From the NCBI RefSeq assembly GCF_963921235.1, contig NC_086097.1, positions 30,382,001-30,446,000 of the forward strand: 64,000 bases of DNA, read 5' to 3'. The notes under the pieces are model-generated. The model did no database searches. It was not told the origin of the DNA and saw nothing but the letters and a program-made list of their open reading frames with translations. Each line of letters starts with the position of its first letter. Position 1 is the stretch's first letter. Positions 1-64,000 of this stretch are shown piece after piece. The position numbers were made by a program, and so were the translations under genes. The stretch comes from Mobula hypostoma. Lineage: Eukaryota.

Positions 1-45
1 ACATAAGTTGAGATGGTGCTGTAACATTTGCTTACAAACAGACCA

Positions 46-452
46 TTATACTGTTGGCATTTAGGGCAGCAATGAAGCTCCTCCATCTCTGGCGATGGTC
101 AGGGCTTCCTTCATCATGTCAGTAGCCTCTTCTCGGTTTCCACTTCTGTCGGTCTTGCAACACCCAGGTGGAGACTCAGGAATACTGTCGCACTCAGATG
201 TAGAAGAGTTCCTCACTGCATTTGCGTAACAGTTTTGTTTTACCAGTCGGAGTTGTTAGCCCTAAACCGAACCCCACAAATCTGAAGGACTGGTGGCCCA
301 CTCTTAGTCCCGCCTTTACCCTTTGACCTGTTTAGCATGGATGACTCTATTAAGAGCCAAAGCATGAAGTCCTGACTCCAGTCAACGTAGCTCTCTGGGT
401 CACTGAGGCACACAGGCCTCCAAACTATGATAAGGTTGAGGTCCTCTTGGAG
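46..452 (-). mobile_element. RTE-type non-autonomous retroelement (5'UTR-like body)
   Basis: Minus strand has ...ATGCTAAACAGGTCAAAGGGTA...GGGCTAACAACTCCGACTGGTAAAAAC, resembling RTE-clade 5' regions; no coding capacity. Confidence 0.5.
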
Positions 453-538
453 TGGTGCTGTAATAGTGTTACACAAACAACTACCAACTACCAAGCCACC
501 CGCTAATATCATGAATTTATTATTCTCCTTGCTAGCTT

Positions 539-768
539 CCTCCATGACCCGGATCAACTTGTGTGCTTCAAGGACCCCACCAGGCGATGCCAACTCAGGG
601 CCACCCACGTTGGAATGACTGTGGACAAGATGCCAGATGAAGATCGATCCAAGCCTGGCTCCTGAGTGGACAGACTAATGCCTGCCCCTCCCGGGCCACA
701 CTTCACCGTGAATCAAGCCAAAGAATTAGCAGTGTGAAGCAAAAAACACCTGCCATACGACACAACAA
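539..768 (+). mobile_element. 230-bp non-autonomous retroposon, possibly Vingi/Ingi-derived
   Basis: Flanked by a perfect 10-bp direct repeat TTGCTAGCTT (529-538, 769-778). Ends GCCATACGA plus a CAA-rich tail. 5' part contains CCAGGCGATGCCAACTCAGGGCC. Confidence 0.65.
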
Positions 769-859
769 TTGCTAGCTTGAAAAGCGTCTGGAGAACCTGT
801 CAGATTTCGATGTCATTTGTAAGCTGAGGAGCCCCCTGTTTAATAGATCCATGGTAACG

Positions 860-1412
860 CTGGGGGAACACAGCAGGTCAGGCAGCATCTATGGAAAGGA
901 ATAAACAGTCGATGCTGTGGGCCGCGACCCTTCATCAGAACTGGGAAGGAAAAGGGAAGGAGACAGAATAAGACGTTGGAGGAAGGAGAAGGAGTACGAG
1001 CTAGAAGGTGATAGGTGAAGCCAGGTAAGTGGATGGGGCATGGGGGGATGAAATGAGAAGCTGGGAAGTGATAGGTGGAAAAGGTAAATGGGTGAGGAAG
1101 GAGGAATCTGATAGGAGAGTGGACCGTGGGAGAAAGGGGAAGAGGAGGGGCATCAAAGGGAGGTGATGGGCAAGTGAAGAGGAGAGAAGAAGAAAGAAGG
1201 GGAGCCAGAATGGGGAATGGAAGCCGGGGGTTGGGGGGGAGAGAAGTTACCAGAAGTTAGAGAAATCGATATTGATGCCATCAAGTTGGAAGCTACCCAG
1301 CCAGAATATGAGGTGTTGCTCCTCCAACCTGAGAGTGGCCTCATTCTGGCAGTAGAGCACCCTCCAGCACTCTGTGTGTGCGACTCTGGATTCCCAGCAG
1401 CCGCAGAATCCC
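860..1412 (-). mobile_element. Old Penelope-like fragment (end of GIY-YIG + pLTR) with a short inverted terminal piece at ~1361-1412
   Basis: ORF 1247-1468 contains EATLRLEEQHLIFWLGSFQLDGINIDFSNF. Degenerate hammerhead at ~907-942. Confidence 0.8.
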
Positions 1413-1771
1413 TGGTGTTTATAATATCTCCATGTTTGCCTACGGTAAACAGTGTATCTGTGTGGCAACGTCAGCAGTGAGGCTGGTCCAGAGAGGATCT
1501 GAGCAGTCTAGTGAAGGAGTGAAGACACGCCACAGCGACCGTCACGTGGGGTAATGGCAGGTCATCGCTTCAGCAGAGAATTCGCGGAGTACTTTGTGAA
1601 TGGTGAAGGGTTCAGAGGGAGCTGACAGGTTGCATCATGGTCAGGTACAGCAATACGGATGTTCAGGAACCTGAGAGGCTGCAGAGGTTAGTGACTCAAG
1701 CCAGTACTTCATAGGTGAGAAGAGGTTAAAGGTCAGAGGAAGGCCGAGGGGGAAGTTTGTTCATCCGAAGG

Positions 1772-1900
1772 AGAGATCGATGTCCATGCCATCAGGTTGG
1801 AGGCTACCTGGATGGAATATGAGGTGCTGTTCCTTCAACCCAAGTGTGGCCTCATCTTGGCACAGGAGGAGGCCATGGATCGACATGTCGGAATGGGAAT
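1772..1900 (-). mobile_element. Penelope GIY-YIG C-terminal fragment
   Basis: ATGCCATCAGGTTGGAGGCTACC...GTGTGGCCTCATC matches the same segment at 2835-2950. Confidence 0.75.
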
Positions 1901-2474
1901 GTTTTGATTTGTTCTATGTGAATTCTCTTGTAAAAACTGTGAATAATTTATGCTTAACGAATGTTTTTCTTCTGAATGCTTTTATCTGATGCTCTGCACC
2001 AGTGATGCTGCTGCAAGCAAATTTTTCATTGCACCTGCACACACACGTACTTGCGCGTTTGCCAATAAGACTGATCGTTGATTAGCTGTCCATGTACAGG
2101 AAGCACTTGCAGTCGTACAGTATTAATCATGTTTTAATTTGAATTTATTCACTGCCTTGTAAATGCTGAGTTTGCACTTTGTGTTCTTGTTGTGTAAATA
2201 AACTTTTGTAGTTTTATAAAAGAAACACTGATAGTCATTCCTTTGGACCTCAAAGAGTATGTTGGTCTTCATTGCAAGAAGATTAAACTACATAAAACAC
2301 TGTGTGGTTAAGAGAGCGTATGGTGCGTTGATCTTTATTAATTCAAAGCCACAAGGTAATGTGGCTCTATAAAGCTCTGCACAAGGAATTCTGCAGATGC
2401 TGGAAATTCAAGCAACACACATAAAAGTTGCTGGTGAACGCAGCAGGCCAGGCAGCATCTCTAAGAAGAGGTAC

Positions 2475-2510
2475 AGTCGACGTTTCAGGCCGAGACCCTT
2501 CGTCAGGACT
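2475..2510 (-). ncRNA. Minimal type-I hammerhead ribozyme motif (Penelope pLTR), intact core
   Basis: Minus strand reads AGTC-CTGACGA-AGGGTCTCGGCCT-GAAAC-GTC-GACT: stem I AGTC/GACT, CUGANGA and GAAA cores, GUC cleavage triplet, palindromic ACGU stem III. Confidence 0.8.
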
Positions 2511-4096
2511 AACTGAAGGAAGAGCTAGTAAGAGATTTGAAAGTGGGAGGGGGAGGGGGAGATCTGAAATGATAGGAGAAGACAGGAGGGGGAGGGATGG
2601 AGCCAAGAGTCGGACAGGTGATAGGCAAAAGGGGTATGAGAGGATCATGGGACAGGAGGCCCAGGGAGAAGGAAAAAGGGGAGGGGGGAAAAAACCCAGA
2701 GGATGGGCAAGGGGTATAGTGAGAAGGACAGAGGGAGAAAAAGGAGAGAGAGGGAAAGAATGCATGTATATAAATAAATAACGGATGGGGTACAAGGGGG
2801 AGGTGGGGCATTAGCTGAAGTTTGAGAAGTCAATGTTCATGCCATCAGGTTGGAGGCTACCCAGACGGAATATAAGGTGTTGTTCCTCCAACCTGAGTGT
2901 GGCTTCATCTTTACAGCAGAGGAGGCCGTGGATAGACATGTCAGAATGGGAATGGAACGTAGAATTAAAATGTGTGGCCACTGGGAGATCCTGCTGATGA
3001 GATGATGATGAGGATGAGGCTTTTCATTCCAGGATGAGGGAGATGTCCTCCTTTTTTAAAGAAAGGGGATTCCCTTCCTCCACCATCAACTCTGCTCTCA
3101 AACGCATCTCCCCCATTTCACGCCTATCTGCTCTCACTCGATCCTCCCGCCACCCCACTAGGAATAGGTTTCCCCTTGTCCTCACCTCCTCACCTTGTCC
3201 TACCCCACCAGCCTCCGGGTCCAACATATTATTCTCCGTAACTTCCGCCACCTCCAACGGGATCCCACCACTAAACACATCTTTCCCTCCCTCCCTCTCT
3301 GCTTTCCGCAGGGATCGCTCCCTACATGACTCCCTTGTCCATTCATTTCCCCCCCATCCCTCCCCACTGATCTCTCTCCTGGCACTTATCTGTGTAAGCA
3401 GAACAAGTGCTACACATGCCCTTACACTTCCTCCCTTACCACCATTCAGGGCCCCAGACAGCTCTTCCAGGTAAGGCGACACTTCACCTGTGAGTCGGCT
3501 GGGGTGATATACTGCGTCCGGTGCTCCCGATGTGGCCTTCTATATATTGGCGAGACCCGTCGCAGACTGGGAGATCGTTTCGCTGAAAACCTACACTCTG
3601 TCCGCCAGAGAAAGCAGGATCTCCCAGTGGCCACACATTTTAATTCCACGTCCCATTCCCATTCTGATATGTCTATCCACGGCCTCCTCTACTGTAAAGA
3701 TGAAGCCACATTCAGGTTGGAGGAACAACACCTTATATTCCGTCTGGGTAGCCTCCAACCTGATGGAATGAACATTGACTTCTCAACCTTCTGCTAATGC
3801 CCCACATCCCCCTCGTACCCCATCCGTTATTTATTTATATACATACATTCTTTCCCTCTCTCTCCTTTTTCTCCCTCTGTCCTTCTCACTATACCCCTTG
3901 CCCATCCTCTGGGTTTTTCCCCCCTCCCCTTTTTCCTTCTCCCTGGGCCTCCTGTCCCATGATCCTCTCATATCCCTTTTGCCAATCACCTGTCCAGCTC
4001 TTGGCTCCATCCCTCCCCCTCCTGTCTTCTCCTATCATTTCAGATCTCCCCCTCCCCCTCCAGCTTTCAAATCTCTTACTAGCTCTTCTTTCAGTT

Positions 4097-4132
4097 AGTC
4101 CTGACGAAGGGTCTCGGCCCAAAACGTCGACT
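4097..4132 (+). ncRNA. Minimal hammerhead ribozyme motif with a core mutation (GAAA to AAAA at 4121)
   Basis: AGTC-CTGACGA-AGGGTCTCGGCCC-AAAAC-GTC-GACT. Confidence 0.7.
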
Positions 4133-5059
4133 GTACCTCTTCCTAGAGATGCTGCCTGGCCTGCTGCGTTCACCAGCAACTTTGATATGTGTTGCTATAA
4201 AGCTCTGGGTGGCCACACAGAGAAGTGTGTTCAGTTCTGGGCGCCTCATTATAGGGAGGATATGGAAGTTTTAGAGAGGGTGCAGAGGAGATTTACTAGG
4301 ATGTCGCCTACTTTAGAGGACATGCCTTGAGAATAGGTTGAGTGAGCTGGGGCTTTTTGCTCTGGCGTGGAGGAGGAGGAGGAGAGTTGACCTGATGGAG
4401 GTGTAGAAGAATATGAGAGGCTTAGGTAGAGTGGAGAGCCAGAGACTTTTCCTGGGGCAGGAACGGGTAATACATGGGGGCTTTGTTTTCAGGTGATTCG
4501 AGGAAAGTATAGGGAGTCTGTACTGTGCTTCCTGCAAGGAGTTAGGCTACTATGTAGGGCTGGTCTCTTTACTCTGAGCAGGACACTTTGGGTCACAAAC
4601 CTCTAAGCTACCTTTGCCCTCCTTTCAGCGTATCGTAGACTTCTCCTTTTCGCAGTGTTATTTTCTACAGACATAGAGATCTGTGCAACAAAGGAACTGA
4701 ACCTTCAGTCCTCGTTGTGTGCTAAACTAATTAAATTCCTAACTAAATTTACCCCTTCTCCCTGCACAATGTCCATGTCCTTCCACTCTTTACACTGTAA
4801 AGAATGTAGACATCAGTACAAGACTGAAGATGTCTCATTGTAATTACGTAGAGAACTGGTGAGGCCGCGGCTGCAATACTGTGTGCAGGGTCTGACGGGT
4901 AGAGAAGGTACAGAGAAGTTCACTAAAGTGGATCCTGGGACAGAGTATTTACCCTCCGAGATTAATCAGACTGGGTCTGTATACTCGAGGGTTCTGGGCA
5001 ACATGAGGTGATTGTATTGAGATGTTCAAAATTCTGAAGTTAAAGTTTCAAAGTAAGGA

Positions 5060-5503
5060 GTCAAGAAGCTTGCCGCCCCTGCGTGAGTATCTGAAGGGAC
5101 AGCTCCTCAAGTCCGGCAGCACGCCAGCTTCCTGCTCCTGATCTACGGTCACCTGGTGCAGAGAGGAGAGGGTCAATTGGGGGAGCTCGCAGTAGGCATG
5201 CTCCTGGGCCAAGCCAAGTTAGCCATTCATAGGTCCAGGCAGTGGACAATCAAGGGCTCTGCCAAAACCGATTACCTGCTCCTCTTCCGGGTTACCTCCG
5301 TGCCTAGATGTCCTTGGGGAAGGAGCACGCGGTCTCTGTGGGCACAGTGGGAGAGTTCCAATTATGGTGGTCCCTGCTGGGGCTTGAATGTCTTTTCAAT
5401 AATAGTAATCGTGTTTTAATTTGAAATCATTAATAGTTTTGTGAACCTCTGTTATTATATGTATCTTTGTGAGTAAATAAACCTTTGTATGCTCGTCAAA
5501 AAG
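5060..5503 (+). mobile_element. Tx1-like (L1 clade) ORF2 3' fragment inside a degenerate CR1 (~4790-5040, ~5510-5720)
   Basis: VGMLLGQAKLAIHRSRQ motif, followed by AATAAA and an A-rich end near 5500. Confidence 0.6.
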
Positions 5504-6382
5504 AGTAAGGAACCAACTGCCCTGTGAATGAAGAGAAACTCTTTGACCCAGAGGCTGATAAACCTTTGGAATTCTCTGCATAAGGGTCTGGGACTGTGTT
5601 CAAGGGTTGACTGCTTTTATTTTCTCCCCCAAGACATTAAAGGAACCAAGGAAGTTTGCGGACGCAGCAGGAATGTACAGCTGAGGTAAAAGATTGGCTC
5701 AGGTCATTCTCAGTGATAAGACCAGAAGACATTGGAGCAGATGGGCCTTTTGCCTCATCACATCTGCTCCACCATTTGATCACGAATGATTTATTTTTCC
5801 TCTCAACCCATTCTGCTGCCTTCTCTCCATAATCTTTAACCCCCTTACTAATCAAGAACCCATTGACCTCCACTTTAAATATACTCGATAACTTGGCCTC
5901 AACAGCCACATTTGGCAATGAATTCCACAGATTCACCACCCTCTGGCTAAAAAAACTTTCCTCATCATCCCTGTTCTATAGGGATGTCCTTCAATTCTGG
6001 GGCTGTGCCCTCTTGTCCCAGCCTCAACCACTATTAGAAACTTCCTCTCCGTGTCCATTCTATCTAGGCCTTTCAATATTCAATAGGTTTCAGTGAGATC
6101 CCCCCTCAGTCTTCTAAACTCCAGTGAGTACAGGCCCAGAGCCATCAAACGCTCCTTAGACATTAACCCTTTCATTCCCAGAATCACTCTGGACCCTCTC
6201 CAGTGTCAGCACATCCCTTCTCAGATAAGGGGCCCAGAACTGCTCACAGTACTCCAAGTGCAGTGTGAACAATGCCTTATAAAGCCTCAGCTTTGCATCC
6301 TTGCTCTTATGTTCTAGTCATCTTGAAATGAATGCTAACATTACACTACCTTCCTCACCACCAACTCAACCTGCACATTAAC

Positions 6383-7360
6383 ATAGAAACATAGAAAATA
6401 GGTGCAGGAGTAGGCCATTCGGCCCTTCGAGCCTGCACCGCCATTTATTATGATCATGGCTGATCATCCAACTCAGAACCCCGCCCCAGCCTTCCCTCCA
6501 TACCCCCTGACCCCCGTAGCCACAAGGGCCATATCTAACTCCCTCTTAAACACAGCCAATGAACTGGCCTCAACTGTTTCCTGTGGCAGAGAATTCCACA
6601 GATTCACCACTCTCTGTGTGAAGAAGTTTTTCCTAATCTCAGTCCTAAAAGGCTTCCCCTCTATCCTCAAACTGTGGCCCCTCGTTCTGGACTTCCCCAA
6701 CATCGGGAACAATCTTCCTGCATCTAGCCTGTGCAATCCCTTTAGGATTTTATACGTTTCAATCAGATCCCCCCTCAATCTTCTAAATTCCAACGAGTAC
6801 AAGCCCAGTTCATCCAGTCTTTCTTCATATGAAAGTCCTGCCATCCCAGGAATCAATCTGGTGAACCTTCTTTGTACTCCCTCTATGGCAAGGATGTCTT
6901 TCCTCAGATTAGGGGACCAAAACTGCACACAATACTCCAGGTGTGGTCTCACCAAGGCCTTGTACAACTGCAGTAGTACCTCCCTGCTCCTGTACTCGAA
7001 TCCTCTCGCTATAAATGCCAGCATACCATTCGCCTTTTTCACCGCCTGCTGTACCTGCATGCCCACTTTCAATGACTGGTGTATAATGACACCCAGGTCT
7101 CGCTGCACCTCCCCTTTTCCTAATCGGCCACCATTCAGATAATAATCTGTTTTCCTATTTTTGCCACCAAAGTGGATAACTTCACATTTATCCACATTAA
7201 ATTGCATCTGCCATGAGTTTGCCCACTCACCCAACCTATCCAAGTCACCCTGCATCCTCTTAGCATCCTCCTCACAGCTAACACTGCCACCCAGCTTCGT
7301 GTCATCCGCAAACTTGGAGATGCTGCATTTAATTCCCTCGATGCTGCATTTATTTCCCTC
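6383..7360 (-). mobile_element. Young 5'-truncated CR1 LINE
   Basis: Uninterrupted 260-aa ORF2 C-terminus (6473-7255; LYKALVRPHLEYCVQFWSP), FADD motif near 7300-7311, (TTCTATGT)n tail, TAAC junction repeat. Confidence 0.93.
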
Positions 7361-7760
7361 TAACCTTTAGGGAATCCTGCACAAGTCCCTTTGCACCTCT
7401 GATTTCTGAATTTGCTCCCCATTTAGAAAATAGTCTACACCAGGGTTGTCAAACTACCGGCCTGCGGGATGATTTGGGGGGGGGGGGAGAAGTATACTCA
7501 CGACCATTTATTATGTATCTGTACGGCAGCCACTCTCTCTTCTACTGGTGTCTGTGTTGCCTGCTGCGCCGGAAGCTTGTTGTGTGTACTTAGAAAACAA
7601 TAGGCAGCAGTTAACCACCCGCTGTGCATAAGCACCTACCACCCTACACTGAAGACCACTAGGGCTCCACTTACGTCGTCAGACACAGTGTAAACACACA
7701 GAGTACTCAGGTAAGTAACACCTGTAGCAAGGCTGAGACGGTTTGCTGCAGTGGTTCAAA

Positions 7761-10700
7761 ATGCTTTCCAAGAAAAGAAAAGTTGACATCGAAGGTCGGA
7801 TATTCAACGATAATTGGAAAGATCGTTTTTTCTTCTGTGAGGTCAACGGCAAACCTGTGCTTCTGATATGCTCGCAACAAGCGGCTGTGCCAAAAGAGTA
7901 CAATATCAAACAACACTATGAGGCGTCACACGGAGAAAAATATGACAAGTATGCAGGACGACTCAGAACGCAAAAGGTAAATGAGCTTGAAGCAGCTCTG
8001 GAAAAACAGCAATCAGTGTGCACCAAAAGTCGAGAGATTCATGATGGAGCTGTCAAGGCCAGCTATATTATTGCCAACAAAATAGCTGCTGCGTCGAAGC
8101 CATACTCAGAGGGGGAATTCATCAAAGCATGCATGCTGACGGCGGCTGAGCTGGTGTGCCCTGAGAAGAGACAAGCTTTTGGTAATATCAGCTTGTCAAG
8201 AAATACTGTGGCAGAGAGAATCGGGGACCTTGCAGGAGATTTGAACAGTCAACTAAAAGGCAGAGTGAAGTCATTTATTGCCTTCTCTCTTGCAATTGAT
8301 GAGAGCACCGACGTGACTGATGTAGCTCAAATGGGAATACTTATTGTGGTGTTGCTGCATCTTTGACTGTCACCGAGGAGTTTGTGGAGATGGTGCCCAT
8401 GACAAACACCACAACGGCAAACGACGTTTTCTCCAGCCTCGTCGAGGCCTTGGACAGACTGGGGGTTGACTGCAGTCATGGTGTCAGCAGAGGGGTTGTG
8501 CTCAAATGTTGTTTTTTCAATTACGTGCGGAAATTGGATTATTCATGAATGAGAAAGGGAAACCAGTGGCAGAGTTGGATGACCCACACTGGCTTCATGA
8601 TCATGCATTTTTGGTGGATATAACAGAGCACTTAAATGTGCTTAATGTTAACATGCAAGGCCGCAACAAACTTGTTACGGAATACTACAACAGTATTCGT
8701 GCCTTTCAAATTAGGTCTGTGAGAGATGCAACTATCCCAGAGCAACCCAGCTCATTTCCCCTCTTTGTAGGCTGTACATGTCGCTCATGGGAATAATGAC
8801 AACATGGACAGGTACAAGGACAAAATACCATGACTGAAAAGTGAGTTTCAGAATCGTTTCCGAGTCTTCACTCAGCTCGAGAAGGAATTCTCACTATTTT
8901 GCTCACCGTTTGCCATCAACGCAGCATCAGATGTGCCGGAGGAACTCCAAATGGAACTAATTGAAATTCAGTGTAACTCGGCTTTGAAATATAAATTTGA
9001 GACTGTGGGTCTGGACTCATTCTATCAATACCTGGGACCGATGTACCCCAAGATGACAGACTTTGCCTCAAAGATCCTTTGCACGTTCAGGACAACATAT
9101 CTCTGTGAGTAGGCGTTCTCCATAATGAGCATTAACAAATTCAAACTGCACTCGCAGCTGACACACAGACATCTAAATAGACAATAGACAATAGGTGCAG
9201 GAGTAGGCCATTCGGCCCTTCGAGCCAGCACCGCCATTCACTGTGATCATGGCTGATCAACCACAATCAGTATCCAGTTCCTGCCTTATCCCCATAACTT
9301 TTGATTCCGCTATCTTTAAGAGCTCTATCCATCTCTTTCTTGAAAGCAACCAGAGACTTGGCCTCCACTGCCTTCTGGGGCAGAGCATTCCACATATCCA
9401 CCACTCTCTGGGTGAAAATGTTTTTTCCTCAATTCCATCCTAAATGGCCTACCCCTTATTCTTAAACTGTGGTCTCTGGTTCTGGACTCACCCATCAGCG
9501 GGAACATGCTTCCTGCCTCCAGCGTGTCCAATCCCTTAATAATCTTATATGTTTCAATCAGATCCCCTCTCATCCTTCTAAATTCCAGTGTATACAAGCC
9601 CAGTCGCTCCAATCGTTCAACATATGACAGTCCCGCCATCCCGGGAATTAACCTTGTGAACCTACGCTGCACTCCCTCAATAGCAAGAATGTCCTTCCTC
9701 AAATTTGGAGACCAAAACTGTACACAGTACTCCAGGTGTGGTCTCACCAGGGCCCTGTACAGCTGCAGAAGGACCTCTTTGCTCCTATATTCAATTCCCC
9801 TTGTTATGAAGGCCAGCATGCCATTAGCTTTCTTCACTACCTGCTGTACTTGCATGCTTGCTTTCAGTGACTGATGTACAAGAACACCTAGATCTCGTTG
9901 TACTTCCCCTTTTCCTCACTTGACTCCATTTAGATAATAATCTGCCTTCCTGTTCTTGCCACCAAAGTGGATAACCTCACATTTATCCACATTAAACTGC
10001 ATCTGCCATGCATCTGCCCACTCACCCAGCCTGTCCAAGTCACCCTGCATTCTCATAACATCCTCCTCACATTTCACACTGCCACCCAGCTTTGTGTCAT
10101 CGGCAAATTTGCTAATGTTGCTTTTAATTCCCTCATATAAATCATTAATATATATTGTAAACAGCTGCGGTCCCAGTACTGAACCCTGCGGTACCCCACT
10201 GGTCACCGCCTGCCATTCCGAAAGGGACCTGTTAATCGCTACTCTTTGTTTTCTGTCAGCCAGCCAATTTTTAATCCATGTCAGTACTCTGCCCCCAATA
10301 CCATGTGCCCTAATTTTGCCCACTAATCTCCTATGTGGGACTTTATCAAAGGCTTTCTGAAAGTCCAGGTACACTACATCCACTGGCTCTCCCTTGTCCA
10401 TTTTCATAGTTACATCCTCAAAAAATTTCAGAAGATTAGTCAAGCATGATTTCTCCTTCGTAAATCCATGCTGACTCAGACCGATCCTGTTTCTGCTATC
10501 CAGATGTGTCGTAATTTCATCTTTTATAATTGACTCCAGCACCTTTCCCACCACCGATGTCAGGCTAACCGGTCTATAATTCCCTGTTTTCTCTCTCCCT
10601 CCTTTCTTGAAAAGTGGGACAACATTAGCCACCCTCCAATCCACAGGAACTGATCCTGGATCTATAGAACATTGGAAAATGATTACCAATGCGTCCACGA

Positions 10701-11082
10701 TTTCTAAAGCCACCTTCTTAAGTACGCTGGGATGCAGACCATCAGATCCTGGGGACTTATCAGCCTTCAGACCCAACAGTCTATCCATCACCATTTCCTG
10801 CCTAATATAAGTTTCCTTCAGTTCATCCATTACCCTAGGTCCTTTGGCCACTATTACATCTGGGAGATTGTTTGTGTCTTCCCTAGTGAAGACAGATCCA
10901 AAGTACCTGTTCAACTCGTCTGCCATTTCCTTGTTCCCCATAATAAATTCACCCGTTTCTGTCTTCAGTGGCCCAATTTTCAAAATGACATTATGAAAAT
11001 CACAACTGCCCAGAAACTGGTCTCTGATGTTAACAGGCTGGTTAAAGCCAAGAGATGTCAGGTGTCTGGAAGCAGCAAGTGA
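7761..11082 (+). pseudogene. Disrupted hAT transposase (GTF2IRD2/EPM2AIP1/SPIN-like)
   Basis: MLSKKRKVD..RIF...W, KEYNIKQHY, AIDESTD, TTYLCE*AFS (TAG 9110-9112), C-terminus AKRCQVSGSSK*. Has frameshifts, an internal deletion near 8485 and a CR1 insertion. Confidence 0.9.
9179..10982 (-). mobile_element. CR1 LINE (5'-truncated, RT domain) nested in the hAT transposase
   Basis: YLDFQKAFDKVPH, GVPQGSVLGP and FADD motifs; (GTCTATT)n tail; AAAT repeated at both junctions. Confidence 0.95.
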
Positions 11083-11840
11083 AAAATGAGTGACACCATT
11101 CGATGTACTGCGACATGTAAGCAAAATGCATTATGAAATATTGAGTGTCATAATATTGTGATTCATTCATTTTCTGACTTCTATTATTGTAAATGTGATC
11201 ACTTCAATAAAAATTAGAGGCTAACTGTGTTCGTTGTCTGAGTTTGATTGCTGGAAACAGGCTAATAAAAATTAGGTGCAGTTGTGTAGCCTACATTTAC
11301 AATTGTTTCGTTAGGTCTACATTTGTGTCTGCTAATGTTCGATTTCAAATGGTTTATTAATGGAAAAGGTGTGGCTCCCAAAACAATCTTAGCCAAAATA
11401 GCATCGTTTTCTCTCTCTCATCACAACTTTATTGTAGCCTATGACTGTGTTAATACCAATCATAAAAATAATGCTTGCTAGGCAATCTTCTTCATGAGAA
11501 ACGAAATTCGTAAAGTGAAACACTTTGTAGTTATAGCAGAGACTGAGACACATGACAGCAGGTTGAAAAAATGAAGGCAACGAAATCTGTGGGGACACGC
11601 GCGTGCACAACAGATCCGGCCCGCATGAAATCGCATTTTGCCCAATCCGGCCTGTGACCTAAAATGAGTTTGACACCCCTGGTCTACACCTTTATTCCTT
11701 CTACCATATGCTTCCCTACACTGTTTTGCGTCTACTACTTAATCCATGGACAATTCCTTCAAATATCTTACCTCAGGTGCAAGCTTGTTCAATGAACACT
11801 GTGTCTTCTGTCCTGTAACCCACTTATCCCTCCAGCCTTT

Positions 11841-11846
11841 GTGTGT

Positions 11847-11888
<42 letters not shown>

Positions 11889-12425
11889 ATGTGTGTGTGC
11901 ATGTGTGTCTGTGTATCTGTGTGTGTGTGTATCTTTCTCCCTTTTTCACACTCTCACTCTCTCACCTGCTCCCTCTTACCCTCCCTCTTCACCTTCTTCT
12001 CTTCCACTCTTCTCTCTCTCACCCTCCCTCTTATACCCTCTCCCCACTTTCTCACTTTCTTGTCTCCTCTCTCACTCTATTTCTTTCTCTCTCTTTCTTT
12101 CTCTCTTACCCTCTCTCTGCCCCTCGCACTCTCTTCCAGCCTCTCTCTCCCCCACTCTCTCTCTCCCTTCTCCTCTCTCACTTTCTTCCTTTCCCTCTCG
12201 CTCATTCTTTTTCTTTCTCTCGCACCCTCTCTTGCACTCTAACTCCCCTCTTCTCTCTCACACTTTCTCCCACCCCCTCTCTCTCTCCCACTTGCTCTCT
12301 CCCACCCTCTCTCTCCTCTCCTCCCTCCCTCTTCCACCTCACACCTCTCTCATTTTCTTCCACCCTGTTCCTCTCTCACCTGCCCCCCCACTCTCTTCTC
12401 ACTCTCCAGCCTCGCCCCTCCCTTG
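11841..12425. repeat. (TG)n microsatellite (11841-11930) followed by a ~500-bp CT-rich low-complexity tract
   Basis: Visible directly; explains the long low-complexity ORFs in this interval. Confidence 0.9.
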
Positions 12426-12864
12426 CACAAGATCTCAAACCTGATTTACAGCCGTCTCTTTGAGCCTGACTTCAAGTAAACTGAGGAAGGAAGTGGTGAG
12501 ATATTTTTCCAGAAGTATTTGTTTAATATATATTTCCCTGAGACCCAGAATGCCACCGGTTTACATTTCAACATACGATAAACTGCAAGCTACTCGCTGA
12601 TTGACCGTAAAGAGCTCTGGAGAGTTCTTCAAACGTTGATAGAACTAACTCCAAAATAATCACATTTTGATTAATTTTGAAAGTAATGAGAATTGTCTGT
12701 CTCTTTCTGAGAAACGAAAATTAAAACCTCATGCTGACGTTCTGTATGAGTTTAACTGTGCATTACCATTCTACAGATCATAGACCTGAATAATAAGCAC
12801 TAATATTAACACTTAAACTAATAAAAATGATTCAACGTGTAATCTCTTGGACCACCTCTTTAAG

Positions 12865-13145
12865 AACATAAAACGTAGAACACTTCAGCACAGTACAGGC
12901 CCTTCAGCCCACAAAGTTTTGCCAACCTTTTAACCCACAAGCTTGATCTAATCGTTCTCTCCTACATGACCCTTCATTTTTCTTTCATCCGTGTGCCTAT
13001 CTAAGAGTTTCTTAAATGCCCCAAAAGTATCTGCCTCTACCACCACCCCTGGTAGTGTGTTACACACACCCGTCACTCTCTGTGTAAAAAGAAAGCCTAT
13101 CTCTAACATTCCCACTCCAATCTCTTTAAAAATTATGCCCCCTCC
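12865..13145 (-). mobile_element. CR1 3' end fragment
   Basis: ACAGGCCCTTCAGCCCAC 3' motif and CACTCTCTGTGTAAAAA, shared with other CR1 ends here. Confidence 0.7.
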
Positions 13146-13406
13146 TACTAGCAGAACTTCGAGTTGATTTCACCATGTATCGATCATTGGAATGGAAATG
13201 TAACAACAACTGGGGACAAAGTCTTGGCAAATTATAAACACGAGCGATCCTGCAGATGCTGGAAATCCAGAGCAACGCACACAAAATGCTGGAGGAACTC
13301 AGCAGGTCAGGCAGCATCAGTGGAGGGCAATAAACGAGGCCTGGTGAAGGGTCTTGGGGTCTTGGCCTTATCCATCAGCTGTTTATTTGCCTCTGCAGAT
13401 ACTGCC

Positions 13407-15840
13407 CGAATAGTGCAGAAAGATAAATATCATCTCGGTCTAATGAGCCATTCATGTGGCCACCTAACCTCGATCTCCAGGACAAAATGTACCTCATTAT
13501 TGGTGATTTTAATAGCCATAGCACCAACTGGGGATACGAAGATGATGATGCAAATGGAGAAGAAGTTGTATCATGGGCTCTAAGCAACAGCCTTGAGCTA
13601 CTAAACGAGTCAAAGGACACCCCTACCTTCACAAGTGCCAGATGGAGAAAAGGATACAACCCAGACCTTGCCTTTGTTACTTCGGCAAGCTCCAACCTCT
13701 TCACATGAACATATACCCAAATCCCAACACCGTCCAGTCCAGGTAGAATTCCTTCCCGTTCTGAGACCTGTACTATCAGAGTACCTACCAAGATTTAACC
13801 TGAGAAAAGTGAATTGGACATCTTTCGCAGAATCCCTTGATCAACTTGTCGATACCATACCACCAGAACCTGATCACTATGATGAATTTGTCCAACTAAT
13901 CTGGAAAGTAGCACAGCAGAACATACCTATAGGCTACAGAACCAAATATATTCAGGGATTGACTGGTGATATCAAGCAAAGTTATGATGAGTATGTCAAC
14001 CTATACGACCAAGACGCGTTTGGTCAAAACACAATTGAAATGGGAGAGTCAGTTCTGTCCCTACTGAGCCAAGAGAGACAACAGCATTGTCAGGAACTGA
14101 TAGAAGACACAGACCTGACCAAGAATAGTAAGAAGGCATGGGCAACTGTTTGGAAACTCAACTCAGGCAATAGACCACCACAGAGAATTGCTGCCGTAAC
14201 ACCCAATCAGGTTGTCCCTTTTTAACTGTTGCCTAAGATCATTAAAAATACCTAAATAGTGGAGAAGAGCCAAAGTTGTTGCTCTTCTAAAACCCAATAA
14301 AGACCCCGACATTCCTAAAAATTACAGACCGATTTCCTTGCTCTGCACCCTCTATAAGCTCTACGAGAGACTCATACTGAAAAGAATATCCCCCTTAGTC
14401 AAAGATCTTCTAACACCAGACCAAGCCGGGTTCAGGCCAGGCTGCTCTTGCTGCGCTCAAGTCCTGAACTTTAACCCAGTATATTGAGGATGGCTTTGAA
14501 ATGCGACAAATTACGGGGCAGTATTCATTGACTTAACAGCAGCATACGACACTGTGAATCACAGAGGCCTTCTACTGAAGTTATCTAAAATGTTAAAGAA
14601 CGTAACCACAGTCAAAGTAATAAGACGCCTCCTAGAAAATCACAGATTTTATATAGAAATGAATGGAATTAAGAGTAGGTGGCATCCACAAAAGAACGGA
14701 CTACCACAGGGATCAGACCTGGCACCTCGACTATTTAATGTTTACACAAACGACCAACCAATCTTTCCTAACACATGCAGGTTTATCTATGCAGACGACC
14801 TATGCATAGCAACACAAGCTAACTCCTTCCAAGAAGTTGAAGTACGATTTACAGCAGCCCTCGAAGCAATGAAGCAGTATTATGCAAAATGGTCTCTGAA
14901 CCCAAATCCATCAAAAACTCAAGTGTGTGCATTCCACCTGAGGAATCGAGAAGCAGCTCGGAAACTCAAGATCTTCTGGTGTGGGAAGGAGCTCAAACAC
15001 CATCCGACTCCAATTTACCTGGGCATGACACTGGATAGGACGCTCGCATTTGCCACCCACATCCAAAAACTCTGAGGGAAAGTTGGCTCTCGCAATTCTC
15101 TCTTGAAAAAATTAGCAGGCATGAAATGGGGAGCTGATGCTCACACACTTAGATCAACTGCCTCACACTCTGCTATGCACCTGCAGAATACTGTGCACCT
15201 GTGTAGGGCAGATCAGCCCATGTGAAGAAAATAGACCCGTTGCTTAACGAAGCCTGCCAAATAATCACGGGCACACTGCACCCCACACCCACTAACATCA
15301 TTCACAGACTTGCAGGCATTGCTCCCACAGAGATCCGAAGACACACTACAGCAAAAATTGAAAAAGGTTAACAGAACTCGGATCCATAGCACCCACTACA
15401 TCATCATGTGCCAGTTCCCAACTGCCTAAAATCGAGGAAAAGCTTTGCTACAGTGGAGGAACTACCACACGGAACATCCCCCCCAAAACATACAGGATTG
15501 ACCTCTGGCAACAAACAGAAGCCAGAACCCCACCAAACAATACAGTGCCAGACCCCACAGAAATGTTGCCAGACGGGGCACTGCTTGACAGACGGAAGTG
15601 GTACACTCTCAACAGAGCGAGAGCGGGAGTTTGCAGGACGGCAGACAATATGGTGAAGTGGGGTTTAAAGACCAGCAAATCCTGTGAGGGTGGCGAAAGG
15701 GTGCAGAACATCGAACACGTTCTGCGCCACTGCCCACTCTCACGTGATTTGGCTGACACTGACCTGCTCAACATCAACCGAACAACACTAGAGCGGCTGG
15801 CTGTCTGGTGCGACAAGCCATGATGGTGGGTGCGAAAAGA
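13407..15840 (+). mobile_element. Vingi/Ingi-like (I-group) non-LTR retrotransposon, 5'-truncated and degenerate
   Basis: APE endonuclease (IIGDFNSHSTNWGY...RWRKGYNPDLAF), RT (GLPQGSDLAP, FIYADDL, YLGMTLDRTL, KLAGMKWGA) and C-terminal C..G...Q...H....CP knuckle. No RNase H seen; internal deletion near 14235. Confidence 0.75.
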
Positions 15841-15844
15841 GAAC

Positions 15845-16360
15845 AAGGAGGTGAGGTCATGCTCGGGATTCTTAGACCATTCAGAAATCTGATGGTGGAG
15901 GAGCAGAAGCTATTGCTAAAGCACTGAGTGTGCATCTTCAGGCACCTGTACCTCCTTCCTGATGGCAGTAATCAGAAGAGGCCTGTTCCGGGTGGTGAGG
16001 ATACTTTGTGATGGACGCTGCCTTCTTGAGGCATTGCCTTTTGAAGACATCCTTGATGGTGGAAGGGCTGTACTGTGATGGAGCCAGCTGAGTTTACAAC
16101 CCTCTGCAGCTTTTTCCAGTCCTCTGCAGGGGTTCCTCCATACCAGAAGATGATGCAACCCAGTCAGAATGCTCTCCACCGTATGTCTGTAGAAAATTGA
16201 TAGAGCATTTGGTGACATACCACATCTCCTCAAACTCCCAATGAAATATATTCACTGTCAGGCCTTCTTTGTAATTGCATCAATATGTTGGTCCCAGGGT
16301 AGATCCTCGGCGATGCTGGCTGCCAGGAACTTGAGGCTGCTCACTCTTTCCAGTGCTCAC
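15845..16360 (-). mobile_element. Rex1/Babar LINE 3' fragment
   Basis: FYRHTVESILTG motif and downstream RRYR-like segment. Confidence 0.75.
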
Positions 16361-16699
16361 CCTCAAGGAGGACGCCCGACTCCTCCTAGCAAAAAGATTC
16401 TGACTGTCTTTCCATGCCTCTCAGTTTTATAAACCTCCATCTGGTCTCTCCTCAATCCTCGCTGCTCAAGGGAAATCAACCCAGGCTATAAAGAAAGTGA
16501 GAGAGATTTAGAAATTAAAGTGAAGAAAGAGGAAGACTGATAGGCAGACAGACAGATAAGAGTGTTAGGTAGAGGAAGAGATAACAACAGATAGAGAGAG
16601 AAGCTAAGGAGATTAAAGAGACTACTGATGATAGTGATAATTGATTGGTAGATAGATGGAGAGAGAAGAAATGCATTTTCTTCTGACACAGCAGATACT

Positions 16700-16875
16700 G
16701 GTGTGCTATCATAATGACTCATTCCTTTGAGGAAAAGTATGGGGCTTTTCAACAAAACTCCCAAGCAGGGAAGAGGACTGACGTCAACTGGGTGGAAATC
16801 CTGAGAGCCAAGAGGTTGGTTTTAAATTCTGACCAAGGGAGGAGGTGGGTGTGTGTTATGTAAAACTGAAACCAA
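16700..16875. promoter_or_regulatory. Candidate enhancer: cluster of bZIP/NFAT/kB/IRF-like motifs
   Basis: ATGACTCAT 16714-16722, GGAAAA 16731-16736, GGGGCTTTTC 16741-16750, TGACGTCA 16779-16786, TGGAAATCC 16793-16801, TTATGTAA 16856-16863, AAACTGAAACC 16863-16873, in non-repeat sequence. Confidence 0.45.
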
Positions 16876-17134
16876 GGACATTAACGCACAGTCGCCAGGT
16901 CCTGAGAATTAACTGACACAGTCAGAGCGGAATGAGGTCGTGCCTCAGCAGGCCGGAGATAGAGCCTAGTGTCCTCTGGGGTGCTGGTTGGAGGAAGGCG
17001 ATCTGAATTCCCCTGCATGGGTGCATTCCTGCAGAGCGTGCACCTCTGCGTGCTGCAGTGGTGCGCTAGGTGAAGGACCCAGGGGCTAAAGGCTGACACC
17101 ACAGCCAGCGGCGGTGTTGCCTAAGGCATTAGTC

Positions 17135-18345
17135 ATAACCCACTCCGAGTATTGTGAGCAGCCATGGCCTCCTTATCTAAGAAAGGGTGTGCTGGGAATG
17201 GAGAAGGTCCAGAGGAGGTTCGTGTGAATGATCCTGGGAATGAAAGAGTTCACCTATAAATAGTGTTTGATGGCTCTGACCATGTACTTGTTGGAGTTTA
17301 AAATAATGGGGGCTGGGGGGGGGTTCTCATTGAAACTTATCAAATATTGAAAGGCCTAGTGAGAGTGGACGTGGGGAGGATGTTCCCAACAGTGGGAGGA
17401 TCCAGGAGAGGACGCAGCCTCAGAATGGAAAAATGTCCTTGTAGAACAGAGATGAGGAGAAATTTCTTTACCCAGAGGGTGGTGAGTCAGTGGAATTCAT
17501 TACCACAGGCGGCTGTGGAGGCCAAGTCATCGAGCCTAATTAAAGCGGAGGTTGATAGGTTCTTGATTAGTAAGGACAATAGACAATAGGTGCAGGAGTA
17601 GGCCATTCGGCCTGTCGAGCCAGCACTGCCATTCACTGTGATCATGGCTGATCATCCACAATCAGTACCTTGTTCCTGCCTTCTCCCCATATCCCTTGAC
17701 TCTGCTATCATTAAGAGCTCTATCTAACGCTTTTTTGAAAGAAACCAGAGAATTGGCCTCCACTGCCCTCTGAGGCAGAGCATTCCACAGATTCACAACC
17801 CTCTGTGTGAAAAAGTTTTTCCTCAACTCCGTTCTAAATGGCCTACCCCTTATTCTTAAACTGTGGCCTCTGGTTCTGGACTCCCCCAACATCGGGAACA
17901 TGTTCCCTGCCTCTAGCGTGTCCAATCCCTTAGTAATCTTATATGTTTCAATCAGATCCCCTCTCATCCTTCTAAATTCCAGAGTATACAAGCCCAGTCG
18001 CTCCAATCTTTCAACATATGACATTCCCGCCATCCCTGGAATTAACCTAGTGAACCTTCACTGCACTCCCTCCGTAGCAAGAATGTCCTTCCTCAAATTT
18101 GGAGAGCAAAACTGCACACAATACTCCAGGCGGAGTCTCACCAGGGCCCTGTACAACTGCAGAAGGACCTCTTTGCTGCTATACTCAACTCCCCTTGTTA
18201 TGAAGGCCAACATGCCATGAAAGATTACAGAGAGAAGACAGGGGAGAATGGGGTTGAGAGGGAAAATAAATTGGCCATGATGGAATGGTGGGGAAGTCTC
18301 AATGGGCCAAACAATCTAATTCTTCTCTGATATCCTATGGTCTAT
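17135..18345 (+). mobile_element. CR1 3' fragment interrupted by an antisense CR1
   Basis: EMRRNFFTQRVVSQWNSLP ORF remnant; resumes at ~18216. Confidence 0.8.
17576..18215 (-). mobile_element. Young CR1 3' fragment, same subfamily as 9179-10982
   Basis: (GTCTATT)n tail; ORF 17662-18033 ERLGLYTLEFRRMRGDLIETYK. Confidence 0.9.
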
Positions 18346-20427
18346 AGGCAATACCCGTGTTGTCGATGGTGGTTACAGTGTGCTCCAGCCAAACAAAGGA
18401 ACTGGAAGCAGGAAACAGCCATCCAGTCTTCATGCCTGTATGACATGCAATGCCATCCGACTGCGAGCTCAACTCTGTGGTATCGGAACTGGAACTGGTC
18501 TATCATTGTAATATATTTTACTGCCAACCGTGACCGACGAGGGAAGTCAAAGAGAGGGCATATAATAGAACAAAAATTAGTGGCAAGTTAGAGGATTGGG
18601 AAGCTTTTAAAAAAACCAAAAGAAGGCAAGTAAAAAAACCATGGTGGAGGAAGATGAAAAATGAATGTAAGCTAGTCATTAATATTAAAAACCACACCAA
18701 AAGTGTTTTTAGATATATAGAGTAAAAGAGAGGCAAGGGTAGATACTAGACTGCTGGAAAAATCACTGGAGAGATGGTAATGGGGATCAAGGATATGGTG
18801 GATGAACTGAATAAGTCATAAACAAGAGGAAATCTGCAGATGCTGGAAATCCGAGCAACACACACAAAATGCTGAAGGAACTCAGCAAGCCAGGCAGCAT
18901 CTATGGAAAAAGGTACGGTCGACATTTCAGCTGTGGAGGCCAAGTCACTGGGTATACTTAAGGTGGAGGTCGCTAGGTTCTTGATGAGTCAAGGCGCAAA
19001 AGGTTACAGGGAGAAAGCAGGAGCCTGGCGTTGAGACGGAAGTGGACTCAATGGGCTGAATGGCCTAATGTCTTATGGTTTTATGCACTGGGGTAGTGAA
19101 GAGCTGATCTTGCATACTGTTCATACACATTACACAGTGCATTGAGGTAGGACAAGGTAAAATACTAACCGCAATGAACCCTTTAGACCAGCGAGGGGCG
19201 CCGCAGAGTGGCAGGTTTTGACACACCTGAACATCATCAATTTGAGTTTACTAGAGTTGTTTAAAGACTACTTTTATCATTAAGCTGTCACTGTGTTTTT
19301 TGCAACATTCATTATGTGAATATGGTATCCTTATGCTTCTCTTTGTTAACTGACTAGTTTTCGACTTCGACCCGCATGGGTTTCCTGTGTTTTATGCTCT
19401 ATTGAAGGTTATTCTGGACAACAATCATCACTGAGTCCTGGATTGAAGATCTGTGTGATCTGCAGTTCTGTGTGCTCAAGTCTCAATTCAGTGAGTTCTT
19501 AGTTTGATTATTTCCTGTATTATTCTCCAAATGAATCTTCATCGTTAATTTCTACTATCGAGTCCACACCTGGGACTGCTCATCTGAGGTTGTTATGGCA
19601 GGACTCAGCCGATCATGGACTCAGTGGGGTTTGATCTATGGGCAATCTGCTGTAACAATTCCAGCGCCAACATAGCATGCCCACAAAGATAAGCAGAACA
19701 TAACAAGCAACAAAGCAACAACAGCGGATCTAGCCCTGTTCCTCCCTCCCACCCAAAGTCCTCCAGGCTTCAATCTCATAGTCATAGTCATAGTCATACT
19801 TTATTGATCCCGGGGGAAATCTGACTTCAGATCGACCTTTGAACTTCGATCTTCAGTATCAATCCACCCACACTCGCCATGGTGACGAACACGGACCCTG
19901 AACAAGAACCCAAACTCCGGACTTGCCAATGACAGAAGCCCAAAGACTAGGCCTTAAACTCCAGTCTCAGAACAGAATAAATAGCTCCTGAAAAAGTGTG
20001 GCACCTTAAACACAAAGTATATATCTACCTCTGCTTCAAAAAATAGCCAAAGAATATGCTTCCACCCACTACCCTTTGAGGAAGAGAGTTGCAAAAACTT
20101 TTAATCTCTATTTTTAAGAGAGCCAATCCCAGTGCAGAGCCATTTCAGTCGTTCCTCCACCTCAGCAGCAGCGGTGGTCAATCACATTCCTGAAGCCAAT
20201 GATCAATGCTGCCATCTCCTGGTCTCAAGAGTAAATTCAGACTCTGCTTTCCGCCAACCATTAGATTAAAGACCAGAAGTGTGTCAGTCAGACCTTTGAG
20301 TCTGCTCCACCATTCAATTATGTACCAGGGTTTTAACTTCATTCTCCTGCTTTCTCCTCTAACCCTTAGACCTCTTACCAATCAAGGATCTGTCAGTCTC
20401 TGCCTTGGCCTCTGCAGCCATGTGGAT

Positions 20428-21017
20428 GGCATCCGTTAGTCTCGCGAGACCATGGATCTGTGCCTGGCAAGTCTTGCTTCAGTCTCTCCAGGCTGCAGGC
20501 CTGGGCAAGGTTGTATGGAAGACTGGCGGTTGCCCATGCAGCAAGTCTCCCCTCTCCACGACACCGATGTTGTCCAAGGGAAGGGCAAAGGCCGATACAG
20601 CTTGGCACCAGTGATGTCGCAGTAGTTGCCAGAATGAGGTTGAAGGCAACGTTGGACTTCCTTAGGGACTTCAGCTCTGGATTTGTCCTCAGGGTTTACT
20701 CCCGAAGCCTTTCCTATGAGTGGGTATGACCACAAGGCAGCAGAGGTTTGAAATCAGAGTTTTCCCTCTGTTAGATGGACTGCCTTCCCAGGCTGATGAG
20801 CTCCATCTACCCGAAGCACTGGGTTTAAGGCGCCAGGACCTGCCTTTGCCCCTTCTCCTGTCAGTAGAAACAGTTCCGCTGGGCTTAGAGGCTAAGCCAC
20901 ACGAGAAGGCCAGGAGTTGGACTTGGTTGTCAGAAGCTATTTGAGGCACATGCCATGAGGAGCACTTTCAGGTAGTGGGAGCTTATCCCTACTACCACCC
21001 CTCGGCTTGACAACCTT
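20428..21017 (-). mobile_element. RTE-derived non-autonomous element inserted in a CR1 (20285-20425 / 21021-21420)
   Basis: Homologous to 25660-26250, contains the RTE-like GGGAAAACTCTGA motif, and its 3' ~190 bp is shared with the SINE at 42103-42428. Confidence 0.7.
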
Positions 21018-21429
21018 GGAGCGGCAATGAATTCCACTGATTCACTACCCTCTGGCTGAAGAAATTCATCCTCATCTCTGTTCTAAAGGGACATTCTTTA
21101 TTCTGAGGCTGTGCCCTCTGGTCTTAGAATCTTCTAATGATGGAAACATCCTCTCCACATCCACCCTATTGATGCCTCTTATCATCTTATATGCCTCTGT
21201 CAAGTCACCTCTCACCCTCCATCGCCCCAAAGAGAAAAGCCCCAGCTCACACAGCCTATCCCCATAAGATATGCTCTCCAGGCCAGGCATCATCCTAGTA
21301 AATCTCCTCTGCATCCTATCTATAACATCCGCATCCTTCCCATAATAATGCGACTGGAACTGAATGCAGTACCCCAAGTGTGCTCTAACCAGAGTTTGAT
21401 AGAGCTGCAAAGTTACCTCGTGTCTGTTA

Positions 21430-21920
21430 CAGTTACAGAGAAACTACAGCGCAGGCAGACAGTAAGGTGCCATGACAAAGTAGACTGTGAGGTCAGGGCT
21501 CCATCTTATTGTACTTGTTGTACTAATAGTCTGATAACATTGGAATAGAAGCTGTCCTTGAGCTTGCTGGTAGTATTGTGTACCTTCTGCTCGATGGAGA
21601 AGAGAGGGTGTCCAGGGTGGGTGGGGTCTTTGATTACGCTGGCTCTTTACTGAGGCAGCAAAACATGTAGACAGAGTCAATGGAGGGGAGGCTGGTTCCT
21701 GTGATGTGCTGAGCTGTGTTCACAACTCTCTACAGTTTCTTGCAGTCTTCGAAAGAGCAGTGGCTGGGTCCAGATAGGATGCTTTCTATGGCGCATTAAT
21801 AAAAATAGACAAGGGTCAAAGGGGGCATGCTGAATTTCTTTAGCCTCCTGAGGAAGTAGAAGCTTTGGTGAGCTTTCTTGGCCATGGTGTCAATGTGTTT
21901 AGACTAGGACAGGCTATTGG
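21430..21920 (-). mobile_element. Rex1/Babar LINE fragment
   Basis: SVKSQRNQRPHPPWT / LKDSFYS-type C-terminal remnant. Confidence 0.65.
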
Positions 21921-22261
21921 TGATGTTCAGTCCTGGGAACCCGACATCAGCACTGCTACAGGTGACAATAACACTAACCTCTCTCTATACTCCCTTTCGA
22001 CCTCTTGGTTTTCTGTACAACCTCTCCCTTCTGGTCTTTTAACTATGCCCTCTAGTTTTGGATTTCCCAAGCCTGAGGAAAAGACAATGACCTCATCCAC
22101 ACCCCTCATGATTTCATAAACTTCTGTTAGGTCAACCCTTGTTCTCCCGGGCTCCAAAGAATTAAGATCTAGCAATCAGCGAGCTCTTTTATTTTTTGCT
22201 TTGTTTTGTTAGTCTCCCCTCAGTCTGTGCAACATCTCTCTCCCCTTTTTTAGAGGGGGGG

Positions 22262-22387
22262 GGAGAGAGAGAGAGACAAAGAGAGAGAGAGACAGAGGAG
22301 AGAGAGACAGAGAGAGATAGATAGATAGAGAGAGAGACAGAGAGAGAGAGACAGACAGACAGAGACAGAGACAGAGAGAGAGAGAGC
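22262..22387. repeat. (AG)n / (AGAC)n compound microsatellite
   Basis: Visible directly. Confidence 0.95.
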
Positions 22388-23469
22388 ATGTGGCGTGTGA
22401 ATTATCGGGTGAAGGGTTAGTTTCCGTTGTACTGCAGATCATGGTCTCTCTGTGGGGGCTTGGCTGTTGCATGCTTGGTGGTGGAGCTGTTGATACTTTT
22501 TGCTCTGGTAAGTGGGGGAGGGTTGATGATTGCACGTGGGAGGGGGAGGAGGGGGGTTTTGGGGTTCTAACATTTTTACTGTCGCTTATTTTTGGGGTAC
22601 CCTTCTGTTTGCGTGGATGTCTGTGAAGAACAAGAATTTCAGGTTGTATGTTGTATACATTCTCTGACACTAAATGGAACTATTGAACTATTGGATAATT
22701 TCTCCATATAACTCAGGCCCTCCAGCCCAGGCTGCATCCTCGTCAACCTTTCTTGCAACCTCTTCAGCTTGGCAGTGCCTTTCCTGTAACAGAGTGACTG
22801 AAACTGCAGATCGTTCTGCAAGCGTGGCCTTTTAGAGTAACACCACACAGAAACAAGCCGTCTGACCCAACTTGCCCAAAGTGACCAAGGGTGCTGGTCC
22901 CACATGTCCATATTTGACCAAGTCCCTCTCACCCTTTCCTGTCCATTTACTTTGCCACACAACTCTGTCAGCGTAACTCCCAACCCTCTGACCTGGAGAT
23001 GGGGAGAGTGTGGACAATCCTTTGACTTCCTCTGCATGTCGAAGCAAGGGCCTGGCCAGCCAGAACAACCAGGAATACTTGGAATTCCAACTTCAAGGGA
23101 AAGGAGTGTTGTAATCTCTCACCTCCCACGCCATGCCTGGTGGTGTCCTATCTTGTCACTGAACATAAAAGTAGAGCAGTACAATACAGAACAGGCCCTG
23201 TGGCCCTCAATACTGCACTGACCTTTTAAGATCAATCTAACCCTTCCCTCCACTTTTCCTCCATCCTTGTACCTACCTAAGGGTCTCTTAAATACCCCTA
23301 ATGTATCGGCCTCTGTAGGGTGTTCCACGCATTCACCACTCTCAATGTAAAGAACCTGCCTCTGAAATCCACCCACACTTTCCTCTAACAACCTTAAAAT
23401 TATGTCCCTCATGTCAGCCATTTCATCTCTGGGAAAAAGGTGTCAGCCGCAGACTTGATCAATGCCTGT

Positions 23470-24230
23470 TATTAAAGTCCAAAGTAAACTTATTATCACA
23501 GAATGTGTATGTCACCATGCACTACCCAGAGATTCATTTTCTTGCAGGCATTCACAGTAGAAGAGAGAAATACAATAGGGTCAATGAGAAACTACGTACA
23601 ATCAACACATGACAAATAATCAAAGTGCTAAAAAACTTATGCAAAAACAAAAATCAATAAATGTTTAAATAAGTAAATGATTAAGGAAATAGTTAGATAG
23701 GTAAATGCTTAGAGCGTGAGTTCTAGAGTCCTTGAAAGTGAGTCTATAGATTGTGGAATCAATTCAGAGTTGAGGTGAGCGAAGTTATCCACACTGGTTC
23801 AGGTGCCTGATGGTTGTAGGGTAATAATTGTTACTGATCCTGGTTGTGTGGGACCTGAGGCTCCTGTACCTCCTTCTCGATGGCAGCAGTGAGAAGAGAG
23901 CACGGCCTGGTTGGTGGGGGTCCCTGATGATGGATGCTGCTTTCCTGCAACAGCACACCTTGTAAAGGTGCTCAATGGTGGGGAGGGCGTTTTCTGCGAC
24001 GGACTGGGCTGCACCCACTACACTTGGTAGGTTTTTCTGTTCATGGGCATTGGTGTTTCCATACTAGGCTGTGATGTGAGCAGTCAGGATACTCTCCACT
24101 GCACACCTATAGATGTTTGAAAAAGTTTTAGATGACACGCCGTAGTGGTGCTGTCCTGCCTTCTTTGTGATGGTCCTCGGACAGATGGTCAGATAGGATA
24201 ATGCCCAGGAATTTATAGTCACTGACCTCT
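23470..24230 (-). mobile_element. Rex1/Babar LINE 3' fragment with 3'UTR
   Basis: RKAASIIRDPHQPGRALFSLLPSRRRYRSLRSHTTR. Confidence 0.85.
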
Positions 24231-24699
24231 AACTAGTGAATATCTCCATATTAAACATATTTAGTGACTGGCCTTTGTAATTCCACATATTTTCCCTTTT
24301 CCTTGGTAGATTTATTCAGGGATCACATTATCACAATATTACAGCCTTCAACAATTCGCACTAAGACTCGTACGGCCAGATTTGGGAACAGCTTCTTTCC
24401 AACTGTGATAAGACTGCTGAACGGATCCTGACCCGGATCTGGGCCGTAACCTCCAAATATCTGGACCTGCCTCTCTGTGTTTTTTTTCACTACCTTACTT
24501 GCCATTTTTTCTATTTTCTATTTATGATTTATAATTTAATTTTTTAATATTTACTATTGATTGGTAATCCAGGGAGTGGGAAGCACAGAATCAAATATTG
24601 CTGTGATGATTGTACTTTCTAATATCAATTGTTTGGCGACAATAAAGTATAAAGTATTTACAGTCAATCATTTCAAGTTCTAATGCAGTCATCTCTAAC

Positions 24700-25000
24700 C
24701 AGAAAACACTCAGGCCCCTGTCCCAGAAATGTTGTCACCGCCCCCATAGACACCGTGTACTCCTTCTCCAAGAGCCCCCAGGCACGGATGCAGCCCTGGG
24801 AGAGGGGCAGGCAGTCAACTCTGGAAGAACCCTCAAGACTGCCTTCGTCCTGGGAATGGCAAGTCTGGCCAGGGCCAGGAGCAGGCTGACCAGGAGAGCA
24901 CCCGAGTGACCCACACCTCCCTCCGCACCGGGTGACCATGGATCAGGAGCGTGGGGCTTAAGAGCAGTCAGGACTTGAGGAGCAACCCCTTCAGGAGCTG
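24700..25000 (+). mobile_element. Degenerate Tx1-like fragment
   Basis: GTCCTGGGAATGGCAAGTCTGGCC (VLGMASLA) parallels LLGQAKLA at ~5200. Confidence 0.4.
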
Positions 25001-25164
25001 CAACCTCTCATGCTCCATCTATATCTGATATACTGATCCTCCCGGTTATGTAGAGAAAACCAAAGGTTAATAATAAACACATCTCAAAAGCAAAAGAGCA
25101 TCTGCAGATGCAACACGTACAACGTGCTAGAGGAACTCATCCTACTTTTCCGGTTTCTTTCACC

Positions 25165-25195
25165 TGTAGTTCTAGACGCTCCCACAAGGAGGCAG
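25165..25195 (+). promoter_or_regulatory. Candidate CTCF site with upstream motif
   Basis: TGTAGTTC-N9-CCACAAGGAGGCAG. Confidence 0.4.
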
Positions 25196-25354
25196 AAGCG
25201 CACCTTTCTTTCTCCTTAACTGCGACTCCTGAAAGATTCAAGATTTAAGATTGTTTAATGTCCTTTCCAGTGCACAAATGTGAAGGAGAACAAAATCGTT
25301 GTTGTTGCTATTGAATGGATATACATTTCCAAAGATTAAAAAAGATGATAAAGG

Positions 25355-25645
25355 TTAGCTTTATTTGTCACATGTACATCATTGTTTGTGTCGACTACCG
25401 ACACAGTCCGAGGGTGCTCTGGGGTCAGCTCACTAGTGTCGCCACACTTCCAGCACCAACATAGCACGTCCACAAGTCACTAATCCTAACCTGTACGTCT
25501 TGGCAGGAAACTGCAGGATGTGGAGGAAACCCACGCAGTCACGGGGGAACGTACTAATTCCTCACGGACAGACAGGATTTGAACCCCTCTCTTCAGATCG
25601 CTGGCACTGTGAAGCGTTTGCTAACCGCTACACTATGGTGGCACC
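25355..25645 (-). mobile_element. tRNA-derived SINE (abundant family in this window)
   Basis: Shared core GTTC(T/C)CCCGTGAC...GTGGGTTTCCTCC and TGTACATGTGACAAATAAAG tail. Other copies at ~30190-30380(+), 37160-37285(-), 43000-43290(-), 45025-45305(+), 47925-48230(+), 62870-63155(+). Confidence 0.7.
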
Positions 25646-25659
25646 CATTGAAAACATCA

Positions 25660-26250
25660 GGTTAGGTTGTTATAGATGGGGGTGGCAGTGGGGATGAGAT
25701 CCCATTACCTATTCAATGCTCCAATGGCGTGCGTGTCAAACAGCCTCTGACAACCAAGTCCAGCTCCTGGCCTTCACGTGTGGCTTAGTTACCAAGCCCG
25801 GCAGAAGTGTTTCTACTGACAGGTAAAACTGCAAAGGTGGGTTACTGGCACCTCAAAACCAGTCGCTTTGGGCAGAAGGGGCTCGTCAGCCGTGTTTGGC
25901 ACCTCATCTAGGAGAAGGAAAACTCTGACCTTAAACCTCCGCTGCCTTGCGGCTATATCCACTCATGGGGAAGGTTTCGGGAGTGAACCCTGAGGGAAAA
26001 ACCCAGAGCTGGAGTCCCTAAAGCAGTCCTACATTGAGTTCAAGACCGACTGGCAACTCTTGTGACTCTGCCTGAGCCAACCTGTATCGGTCTCTGCCGT
26101 TCCTTTGGATTCATCAGGTGCGTGGAGAGGGGGAGCCTGCCGTATGGGCAACAGCTCGCTCTCCATATCGTACTGCCCTGGCCTGCGTATCATGTAGACA
26201 GCTGGGACTCAACATCTACGGTCAACCCCACCAATGGAGGGCCTCAGGGC
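25660..26250 (+). mobile_element. RTE-derived non-autonomous element
   Basis: Aligns to the reverse complement of 20500-21017; contains GGAGAAGGAAAACTCTGA. Confidence 0.7.
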
Positions 26251-26809
26251 TAACGTCAGACACCCTGTGGTGCCTATCACAGAGCATGGAACAGTACACA
26301 CAGTAAGTGCCGACCCACATAACCCTACTCCAAGGTCAATCTAGCCCTCCCCTCTCACACAGCCTTCCATTCTCCTTACATCCAGGTGCCTATCTAAGAT
26401 TCTCTTCAATGTCCCTAATGCATCTGCCTCTACCACCTCCCCTGGCAGGGTGTTGCATGCACCCACCACTCCCTGTGTCAAAATCCTACCTCTGACATCC
26501 CCTATGCTCTCCTCCAATCATCTCAAAATGGATGTCCTCTTGCATTGGCCAGTTCTGCCCCGGGAAAAAGGCTCTGGCTGTCCGCTCTGTCTATGCCCTT
26601 CAATGTTATACACCTCTCTCAAGTCACTGCTCATCCTCCTTCATTCTAACTCACTCAGCCTTCCCTCATAGACTAACCCAAGGTAAACCAATCACCTGGC
26701 AATGTGAACGTCAAGGCCACACAGCCAACATGCGGTCACTGAGCCAGCAGGAAACAGGCCCTTCGACCCAGCAGGTCTATGCTGACCAGGATTCCCAACC
26801 AAGCTCGTT

Positions 26810-27670
26810 CACAGCAAACTTATTGTCAAAGGTCATTTAGGTCACCGTGTACAACCCTGAAATTTTTTTTGCAGGCTTGCACAGTAAATAGAAAGAAACA
26901 CAACAGGATCAATGAAAACCCGCACACGACACGGAGGGACAAACAATCGATGTGCAAAAGTCAACAAACTGCGCAAATACAAAAAGAAAAGAAAGAAAAA
27001 TAAATATCAAGACCACTTGTTGTAGAGTCCTTAAGAGTGAGTCCATGGGTTGTGGAATCAGTTCATTGTTGGGGTGAGTGAAGTTATCCCTGCTGCTTCA
27101 AGACCCTGATAGTTAAGGGGTAATAACTGTTCCTGAACCTGGTGGTGTTGGTCCTGAGGCTCCTGTACCTTCTTCTTGATGACAGCATGGCCTGATGATG
27201 GATGCTGCTTTCCTGTGACAGTGCTCTGTGTAGGTGTGCTTAATAGTAGGGACGGCTTTACCTGTGATGGACTGGGCTGTAGCCAACACTTCTTATAGAT
27301 CTTTCCATTCACGGGCATTGGTATTTCCACACCAGGTTGTGATGCAACCAGTCAACATACTCTCTACCACACATCTATGGAAGCCAAAGTTTTAGGTGAC
27401 AAGTTGAATCTGCGCAGACTTCTAAGAAAGTACAGGCATTGCTGCTATACCTTCTTTGTAATGGCAGTTGCATTCTGTACCCAGGACAGATCCTCTGAAA
27501 TGATAGCACTGAGGAATTTGAAGCTGCTGGCTCATTGAGCCCTGATTTTTTTCCACCTGTAGTCAATAACCAGTTCTTTGGCTTTGCTGACATTGAACGA
27601 GAGGCTGTTGTTGTGGCCCCACTCAGCCGCGTTCTCAGTCTCCCTCCCGAGTGCTGATCCATCACCACCT
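26810..27670 (-). mobile_element. Rex1/Babar LINE fragment with 3'UTR
   Basis: EWGHNNSLSFNVSKAKELVIDYR motif. Confidence 0.8.
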
Positions 27671-28159
27671 TTGATTCCGCTCATCTCCCTTCGAAACCTT
27701 TCCAATCCACGTATATGTCTAATACCTTTCAAGTGTCGCGATTGTACCAACCTCTGCCACGTCCTCTGGCAGCCGATTCCATTTGCGGACCACTCTGGGT
27801 GAAAAAGATGCCTCTCAGGTTCCTGTGAAGTCGCTCACCTCTCACCTTAAACCTGCACCCTCTAGTCCTTGTGTCCCCAGTCCTGGGGAAAAAGACCGAG
27901 GCATTCACCTAACCTGCCTAACTCTCTCCATAACTCGGTCTCTGAAGTCCCAGCAATATCCTCAGAATTCTCCTCTGCACTCTTTATAGTCTCAAAGTCA
28001 AAGCAAATTTATTATCAAAGAACATATGTGTCACCATATACAACCTAGATATTCATTTTGCTGCAGGCATTTACAGGAAAATAAATACAATAGAATTTAT
28101 GCAAATCTGTATCAAAGACTGGCAAACAACAAATGTTCGAAAGAAGGTAATTGTATATT

Positions 28160-29101
28160 CCGCCACCTCCAACGGGATCCCACCACTAAGCATATCTTTC
28201 CCTCCCCCCCTCTCTCTGCATTCCGCAGGGATCGCTCCCTACACAACTCCCTTGTCCATTCGTCCCCCCCATCCCTCCCCACTGATCTCCCTCCTGGCAC
28301 TTATCCGTGTAAGCGGAACAAGTGCTACACATGCCCTTACACTTCCTCCCTTACCACCATTCAGGGCCCCAAACAGTCCTTCCAGGTGAGGCATCACTTC
28401 ACCTGTGAGTCGACTGGGGTGATATACTGCGTCCGGTGCTCCCGATGTGGCCTTTTATATATTGGTGAGACCCGACGCAGACTGGGAGACCGCTTTGCTG
28501 AACATCTACGCTCTGTCCGCCAGAGAAAGCAGGATCTCCCAGTGGCCACACATTTTAATTCCACATCCCATTCCCATTCTGACATGTCTATCCACGGCCT
28601 CCTCTACTGTAAAGATGAAGCCACACTCAGGTTGGAGCAACAACACCTTATATTCCGTATGGGTACCCTCCAACCTGATGGCATGAACATTGACTTCTCT
28701 AACTTCCGCTAGGCCCCACCTCCCCCTCGTTCCCCATCTGTTACTCTTTTTAATGCACACATTCTTTCTCTCACTCTCCTTTTTCTCCCTCTGTCCCTCT
28801 GAATATACCTCTTGCCCATCCTCTGGGTCACCCCCCCCCCCGTCTTTCTTCCCGGACCTCCTGTCCCATGATCCTCTCATATCCCTTCTGCCTATCACCT
28901 GTCCAGCTCTCGGCTCCATCCCTCCCCCTCCTGTCTTCTCCTATCATTTTGCATCTCCCCCTCCCCCTCCAGCTTTCAAATCCCTTGCTCACTCTTCCTT
29001 CGGTTAGTCCTGACGAAGGGTCTCGGCCTGAAACGTCGACTGCGCCTCTTCCTAGAGATGCTGCCTGGCCTGCTGCGTTCACCAGCAACTTTGATGTATG
29101 T
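28160..29101 (+). mobile_element. Neptune-type Penelope-like element, 5'-truncated, with intact GIY-YIG frame
   Basis: GTYPCKRNKCYTCPY Cys linker and GVIYCVRCSRCGLLYIGETRRRLGDRFAEH, open to the stop at 28712. 12-bp TSD TAATTGTATATT (28148-28159, 29102-29113). Hammerhead at the 3' end. Confidence 0.93.
29006..29041 (+). ncRNA. Minimal type-I hammerhead ribozyme motif (Penelope pLTR), intact core
   Basis: AGTC-CTGACGA-AGGGTCTCGGCCT-GAAAC-GTC-GACT, identical to the reverse complement of 2475-2510. Confidence 0.8.
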
Positions 29102-29114
29102 TAATTGTATATTA

Positions 29115-29965
29115 TTGGCATTTTCCCTATAGCAGGGTGACCAGAACTGAACACAATCTTCCCAATGAGGCCTCACCAACATCTTGTACAGCAGCAACAT
29201 AACATCCCAGCTTCTGTATTCAATGCCCTGACCGATAAAGGCCAGTGTGCTAAATGCCTTCTTCCCCTTCTTCATTTCTAGTCCTCCTGAAATGAATGCT
29301 AACATTGCATTTGCCTTCCTCACTACAGGCTCAGCTTGCAAATTAATCTTTAAGGGATCCTGCACAAGGACTCCCAAGTCCCTTTACACCTCACTTTTTG
29401 TATTCTTCTCCATTTAGAAAATAGTCATCATTTCATTTCTTCTGCCAAAGTGCATGACTGAACACTTCCCAAAGTTTTATCCCATCTGCCATTTCTTTAC
29501 TCATTTTCCCAATATGTCTAAGTCCTTCTGTAGCCTCTCTACTTCCTCAAAACTACCTGCCACTCCACTATCTTCATATTGGTCCCAACACAGTCCCCTG
29601 TGGAACACCCCTAGTCACCAGAAGCCAGCCAGAAAGACTCCCTTTATTCCCACTCTCTGCCAATCAGCCATTTCTTTATCCGTGCTAGAATCTTTCCTGT
29701 AATACCATGGGCTCATAGTTTGTTAAGCAGCCTCATGTGTGGCACCTTGTCAAAGGCCTTCTGAAAATCCAAGTTCACAACATCGACTGATTCTCCTTTG
29801 TCTATCCTGCTTGTTATGTCTTCAGATAATTCCAACAGAGTTGTCAGGCAAGATCTTCCCTTGAGGAAACCATGCTGACGATGGCCTATTTTATTATGTG
29901 TCAAGTACCCTGAGGCCTCATCCTTAAAGATTGGTTCCAACATCTTCCCAACCACTGAGGTCTGA
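29115..29965 (-). mobile_element. Degenerate CR1 fragments
   Basis: QHGFLKGRSCLT, LDFQKAFDKVPH. Confidence 0.85.
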
Positions 29966-30394
29966 CTCTCTTCCTGGAGGAAAAAAGACTATGAACATTC
30001 ATCCTGCCTACACCCCTCGTGATTTTATACATGAAGCCACTTCAGAAAGGAGCTCTGTAACACCTCCTGGTGCAAAGGATGAACTAGGCACTATTAAAAG
30101 GTAGGCTCTTTCTATGTGGCTGTAAATTGGTAAACCTGACAACAAGGAAAGAGAAAAGTAGGCAAGTCCCTTGATATCCCTCAAGTGGGCTGGCACAATA
30201 GCATAGCTACTTGCATAAGATCAGGGTTCAATTCCCGACATTCTCTGTAATGTTCTCCCCGTGGTTCAGTTTCATCCCTCAGTCCAAAGATGTACTGGTT
30301 AGCGTTAGTGAGTTGTGGGCATCCTATTGTTGGCACTGATGGCAATACTTGCAAACTGGTCCTAGCACATCCTCACACTGCCAACTTACGGGAG

Positions 30395-31857
30395 GACGAT
30401 GATCTTTCAAGAATCGCTAGATTCTGGCATTGTACCAGATGACTGGAAAATTGCAATTACTCCGCTATTTAAGAAGGGTGGGAGGCAGCAGAAAGGAAAC
30501 TATAGACCTGTTAGCCTGACATCAGTGGTTGGGAAGTTGTTGGAATCGATTGTTAGGGATGAGATTACGGAATACCTGGAGGCATATGACAAGATAGGCC
30601 AAAGCCAGCATGGTTTCCTGCAATTCTTTGAGGAAATTACAAGCAGGGTGGACAAAGGAGATGCTGTAGATGTGGTGTACTTGGATTTTCAGAAGGCCTT
30701 TGACAAGGTGCCGCACATGAGGCTGCTTAGCAAGATAAGAGCCCATGGAATTACAGGGATGTTACTAGCTTGGGTGGAGCATTGGCTGGTCAGCAGAAAA
30801 CAGAGAGTGGGAATAAAGGGATTCTATCCTGGCTGGCTGCCGGTTACCAGTGGAGTTCCACAGGGGTCGGTGTTGGGACTGCTGCTTTTTACTATGTATG
30901 TCAATGATATGGACTACATTATTAATAGATTTGTGGCTAAATTTGCCAATGATACAAAGATAGTTGGAGGAGCGGGTAGTGTTGAGGTAACAGAGCCTGC
31001 AGAGAAATTTAGATAGTTTAGGGGAATGGGCAAAAAAGTGGCAAACAAAATACAATGTTGGAAAGTGTATGGTCATGCACTTTGGTGGAAGAAAGACTAT
31101 TATTTTGATGGGGAGAGAATTCAAAATGCAGAGATGCAAAGGGACTTGGGAGTCCTTGTGCAAGATACCCTAAAGGTTAACCTCCAGGTTGAGAAGGGCG
31201 TGAAGAAGGCGAACGCAATGTTGGCACTCATTTCTAGAGGTATAGAATATAAGAGCAGGGATGTGATGTTGAGGCTCTACAAGGCACCTGAGACCACACT
31301 TGGAATATTGTGTGCAGTTTTGGGCTCCTTATTTTAGAAAGGATATACTGTACTGACATTGGAGAGGGTTCAGAGAAGATTCACGAGAATGATTCCAGGA
31401 ATGAAAGGGTTACTGTATGAAGAACATCTGGCAGATCTTGGGCTGTATTCCCTGGAGTTCAGGAGAATAAGGGGGGATCTCATAGAGACATTCCGAATGT
31501 TAAAAGGCCTGAACAGATTAGATATGGCAAAGTTATTTCCCATGTAGGAGATTCTAGGACAAGAGGGCATGATTGAAGGACGTCCTTTTAGAACTGAGAT
31601 GCAGAGAAATTACTTTAGTCAGAGGGTGGTAAATCTGTGGAATTTGTTGCCATGAGCAGCTGTGGAGGCCGTCATTGGGTGTATTTAAGGCAGAGATAGA
31701 TAGGTTATTGATTAGCCAGGGTATCAAAGGGTATAGGGTGAAAGCAGGGGCGTGGGGATGACTGGAAGAAATGGATCAGCCCATGATTGAATGGTGGAGC
31801 AGACTCGATGGGCCGAATGGCCTACTTCTGCTCCTATATCTTATGGTCTTATGGTCT
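30395..31857 (+). mobile_element. CR1 LINE (RT to 3' end), frameshifted
   Basis: NYRPVSLTSVVGK, GVPQGSVLG; (TCTTATGG)n tail at ~31839-31857. Confidence 0.92.
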
Positions 31858-31999
31858 CAGACAGTGAAACATTAAACAGTACAGCGTGTTACATTGGTGA
31901 TTGAGGCAAACAACAGGACTCGCTGAGTGTTTCCATGATCCAATGTACATGTAACAAATAAATCTGAACTTGCTTAATCCTTTCTTTAGCCCTTCTCAT

Positions 32000-32230
32000 T
32001 GGGTGTGTGCAATGCCTCTGTTTATTGAACAGTTTACAGAATGAGATGATTCTAGATAAAGGGTGGGAGGATCTGACAGGTTATTCAAAGGTGAGGTCAA
32101 AAGATATTTTAGACAAGGTGGGACTTGCTGGCTTTGAAAGCTCCAACCTCTGCCGGTGCGTGGGCTTTGACTAAGCAAGAGGCTTTTTGCTTTGCTGGTG
32201 ACTCAGTGGGATCGGAATCATTTTGGTGGA
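32000..32230. promoter_or_regulatory. Candidate enhancer island
   Basis: TGTTTATT 32019-32026, AGATAA 32054-32059, TTCAAAG 32084-32090, AGGTCA 32094-32099, TGACTAAGCA 32168-32177, TGACTCA 32199-32205. Confidence 0.3.
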
Positions 32231-32329
32231 ACTGAATGGGCTGTTAATTGGGAGGAGATAGGATAGACAGCTCGGAATTCAGCAGTTGCGTGCATGAGGA
32301 AGGGAGAAAAGCGGGAATATGCCAATGAA

Positions 32330-33445
32330 AACTTCGTGGTAGGTCAGAAAATCAGGAGACATGGGATCCGGGGCAACCTGACTGCATGGATTCGGAATTG
32401 GGTTGCCCACAGAAGGAAGAGGGTGGCTGTAAATGGAGAGTATTCTGCCTGGAGATCAGTGACCAGTGCTGTCCCACAGGGAACTGTTCTAGGACCCTGC
32501 TCTTTGTGAACTTTTTTATAAATGTCTTGGATGAGGAAGTGAAAAGGTGGGTTAGTAAGTCTGCAGATAGCACGGAGGTTGGTGATATTGTGGATAGCGT
32601 AGAACGTTGTCGTAGGTTACAACAGGGTATTGATAAGAAGCAGAGCTGGGCTGAGAGGAGGCAGATGGAGTTCAACACAGAAAGTTGTGAAGTGCTTCAC
32701 TTTGGAAATTTGAATTTGAAGGCAAAGTACAGGGTTAACGGCAGGATTCGTGGCAGTGTGGAGGAACAGAGGGATCTTGGATCCATAAATCCCTCCATGT
32801 TGCTGCATAAGCGGACAGGGTTGTTAAGAGGGCAAATGGTGTGTTGGTCTTTATTAGTGGGGATTGAGTTCAAGAGCCTGTGAGGTAATGTTGCAGCTCT
32901 ATAAAACCCTGCTTGGACCACACAGAGAATTGTGTTCCGTTCTGAGCACCTCATTGTAGGAAGGATGTGGAAGCTTTAGAGTGCATGCAGAGAAGATTTA
33001 CCAGAATGCTGCCTGGATTAGAGAGCATGTCTTATGAGAAGTGGTTGAGTGAGCTAAGGCTTTTCTCGTTGAGAGGTGATGATAGAGGTGGACAAGATGA
33101 TAAGAATCATAGATCAATTGGACAGTCAGAGGTTTTCCCAGGACAAAAACAGCTAATACGAGGGGGCATAATTGTAAGATGTTTGGAGGAAAGTATAGGG
33201 GAGGTGTCAGAGGTAGGTTACACAGAGACTGGTAGGTGTGTGGTGGTTGTGGAAGCAGATACATTAGGGACATTTAAGAGACTCTTAGATAGGCTCATGG
33301 ATGATAAAAAAAAATTACGGACTATGTGGGAGGGAAGGATTAGATTGATTTTGGTGTACGTTAAAGGGATGGCAAAACATCATGGGCCTAATGGTCCGTA
33401 CTGTGCTGTAATGTTCCAAGTTTTATGTTCTATGTTCTATTATTG
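32330..33445 (+). mobile_element. Degenerate CR1 LINE
   Basis: VPQGTVLGP, QMEFNTESCEVLHFG, QRRFTRMLPGL; (TGTTCTA)n tail. Confidence 0.88.
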
Positions 33446-34234
33446 AACTGTTCCCCTGGTATGACAAGATGGACTCTTGACCTCACAGTCTACTTCATTA
33501 TGATCCTGCACCTTACCGTCTGCCTGCACGACACTTTCTCTGTAACTGGAACACTTTATTCTGCACTCTGTTATTGTTCAATAACTACTGGAGGAACTTA
33601 GCAGGTTAATGGAGCTTTATTGAAGTTGAGTTTATACGCACAAGGACACGTGTGTGATGAAAAGTTACCCTCTCTCCCTATCTCCCTATCTATCCCTGGC
33701 ACTCTCTCCCTCAGTCACTCCCTCTCCCTTTTGCTTTCTGTGTCTTTCTGTCTCCTCATCTCCCTCTCTTTCTCTCTGCCAGCCACATCCATGACCCAAT
33801 GCCAACTCCCCCTTCCCTTGCCATGGGGAGATCATTTGGTTAGTACTCCCCATCCTGCTAATCTTTCCTCTGCTGCCTAAAGAGAATTGGAATGAGAATT
33901 CAATACAAAACAACAGGCTATTGATTTCACCTGAACACTTGAAGCTGGTCAAAGAACAATTCAGAAGATATAGTCTCAGAATGCAAGGCAAATCAAGGGA
34001 AGAGTTACAGAGAGAGATAGATGGTGCAACAAGAAGGGAGATCAGCCTAGGAAGTTGGTCTAAACTAATTATCCTTTTCAAATCTGCATATCCCCACACC
34101 AAGGACTAACTTTCAACCAGTCTCCCAAACCACTACTGGCCTCCCCCTCCCCCTCTATACTGACCATCGCCCCCTCCTCCACTCTCAGCCCAGCAGCAGA
34201 GTCTTAACCCAAAACGTCAACAATTCGGAGGTTG

Positions 34235-35045
34235 TCATATATTACAACAGGGCATTGGCAGGATCCAGACTGGACTGAGAAGTGGCAGATGGAGTTCAAT
34301 ACAGAAGCGTGTGAAGGGATTCACTTTGGAAGGTCGAGCTTGAAGGCAGGATACAGGGTTAATGGCAGGATTGTTAACAGCGTGGAGGAACAGAGGGATC
34401 GTGAGATCTACGTCCATAGATCCTTCAAAGTTGCCACACAAGTTGGGTGGTTAAGAAGGCGTATGGAGTGTTGGCCTTTGTTAATCAAGGAATTGGGTTC
34501 AAGAGCTGTGAAGTAATGCTGGAACTCCATAAGCTCTGGTTAGACCACACTCGGAATATTGCATTCAGTTCTGATCACCTCTTTATAAGAAGGATGTGCA
34601 AGCTTTAGACAGAATGCAGAGGAGATTTACTAGGACACTGCCTGGATTCGAGAGCATGTTTCATGAAGATAAGTTAAGGAGCTAGAGCTTTTCTCTCTGG
34701 AGCAAAGGTGGATGAGAGGTGACTTGATAGAGGTGTACAAGGTGATAAGAGGTGTCAATAGATGAACTGCCAGCACCATCTTCCTTAACACTAGTGACCG
34801 GAGTATTAATGTAGGGGTCAGAGGTAGGTTTTTTACACAGAGGGTGGTGGGTGCATGGAACACCCTGCCAGGGGTGGTGGTAGAGGCAGTGCATTAGGGG
34901 ACCACTCTTGGATTGGCATTTGGACGATAAAAATGAAGGGCATTGTGGGAGGGAAGGGTTAAGTTAATCACAGAGTAGGTTAAAAGGTTGTCATAACATT
35001 CTCGTTCAAAGGGCCTGTACTGTGCTTTACTGTTCTATGTTCTAA
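34235..35045 (+). mobile_element. Degenerate CR1 LINE
   Basis: WQMEFNTEACEGIHFG; TGTTCTATGTTCTA tail. Confidence 0.85.
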
Positions 35046-35249
35046 TTCTTCCCTCCCACTCCCTCCCTCAGTGATATTGCTCACCCACCGCCCCTGCGAT
35101 AGCGTGTTGCCCCAGATTCCACCAGCTGCTATCCATGGGATTTGGGAGTAGGACTGATCGGTGAATGGGACTCACTGGGAATCAGGTAAAATGTTTGTCA
35201 GAAGAACAGTCAAAGTCAAATTTCACAATTGAGTTTATTTTCATATGCC

Positions 35250-36120
35250 AAGTACCTAGAGCATAGAATACTACAGTGAAGAATCAGGCTCTTCGACCCA
35301 TCTAGTCCATGCTGGCCTGGTTTTCTGCCTCAGATCATCTGCACCTGGATCATAACTCTCCATACCCTCACTGGAGTTTAGAAGAATGAGGGGGAATATC
35401 ATTGTAACCCACTGGATATTGAAAGGCCTCGATAGAGTGGATGTGGAGAGGATTTTTCCAATAGTGGGTAAGTCTAGGACCAGAGGGTACAGATTTAGAA
35501 TAGAAGGACATCCCTTTAGAAGAGATGAGGAGAGTGGTGAATCTGTGGAATTCATTGCCACAAACAGCTGTGGTGTTGGGTATACTTAAACCAGAGGTTG
35601 ACAGGTTCTTGGTTACTTAAGTGTCAAAAGTTACAGGGAAAGAGCAGAAGAATAGGGTTGAGAGAGACAGTAAATCAGCCATGATCAAATGGTAGAGCAG
35701 ATTCAATGGGCTAGTTCTGTTCCCATGTCGTATGGTCTTATACCCGTCTCACCCACGTACTTATCCAAACTTCTCTTAAAATTACTATTGAACCTGCACC
35801 CACCACTCCTGCTCATTCCACACTCTCACCACCCTTTGAGTGAAGAGGCTTCCCTTCAGGTTCCCCTTAAATGTTTCATCTTTCACCCTTATCCTATGAC
35901 TTCAAGTTCAGGTCTCACCCAAACTCAGAGGAAAAAGCCTCCTTACATTTACCCTGCCTATTATCTTCATCATCATCATGTAAACAGCACCTTTGTAAGG
36001 TGTCCCCTCATTCTCCAACCCTCCAGGGAATCAAGTCCAAACCTATTCAACCCTCCCCCGTAACTCAGGTCCCCGACTCCCGGTAACATCCTGTAAATCT
36101 TCTCCGCACTCTTCCAGCTT
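35250..36120. mobile_element. Nested CR1 3' fragments (plus-strand 35370-35740 inside a minus-strand copy)
   Basis: ILKGLDRVDVERIFPIVGKSRTRG on the plus strand; the flanks match CR1 3' ends on the minus strand. Confidence 0.7.
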
Positions 36121-37430
36121 ATGTCAAAGTTTGTTCGGGTGCAATGAAAAACCTGTTTGCAGGAGCATCGCAGAAACATAGCATTTGATAAGCAGCATTC
36201 GCAAGATATAAATATCAATTCAAAACAAATTTTACAAGGAAGGACATAATTAGAATGTTTCAAAAGTCCATTTTAGTGCAAAGTGATCAGAAGGTTGCTA
36301 CACTGTAATGATTAATCATCAGAGACAAGTGAGAGAATTATGAGGGAATTCGAGTGCACTGTGGTGAAAATATCAGGGAACAATGGAAAAAGGAATGTGT
36401 TGCAGGACAATGCCAGGAAGAATTTGTGATGGGGAATATAATGGTGAGGGAATTAAACAAGTACTTGTGGAGATACAAGAGACGGCAGACACTGGAATCT
36501 GCAGCAACAAGCAAACTGCAGGAAGATCTCAGCAAGTCAAGCAGCACGCGTGGGAGCAGGAGGAAATCCCTCTGTCCTCGCACAAGACAGCTGAAGCCCC
36601 TGGATCGGCATGCCTAAAAGTTGGAGGCCAGATTGTGCGTTGGGAAGTCAGAGGCCTGAATTCTGCAAGGCTGGGCTAGGGACTGGAAGTTGAAGGCCTG
36701 GAGGCAGCCTGCCCTGGGGTTGGAGAACTGTCTGTGTGTCAGAGTGGCTGGGAAGGAGGAAAAGGGGCTTGTTTTGGGGTCTTTATTTTCATTGCTGTTG
36801 TTTTTATTGCTTGCGTTGCTGTGCTGAACATTGTGGGCATATTTTGATGTACACGGTGATAAATAAGTGAATCTGAACCTGAAACACTTGGAGTGAAGCT
36901 TCAACCTAAAACTGTTCCTTTCTCTCCACAGATGCTGTTTGATCCGTTGAGTTCCTACAGGAGATAGCTCGTTACTAACGAATACTTCTGTGCTGTCCTT
37001 GGAAGTACTTTCCCTAAACAGAGGAGGGTGAGGAGCCCGTTGGTAACACAGGGGTAAATGAAATGGACAGTAACGGTCTTATTTAAAGATCCAGGACGGT
37101 AACAGGCCCTTCTGGCCTAATGGGCCCATGCTGCCCACTTACACCCATGTGACTAATTAACATGTTACTAGGGAGACCCGCGCAGTCATGGGGAGAACAT
37201 ACAAACTCCTTACAGACAGCAGCAGGATTTGAACCCTGGCTGCTGGCACTGAGATAGTGCCACCTGAACTGTTGTGCCACCCCAAAGAGGGTAGACGCTG
37301 AAGATGGGAGGGCGGAGGTTTAGAGGGGATTGGAGGGGGGGTTGGAATCTGCAATGCACTGCCTGAAGGGGTGAGGGAGGGAGAGACTCTCACCACTTTC
37401 TAGAAACAGTACCTAAATCACCAAGATAGC

Positions 37431-37992
37431 GTATCTGCTAAATAGGGGCCATGGACAATTCTGATTTGATGGAGAATGGACGTGAAAGCACAGAGGAACA
37501 TCTGGAGAAATTTCTGAAACGCCCGTTCGCTGCTGTCATTACTGCGCGGTCCGGAATCTTTTGGAGGGTAGGCCTCAAAATCCCTGGTCTTGCCTGCTTT
37601 TGGTGACCGAGAAGGAGGTCGAATCATTCGGACAGAGATGGCGCTCAGTACTCGGTGTTGGAGAGCTGATCAGAGCTCGAAGTTTTCGGATGACTCAGAG
37701 TCGGACTGTGGTCGGCATGGCAGGGAGAGTCTTTCTTCCTTCTCCCATCTGCGTGAGATGTGGGACATTTGAGAGACTTTGAACTTTTACTGTGCTCACG
37801 GACTTCTTCATCAAGTTATGGTATTGTGCACTGTTGTAACTATATGTTACAATTATGTGGTTTTGTCAGTTTTTTCAGTCTTGGTTTGTCCTGTATTTTG
37901 TGATATCACACCAGAGGAAATAATGTATCATTTCTTAACGCATGCATTACTAAATGACAATAAAAGAGGACTACGTGTCTTCATAATCATAA
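37431..37992 (+). mobile_element. Unclassified retroposon 3' region with (TCATAA)n tail
   Basis: CpG-retaining non-coding block ending ATGACAATAAAAG...TCATAATCATAA, interrupting a CR1 remnant. Confidence 0.45.
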
Positions 37993-38159
37993 GGTATGGC
38001 AGGGTCATAGAACATTGAACTTAGAACTACCTCATGGCTCTTGAACTCCATTCCCTGAACACAGACCTGATGGGACACTGATGACCGCTCGCCCCACTGA
38101 ACTCACCCCTGGGTTAATTGGCTGAGCTGATCCTTTGGGCAAGAAAGTGGAAAGGTTTG

Positions 38160-38630
38160 AGGACACAGACTCTTACAAATTTCTACAGATATAGGGTGGG
38201 GAGCATTCTGACTGGGTGCATCACCACTTAGTATAGGGGCTGCGGTGCACACAGCACTGGGAAAAGCTGTAGAGTTAGCCTCCTCCATCCCTTCAGCACA
38301 ACCCTCACCACCATTGAGGACATCTTCAAGAAGCAGTGTCCATTACTAAGGACCCTCACCATTGGGACATGCCTTCTCCTCATTACTATCATCGGAGTGC
38401 ACAGTAATGAAGACATTGAAGACCCACACTCAATGTCCTAGGAACAACTTCTTCCCCTCCCCCCAACAGATTTCTGAACGGCCCATGAATCCACAAACAC
38501 TCCTCGTTATTTATTTCATTTCACTACTGAGTTAATTTTGTAATTTATAATAATTTAACTTCTTTACACTGTACTGTTGCGGCAAAACGACAAATTTCAC
38601 GTCATATAAGTCAGTGATAATAAACCAGAT
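38160..38630 (+). mobile_element. Rex1/Babar LINE 3' fragment
   Basis: CCACCATTGAGGACATCTTC...AACTTCTTCCCCTCC plus a 3'UTR ending ATAATAAACCAGATTCTG. Confidence 0.7.
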
Positions 38631-39095
38631 TCTGTAGTCACAGGGCTAATCAATGCTGCAGGACGCAGAACACTACAATCCTGTCTCAGAGATCAGTTTT
38701 CACAATCTATTATTCAACTCTTTTATTGGTCTCTTCCTCTCCTGATGTCCCAGGGTAACCTCCACCACCCCCGCCCTGAGTTGTACCCATTCCTCCAACC
38801 CCAATCCCACCCTGTGCTGACACCACTACCTAGCCCAGCTAGGGTCCATGAACAACAGGAGCCTGCATTTATATAGCACCTCCTGCACAGTCCTACCTCC
38901 TACATGCTTCACAGGAGCCCAGTCATGTTTGGCTGCAGGTGAAGGTCCCCAAGAGGAGGGAAGTGAGGAGCAGTTTTAAGAGGCAATGTGAGTGGGAGTG
39001 GAAGGGGAAAAGGTTTGGCAAAGACGTGTTACACATCTGTACAACCTTTTACATCCCTTCCAGGGACCTGCACATGGAAAGGTGCAGAATTTCAT

Positions 39096-39404
39096 CCCTC
39101 ACATACACGCACATTCACACAGAGCACACAGTCTTACATAACACACACACACACAGAAACACACACACCCGTGCATCCTCACCCTCCCATACATTCCCTC
39201 ACATACACGCACATTCACACAGAGCACACAGTCTTACATAACACACACACACACACACACCCGTGCATCCTCACCCTCCCATACATTCCCTCACATACAC
39301 ACACATTCACACAGAGCACACAGTCTTACATAACACACACACACACACAGAAACACACACACCCGTGCATCCTCACCCTCCCATACATTCCCTTACATAC
39401 ACGC
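39096..39404. repeat. Minisatellite, ~3.1 copies of a 92-102 bp CA-rich unit
   Basis: Units start at 39096, 39196, 39288 and 39390 (CCCTCACATACAC...); length differences fall in the internal (CA)n/GAAA segment. Confidence 0.92.
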
Positions 39405-39414
39405 TCTCCCTCTG

Positions 39415-42085
39415 TCATTCCACTTACCAAAATGAATGACTATACACTTCCCGGCACTGTATTCCATCTGCCGCATCTTTACCCATTGTCCTAACCCGTC
39501 TGAATCCTCCTGCAGACTCCCTGTCTCCTCAACATTACCTGCCCCTCCACTTATCTTCACATTGTTCGCAAACTTGGCCACAAACCCATCAATTCCGTCA
39601 TCCAAATCACTGACAAGCAACGTAGAAAGAAACAGTCCCAACGTTGACCCCTGTGGAACACCATTTTCACTGCAGCCGATCTGAAAAGCCTCTCTTTATT
39701 CCCACTCTTTGCTGCCTGCCAATCAGCCAATGCTCTATCCATGTTAGAATCTTTCCTTTAATACCAAAGGCTCTTACTTTGCTATGCATCCTCATCTGTG
39801 GCACCTTGTCAAGGGCCTTCTGAAATCCAAATATACAATATCCACCAATTTTCCTTTGTCTATCCTGCTTGTTATTTCCTCAAGTAATTCCAACAGATTT
39901 GTCAGACAAGATTTTCCCTTGAGGAAACCATGCTGACTTCGATCTATTTTCCCTTGTGCCTCCATGTACCCTGAGACCTCATCCTTAACAATCAACAACA
40001 TCTTCCCGACCAGTGAGTTCAGGCTAACTGGCCTATAATTTCCTTTCCTCTGCCTGTCTCCTTTCTCGAAGAGTGGAGTGACCTCTGGAACCTTGCCAGA
40101 ATCTAGTGATTAATGAATGATCATTACTAGTGCCTCCAAAATCTCTTCAGCTACCTCTTTCCGAACCCTGGGGTTTAGTCCATCCGGTCCAGGTTTCCCA
40201 AGCATCTTCTCCCTAGTAACAGCAGCTTCACTCACTTCTACCCTCAACACTCCAACTTCCTGCATACTGCTAGTGCAGTGAAGACTGATTCAAAATATTT
40301 ATTGAGTTCATCTGTCATTCCCTTGTCCACCATTACTACCTCTCCAGTGCCATTTTCTAGTGGTCTGATATTTACTCTCACCTTTCTTTTACTCTTTAAA
40401 TATCTGGAAAAAGAACTTTTGTTATCCTCTTTAATATTATTGGCTGGCTTGCCTTCATATTTCATCTTTTCTCTCCTTATTGCTCTTTTGTTACTTTTGT
40501 TGGTTTTTAAAAGTTTCATTTTCCTCTAACTTCCCACTAATTGTTTGCTCTATTATATGCTCTCTCTTTTGCTTTTATGTTGGCTTTGACTTCCCTTATC
40601 AGCCACAGTTGCATTGTCCTGCATTTAGAATACTTCTTCTTTGAGATGTATTTATCCTGCATCTTCCAAATTGCTCTCAGAAACTCCAGCCACTGGTGCT
40701 CTGCCATCATCCCTGCTAGTGTTCCCTTCCAATCAGCTTTGGCCTGCTCCTCTCTCGTGCCTCTGTAATTCCCTTTACTCCACTGTAATGCTGATACATC
40801 TGACTTTAGCTTCTCCCTGTCAAACTGCGGGGTGAATTCTATGATATTTTGATCACTGCCTCCTAAGGGTTCCTTTAGCTTTAGATACTTAATCTGATCC
40901 GATTCATTACACAACACCCAGTCCAGTGGATTCAACCAGGAATTGCTCTAACAAGCCATCTCGCAGGCATTCTACAAATTCTCTCTCAGGATCCAAAATC
41001 AGCACTGGCCTGATTTTCCCAATCTACCTGCATATTGAAATCCCCATGACTGTCAAAAGATTGCCCTTTTGACGTGTAGTATTTTCCTCCTTCTGTAATT
41101 TGTTGCCCAAATTCTGGCTACCGTTCAGAGGTCCGTATATAACTCCCATCAGGGTCTTTTTTTCCTTGCAATTCATTAGCTTTACCCACAAAACCTTCTG
41201 ATCTTATATCACCTATATCTAAGAATTTGATTTCATTTTTTACCAACAGAGCCATTCGCCCCTCTGCCTACCTGCCTGTCCTTTCAATACGAAGTGTATC
41301 ATTAGATGTTAAGCTCCCAACTTTAATCTTCTTTCAGCCATGACTCAATGTCATATCTTCCAATATCTGGGTTACAAGATCATCTACCTTATTCCGTAAA
41401 CTGTCTATATTCAAATATAACACTTTCAGTCCTGTATTCGTCACCCCTTTTGATTTTGTATCCGTTACTCTGCAACTCATCCCATCGACTGCAATTTTGC
41501 TCTATCATCTTCCTGTCTTTCTTGACAGTCTCACTTCAGACTACCTCTGCCTCTATACCAACTGCCCCATCCTCAGCCCTATCATTCAGTTTCCATCCTC
41601 CTTCCAAATTGGTTCAAACCCTCCTCACCAGTGGTAGCAAACTGCTCAATATCGCTGAGAGGAATATTGGTCCCCCTTGGATTCAGGTGTAACCCATCTA
41701 ATGAAATTCCACCCCTCCCATTCTTCTAAGCTCCAGTGAGTATTGGCCCAGAGCCATCAAACACTCCTCATATGTTAACTCTTTCATTCCTGGAATAATT
41801 CTCATGATCCTCCTCTAGACTTTCTGCAATGCCATCACTTTTTCTTAGATAAGGGGCCTCAAACTACTTATAATACTCTGTGCATTCTGACCAGTGCCCT
41901 ATAAAGCCTGAGCATCACATCCTTGCCTATATTCTAGTCCTCTCAAAATGAATGCTAACATTGCATTTGCCTTCCTTTGCACTGACTCAACCTGCAAGTT
42001 ACCTTTTAAGGAATCCTGCACAAGGACTCCCAAGTCCCTTTGCAACTTTGATTTTTGAATTTTCTCCCCATTTAGAAAATGAATC
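39415..42085 (-). mobile_element. Long degenerate CR1 (endonuclease-to-RT region) plus an adjacent CR1 3' fragment
   Basis: LDWVLCNE..EPLGGSD, QHGFLKGKSCLTNLLE and FVAKFA motifs across ORFs 39393-40935. Confidence 0.88.
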
Positions 42086-42102
42086 TCTCAAGGGGATAAG
42101 TA

Positions 42103-42428
42103 AAGTAAAGTAAAGGCATCCGTTAGTCTTGCGAGACCATGGATCTGCGCCTGGAAAGTCTTCACTCTCCAGAGCGCAGGCCTGGGCAAGGTTGTATGGA
42201 AGACCAGCAGTTGCCCATGCTGCATGTCTCCCATCTCCCGTCTCCACGACACCAATGTTGTCCAAGGGAAGGGCATTAGGACCCATACAGCTTGGCACCA
42301 GTGTCGTCACAGAGCAATGTGTGATTAAGTGTCTTGTCCAAGGACACAACACGCTGCCTCAGCTGGGGCTCGAACTCACGACCTTCAGGTCACTAGTCCA
42401 GTGCCTTAACCACTTGGCCACGTGTCAA
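42103..42428 (-). mobile_element. Complete tRNA-head SINE with RTE-type 3' half
   Basis: A box TGGCCAAGTGG (42410-42420), B box GTTCGAGCC (42367-42375), (CTTTA)n tail, 14-bp TSD CAAGGGGATAAGTA (42089-42102, 42429-42442). Confidence 0.9.
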
Positions 42429-43669
42429 CAAGGGGATAAGTATATGGTAATATATTCATACTTCCATAATAAATTTACTGTGAACTTTAATTTGTAGAAG
42501 TTTGTGTGGTCAATTACTAGAGGATGTACATTTAAGGTGGGTGGGGGAAAAGAGAGAATAATCAAAGGAGATGGGTGGATCAAGTTCTTTTTACACAGAG
42601 AGTGTGGATGCCTGGAACAGGCTATCAGGAGTGGTGGCCAAGGTAGATATACTGTACCAGCATTAAAGAGAGTTAGGGATATCGATATGCACACCATTGA
42701 GAGATATGGATCATGTGCAGGCAGAAGGGATGAGCTCAATTTAACACAACATTGTGGGTCGAAGGGTCTTCCCCTGTACTCTACTGTTCTTTGTTGACTA
42801 AGTAGTTCGTAGATTACTTGGGAACCTGAGATCCAAATATGGACATAGCAGCAACACACACAAAATGCTGGAGGAAGTCGGCAGGTCAGACAGCATCTAT
42901 GGAAATGAATAAACAATCAACATTTCAGGCTGCGACTCTTCATTAGGACACTCACAGGACAGAGGGAAAGATTCACAAAAAGATTTTTTTTAAGATTAGC
43001 TTTATTTGTCACATGTACATTGAAACATACATTGAAATGTTTTGTTTACGTCAATGACCAACGTAGCCAGAGGATGAGCCCACAGGCAGCCACAAGCGTC
43101 ACCATGCTTCCAACGCCAACATAGCATGTCCACAACTCATTAACGCTTACATCTCTGGAATGTGGGAGGAAACTGGAGCACCCAGAGGAAGACCACACAG
43201 TGAAGGGGAGAATGTACAAGCTCCTGACAGACGGTGGCTGGAATTGAACCCCAATCACTGATGCTGTAAAGCGCTACACTACCATGTCACATACAGCTGG
43301 TTTGGTCACAAGGGGAGCATGCTCCTCTCAACTTGCCGTGTATTCACGGCCCAAGAAACCCAGCAGCAAGAGAACTCAGCATGGAGCCAGGAACGGCAAA
43401 CTCCAGCATTGATTGACAAGGCGAGGTGCAGATAGTTTACAGGAACCAGCGTTATCTGACAGAGCAGCAAAGGAAAACATGTTATCAGAGATGATAACAT
43501 CTCTGAGCGAAACCACTATCTCTGCTTACGAGGAATGTGCTCAGAGCCTCAAACATCATCACAAGGCAGGCATTGCTCAGCTGCCTTCAATACCTGTCAC
43601 TGGCACAGCAGCTCAATGCTAGTGCAACTAAAAGTTCAAATTCAAAGGAAATTTATTATTAAATATATA

Positions 43670-44211
43670 CATTCAGTGGCCACTTTATTAGGTACACCTG
43701 TACACTTACTCGTTAATGAAAATATCTCATCAGTGAATCACATGGCAGCAACTTAAGGCACAAAAACATGTAAACAAGAGTTTCAGTTGTTGTTCAGGTT
43801 AAACATCAGAATGGGGAAGAAATATGAACCAAGTGATTTTGACAGTGCAATGATTGTTGATGCCAGACGGGGTGGTTTGACTGTCTCAGAAACTGCTGGT
43901 CTCCTGGGATTTTCACACACAACAGTCTCTGGAGTTCACAGAGAATGGTGCAAAAACAAACAACAAAAAAAAAATCCAGTGAGTGGCAATTCTGTGGGTT
44001 AAAATGGCTTGTTAATGAGAGAGGTCAGAGGAGAATGGCCAGACTGGTTCAAGCTGACAGGAAGACAATAGTAACTCAAATAACCACGTGTTACAGAATT
44101 GATATGCAGAAGAGCTTCTCTGAATGCAAAATATGGTGAACCTTGAAGTGAATGGGCTACAGCAGCAGAAGACCACGAACAGGGGGTATCTAATAAAGTG
44201 CCTATTGAGTG
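43670..44211 (+). mobile_element. Internally deleted Tc1/mariner element
   Basis: TIRs CATTCAGTGGCCACTTTATTAGGTACACC and GGGGTATCTAATAAAGTGCCTATTGAGTG, TA on the left. N-terminal HTH MGKK..SDFD..MIV.ARRGGL.VSETAGLLGFSHTTVS. Confidence 0.88.
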
Positions 44212-44214
44212 CAT

Positions 44215-44830
44215 GTTACCATACACTACCTTGCGATTCTTTTTGCAAGCATTTACAGCAAAATAAATACAAAAAAATTTATGAAGAAATATACACAAAG
44301 ACTGCCAAACAATGAATGTGCAAAAGTAAACAAATTGTGCAACTAAAAACACTGAGAACATGAGTTGTAAAGAGTCCTTGAACGTGAGTCTGTAGGTTGT
44401 AGCCTGATGGCAGGTTGTACCTTCTGATCTACACAGTTCAGGAGCCTGATGGTTGTAGGGTAATAATGATTCCTGAATGTGATGGTGTGGGACCTAAGGT
44501 TCCTATATGTCCTGACCCAAGGTAATAGCAAAAAAAAAACCATGACTTGGTTGATGGGGGTACTTGATGATGGATTCTGCTTTCCTGTGGCAGTGTTCCA
44601 TGCCAACGTGCTCAATTCTAGTGAGGGCTTTTCCTGTGATGGACTGGGCTATCATCATCATTACAACTCATGTTCTCGGTGTCTACTTTCTGTTGACTTT
44701 TCTGCTCCTGGGCATTGGTGTTTCCAAACCAGGCTGTAATGCAACCAGTCAGGACACTCTCCACTCAGCATCTATCAGTGTTGAAGTTTTAGTTATATGC
44801 CAAATCTACGTACACTTCTAAGAACGCAGA
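44215..44830 (-). mobile_element. Rex1/Babar LINE 3' fragment (host of the Tc1 element)
   Basis: LLPWVRTYRNLRSHTITFRNHYYPTTIRLLN. Confidence 0.75.
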
Positions 44831-45429
44831 GATGATAGTTTACAAAACACAAGAGTATTCCAATTGTGGAGCTCCAATTTGTTGCTCCTGTACAACTCTA
44901 GCAGTCCCCATGTGTTCACTCCTCTGTAGTACAATATCTAATTCTTGATGGTCTAGTTGTAAGGATCCCTGCCTGTCGATCGGGAGACCAGGATACAATT
45001 CCCCACTGGGGAGGATATTTTTAGGGTGGCATGGTTGTGTGATGTTTTACGGTGTTAATAGTAAGATCAGGGTTCAATTCCTGCCAGTGTCTGTAAGGAG
45101 TTCGTATGTTCTCTCCGTGACTGTGTGGGTTTCCCCTGGGTGCTCCAGTTTCCTCCCACATTCCAAAGCCGTACAGGTTAGTAAGTTGTGAGCACAATAC
45201 GTTGGCACCAGAAGCCTTTCTGCACTTGCAGTCTCGTCCTCAGACTGTGTTGGTAGTTGACACAAACAAGGTGTTTGACTGCCTGTTTCAATGTACATGT
45301 GACATTTTTATTTCCATCGCCAGCATGCCTTTTAATGAAGCTCCCCAGTCAATGGTAGTCAACAAACCAGTCATATGTTTAATTTTCTTTGGATTTAGGA
45401 CCCTGCTTTTGATTTCAACCATATAATCA

Positions 45430-45850
45430 GGAGATTCTGCAGATGCTGGAAATCTTGAACAAAACAGAAACTTCTAGAGGAACTCAGCAAGTCAGGCAGC
45501 AGCCTGACAACCAGGCAGAAGCCAAAATAAGGAGGTGAGGGGAGGGGAGGGGAGGAGAGAAAAGCTGGCAGGTGATATTTTGAGACCAATTGAGGGGAAG
45601 GGTGGGGGAGGGGTTGAAGCAAAGAGCTGGGAGGTGATAGGCAGAAGAAGAGCTGAAGGAGGAGGAATCTGATAGAGAATGGACTATGGGAGAAGGGGAA
45701 GGAGAACCACAATTGGGAATAGAAAATGAGGGGGGGGGGAGAAATTCACATTCATCAACCTTCCCCCTCACTTGGTCTTTCCAAGTTTGTACTCCTTCCA
45801 CTATCCCCACCTTCTTATTCTGGCTTCTGTCTGTCTTTTCCAGTCCATCA
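45430..45850. mobile_element. Old Penelope pLTR remnants in inverted arrangement
   Basis: TCTGCAGATGCTGGAAATC...GGAACTCAGC and purine-rich pLTR on the minus strand, then a pyrimidine-rich plus-strand copy. Confidence 0.6.
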
Positions 45851-45859
45851 ACTGTTTAG

Positions 45860-47580
45860 AGCAATATAGCACAGAAACAGGCCTTTCAACCCAACTAGTC
45901 CTTGCTGAACTATTAGTCTCTGTGGACCTGCAACTGGACCATAGCCTTCCCATCCATGTACATTCAACATTCTCTTAAATGTTGAAATCAAACCCGCATC
46001 CACCATTTCTGCTGGTAGCTTGCTCCCTCTGAGTGAAGTCCCTTCCCCATGTTCCCTTTAAACATTTCACTCTTGACCTATGACCTCTCATTCTAGTCTC
46101 ACCCAACCTCACTGGAAAAAGCCTGTTTGCATTTACCCTATCTATACTCTTCATAATTTTATATATCTCTACCAAGTATCCCCTCATTCTCCTACGCTCC
46201 ACAGAATAAAGTCCTAACCTATTCCACCTTCCCCTAAAACTCAGGTCATCAAGTCCGGGAAACATAGTTGTAAATTTTCTCTGTACTCTTTCAATCTTAT
46301 TTACATCTTTCCTGTAGGCAGGTGACCAGAAATACACACAATACTCCAAATCACCAATATCTTATATAACATAACAACCCAACTCCTGTACTCAATACTT
46401 TTGATTTATGAAGGCCAATGTGCCAAAAGCTCTTAAGACCTTATCTACTTGTGTGACTACTTTTAACAAATTATGGACCTATATTCCCAGATCCCTTTGT
46501 TCTACTGTGCTCCTCCATGTCCTGCCACTCAGCATGCAAGTCCTACCCTGGTTTGTCCTCCCAAAGTGCAAGAGCACTTGTCTGCATTAAATTCCATCTG
46601 TCATTTTTCAAGCTGGTCCATATCCTGCTGCACACTTTGATAGCCTTCCTCACTGTCCACTAAACCCAAAAATCTTGGTGTCATCTGAAAATTTGCTGGA
46701 CAGTTTTTCCACATTAACACCCAGCTGACCAACAACAACATACTCAGCATCAATCCCTGTGGCACACTAGTCACAGACTTCTAGTAAGAGAGGGAACCAT
46801 TTACTACCACTCTCTGGCTTCACCCACAAAGCCAATATTTAATCCAATTTACTACCTCACATTGAATGCCAAGTGACCGAACCTCTTGACCAACTTCCCA
46901 TGCAGGACTTTGTCAAAGGCCTTGCTGAAGTCCATGTAGACAACATCCTCTGCCTTGCCTTCATCAACTTTCCTGGTAACTTCCGTGAAAAACTCTAAGT
47001 TGGTATGACATGCCTTCCATGCACAAAGCCATATTAACTATCCCTAATCAATCAGTTTATCCAAATAATCATACATATATCTGGTCCCTTAGAATACCTT
47101 CCAATAACTTACCCACTACTGATGTCAGACTCACCGGCTATAATTTTCTGACTTATTCTTAGAGCCTTTCTTAAACAACAGAACATTATCAACTATCCTC
47201 CAATCCTCCGACACTTCACTCATTGCTAAGGATTTAAAAAATACCTCTACTAGGGCCCCTGCAGTTTCTGCACTAGTGTCCCACAAAGTCCAAGGGAACA
47301 ACCTGGGGACTTACCCACCCTCTTTTGTCTCAAGATGGCAAACATCTCCTCCTCTAATCTGGTCCATGACCTCACTGCTGTTTTGCATCACCTCTATAGA
47401 CTATATCCATCTCGAGTAAATTACAAATGGCAGAAATCCATTTAAGGTATCCCCCATCTCATTTCAGCTCCATACATTGATGACTATCCTGATCTTCAAG
47501 AGGACCAATTTCACCCCCTGTCTAGCTTTTGCTCTTAATATATCTGTAGAATCTCTTGGGATTCTCCTTCACCTTGTCAA
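45860..47580 (-). mobile_element. Degenerate CR1 LINE
   Basis: EYCVYFWSPAYRKDVNKIERVQRKFT; YMDFSKAFDK region at ~46900. Confidence 0.85.
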
Positions 47581-48779
47581 ATTAGTTCCCTCCATAGATG
47601 CAGCCTGACCTGCTGAGTTTTTACAGCTCTTTCTGCATGGTGGTTTGAACTGCTATTTATTGCTAGAGACATTCAATATAAAAGCAAAGAGGTAACTCTG
47701 TAAAAGGCATCACGAAGACCTCAAGAATGCATCAATTATCAGACTCTCACCATCCAGGTCATGCCAGCTTCTCGCAGCTACCATAGGGCAGGAAGTGCAG
47801 AAGCCTGATGTCCCACACCAGCAGGTTAAGCTAACAGTCACTTCACTTCAACCATTTGGTTTAATAACCCATCGGGAAACCTAATCACTAGTTTAGCAAC
47901 ACTATGACACTGTAGTATGATGGTGGTACTGTAACATAGCAATTAGAAAAATGCTTTACTGTACCAGTGATCAGAATTCAATTCCATCTCTAAGGAGTTT
48001 GTATGTTCTCCCCATGACCACATGGGTTTCTGCTGGGTGCTCCTGCATCCTCCCACATTCCAAAGACATGTGGATTAAGGTTCTAAGTTGTGGGCATGCT
48101 AGTTTAGCACTAGATGCATGGTGACACTTGTGTGCTGCTCCCAGTACATCCTTGGACTATTTTGGTCATTGATGCAAATTACACATTTCACCATATGTTT
48201 TGACTTGTATTTGACAAAGAAAGGTCATCTGTCTTTAAGCTTTGCAGTAAAATGGGAGTTCGGATAAAGCTCCTCAGCCTGCCTTTCTATAGATATTGCC
48301 TGAACTATTGAGTTCCTCTAGCACTTTGTGCGCGTTGCTCTGGATTTCCAGCATCCACAGAATCTCACTTCTATTGTTTTCTTTTGTTTTGATTGCATTC
48401 TTTCTTTTAAAAATTGTGCATGTGTACAATTTACTGTGAGTTTTTCTTGTGAATGTTGCTTATATGATGTTACCTGCCTGTGATGCTGCTGCTGCTCAAG
48501 TCAAGTCCTGACGGCTGGAGCCAGAGTTTGTGAATCCGCTGGGGAAGGGGGGCCCAGTCTCTGCCAAGTCACGAGCCTAATGGAGGCTGAATGTGATGGT
48601 CTACACTGGGGTTAGAGGGCTGTGTACATGCATGCGTGGGGTCAGCGAGGTTGGGAGGAAGGGAGGTACAGGGACTTCTGTTGTTGCTTGTCATGTTTTG
48701 TGTTGTGTTCTGCGGAGCATTGTGGGCATGCCTTGTTGGCATCAGAATGTGTGGCAACACTTGAGGGCAGCCCCCAGCA

Positions 48780-49175
48780 CATAGTACAGTACAGTACAGG
48801 CCCTTCAGCCCACAATGTTGTGCCAACCCTCAAACCCTGCCTCCCATATAAGCCCCCACCTTAAATTCCTCCATATACCTGTCTAGTAGTCTCTTAAACT
48901 TCACTAGTGTATCTGCCTTCACCACTGACTCAGGCAGTGTATTCCACGCACCAACCACTCTCTGAGTAAAAAACCTTCCTCTAATATCCCCCTTGAATTT
49001 CCCACCCCTTACCTTAAAGCCATGTCCTCTTGTATTGAGCAGTGGTGCCCTGGGGAAGAGGCGCTGGCTATCCACTCTATCTATTCCTCTTATTATCTTG
49101 TACACCTCTATTATATCTCCTCTCATCCTCCTTCTCTCCAAAGAGAGAAGCCCTAGCTCCCTTAATCTCTGATCT
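48780..49175 (-). mobile_element. Young CR1 3' fragment
   Basis: LRELGLLSLERRRMRGDIIEVYKII...FFTQRVVGAWN; (ACTGT)n tail. Confidence 0.9.
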
Positions 49176-49464
49176 CTTATGCAAGCAACACATCTCACCG
49201 CATGTTTCTATGTACAAGTGATAAATCTAAATCTGAAATCTGAACAAGTAAGCTTTTTGTGACAACTGTGCATATATGTATTTGTGTGTATGATGGTAAA
49301 CGCAACTTTGACTTCTACTGTGTTGTGTGATATACTGAGATACACATGTGTGGTGGTGGAACGCTGATGCACTCACTGCCCTGGGAGCTTACAGAGGAAC
49401 CGTAGATCTCTTAGGTTGGCATTATCCCAGTGGTTAATTCAGGATTAAATGGCAACCCTCCCCA

Positions 49465-49799
49465 AGAATCCACAAGACACACTGGGAGACGTTAATATAA
49501 AACGCTTTAATAAATAGGGTTTTTTTTTTGAAAGTTATCTCTAAGAACATATCAAACAAAATGCAGTATATGAACAGAGGACTTCTGCAAGGCAAAGCAA
49601 CATCCTTATACAAAAAAAATTACAACTTTATTCAGAGTTCTTGCAATTTTACTTTCTTTTAAAAATCAGCCAGCTTTTTTTTGTAATTTTTCATCCCTTT
49701 TATTTAAAGATCACCCTCCATCTCTCACGATGCAACTGACATTAATAAATGTGATTCAGAAGGAAAAGCCTCTTGTCCATAATTTAGACAAAATTTATT
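49465..49799 (-). terminator. Cluster of candidate polyadenylation signals for jag2
   Basis: Minus-strand AATAAA at 49794-49799, 49699-49704 and 49627-49632. ATTAAA at 49506-49511 is followed ~25 nt later by a GU-rich element (GTGTGTCTTGTGG). A proximal AATAAA also lies at 50979-50984. Confidence 0.6.
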
Positions 49800-52297
49800 G
49801 AGTTTTCAGAAACAGCTTGCCAATTAGATATTTGAAAGTGAAGCGATTGCTAGGTTACATTTCATTTCTTTTTAGAAAGATCTGGATTTAACTCAAAAGA
49901 GTTTGCAATAAAGTTTAGTTTATATAAAAAACACACAAAAAACGAGAGTGTAGTATTTAGATTCCTCCCAGAAGTGGGTCCATTTACCATGCAGAAAGAT
50001 ACTCTCGTCCAAAATATATTCACAAACTCTTTTGGAGTTACGGGTTTTTTTGCACTGGAACATAAAGCAAAAACTTGTACATTTTTTTAAATATAGAAAA
50101 ACAAACTGATCCCTTCATTTTTTTGTCATATGCTCAAAGCAGATATATATATATATTTTTACACAAAGTAGGCTTTTCCAGCAGAGGGCTCACCAACAGA
50201 GTGAAGGAGAGAGGTAGGTAACAGAGGATGAGGTGGAAGAACCAGGAAGCCGAGAGTCTGAGGGAATAACTTGTGTGTACTCTGTTCCTTAACTTTCATA
50301 TGCCTGAATTAAACTCTACTTGACAATGAGGGTACAGACTAGATAATGGGGGGGGGGGCATACAAAGCGCCAAGAAATAGGGAAGTTATTTCAGAAGGTT
50401 TGGCCATCTACGTCACACTGGCTGAAAATATATGACCATCCACTCTGCCTCTGTAAAATGAAGACTGATCTTCCAGTGGTAAGCAGAGTGGCATATGTAA
50501 ATAACCTGGGGCAGGAGGGAAAGAGTGTTCTGCTGCCTCAGTCCTTTACTTTCTCCACACCTCCCCCCTCAGCAAGAACTGAAGAAAATGCTCCTAATTT
50601 CCATCTGTGCCTTCACTGTGGTGTTTGTGACCCAGTACATGCTCTCCTAAAACCAGGCGGGAACGGTGGCGAAACAAGTTGTCATTTTTGTGTGGGCCAG
50701 CTGAACTTGCCAAATTGATTTAGTATTCAGATTTTTTTTTAAATGATATACTTTTGATCTTTAGCCAGACGTAATATTAGTGATGGTAAGACATAGGGCA
50801 AAATAAAACGACGTGCAAGAGAAATGCCACCAAACTCCCTTTTCTTTCCCCAAAACATAAATTAAGGAATGGCATCTAAACAAACTTGAATATCTTTCTT
50901 AAGTTATTCAATCAAATATACACAGATTCCTTAAATATATACATATGTACAAAAGTTTTGATCATACACTTACAATTGTTTATTATAGGTCAGTATGGAA
51001 GGTACATAGTTCACAATATATTTATATATATATTTATATATTTAAAAAAATCAGCAGATCAGACTTTGACAGTTGCTACAACAATCCAGCCTCCAGGTGC
51101 ACACACACCCCTCCAATACTGTAATCACTCCCAGGTTCCACTGACCTCAAGAGCAAAGATAATGCAAGAGCATCCATTGGCTGCACCATTATGGGACTGT
51201 GCTGCGTGCTAACAGCTACCATTAAAGTCCCCCAACAATGACTGCACTCTAAGGTAACTCTGCATACATGCAGGTCCTGTCCAAAGGGGAGGAGGGGAGT
51301 TGGCTGCTACAAGGCACTTTAAGTAAGTGGTGATTCCGTCTGAAAGGGGAAGCACTGATCGCCCAACTTGTTTCTGGGTGTCAGTCCACTGATCTGCTCC
51401 CACCACAACCTCCCTCCCATCTCCCCTCCCTCACTCTCATCGAGCTACAAAGTCTTTGGAAGCAACCGTCCTACTCCCACCAAGGCTGGACTTGGTGGTG
51501 ACAATTCCCGAGCAACGACAAGATCTTGATCTGTCTTGCGACTACCACCCTTCCCCACCTTTCTCTGCACTTCACATAAACACAGCCCACCCCTCCCTCC
51601 TTACCTTATCCTCCTTCCCTGGGCTGGGGAAAGCTAGCAACTTCCCAAAGGCAGCGAGTTCAGGAGGGAGCAGGTCCACCTATGTCACTGGCACCAGGTG
51701 AGGGGTGGTGGGAGAAGGGGTGGTTCTGGGTAGATGCTTGTATAAACTTACAAGTCCCCCACACTCCACCCCAGCTGGCTCACAAAATCCAGAGAGCCAA
51801 GAGGCCAAGCCATTAAGGTCATGGTTATGGAGTGCCGTGTGCCCGCAGGTGCCCATGTACAGAAAAGGAAGATACACCGCAGTACTACAAGCCAAATATC
51901 CATTTGTAAACAGTACGTGAAGCTGAAAGAGTACACTTACGGTGACAGAAAACAGGCAAAGCTTGGTTCCTCATTCCTCTGGGATCGGCAAGGTCCGAAC
52001 CCGCCCACCCCACCCTTCCCCCATGAACTGTCATGAGAAATTAATACCAAAAATAGCAACTAGCAAAGAGATCTTGACACTGGACAAGTCACCAATAATT
52101 TATACAGGATTTGAAAAGACAATGGTAAATAAATGCTCTATACACACAGCAGAAGAGACACTGATTGAGTATGAAGACTTTAACAAATGTTTTCAGTCTT
52201 AACACAATGAGGTGTAACAAGAAATCTCAATATTCACCTCCCTTTGTTTGTTTTTGAAAAGGAAAAAAAACTGTAGGCACAAACAATTCCCCGTTAC
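49485..52297 (-). other. jag2: Putative jag2 3'UTR (~2.8 kb, no recognisable interspersed repeats)
   Basis: Directly follows the stop codon, has AU-rich blocks, and ends in a cluster of minus-strand poly(A) hexamers; transposon sequence resumes beyond it. Confidence 0.7.
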
Positions 52298-52749
52298 TCA
52301 CACAGAGAGATCCTTATCTCCTTCATGGTTCATTGCGTTCACATTTTTCAGACAACGGTTGTCCCATTTGCTTGTCCGATGTGGCTGCCTGACTGGAGTT
52401 AACTGTGTCGAGTTTACGTCACCTTTCGTAGGCAAGAATGTTATTGTACATCGCTGGGAGGGGCACTTGTCAACACTCAGCTCCTCCACCTCCTCGGTGG
52501 ACATCAGAGACCGGTTATGGGGAGCCATGAGGTTCCTGCACTCGTACTGAAGGTCCCTGTTGCTGCAGGGTTTGTCAATGGGGTTCCTGATGGGCTTGAG
52601 GGGCTCCCACTGATTGTTGACTGAATCTTCTGTGGGTGGGCGGCTTCTCTCCCTCTCTTTTCGCCGCTTCCGCGTCCACCACACGCAGATGCTGATGCAG
52701 ATCAGCCAGATCGTGCCGAACACCACGCTCAACACAGGGACCAGGTATG
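52298..52749 (-). CDS. jag2: Jagged-2 terminal coding exon: transmembrane helix and intracellular domain, stop TGA at 52298-52300
   Basis: Acceptor gtgcag|CATAC completes the split GCA codon. Encodes the TM segment YLVPVLSVVFGTIWLICISICVWW, stop-transfer TRKRRKERERSR, NNQWEPLKPIRNPIDK and KWDNR, all typical of JAG2. Confidence 0.93.
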
Positions 52750-53234
52750 CTGCACGGTTGGGGGGGGGGGGAGGGAAAAGGGAGGGCGTGGGGGGGAGGG
52801 AGACAAACAAGTTTTGAGATAACTATTAATGAAAGTTTGATGAAAAGAATGATTGATCTGTATGGATCGTCTGCAAAACAAAATTTTTCACTGTAACACA
52901 GTACATGTGACAATAAACAAATTAACTAATCTATTGCTCTGTGCCATGCTCTGTCTAGTACCTGTGCAGATGCCTGAACATGCTGTTACTTACTGTCTTG
53001 CCTCCACCAGCTTGCTCCAGACACCAACTCCACTTTGTGTGGAAAACCTTAGTCCTCGTACCCTCTTTAAACCTCTCTCCTCACCTTAAAACTGTACCCT
53101 CTAGTCTTATTCAACCCTACTATGGTAGGATAAACAGACTCTGGTTACCCATCCTCTAATACTGCCATATACCCCTCTCATGTCAACCCTTCAGCCTCCT
53201 TTAATCCTGGGAAAAACAGACCAATTTTATACAA

Positions 53235-53570
53235 CACGGGATTTTGCACAGATACTAGAAATCTTGAGGAACACGTACAAAATACTGGAGGAACTCAGCA
53301 GGTCAGGTAGCATCTATGGAGAAGAATGAACAGTCGATATTTCCCGCTGGATGGGAAAGGAAAGGGGCAGATGCCAGAATAAGACAGGTGAGGGGGAGTG
53401 GAGGAACACAAGTTGATAGGTGAGAGGTGAAGCCATGTGAGGGGGAAGGTGGGTGGGGGAAGAGGGATGAACTGAGAAGCTGGGAGGGGTGAGGTGAAAA
53501 TGGTAAAGGACTGAAGAACAAGGAATCTGATTGGAGAGGAGAGTGGACTATGGAAGAAATGGAGGAGAGG
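53235..53570 (-). mobile_element. Old Penelope pLTR remnant in the last jag2 intron
   Basis: CTGGAGGAACTCAGCAGGTCAGGTAGCATCTATGG followed by a purine-rich pLTR; hammerhead core eroded. Confidence 0.65.
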
Positions 53571-54049
53571 AATAAAAAGGTGTTCTCACGCTTTCTCTTC
53601 TCCTCAGTCTCTCCTGATAACTCAAGACCTCCAATTATTTCAGCACCCTTAGTTTAATCATACCTTTCTTGTACTGGAACTGCACCCCATGTCCCAAATG
53701 CGGGCTGACCAATATTATGTACAACTATTACATGATGTCCCCAAGACTTTAAGAGGCGACCCCCAAATTATGGCTGTTCAGGTTACCAAAATTCAACCTC
53801 AAAGAATTCACAAATCGCTGAATTTGATTTCATGGAATGTATATTGGAAAAAATAAATCAACAAAAACTGCACTGTGAAGAGAACACCACCATCTGCACT
53901 GGGTCAAGCTCCAATCTTAAGTTTGTCCTCCAGTCTGTCTTACATATGAGAGACTAATGAGACAGATCTAGAGGGCTTAGCTTCAGTCTAACAATAAGGC
54001 AGCCAAACAGATTTATAGGCAACAGGAGTTAAAAAAAAGTCAGTGTTAC

Positions 54050-54206
54050 CTGGTTGGGGGAGAGGAATGTACGCCGTCTCTACCTTCACTTCAACAACCG
54101 CAAGCATCACAGTGCTGTTTTGCCACTGAGTGATGCTGTCAACCATCTTTGTCACCACCTCCCTGATCAGGGCTCCATCCTGGTCCTCGGCCTGCGGGGT
54201 GAACGA
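54050..54206 (-). CDS. jag2: Jagged-2 penultimate coding exon (juxtamembrane), 157 bp, phase 0/1
   Basis: ccacag|TCGTTC ... CAACCAG|gtaaca. Translates SFTPQAEDQDGALIREVVTKMVDSITQWQNSTVMLAVVEVKVETAYIPLPQP, with the Jagged-type NSxxxLAVxEVKVET motif. Confidence 0.92.
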
Positions 54207-55064
54207 CTGTGGTGTTGGAGAGATGGCAGAGAAAAGAACCTGAGAATTGGTAAAACAGGCAGACAGCAACTGTCTGTCAAGCAACACACCACATCCACAG
54301 ACCTGGTGAGCAATCTCAACAACAATCAACTGCACTAGTGGGCATCTATCTCCCCACAAACATCTCCCTGATCATTTCCCAACCTTTTGGAATGGTTGGG
54401 GTTGGGTAAACTGCTCCCCACTCTGTCCCCTCCATATTTGCCCAGTTCCTCCTATTCTCACCCCAGCACCGAGGGATGTAATGAAGGAGTTTCAGTTTTT
54501 CACCACATCTAGCTGAGTTGCTGCTTCAGACAGGGGGTGGGGGAAGAGAAGAGCAGCAAGGACTGTGATTGTGGGTTCCAACAAAACTGCACATCATATC
54601 AAGGGAGTTCCAAGATGCCCCCCATTGGGATATCTAAGAGGCAGCTCTCCATCACTCTGAAAGTTTGGAACAGACAACATGCAGAACTTTCATTTACAAT
54701 ATTCTCTCAGAGGGAGGTGAATTTCTTGAATCCTCTACCCCCGGGATCACCGGAGGTATTTAGGTTAGGAAATACCACTAGTGGACAACCAGGGAAGTGA
54801 GGTGATGGGGAACAGGCAGAGAGGAGGGGCTGGGGCCTGGGTCAGATCATCCATTATCATACTGAATGGTGGGGCAGGTCTGAGGAGCGCCAAATGGCCT
54901 ATCCCTGCTCCCATTTCCTTCTGTTCTTACAAAGCCAGGTCAAGAGGGGCAGGAGATTAAGCAAGCTGTGATGGACAAATTCAGGAGGCATCAGATGACT
55001 CTGGGGCGTATGTAACGGTGTGATCAGGAGCAAGACCGGTTGGGTGCTGGAGGCAGTTACTTAC

Positions 55065-55196
55065 AACGGCCACTTCCACTGCACTGTTGGTGGCGTTGGC
55101 GAAGTCACACAACACAAACAAGGCCCGGTCCCTGGACAGGCTGCGTAGCATGGGCAAGTATCTCAGCTCCCAGCAGATATATTCTACCGTGATGCC
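55065..55196 (-). CDS. jag2: Jagged-2 coding exon, 132 bp, phase 0/0 (missing from the ORF track)
   Basis: ttctag|GGCATC ... GCCGTT|gtaagt. Translates GITVEYICWELRYLPMLRSLSRDRALFVLCDFANATNSAVEVAV, similar to the JAG2 GTTV..IC...RDR...LCD...SAVEVAV exon. Confidence 0.92.
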
Positions 55197-55407
55197 CTAG
55201 AAAGGAGAACGTGAAGGTAATTCTAGAGGCACACACTACCCCAGCAAATTTCACAACCCTTTCGCTAACATTTCTTGAACACTAATAGAGACAGACAGAT
55301 TCAGACATTGAGATGCAAAGGGACTTGGGAGTCCTTCTGCAGGATTCTCTGAAGGACTTTTATCACTCGGTATTATTTATTTACTTTTCTATAATTTGCA
55401 TATAACT

Positions 55408-56455
55408 ACATAACAATTACAACACGGAAACAGGCCATCTCGGCCCTTCTAGTCTGTGCCGAACGCTTACTCTCACCGAGTCCCATCTACCTGCACTCAG
55501 CCCACAACCCTCCATTTTTTTCCTGTCCATATACCTATCCAATTTTTTTTTTTAATGACAATATCGAACCTCTCTCTACCACTTCTACTGGAAGCTCGTT
55601 CCACACAGCTACCACCCTCTGAGTAAAGAAGTTCCCCCTCGTGTTACCCCTAAACTTTTGTCCCCTAACTCTCAACTTATGTCCTCTTGTTTGAATCTCC
55701 TCTACTCTCAATGGAAAAAGTCTATCCATGTCAACTCTATCTATCCCCCTCAATTTTAAATACCTCTATCAAGTCCCCACTCAACCTTCTACGCTCCAAA
55801 GAATGAAGTCCCAACTTGTTCAATCTTTCTCTGTAACTTAGGTGATGAAACTCAGGTAACATTCTAGTTAATCTCCTCTGTACTCTCTCTATTTTGTTGA
55901 CATCTTCCCTATAATTTGGTGACCAAAACTGTACACAATACTCCAAATTTGGCCTCACCAATGCCTTGTACAATTTTAACATTACATCCCAACTCCTATA
56001 CTCAATGCTCTGATTTATAAAGGCCAGCATACCAAAAACTTTCTTCACCACCCTATCCACATGAGATTCCACCTTCAGGGAACTATGCACCATTATTCCT
56101 AGATCACTCTGTTCTACTGCATTCCTCAATGCCCTACTATTTACCATGTATGTCCTATTTTGATTACTCGTACCAAAATGTAGTACCTCACACTTACCAG
56201 CATTAAACTCCATCTGCCATCTTTCAGCCCACTCTTCTAACCGGCCTAAATCTCTCTGCAAGCTTCGAAAACCTACTTCATTCTCCACAACGCCACCTAT
56301 CTTAGTATCATCTGCATACTTACTAATCCAATGTACCACCCCATCGTCCAGATCATTAATATATATGACAAATGACATTGGACCCAGTACAGATCCCTGA
56401 GGCACATCACTCGTCACCGGCCTCCAACCTGACAAACAGTTATCCACCACTGCTC
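55408..56455 (-). mobile_element. CR1 LINE in a jag2 intron, sense orientation
   Basis: ORF 55737-56450: VPQGSVLGP, YADD, LYKALVRPNLEYCVQFWSP; one frameshift. Confidence 0.93.
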
Positions 56456-56639
56456 TCTACTACTACTACTACTCGCATGATTTGTCTTCTTTTGCACATT
56501 CATTGCTTGTCTGTCTTTGTTATAGTTTTTCATAAATTATATTCTATTTCTTTATTTTCCTGAAATTCCTGCAAGAAAACGGATGTCAAGGTAGTATATG
56601 GTGACACATACGTACTCTAACAATAAATTTACTCTTGAA

Positions 56640-57235
56640 CTTTGAGTTGGTAGTGAGGAAGGCAAATGCAATGTTAGCATTCATTTCCAGAGGACTAGAA
56701 CATAAAAGCAAGGATGTACTGCTGAGGCTTTATAAGGTATTGGTCAGACCACAGTTTGAGCATTGCGAGCAGTTTTCGGTCACTTATCTAATAAAGCATG
56801 TGCTGGTATTGGAAAGGGTCTAGAGGAGGTTCACGAAAATGGTCCCGGAAATGAACAGGTTAACATATGAAGAGTGTTTAATGGATCTGGGCCTGTACTT
56901 GCTGGAGTTTAGAAGAATGAGTGGGAGATCTCATAGAAACCTAGCAAATATTTAAAAGTCTTGAGGTAGTGTACATGGAGAGGATGCTTCTGATAGCAGG
57001 AGAGTCTTGTACCAGAGGGCACAGCCTCAGAATACAAGAATGTCCTTTTACAACAGAGATGGAGGAACTTATTTAGCCAGGGGGTGGAGAATCTGTGGAA
57101 TTCATTGCCTCAGACGGCTGTGGAGGCCAAGTCATTGAGTATATTTAAATTGGAGCTTGATGAGATTCTCCATTAATAAAGACGTTAAAGGTTACAAACA
57201 GAAGGCAAGAGAGTGGGGTTGAGAGGAAAAAGTTA
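56640..57235 (+). mobile_element. Degenerate CR1 3' fragment
   Basis: VVRKANAMLAFISRGLEHKSKDVLLRLYK. Confidence 0.85.
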
Positions 57236-57809
57236 ATTGGTCTCCCATGTTTTCATCATGATCATTTTTGAAGCTTGCATGATTTCTAGGTTTAGTGAAA
57301 ATATTTTTGTAAGAACAAAACACAAATCACAGAGTTATTTGCTAAGAGAATAAAAAACCAACTTCATTTGGAGTTTTTTTTGAGAAAAAATTATTTGAAT
57401 CAGTGTCATGTTTTATATATTGAACTTTTCTTTCTGCATTACGGTTTGGCTGATCATCTTGATTCTGTACATCAAGAAAGAGTGGTGGAAGTTGTACTGA
57501 GAAATGAAATTCTTAGATGAACATGGAAGTGTTTTACAAAATGTTGCCTGAGGATATATGGCTGTACCTGACAGTATTTTGCTTCTTCAGATACAAGAAA
57601 TGATATGGACTTAGAGAATTACTATATTTGTGCTTCTTTAAAAATGATTAATTTTTGACAGTGGTACAATGTGCTCTTGAGAAACAATTGGGAGTAGAGA
57701 TAAGTACTCAAAAGTATGAGGGGTATAGATAGGGCATATGCAAGCAAGCCTTTTTCCACTGACTTTGGTCAAGCCTAGAACTAAAGGTCATAGGTTAAGG
57801 GTTAAAGAA

Positions 57810-58890
57810 CAGAAATCTACACATTACAGACCTTTCGGCCCACAATGTTGTGCTGACCAGGTAACCTAGTCAAGAAACTGCCTAGAATTTCCCTACCGCA
57901 TAGCTCTCTATTTTTCTAATCTCCATGCACCTATCTTAAAAGACCCTATTGCATCCACCTCTACCGCGTTGCTCTGTGTGAAAAACTTACCTCTGACATC
58001 CTTCTTGTACCTACTTCCAAGCCCCCTCATGTTAGCAATTTCAGCCCTGGGAAAAAGCGTGTGAGCCATCTCAGCCCTGGGAAAATGTCCCTGAACATCT
58101 GTCACATTTCTGCCGTGCATTTCCCTGAGAATATCGGCTCCAAATTTATGCTCCCAAGTTTCTGCCTAATAGCATATTTCCCCTAGCCCAATTAAATGTT
58201 TTCCCAAATTTTCTGTTCCTATCCCTCTCTAGCACTATAAGTAAAGGGGAGAGAGTTGGGATCACCACCTCAAAAATGCTCTCCCACCGAGAGATCTGAC
58301 ACCCTGACCAGGTTCATTTCCCAATACCAGATCAAGTACAGCCTCTCCTCTAGTTGGCTTATTTACATATTGTATCAGGAAATCTTCCTGAACACACCTA
58401 ACAAACTCTACCCCATCCAAATTCCTTGCTCTGAGGAGATGCCAGTTAATATTAGGGAAGTTAAAGTCGCCTGTCACAACAACCTTATTATTATTACTAC
58501 ACTGTTCCAGAATCTTGCTCCCTATCTGCTCCTCAAAGTCTCTATAACTATTGGGGGGGGGGGGTCTATAAAACAATACCCAGTAAAATTATTGCCCCCT
58601 TCCTGGTTCTGACTTCCACCCACACTGGCTCAGTAGACAGTCCCTCCATGACTTCCTCCTTTTCTGCAGCCGTGACACTATCCCTGATTAGCAATGCCAC
58701 ATCCCCACCTCTTTTGCCTCCCTCCCTGTTCTTCTTGAAACATCTAAAGCCTGGCACACTTAGCAGCCATTCCTGCTCCTGGGACATCCAAATCTCTGCA
58801 AAGGCCACAACGACATAGCTCCATGCATTGATTCATGCTCTAAGTTCATCTGCCATGTTTATGATACTTGCATTAAAATAGACAAATCTC
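57810..58890 (-). mobile_element. CR1 fragments including the APE endonuclease domain
   Basis: YRPPP, VVTGDFNFPNINW, PTRGEAVLDLVLGNE. Confidence 0.85.
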
Positions 58891-59299
58891 AAGCCATTTA
58901 AAGGTTAAATATTAAAGGAGAAATTGACGGTGAACTTCTTCACTCAGAGGGTGGATGAGCTGCCAGCAGAAGTGGTGAATTCGGGTTTGATTGCAACATT
59001 TACGAAAAGTTTAGATAAGTACTTGGATGGGAGGGGTATGGAAGGCTATAGTCCGGGTGCAGGTGAATGGAACTAGGCAGAATAACAGTTTGGAATGGAT
59101 TAGATGGGCTGAAGGGCCTATTTCTGTGCTGTAGTGCCCTATTGCTCTATGAAATCAGCCATGATAAAATGGCAGAGGAGACTCAATGGGCCAAATAGCC
59201 TAATACTGCTTATATCTAAACATTTAATCAGTAGATGATGGATGGATCACAGTACAAAGTGAGTAACAATGGATACAGAGAGCCAAACATGGTAGGTGA

Positions 59300-60800
59300 T
59301 ACACACAAAATGCTGGAGAAACTCAGCAGGCCAGGCAGCATCTATGGAAAAAAAATACATTTGACATTTTGGGCTGAACCCTTCAGCAGGACTGGAGAAA
59401 AAAAAATGAGGAGTAGAGTTAAAAGATGGGGGGAGAGGAGAGAGAAATACAAAGTGATAGGTGAAACCTGGAGGGAGAGAGGTGAAGTAAAGTGCTGGGA
59501 AGTTGGTTGGTGAAAGAGATACAGAACTGGAGAAGGGGGAAGCTGACAGGATAGGACAGTAGGCAATGGAAGGAAGGAAAGTGGGGAGGAGCACCAGAGG
59601 GAGATGATGGGCAGGCAAGAAGATATGGGGAGAGGGGGAAAAGAGGCTGGGAAATGTGAACGGAGAGGGGGTGGGGGTATTACTGGAAATCTGAGAAATC
59701 GATGTTCATGCCATCAGGTTGGAGGCTACCCAAACAGAATATAAGGTGTTGCTCCTCCACCCCAGTTGTGGCCTCATCACAACAGTGGAGGAGGCAACGG
59801 ATGGACACATCAGAATGGGAATGGGGAATTAAAATGGGTGGCCACTGGGAGATCCCACTTTTTCTGGAAGATGGAACGTAGGTGCTTGGCAAAGTAGTTT
59901 CCCAATCTACATCGGATCACACTGATATACAGAAGGCCACACCGGGAGCACTGGACACAGTACATGACCCAATATACTCACAGATGAAGTGTCACCTCAC
60001 CTGGAAGGACTGTTTGGGGCCATGAATGATAGTGAGGGAGGTGGTGTAGGGATAGGTGTGGCACTTGTTCCACTTGCAAGGGTAAGTGCCAGGAGGAAGA
60101 TCAGTGGGGAAGGATGAATGGACAAGGGAGTCTCATAGGGAGCATTCCATGCGGAAAGCAGAAATGGGGTGGTGGGGGTTAGAAAAGAAAGATATGCTTC
60201 GTGTAGGATCCTGCTGAAGACGGCAGAAGTTCCGGAGAATTACAGAATTATGTGCTGGACACGAAGGCTGGCAGGATGGTAAGTGGGGAGAGGAGGAATC
60301 TATCCCAGGTAGGGTGGCAGGAGGATGGGGTCAGAGCAGATGTATGTGAAATAGAAGAGATGTGGTTGAGGGCAACATTGATGGTGGAGGAAGGGAAGTT
60401 CCCTTCTTTGAAAAAGGAGGACATTTCCTTCGATCTGGAATGAAACGCCTCATCCTAACAGCAGAGTGGCAGAGACGGAGGAAGTGAGAGAAGGGAATGG
60501 CATTTTTACAAGTAACAGGGTGAGAAGAGTTATAGTCCAGGCAGCTATGAGTGTCCGTGGGTTTATAACAGACATCAGTAGATAATCTGTTTTCAGAGAT
60601 AGAGGCAGTGAGATCGAGAAAGGGGAGAAAGTGTCAGAAGTGGATCAGGTAAATTTGAAGGCAGGGTGGAAGCTGGAGGCAAAGTTGATGAAGTCAGCGA
60701 GCTCGGCATGGATGCAGGAAGCAGCACCAATGGAGTCGTCGATGTAGCGTAGGAAAAGTGTAGGACAGTCACCAGTGTAGGCTTGGAACATAGACTGTAG
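59300..60800 (-). mobile_element. Older Penelope-like element (end of RT, GIY-YIG, pLTR) in a jag2 intron
   Basis: EEQHLIFCLGSLQPDGMNIDFS; YKPTD-type segment near 60560; degenerate hammerhead 59359-59393. Confidence 0.88.
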
Positions 60801-61394
60801 GTGATGGCTGGTTTAAAGGGATAAAATTTAATATGGTCTTGAAGGGCCAATTTATTTTTTCACACCAGGCCCTGCTCTCGTCTCACAGCTACAATTGGGC
60901 AGGAGGTACAGAAGCCTGAAGTCCCAGACCACCAGGTTCAGGAACAACTACTTCTTAAACCAATCACTACCTTGAAGGAGCAATAGTAGGACCACATTGC
61001 ACTACAATGGACTTTGTATCACATTCTTTCTGTGTTTATATGACCCACATTTCATGTGCTTTTGCTGAATGACTTATCTGTATCCTTACAACAGAGAACA
61101 GTAGAGGCCCTTCAGCCCACAAAGTTGTGCTATTCTTTTAACCTATTCCAAAATCAAACAAATCCATCCCTTCCACATAGCTTCTTTTCTTTCACCCCAC
61201 TGCCAAACCACATTTTCTTGCTTACAAGTCCCCATCAGCACCTCTTCTCTGATCCCTGACTGGATCCCCATGAACAAGGCTACTCCCTTGTTGTCTCATG
61301 CCCTCCTCCTCCATCAAGGGTTGCAATGGGTCTCGCAAGCAATGCTTGAAAGTAACTGGGTGGGCACTCGTCACATCATTCCACTGTGATGATG

Positions 61395-61710
61395 AAACCA
61401 TAAAACAAAGGGGCAGAATTAGGCCATTCGAGTCTACGCCACCATTCCATCATGGCTAATTTATTATCCTTCTCAACACCATTTTCCTGCCTTCTCCCCT
61501 TAATCTTTAATTGCCTTACTAATCAAGAATCTATTAACCTCTGCTTTAAATACACCCAATGAGCTGGCCTCCACAGCTGTCTGACGCAGATTCACCACCC
61601 ACTGGCTAAAGAAGTTTCTCATCTCTGTTCTAAAGGGATGTCCTATTCTGAACCTATGCTCTCTGATCCAAGACTCTCCCACTATAGGAAGCGCCCTCTC
61701 TATGTCCATG
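61395..61710 (-). mobile_element. CR1 3' fragment
   Basis: HPFRTEMRNFFSQWVVNL. Confidence 0.8.
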
Positions 61711-61810
61711 GGACTGAAGAGAGCCTCATTACATCAGTACAGGGAAGTCAGGTCCCAACACCAAACACGAGCTGAATCCTGGTGGCACGAGGCCAACCAA
61801 GATGCCTTAC

Positions 61811-62059
61811 CTTTGGAACCTTCTCCTTGTTGAAGAGGAGCGTGATCTTGGCGCAGTTGTTGTCCAGATAAGGAGCATTGGGCTGGCATGTGGTGTGTAC
61901 AGGCAGTGCAGACTGGGGGTTACACTCCCCCCAGTCCGTGCATGGAGGGGAGAAACACTTCAGCCAGGGGCTGACCTGGCACGTCTGGCCCTCTGGGCAC
62001 AGGAAGTTTTCGCGGCCTGGCCGATCTTGTAACAAGCAGGACTTCTGGCCGCACCATAC
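61811..62059 (-). CDS. jag2: Jagged-2 internal coding exon (end of VWC/cysteine-rich region), 249 bp, phase 0/0
   Basis: Acceptor ttccatcag|GTATGG and donor CCAAAG|gtaagg. Translates VWCGQKSCLLQ...PPCTDWGEC...YLDNNCAKITLLFNKEKVPK. The PPCxxWGEC and LDNNCA motifs fit JAG2 better than JAG1 as I recall them. Confidence 0.92.
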
Positions 62060-62254
62060 CTGATGGAACAAACAGAAGCAAATGTGGGTTAACATCACTC
62101 CTGGAGGACAGTGTGCAGTCCTCTCTGAATATACTCCCATCAACATCACAGCCACTAAACCTGAAGCCAATCCAAGAGCAACTGTGGGAATCATAGCAAA
62201 GAAACTGCAAATACCGACAACAATATTATTATTTTGTTAATGTCATGTGTACCA

Positions 62255-62590
62255 CACCACCAGGCTCAGGAACAGTTACTAACCTACCATGATCAGGGGT
62301 CCTGAACCGGCGTGGATAACTTCACTCGCCTCAACTCCAAACTGATTCAACAAACTAACAACCAATTTTCAAGGACTCTATGATTCACGTTCTCAGTATT
62401 ATTTATTTACTTGTTTATTCTTATGTGTACAGTTTGTCATCTTTTGCAAATTGGCTGTCTGTCATTATAATTTTTTATTGAACCTATAAGTATTTCATTA
62501 TTTTCCTGTAAAAGCCTGCAAGAAAATGAATCTCAAAGTAGTATATGGTGACATATATGCACTCTTATAATAAATTTACTTTGAACTCTG
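62255..62590 (+). mobile_element. Rex1/Babar 3' end and UTR
   Basis: CACACCACCAGGCTCAGGAACAGTTAC ... AATAAATTTACTTTGAAC tail, shared with other copies. Confidence 0.7.
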
Positions 62591-64000
62591 AGATAGTGAA
62601 AATCTTCTGCTTGCATGCCATCCAGACACATCACATCACATGCAAGCACTGAGGTAACAAAAGGAAAAACAGAGTACAGAATAGGTAGCATAATAGTTAG
62701 CGTTTCACTTTACAACATGCAATCACCGATCGGGAGTCAATTCCTGCTACTGCCTACAAGCAGATTGCACATTCTCCCCATGATTGTATGGTGTGGGACC
62801 CAAGGCTCCATCTCCTTTCTCCATCAATTTTTGCATCATAAAGGTAGGTGAGCCAGGGATCTTGACCAAGAGTGGCACAGTAGCGTGCTGTTGGTGTAAC
62901 ACTTTGCACTGCCAGTGATCATTCCCACTACTGTCTGTAACTCCATGACCATGTGGGTTTCCTCCGGGTACCCTGGTTTCCTCCCATATTCCAAAGACAT
63001 ACTGTTAAGTTTAGTGAATTGTGGGCATGCTATGTTGGCGCTGGAAGCATGGTGACACTTGCACGCTGCCCAGTGTGATTCTTGCTAATTTTATTTGATG
63101 CAAATGATGCACTTCATTGTATGTTTTGATATACATGTGATAAATAAAGCTAAGTTTATCTTATTTTAGAACGTTGAACAAGCTTGGCAATTATTTAGGT
63201 CTTTTTGGTTGATAAATAGGTTGGGTCAGTTGATCAGGGATTAGGGTGTAGATTTGCTATTTTTCTTGTATGTTCTTGTAGTTTAAGCTTTCCTATGCCT
63301 GCTTGTGTTTTCATTTCACCTATATGTGTGTAATCATTCAGTGAATTTTCTAGTAATCGTAGTATAGCTATTTATAGTATGTATTTTCTAGAAGCAGAAT
63401 CAGAAAAGTACGGCATCTGGTCTGTGCTGAACTATTTAAACTGATTACTCCGAAAGACCTGCACGGGGACCACAGGCCATATCCCTATCCAAACTTCTTT
63501 TAAGTTACTATTGTTCTACATGTGATTGTACATGTTGAGGACTGAGCCTGAAAGCCACAGATTCACCTGGTGGGAGTCTGGCGTCAGGACAAGGACTGAG
63601 CCTCAAAGCCACAGTGTCTCCTAGCGAGTGTCGGAGGCCAGTCAACAGATGATATTGGTAGGCTGGTTCTACACTATATTCTGCAATGTTGTGTTTTTAG
63701 CTTTCATTCTATATGGGTTTGTTGACTTGTACGAGAGACGACTGGGCGCCAAGCCACGGAGTCGTGGGGCAGAGGGGTGCTGGGCATCCGGACTCTTATT
63801 ACATGATTGTGACCTTGTATGTGACTGTTGGTAGTGTGTCTTTGCACCTTGACTCCACAGTAACACTGTTATGGTTGGCTGTATTCATGTATGGTTAAAT
63901 GACAATCAGAATTGAATTAAACATTGAAATTGAATTCACATGCACCTGTGGTGGCAGCTCATCCCATACTCTAAAAACCGTCTGAGTGAAGATGTTTCCC

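What the first reader, a model, noticed from the sequence alone, without database searches (positions are those of the whole stretch)
29006..29041. Intact minimal hammerhead ribozyme at the 3' end of a young Penelope element
Seen: AGTC CTGACGA AGGGTCTCGGCCT GAAAC GTC GACT, i.e. stem I (AGTC/GACT), both catalytic core strands, stem II and a GUC cleavage triplet. Stem III has no loop, only the palindrome ACGT. Established: Penelope-like elements carry minimal type-I hammerheads thought to cleave as dimers. Inference: this copy could self-cleave after position 29037 when paired with a second hammerhead. It lies ~300 nt after an intact GIY-YIG ORF in a TSD-bounded insertion, so the family may be recently active.
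Basis: partly seen in the sequence, partly recalled or inferred. Interest (0 to 1): 0.75.

Follow-up and report, generated by a model that had tools for sequence, protein, structure and literature searches.

The report
Penelope hammerhead motif in dead copy
This is a real copy of the small self-cutting RNA motif (minimal hammerhead) that Penelope-like jumping genes are already known to carry, sitting in a shortened, dead copy of a very abundant element in what is likely a ray genome, where it is probably an inert passenger, so the catch is correct but ordinary.

Summary
The motif is at 29006-29041 as described and is not chance: a full descriptor finds 2 copies in the window, and 1 of 300 shuffles gave any hit. 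It is the minimal type-I hammerhead that Cervera & de la Peña (2014) described in Penelope-like elements. It lies in the 3' repeat of a 942-bp insertion (28160-29101, 12-bp TSD) with a Neptune/Nematis-type linker, from a very abundant family; the closest named proteins are from rays.

(1) The ORF is not intact: it is 5'-truncated, has no RT, and carries Gln where relatives keep the Glu that is probably catalytic.
(2) The usually conserved G10.1-C11.1 pair is G·U here, probably by CpG decay.
(3) No intact same-strand partner lies in the window, folding predicts the core is sequestered, and the inserted DNA runs 64 nt past the cut site, so its template was apparently uncut.

Cleavage could not be tested (no raw RNA reads), and recent activity is not shown. 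The scan already noted this motif many times in this genome and in shark genomes. Known kind, low interest.

The parts
28148..28159 (+). Left target-site duplication (12 bp, AT-rich); its last 2 nt (TT) are shared with the family's upstream sequence (microhomology)
   Evidence: family upstream sequence seen as loose ends at 28158
28160..29101 (+). 5'-truncated Penelope-like element copy, 942 bp, without reverse transcriptase
28161..28712 (+). Remnant of the element ORF (183 codons plus stop): linker and GIY-YIG endonuclease domain; no 5' ATG
   Evidence: Pfam GIY-YIG 23.5 bits against cut-off 22.6; 92% to a Mobula hypostoma protein that extends into RT; predicted fold closest to I-TevI, Z 9.7, rmsd 3.0, 89 aligned
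28308..28334 (+). C-x4-C-x2-C linker motif, described for Neptune and Nematis clades
   Evidence: translation; motif CX2-5CxxC in PMC8557442 passages
28638..28640 (+). Gln codon (CAA) where the family has Glu, probably the catalytic Glu of the GIY-YIG domain
   Evidence: Glu in 16 of 18 aligned relatives; G at 28638 in 96% of summed contig depth in run X1; lies in the helix after the third strand
28991..28997 (+). CU-rich tract predicted to pair with 29015-29021 and sequester G8, A9 and the 5' arm of stem II
   Evidence: RNAfold ensemble, pairing probability 0.94-0.97 with 30-300 nt of upstream context, 0.24 with 20 nt; prediction only
29005..29042 (+). Minimal type-I hammerhead motif: stem I 29005-09/29038-42, core 29010-16 and 29030-33, extra A29017, stem II 29018-21/29026-29 (G·U, G-C, G-C, U·G; loop CUCG), palindrome ACGU 29033-36, predicted cut after C29037
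29038..29101 (+). 64 nt of element sequence 3' of the predicted cut, ending at the family's common 3' end; this copy has no tail
   Evidence: loose ends at 29102 in 517 contigs of X1
29102..29113 (+). Right target-site duplication (12 bp)
2380..2995 (-). Sister copy B: inverted 5'-truncated arm with the same 38-nt hammerhead letters and a ~33-nt tail
3011..4194 (+). Sister copy A: direct arm of the same composite insertion; hammerhead core broken (G12>A), with C at 11.1
   Evidence: 13-bp TSD at 2367-79 / 4195-4207

Best explanation
The 36 bases are a minimal type-I hammerhead motif in the 3' repeat of a 5'-truncated, TSD-bounded Penelope-like retrotransposon copy, and at this locus the motif is likely an inert passenger that was copied in uncut. 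Shown: the motif; the 942-bp insertion with its 12-bp TSD; the GIY-YIG remnant without RT; the Glu>Gln codon; sister copies with an inverted arm and a tail; very high family abundance. Inferred mechanism of insertion: the element's endonuclease nicked AT-rich DNA; reverse transcription began on element RNA 64 nt 3' of the hammerhead cut site, ran across the uncut ribozyme and stopped after 942 nt. Inferred for the ribozyme: with no helix III it can form an active site only by pairing two copies through ACGU, the core of one copy cutting the GUC of the other. In full tandem elements the two terminal repeats (perhaps helped by the element's protein) would supply this and process the precursor RNA. 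A solo copy with a G·U at 10.1-11.1, no intact same-strand neighbour and a predicted sequestering fold would cleave little or not at all.
For: Descriptor match beyond chance. The anatomy equals the published min-HHR: no helix III, palindromic 15.2-16.2, extra nucleotide after A9, stem I of 4-5 bp; the published monomer did not cleave and dimers cleaved weakly (PMC4209133). Element anatomy matches pLTR, inverted arm and tail as described in PMC8557442. In the anole element, HHR mutants did not affect insertion, unprocessed RNA was the dominant template, cleavage needed added protein, and no RNA-seq ends were found at the site (PMC11167929). Only two descriptor hits in 64 kb, on opposite strands and 26.5 kb apart; the nearest same-strand copy (24.9 kb upstream) has G12>A. 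Folding: the isolated 38-mer pairs its core GACG with CGUC (probability 0.99; open-core fraction 0.0006), and stem I forms at only 0.02-0.05 with 30-300 nt of upstream context. Family abundance: summed contig depth 2-13 million over the element against 516 in the first flank bin in X1 (not a copy number).
Against: No cleavage or RNA-end data exist here: no raw RNA reads were offered and contigs cannot show ends. Nearest-neighbour folding ignores tertiary and protein stabilisation, and I had no validated dimer hammerhead as a control. All core letters are intact in this copy. Four other CpG sites inside the motif are intact in all 3 copies (12 of 12), while 5-7 of 19 shared CpG-type sites have decayed per copy, which might reflect constraint. 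Family sequence occurs in a run guessed to be RNA (X6), so partners in trans may exist. I found no measurement of a G10.1·U11.1 variant, so its cost is inferred from conservation.
Confidence: 0.85

Rival explanations
1. This copy is a working ribozyme half: when a host transcript reads through it, it pairs in trans with one of the very many other family transcripts (or is refolded by the element's protein) and is cut after 29037.
For: Core, GUC and palindrome intact. All pairs of the dimer model are standard pairs. Family sequence is abundant in a run guessed to be RNA (18,524 contigs laid over the stretch, flanking repeats included). Protein-assisted cleavage was shown for the anole element; dimer cleavage is reported.
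Against: The inactive two-strand fold is far more stable than the active-dimer fold in the energy model (-30.3 against -11.5 kcal/mol). An upstream tract is predicted to sequester the core. G·U at 10.1-11.1. Published rates are very low even for linked dimers. Transcription of this locus is not shown.
Confidence: 0.1
2. The motif is not catalytic even in active elements of this family; it is kept as a structural or protein-binding part of the terminal repeat, or as a relic.
For: The ribozyme was dispensable for insertion in vitro. Naiad elements proliferate without canonical hammerheads. No covariation signal above shuffles in 9 aligned sequences (181 of 500 shuffles reach the score).
Against: The catalytic letters, GUC triplet and palindrome are all retained. 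Related motifs do cleave as dimers or with protein. The covariation test had little power (8 window copies, mostly decayed, plus one outside sequence).
Confidence: 0.12
3. Chance resemblance to a hammerhead.
For: The loose core pattern is within chance. No Rfam hammerhead hit. Folding z-score -0.37.
Against: The full descriptor gave a hit in 1 of 300 shuffles and the strict form in 0 of 300. The position is exactly where Penelope-like elements carry the motif.
Confidence: 0.01

Closest known systems
Minimal hammerheads (min-HHR) in pLTRs of metazoan Penelope-like elements (Cervera & de la Peña 2014, PMC4209133; read parts 1-2 of 4 and searched 2 of 3 supplementary files)
   Same: Type I, conserved core, no helix III, palindromic 15.2-16.2, extra nucleotide between 9 and 10.1, stem I 4-5 bp; mostly solo copies from truncated elements; reported in Xena, Poseidon and Neptune elements of fishes.
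   Different: G·U instead of the highly conserved G10.1-C11.1 in this copy; stem II is 4 bp (7-8 bp in the Schistosoma families). No shark, skate or ray appears in the parts read or in the two supplements searched.
PAc (Poseidon of Anolis carolinensis) hammerhead and tail (Frangieh et al. 2024, PMC11167929; read parts 1-2 of 4)
   Same: Hammerhead upstream of the RT start sites, optional tail, AT-rich target, uncut RNA used as template.
   Different: PAc is Poseidon clade and full length; this family has the Neptune/Nematis linker. Protein-assisted cleavage is untested here.
Neptune-type endonuclease-bearing Penelope-like elements (Craig et al. 2021, PMC8557442; 12 passages read)
   Same: C-terminal GIY-YIG, CxxC plus two His, CX2-5CxxC linker, inverted 5'-truncated partner, 30-40-bp tail.
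   Different: This copy lacks RT and has Gln at the conserved Glu. Neptune against Nematis was not resolved by an RT tree.
Animal non-LTR retrozymes (Li, Clavereau & Pollet 2026, bioRxiv 10.64898/2026.07.22.740005; read part 1 of 5 and passages)
   Same: Type-I hammerheads derived from Penelope pLTRs; reported in one chondrichthyan genome.
   Different: Retrozymes are non-coding tandem arrays; this is a single copy attached to an endonuclease remnant.

Membership tests
PLE minimal hammerhead (min-HHR) | Core CUGANGA ... GAAA with NUH cleavage triplet | tested here: met
PLE minimal hammerhead (min-HHR) | Type-I topology with stems I and II, no helix III, palindromic 15.2-16.2 | tested here: met
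   stem I 4 Watson-Crick pairs plus U·G; stem II 4 bp; ACGU
PLE minimal hammerhead (min-HHR) | [quoted passage not shown] | tested here: met
   A29017; this register is the more stable one (-2.3 against -1.1 kcal/mol) and is the one kept in copy A
PLE minimal hammerhead (min-HHR) | G10.1-C11.1 pair (characteristic; not part of the published descriptor) | tested here: not met
   G·U in this copy and in copy B; G-C in copy A; 4 G-C and 4 G·U among 8 aligned sequences with letters
PLE minimal hammerhead (min-HHR) | Located in the terminal repeat of a Penelope-like element | tested here: met
   293 nt after the endonuclease stop; cut site 64 nt before the element end
PLE minimal hammerhead (min-HHR) | Self-cleavage as a dimer or with protein | not testable with these tools
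   no raw RNA reads
PLE minimal hammerhead (min-HHR) | Compensatory changes in the stems across family members | tested here: inconclusive
   9 sequences, 2 of 9 pairs with a two-sided change, not above shuffles
Rfam hammerhead families | Covariance-model score at or above the gathering threshold | tested here: not met
   0 hits at gathering; none at E<=10
Endonuclease-bearing Penelope-like element | C-terminal GIY-YIG domain with CCHH motif | tested here: met
   Pfam above cut-off; C93, C96, H115, H131; fold closest to I-TevI
Endonuclease-bearing Penelope-like element | Reverse transcriptase upstream in the same ORF | tested here: inconclusive
   absent from this truncated copy; relatives at 92% and 67% extend into RT sequence with YIDD; RVT_1 hit at E 9e-05 is below its cut-off
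Endonuclease-bearing Penelope-like element | Inverted 5'-truncated partner and optional 30-40-bp tail in the family | tested here: met
   composite 2367-4207 with 13-bp TSD and ~33-nt tail; tail letters as loose ends at 29102
Neptune/Nematis clades | CX2-5CxxC linker before the endonuclease | tested here: met
   C-x4-C-x2-C at 28308-28334
Neptune clade | Placement in an RT phylogeny | not tested
Non-LTR retrozyme | Non-coding tandem repeat with a hammerhead in at least two consecutive units | tested here: not met
   single copy with a coding remnant; next same-strand copy 24.9 kb away

The most novel reading that the evidence does not exclude
In this ray family the minimal hammerhead is a gated ribozyme: its own N7=C lets the core zip onto the GUC site and an upstream CU-rich tract locks stem II, until the element protein or a second copy opens it. 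With very large numbers of near-intact copies scattered through the genome, transcripts from separate loci could pair through ACGU and cut host RNAs in trans, making rays a natural system to settle whether Penelope hammerheads cleave in vivo.
Probability: 0.07. Interest if true: 0.6.

Novelty: new member of a known kind. Interest (0 to 1): 0.14.

Why it matters
As a single copy it matters little: the motif, its location and the dimer idea are published, and this copy is dead as a transposon. The open question in the field is whether Penelope hammerheads cleave in cells and what for (unclear according to PMC8557442 and PMC11167929). A very high-copy family in a ray genome gives statistical power for that question, but the informative material is full tandem elements and RNA-end data, not this solo insertion.

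Tried and rejected
Whole-genome survey: no genome is held for this window, so no direct count of intact motifs or of the C/T share at 29029 could be made.

Rfam: no hammerhead hit.

Motif scans of public collections: 0 hits in viral contigs. One hit in metagenome contigs (L001) has core and stem II (GGGU/ACCC) but lacks the GUC and stem I 3' arm in register; it was used only as an outside row in the alignment.

Reading the family's letter at 29029 from spurious protein calls of the frame that crosses the motif: no candidates.

PDB sequence search with the endonuclease: nothing meaningful. Foldseek gave I-TevI first but only at E 0.034.

Raw DNA run X21: 0 reads laid, so no test. An empty-site joint was not among the 15 joints shown (1001 not shown), so insertion polymorphism is undecided. 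One contig of run X6 ends at 29037, but it has 13 substitutions and 6 gaps (another copy) and contig ends show no RNA ends, so I gave it no weight.

Covariation: inconclusive.

Lünse, Weinberg & Breaker (dimer cleavage of PLE hammerheads) is not held; I saw only its title and a review's account.

Searches for a print record in sharks or rays: hammerhead+shark+Penelope gave 4 listings, none on topic by title; one was checked by passage. Penelope+Chondrichthyes+genome+transposable elements+ray gave 7 listings, of which only the retrozyme preprint bears on it. File 1 of the 2014 supplements was not searchable and the preprint's supplements are closed; either may list chondrichthyan motifs.

The A10.1-U11.1 register of stem II was rejected: it is less stable and is mismatched in copy A.

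Full report
OBSERVATION. In standard hammerhead numbering (recalled; cited in PMC4209133): C3-A9 = 29010-16, extra A 29017, stem II 29018-21/29026-29, G12-A14 = 29030-32, A15.1 and C15.2 = 29033-34, G16.2 U16.1 C17 = 29035-37, stem I 29005-09/29038-42. The bare core pattern is within chance (3 matches, 13 of 100 shuffles reach 3). A descriptor that also demands both stems and the UH site finds only +29010 and -2506, identical over 38 nt; 1 of 300 shuffles gave a hit, and none did in the strict form. Rfam detects nothing; I take this to reflect the missing helix III (inference). One departure from 'intact': the pair next to the core is G29018·U29029, whereas G10.1-C11.1 is described as highly conserved in these motifs.

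THE ELEMENT. The insertion spans 28160-29101 between 12-bp direct repeats (6 of 20,000 random 40-nt pairs share a 12-mer). It starts abruptly inside the family ORF: sister copy A and loose ends of hundreds of contigs continue upstream with other letters. The 183-codon remnant holds a C-x4-C-x2-C linker and a GIY-YIG domain (Pfam 23.5 bits, cut-off 22.6). Its model (pLDDT 83.5) matches I-TevI best (Z 9.7, rmsd 3.0, 89 aligned). Of 17 proteins found among 436 longer candidates, the closest are from Mobula hypostoma (92%), Hypanus sabinus (75-82% for the best rows), whale shark (67%) and zebra shark (63%); several extend into RT sequence. The window is therefore likely from a ray (inference), and the family is a Neptune/Nematis-type Penelope-like element by the linker criterion in PMC8557442.

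THE ORF IS NOT INTACT. It has no RT and its first in-frame ATG is at residue 142. Residue 160 is Gln where 16 of 18 aligned sequences have Glu, and 96% of contig depth in run X1 has the Glu letter at 28638. That column is nearly invariant, sits in the helix after the third strand and lies 16 residues before the conserved Asn (15 in I-TevI, E75 to N90). So it is probably the metal-binding Glu. No residue-level structural alignment was returned, so this equivalence is inferred. Changes at this Glu abolish activity in I-TevI and R.Eco29kI (passages), and a PDB title names R.Eco29kI E142Q as an inactive variant.

SISTERS. At 2367-4207 a composite insertion has a 13-bp TSD, a direct arm A and an inverted 5'-truncated arm B with a ~33-nt tail. 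This is the arrangement described for Penelope-like elements; the tail is explained by two internal RT start sites. A and B differ by 23 of 580 columns (4.0%); the finding's copy differs from A by 82 of 940 and from B by 58 of 574. At 11.1-12, A reads CA (G12 lost) and B reads TG. If the arms came from one template, the source read CG, that is the canonical G-C pair with G12, and TG here is probably CpG decay (inference). Against this, two of three copies share TG while four other CpG sites in the motif are intact in all three, so TG could also be a subfamily state. One search does not settle it: 29029 is not among the 40 rows shown and 177 are hidden. At least six further decayed copies or tail relics lie in the window.

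FAMILY DATA. 278,609 contigs of DNA run X1, 244,856 of X5 and 18,524 of X6 (guessed RNA) were laid on 27900-29400; these counts include flanking repeats. Run X21 laid none. Summed depth is 2-13 million over the element against 516 in the first flank bin; the tool warns this is no copy number, but the family is plainly very abundant. The bin over the 3' half of the motif is about two to six times deeper than the rest of the element, as expected from many short 3' fragments. Twenty listed differences fall in the 942 nt; 19 are majority letters in X1 (2.0%) and 6 are at >=90% (0.64%). These are lower bounds and include subfamily differences.

AGE. The copy is young beside most repeats in the window (65-80% alike). 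At the epaulette shark rate of 7e-10 per generation (CI 1.4-14.1e-10; passages), even 0.64% is millions of generations. This is a crude estimate from another species and ignores fast CpG sites. Recent activity is neither shown nor excluded: 48,471 of the 278,609 contigs are >=99% alike to the stretch.

HOW IT LIKELY WORKS. With no helix III, two copies must pair through ACGU, and the core of one cuts the GUC of the other (model in PMC4209133; all pairs are standard). A cut at 29037 therefore needs a second intact core in the same sense. The window has none: B is antisense and 26.5 kb away, and A, 24.9 kb upstream, lacks G12. Energy models disfavour the open core. The isolated motif zips GACG onto CGUC (0.99). 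With 30-300 nt of upstream context a CU-rich tract captures the stem II arm (0.94-0.97 here; 0.16-0.97 in the sisters across contexts). The inactive duplex beats the active dimer by about 19 kcal/mol. These models omit tertiary and protein effects and had no positive control. The inserted DNA runs 64 nt past the cut site, so its template was uncut or re-ligated there (inference). This fits the anole element, where unprocessed RNA was the main template, the ribozyme was dispensable, cleavage needed protein and no RNA-seq ends mapped to the site. Published min-HHR monomers did not cleave and dimers cleaved weakly (review passages). I conclude that this copy is a passenger of a dead insertion (0.85). 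Any function belongs to tandem source elements, most likely processing of precursor RNA (hypothesis of PMC4209133, unproven).

NOVELTY. The kind is published (2014), including for Neptune elements of fishes and for solo copies in their thousands. A 2026 preprint reports hammerhead retrozymes in one chondrichthyan. My searches found no description of this ray family, with one supplement and the preprint's supplements unseen. The scan's own notes record the same motif repeatedly: 81 of 295 notes in this genome fit the words 'hammerhead Penelope' (8 shown), plus others in shark genomes. These are unchecked leads; I had stated my reading before seeing them. Papers seen: PMC4209133 parts 1-2 of 4 and 2 supplements; PMC11167929 parts 1-2 of 4; the preprint part 1 of 5 and passages; passages only for PMC8557442, PMC6155905, PMC1564403, PMC6765202, PMC1952068, PMC10587355, PMC11300833 and PMC544870; Lünse et al. 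title only.

VERDICT. Real motif, correct family, overstated context. New member of a known kind; interest 0.14.

Noticed in passing
window 2367-4207: Composite Penelope insertion with a 13-bp TSD: inverted 5'-truncated arm with tail (- strand, 2995-2380) abutting a direct arm (about 3011-4194). The arms differ by 4.0% and carry opposite CpG-decay products at the hammerhead's 11.1/12 site.
   Followed up: yes
window about 59301-60800, - strand: Older, frameshifted copy of a related subfamily (70-77% DNA identity) that extends into RT sequence; its hammerhead is degenerate.
   Followed up: partly
window 863-957, 13231-13324, 18818-18930, 42828-42949, 45422-45647, 48284-48361, 53249-53343: Short 3'-end or tail relics of related elements, with decayed or missing hammerheads.
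   Followed up: partly
window 28991-28997 with 29015-29021: CU-rich tract predicted to sequester the core and stem II in all three young copies, to differing degrees; could be a family-wide off-fold or an artefact of the energy model.
   Followed up: partly
window 29014, 29024, 29034, 29037: Four CpG sites inside the motif are intact in all three young copies (12 of 12), while the fifth (29029) is changed in all three; too few copies to tell constraint from chance.
   Followed up: partly
window 29037 (record X6:24): One contig of a run guessed to be RNA ends exactly at the predicted cut; it comes from another copy, and contig ends are not RNA ends.
   Followed up: no
protein P0008 (zebra shark model), C-terminus: The read-through tail ends in residues resembling the frame that crosses the hammerhead here (compare), hinting that shark relatives carry the same motif; seen at protein level only.
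   Followed up: no
L001 1-38, - strand: A metagenome-collection contig has the core and a fully paired stem II, but no GUC or stem I in register.
   Followed up: partly
window 30366-31016 and many other places: Numerous decayed LINE-type RT fragments (Pfam RVT_1 E 5e-19 at 30366); the window is dominated by old repeats.
   Followed up: no
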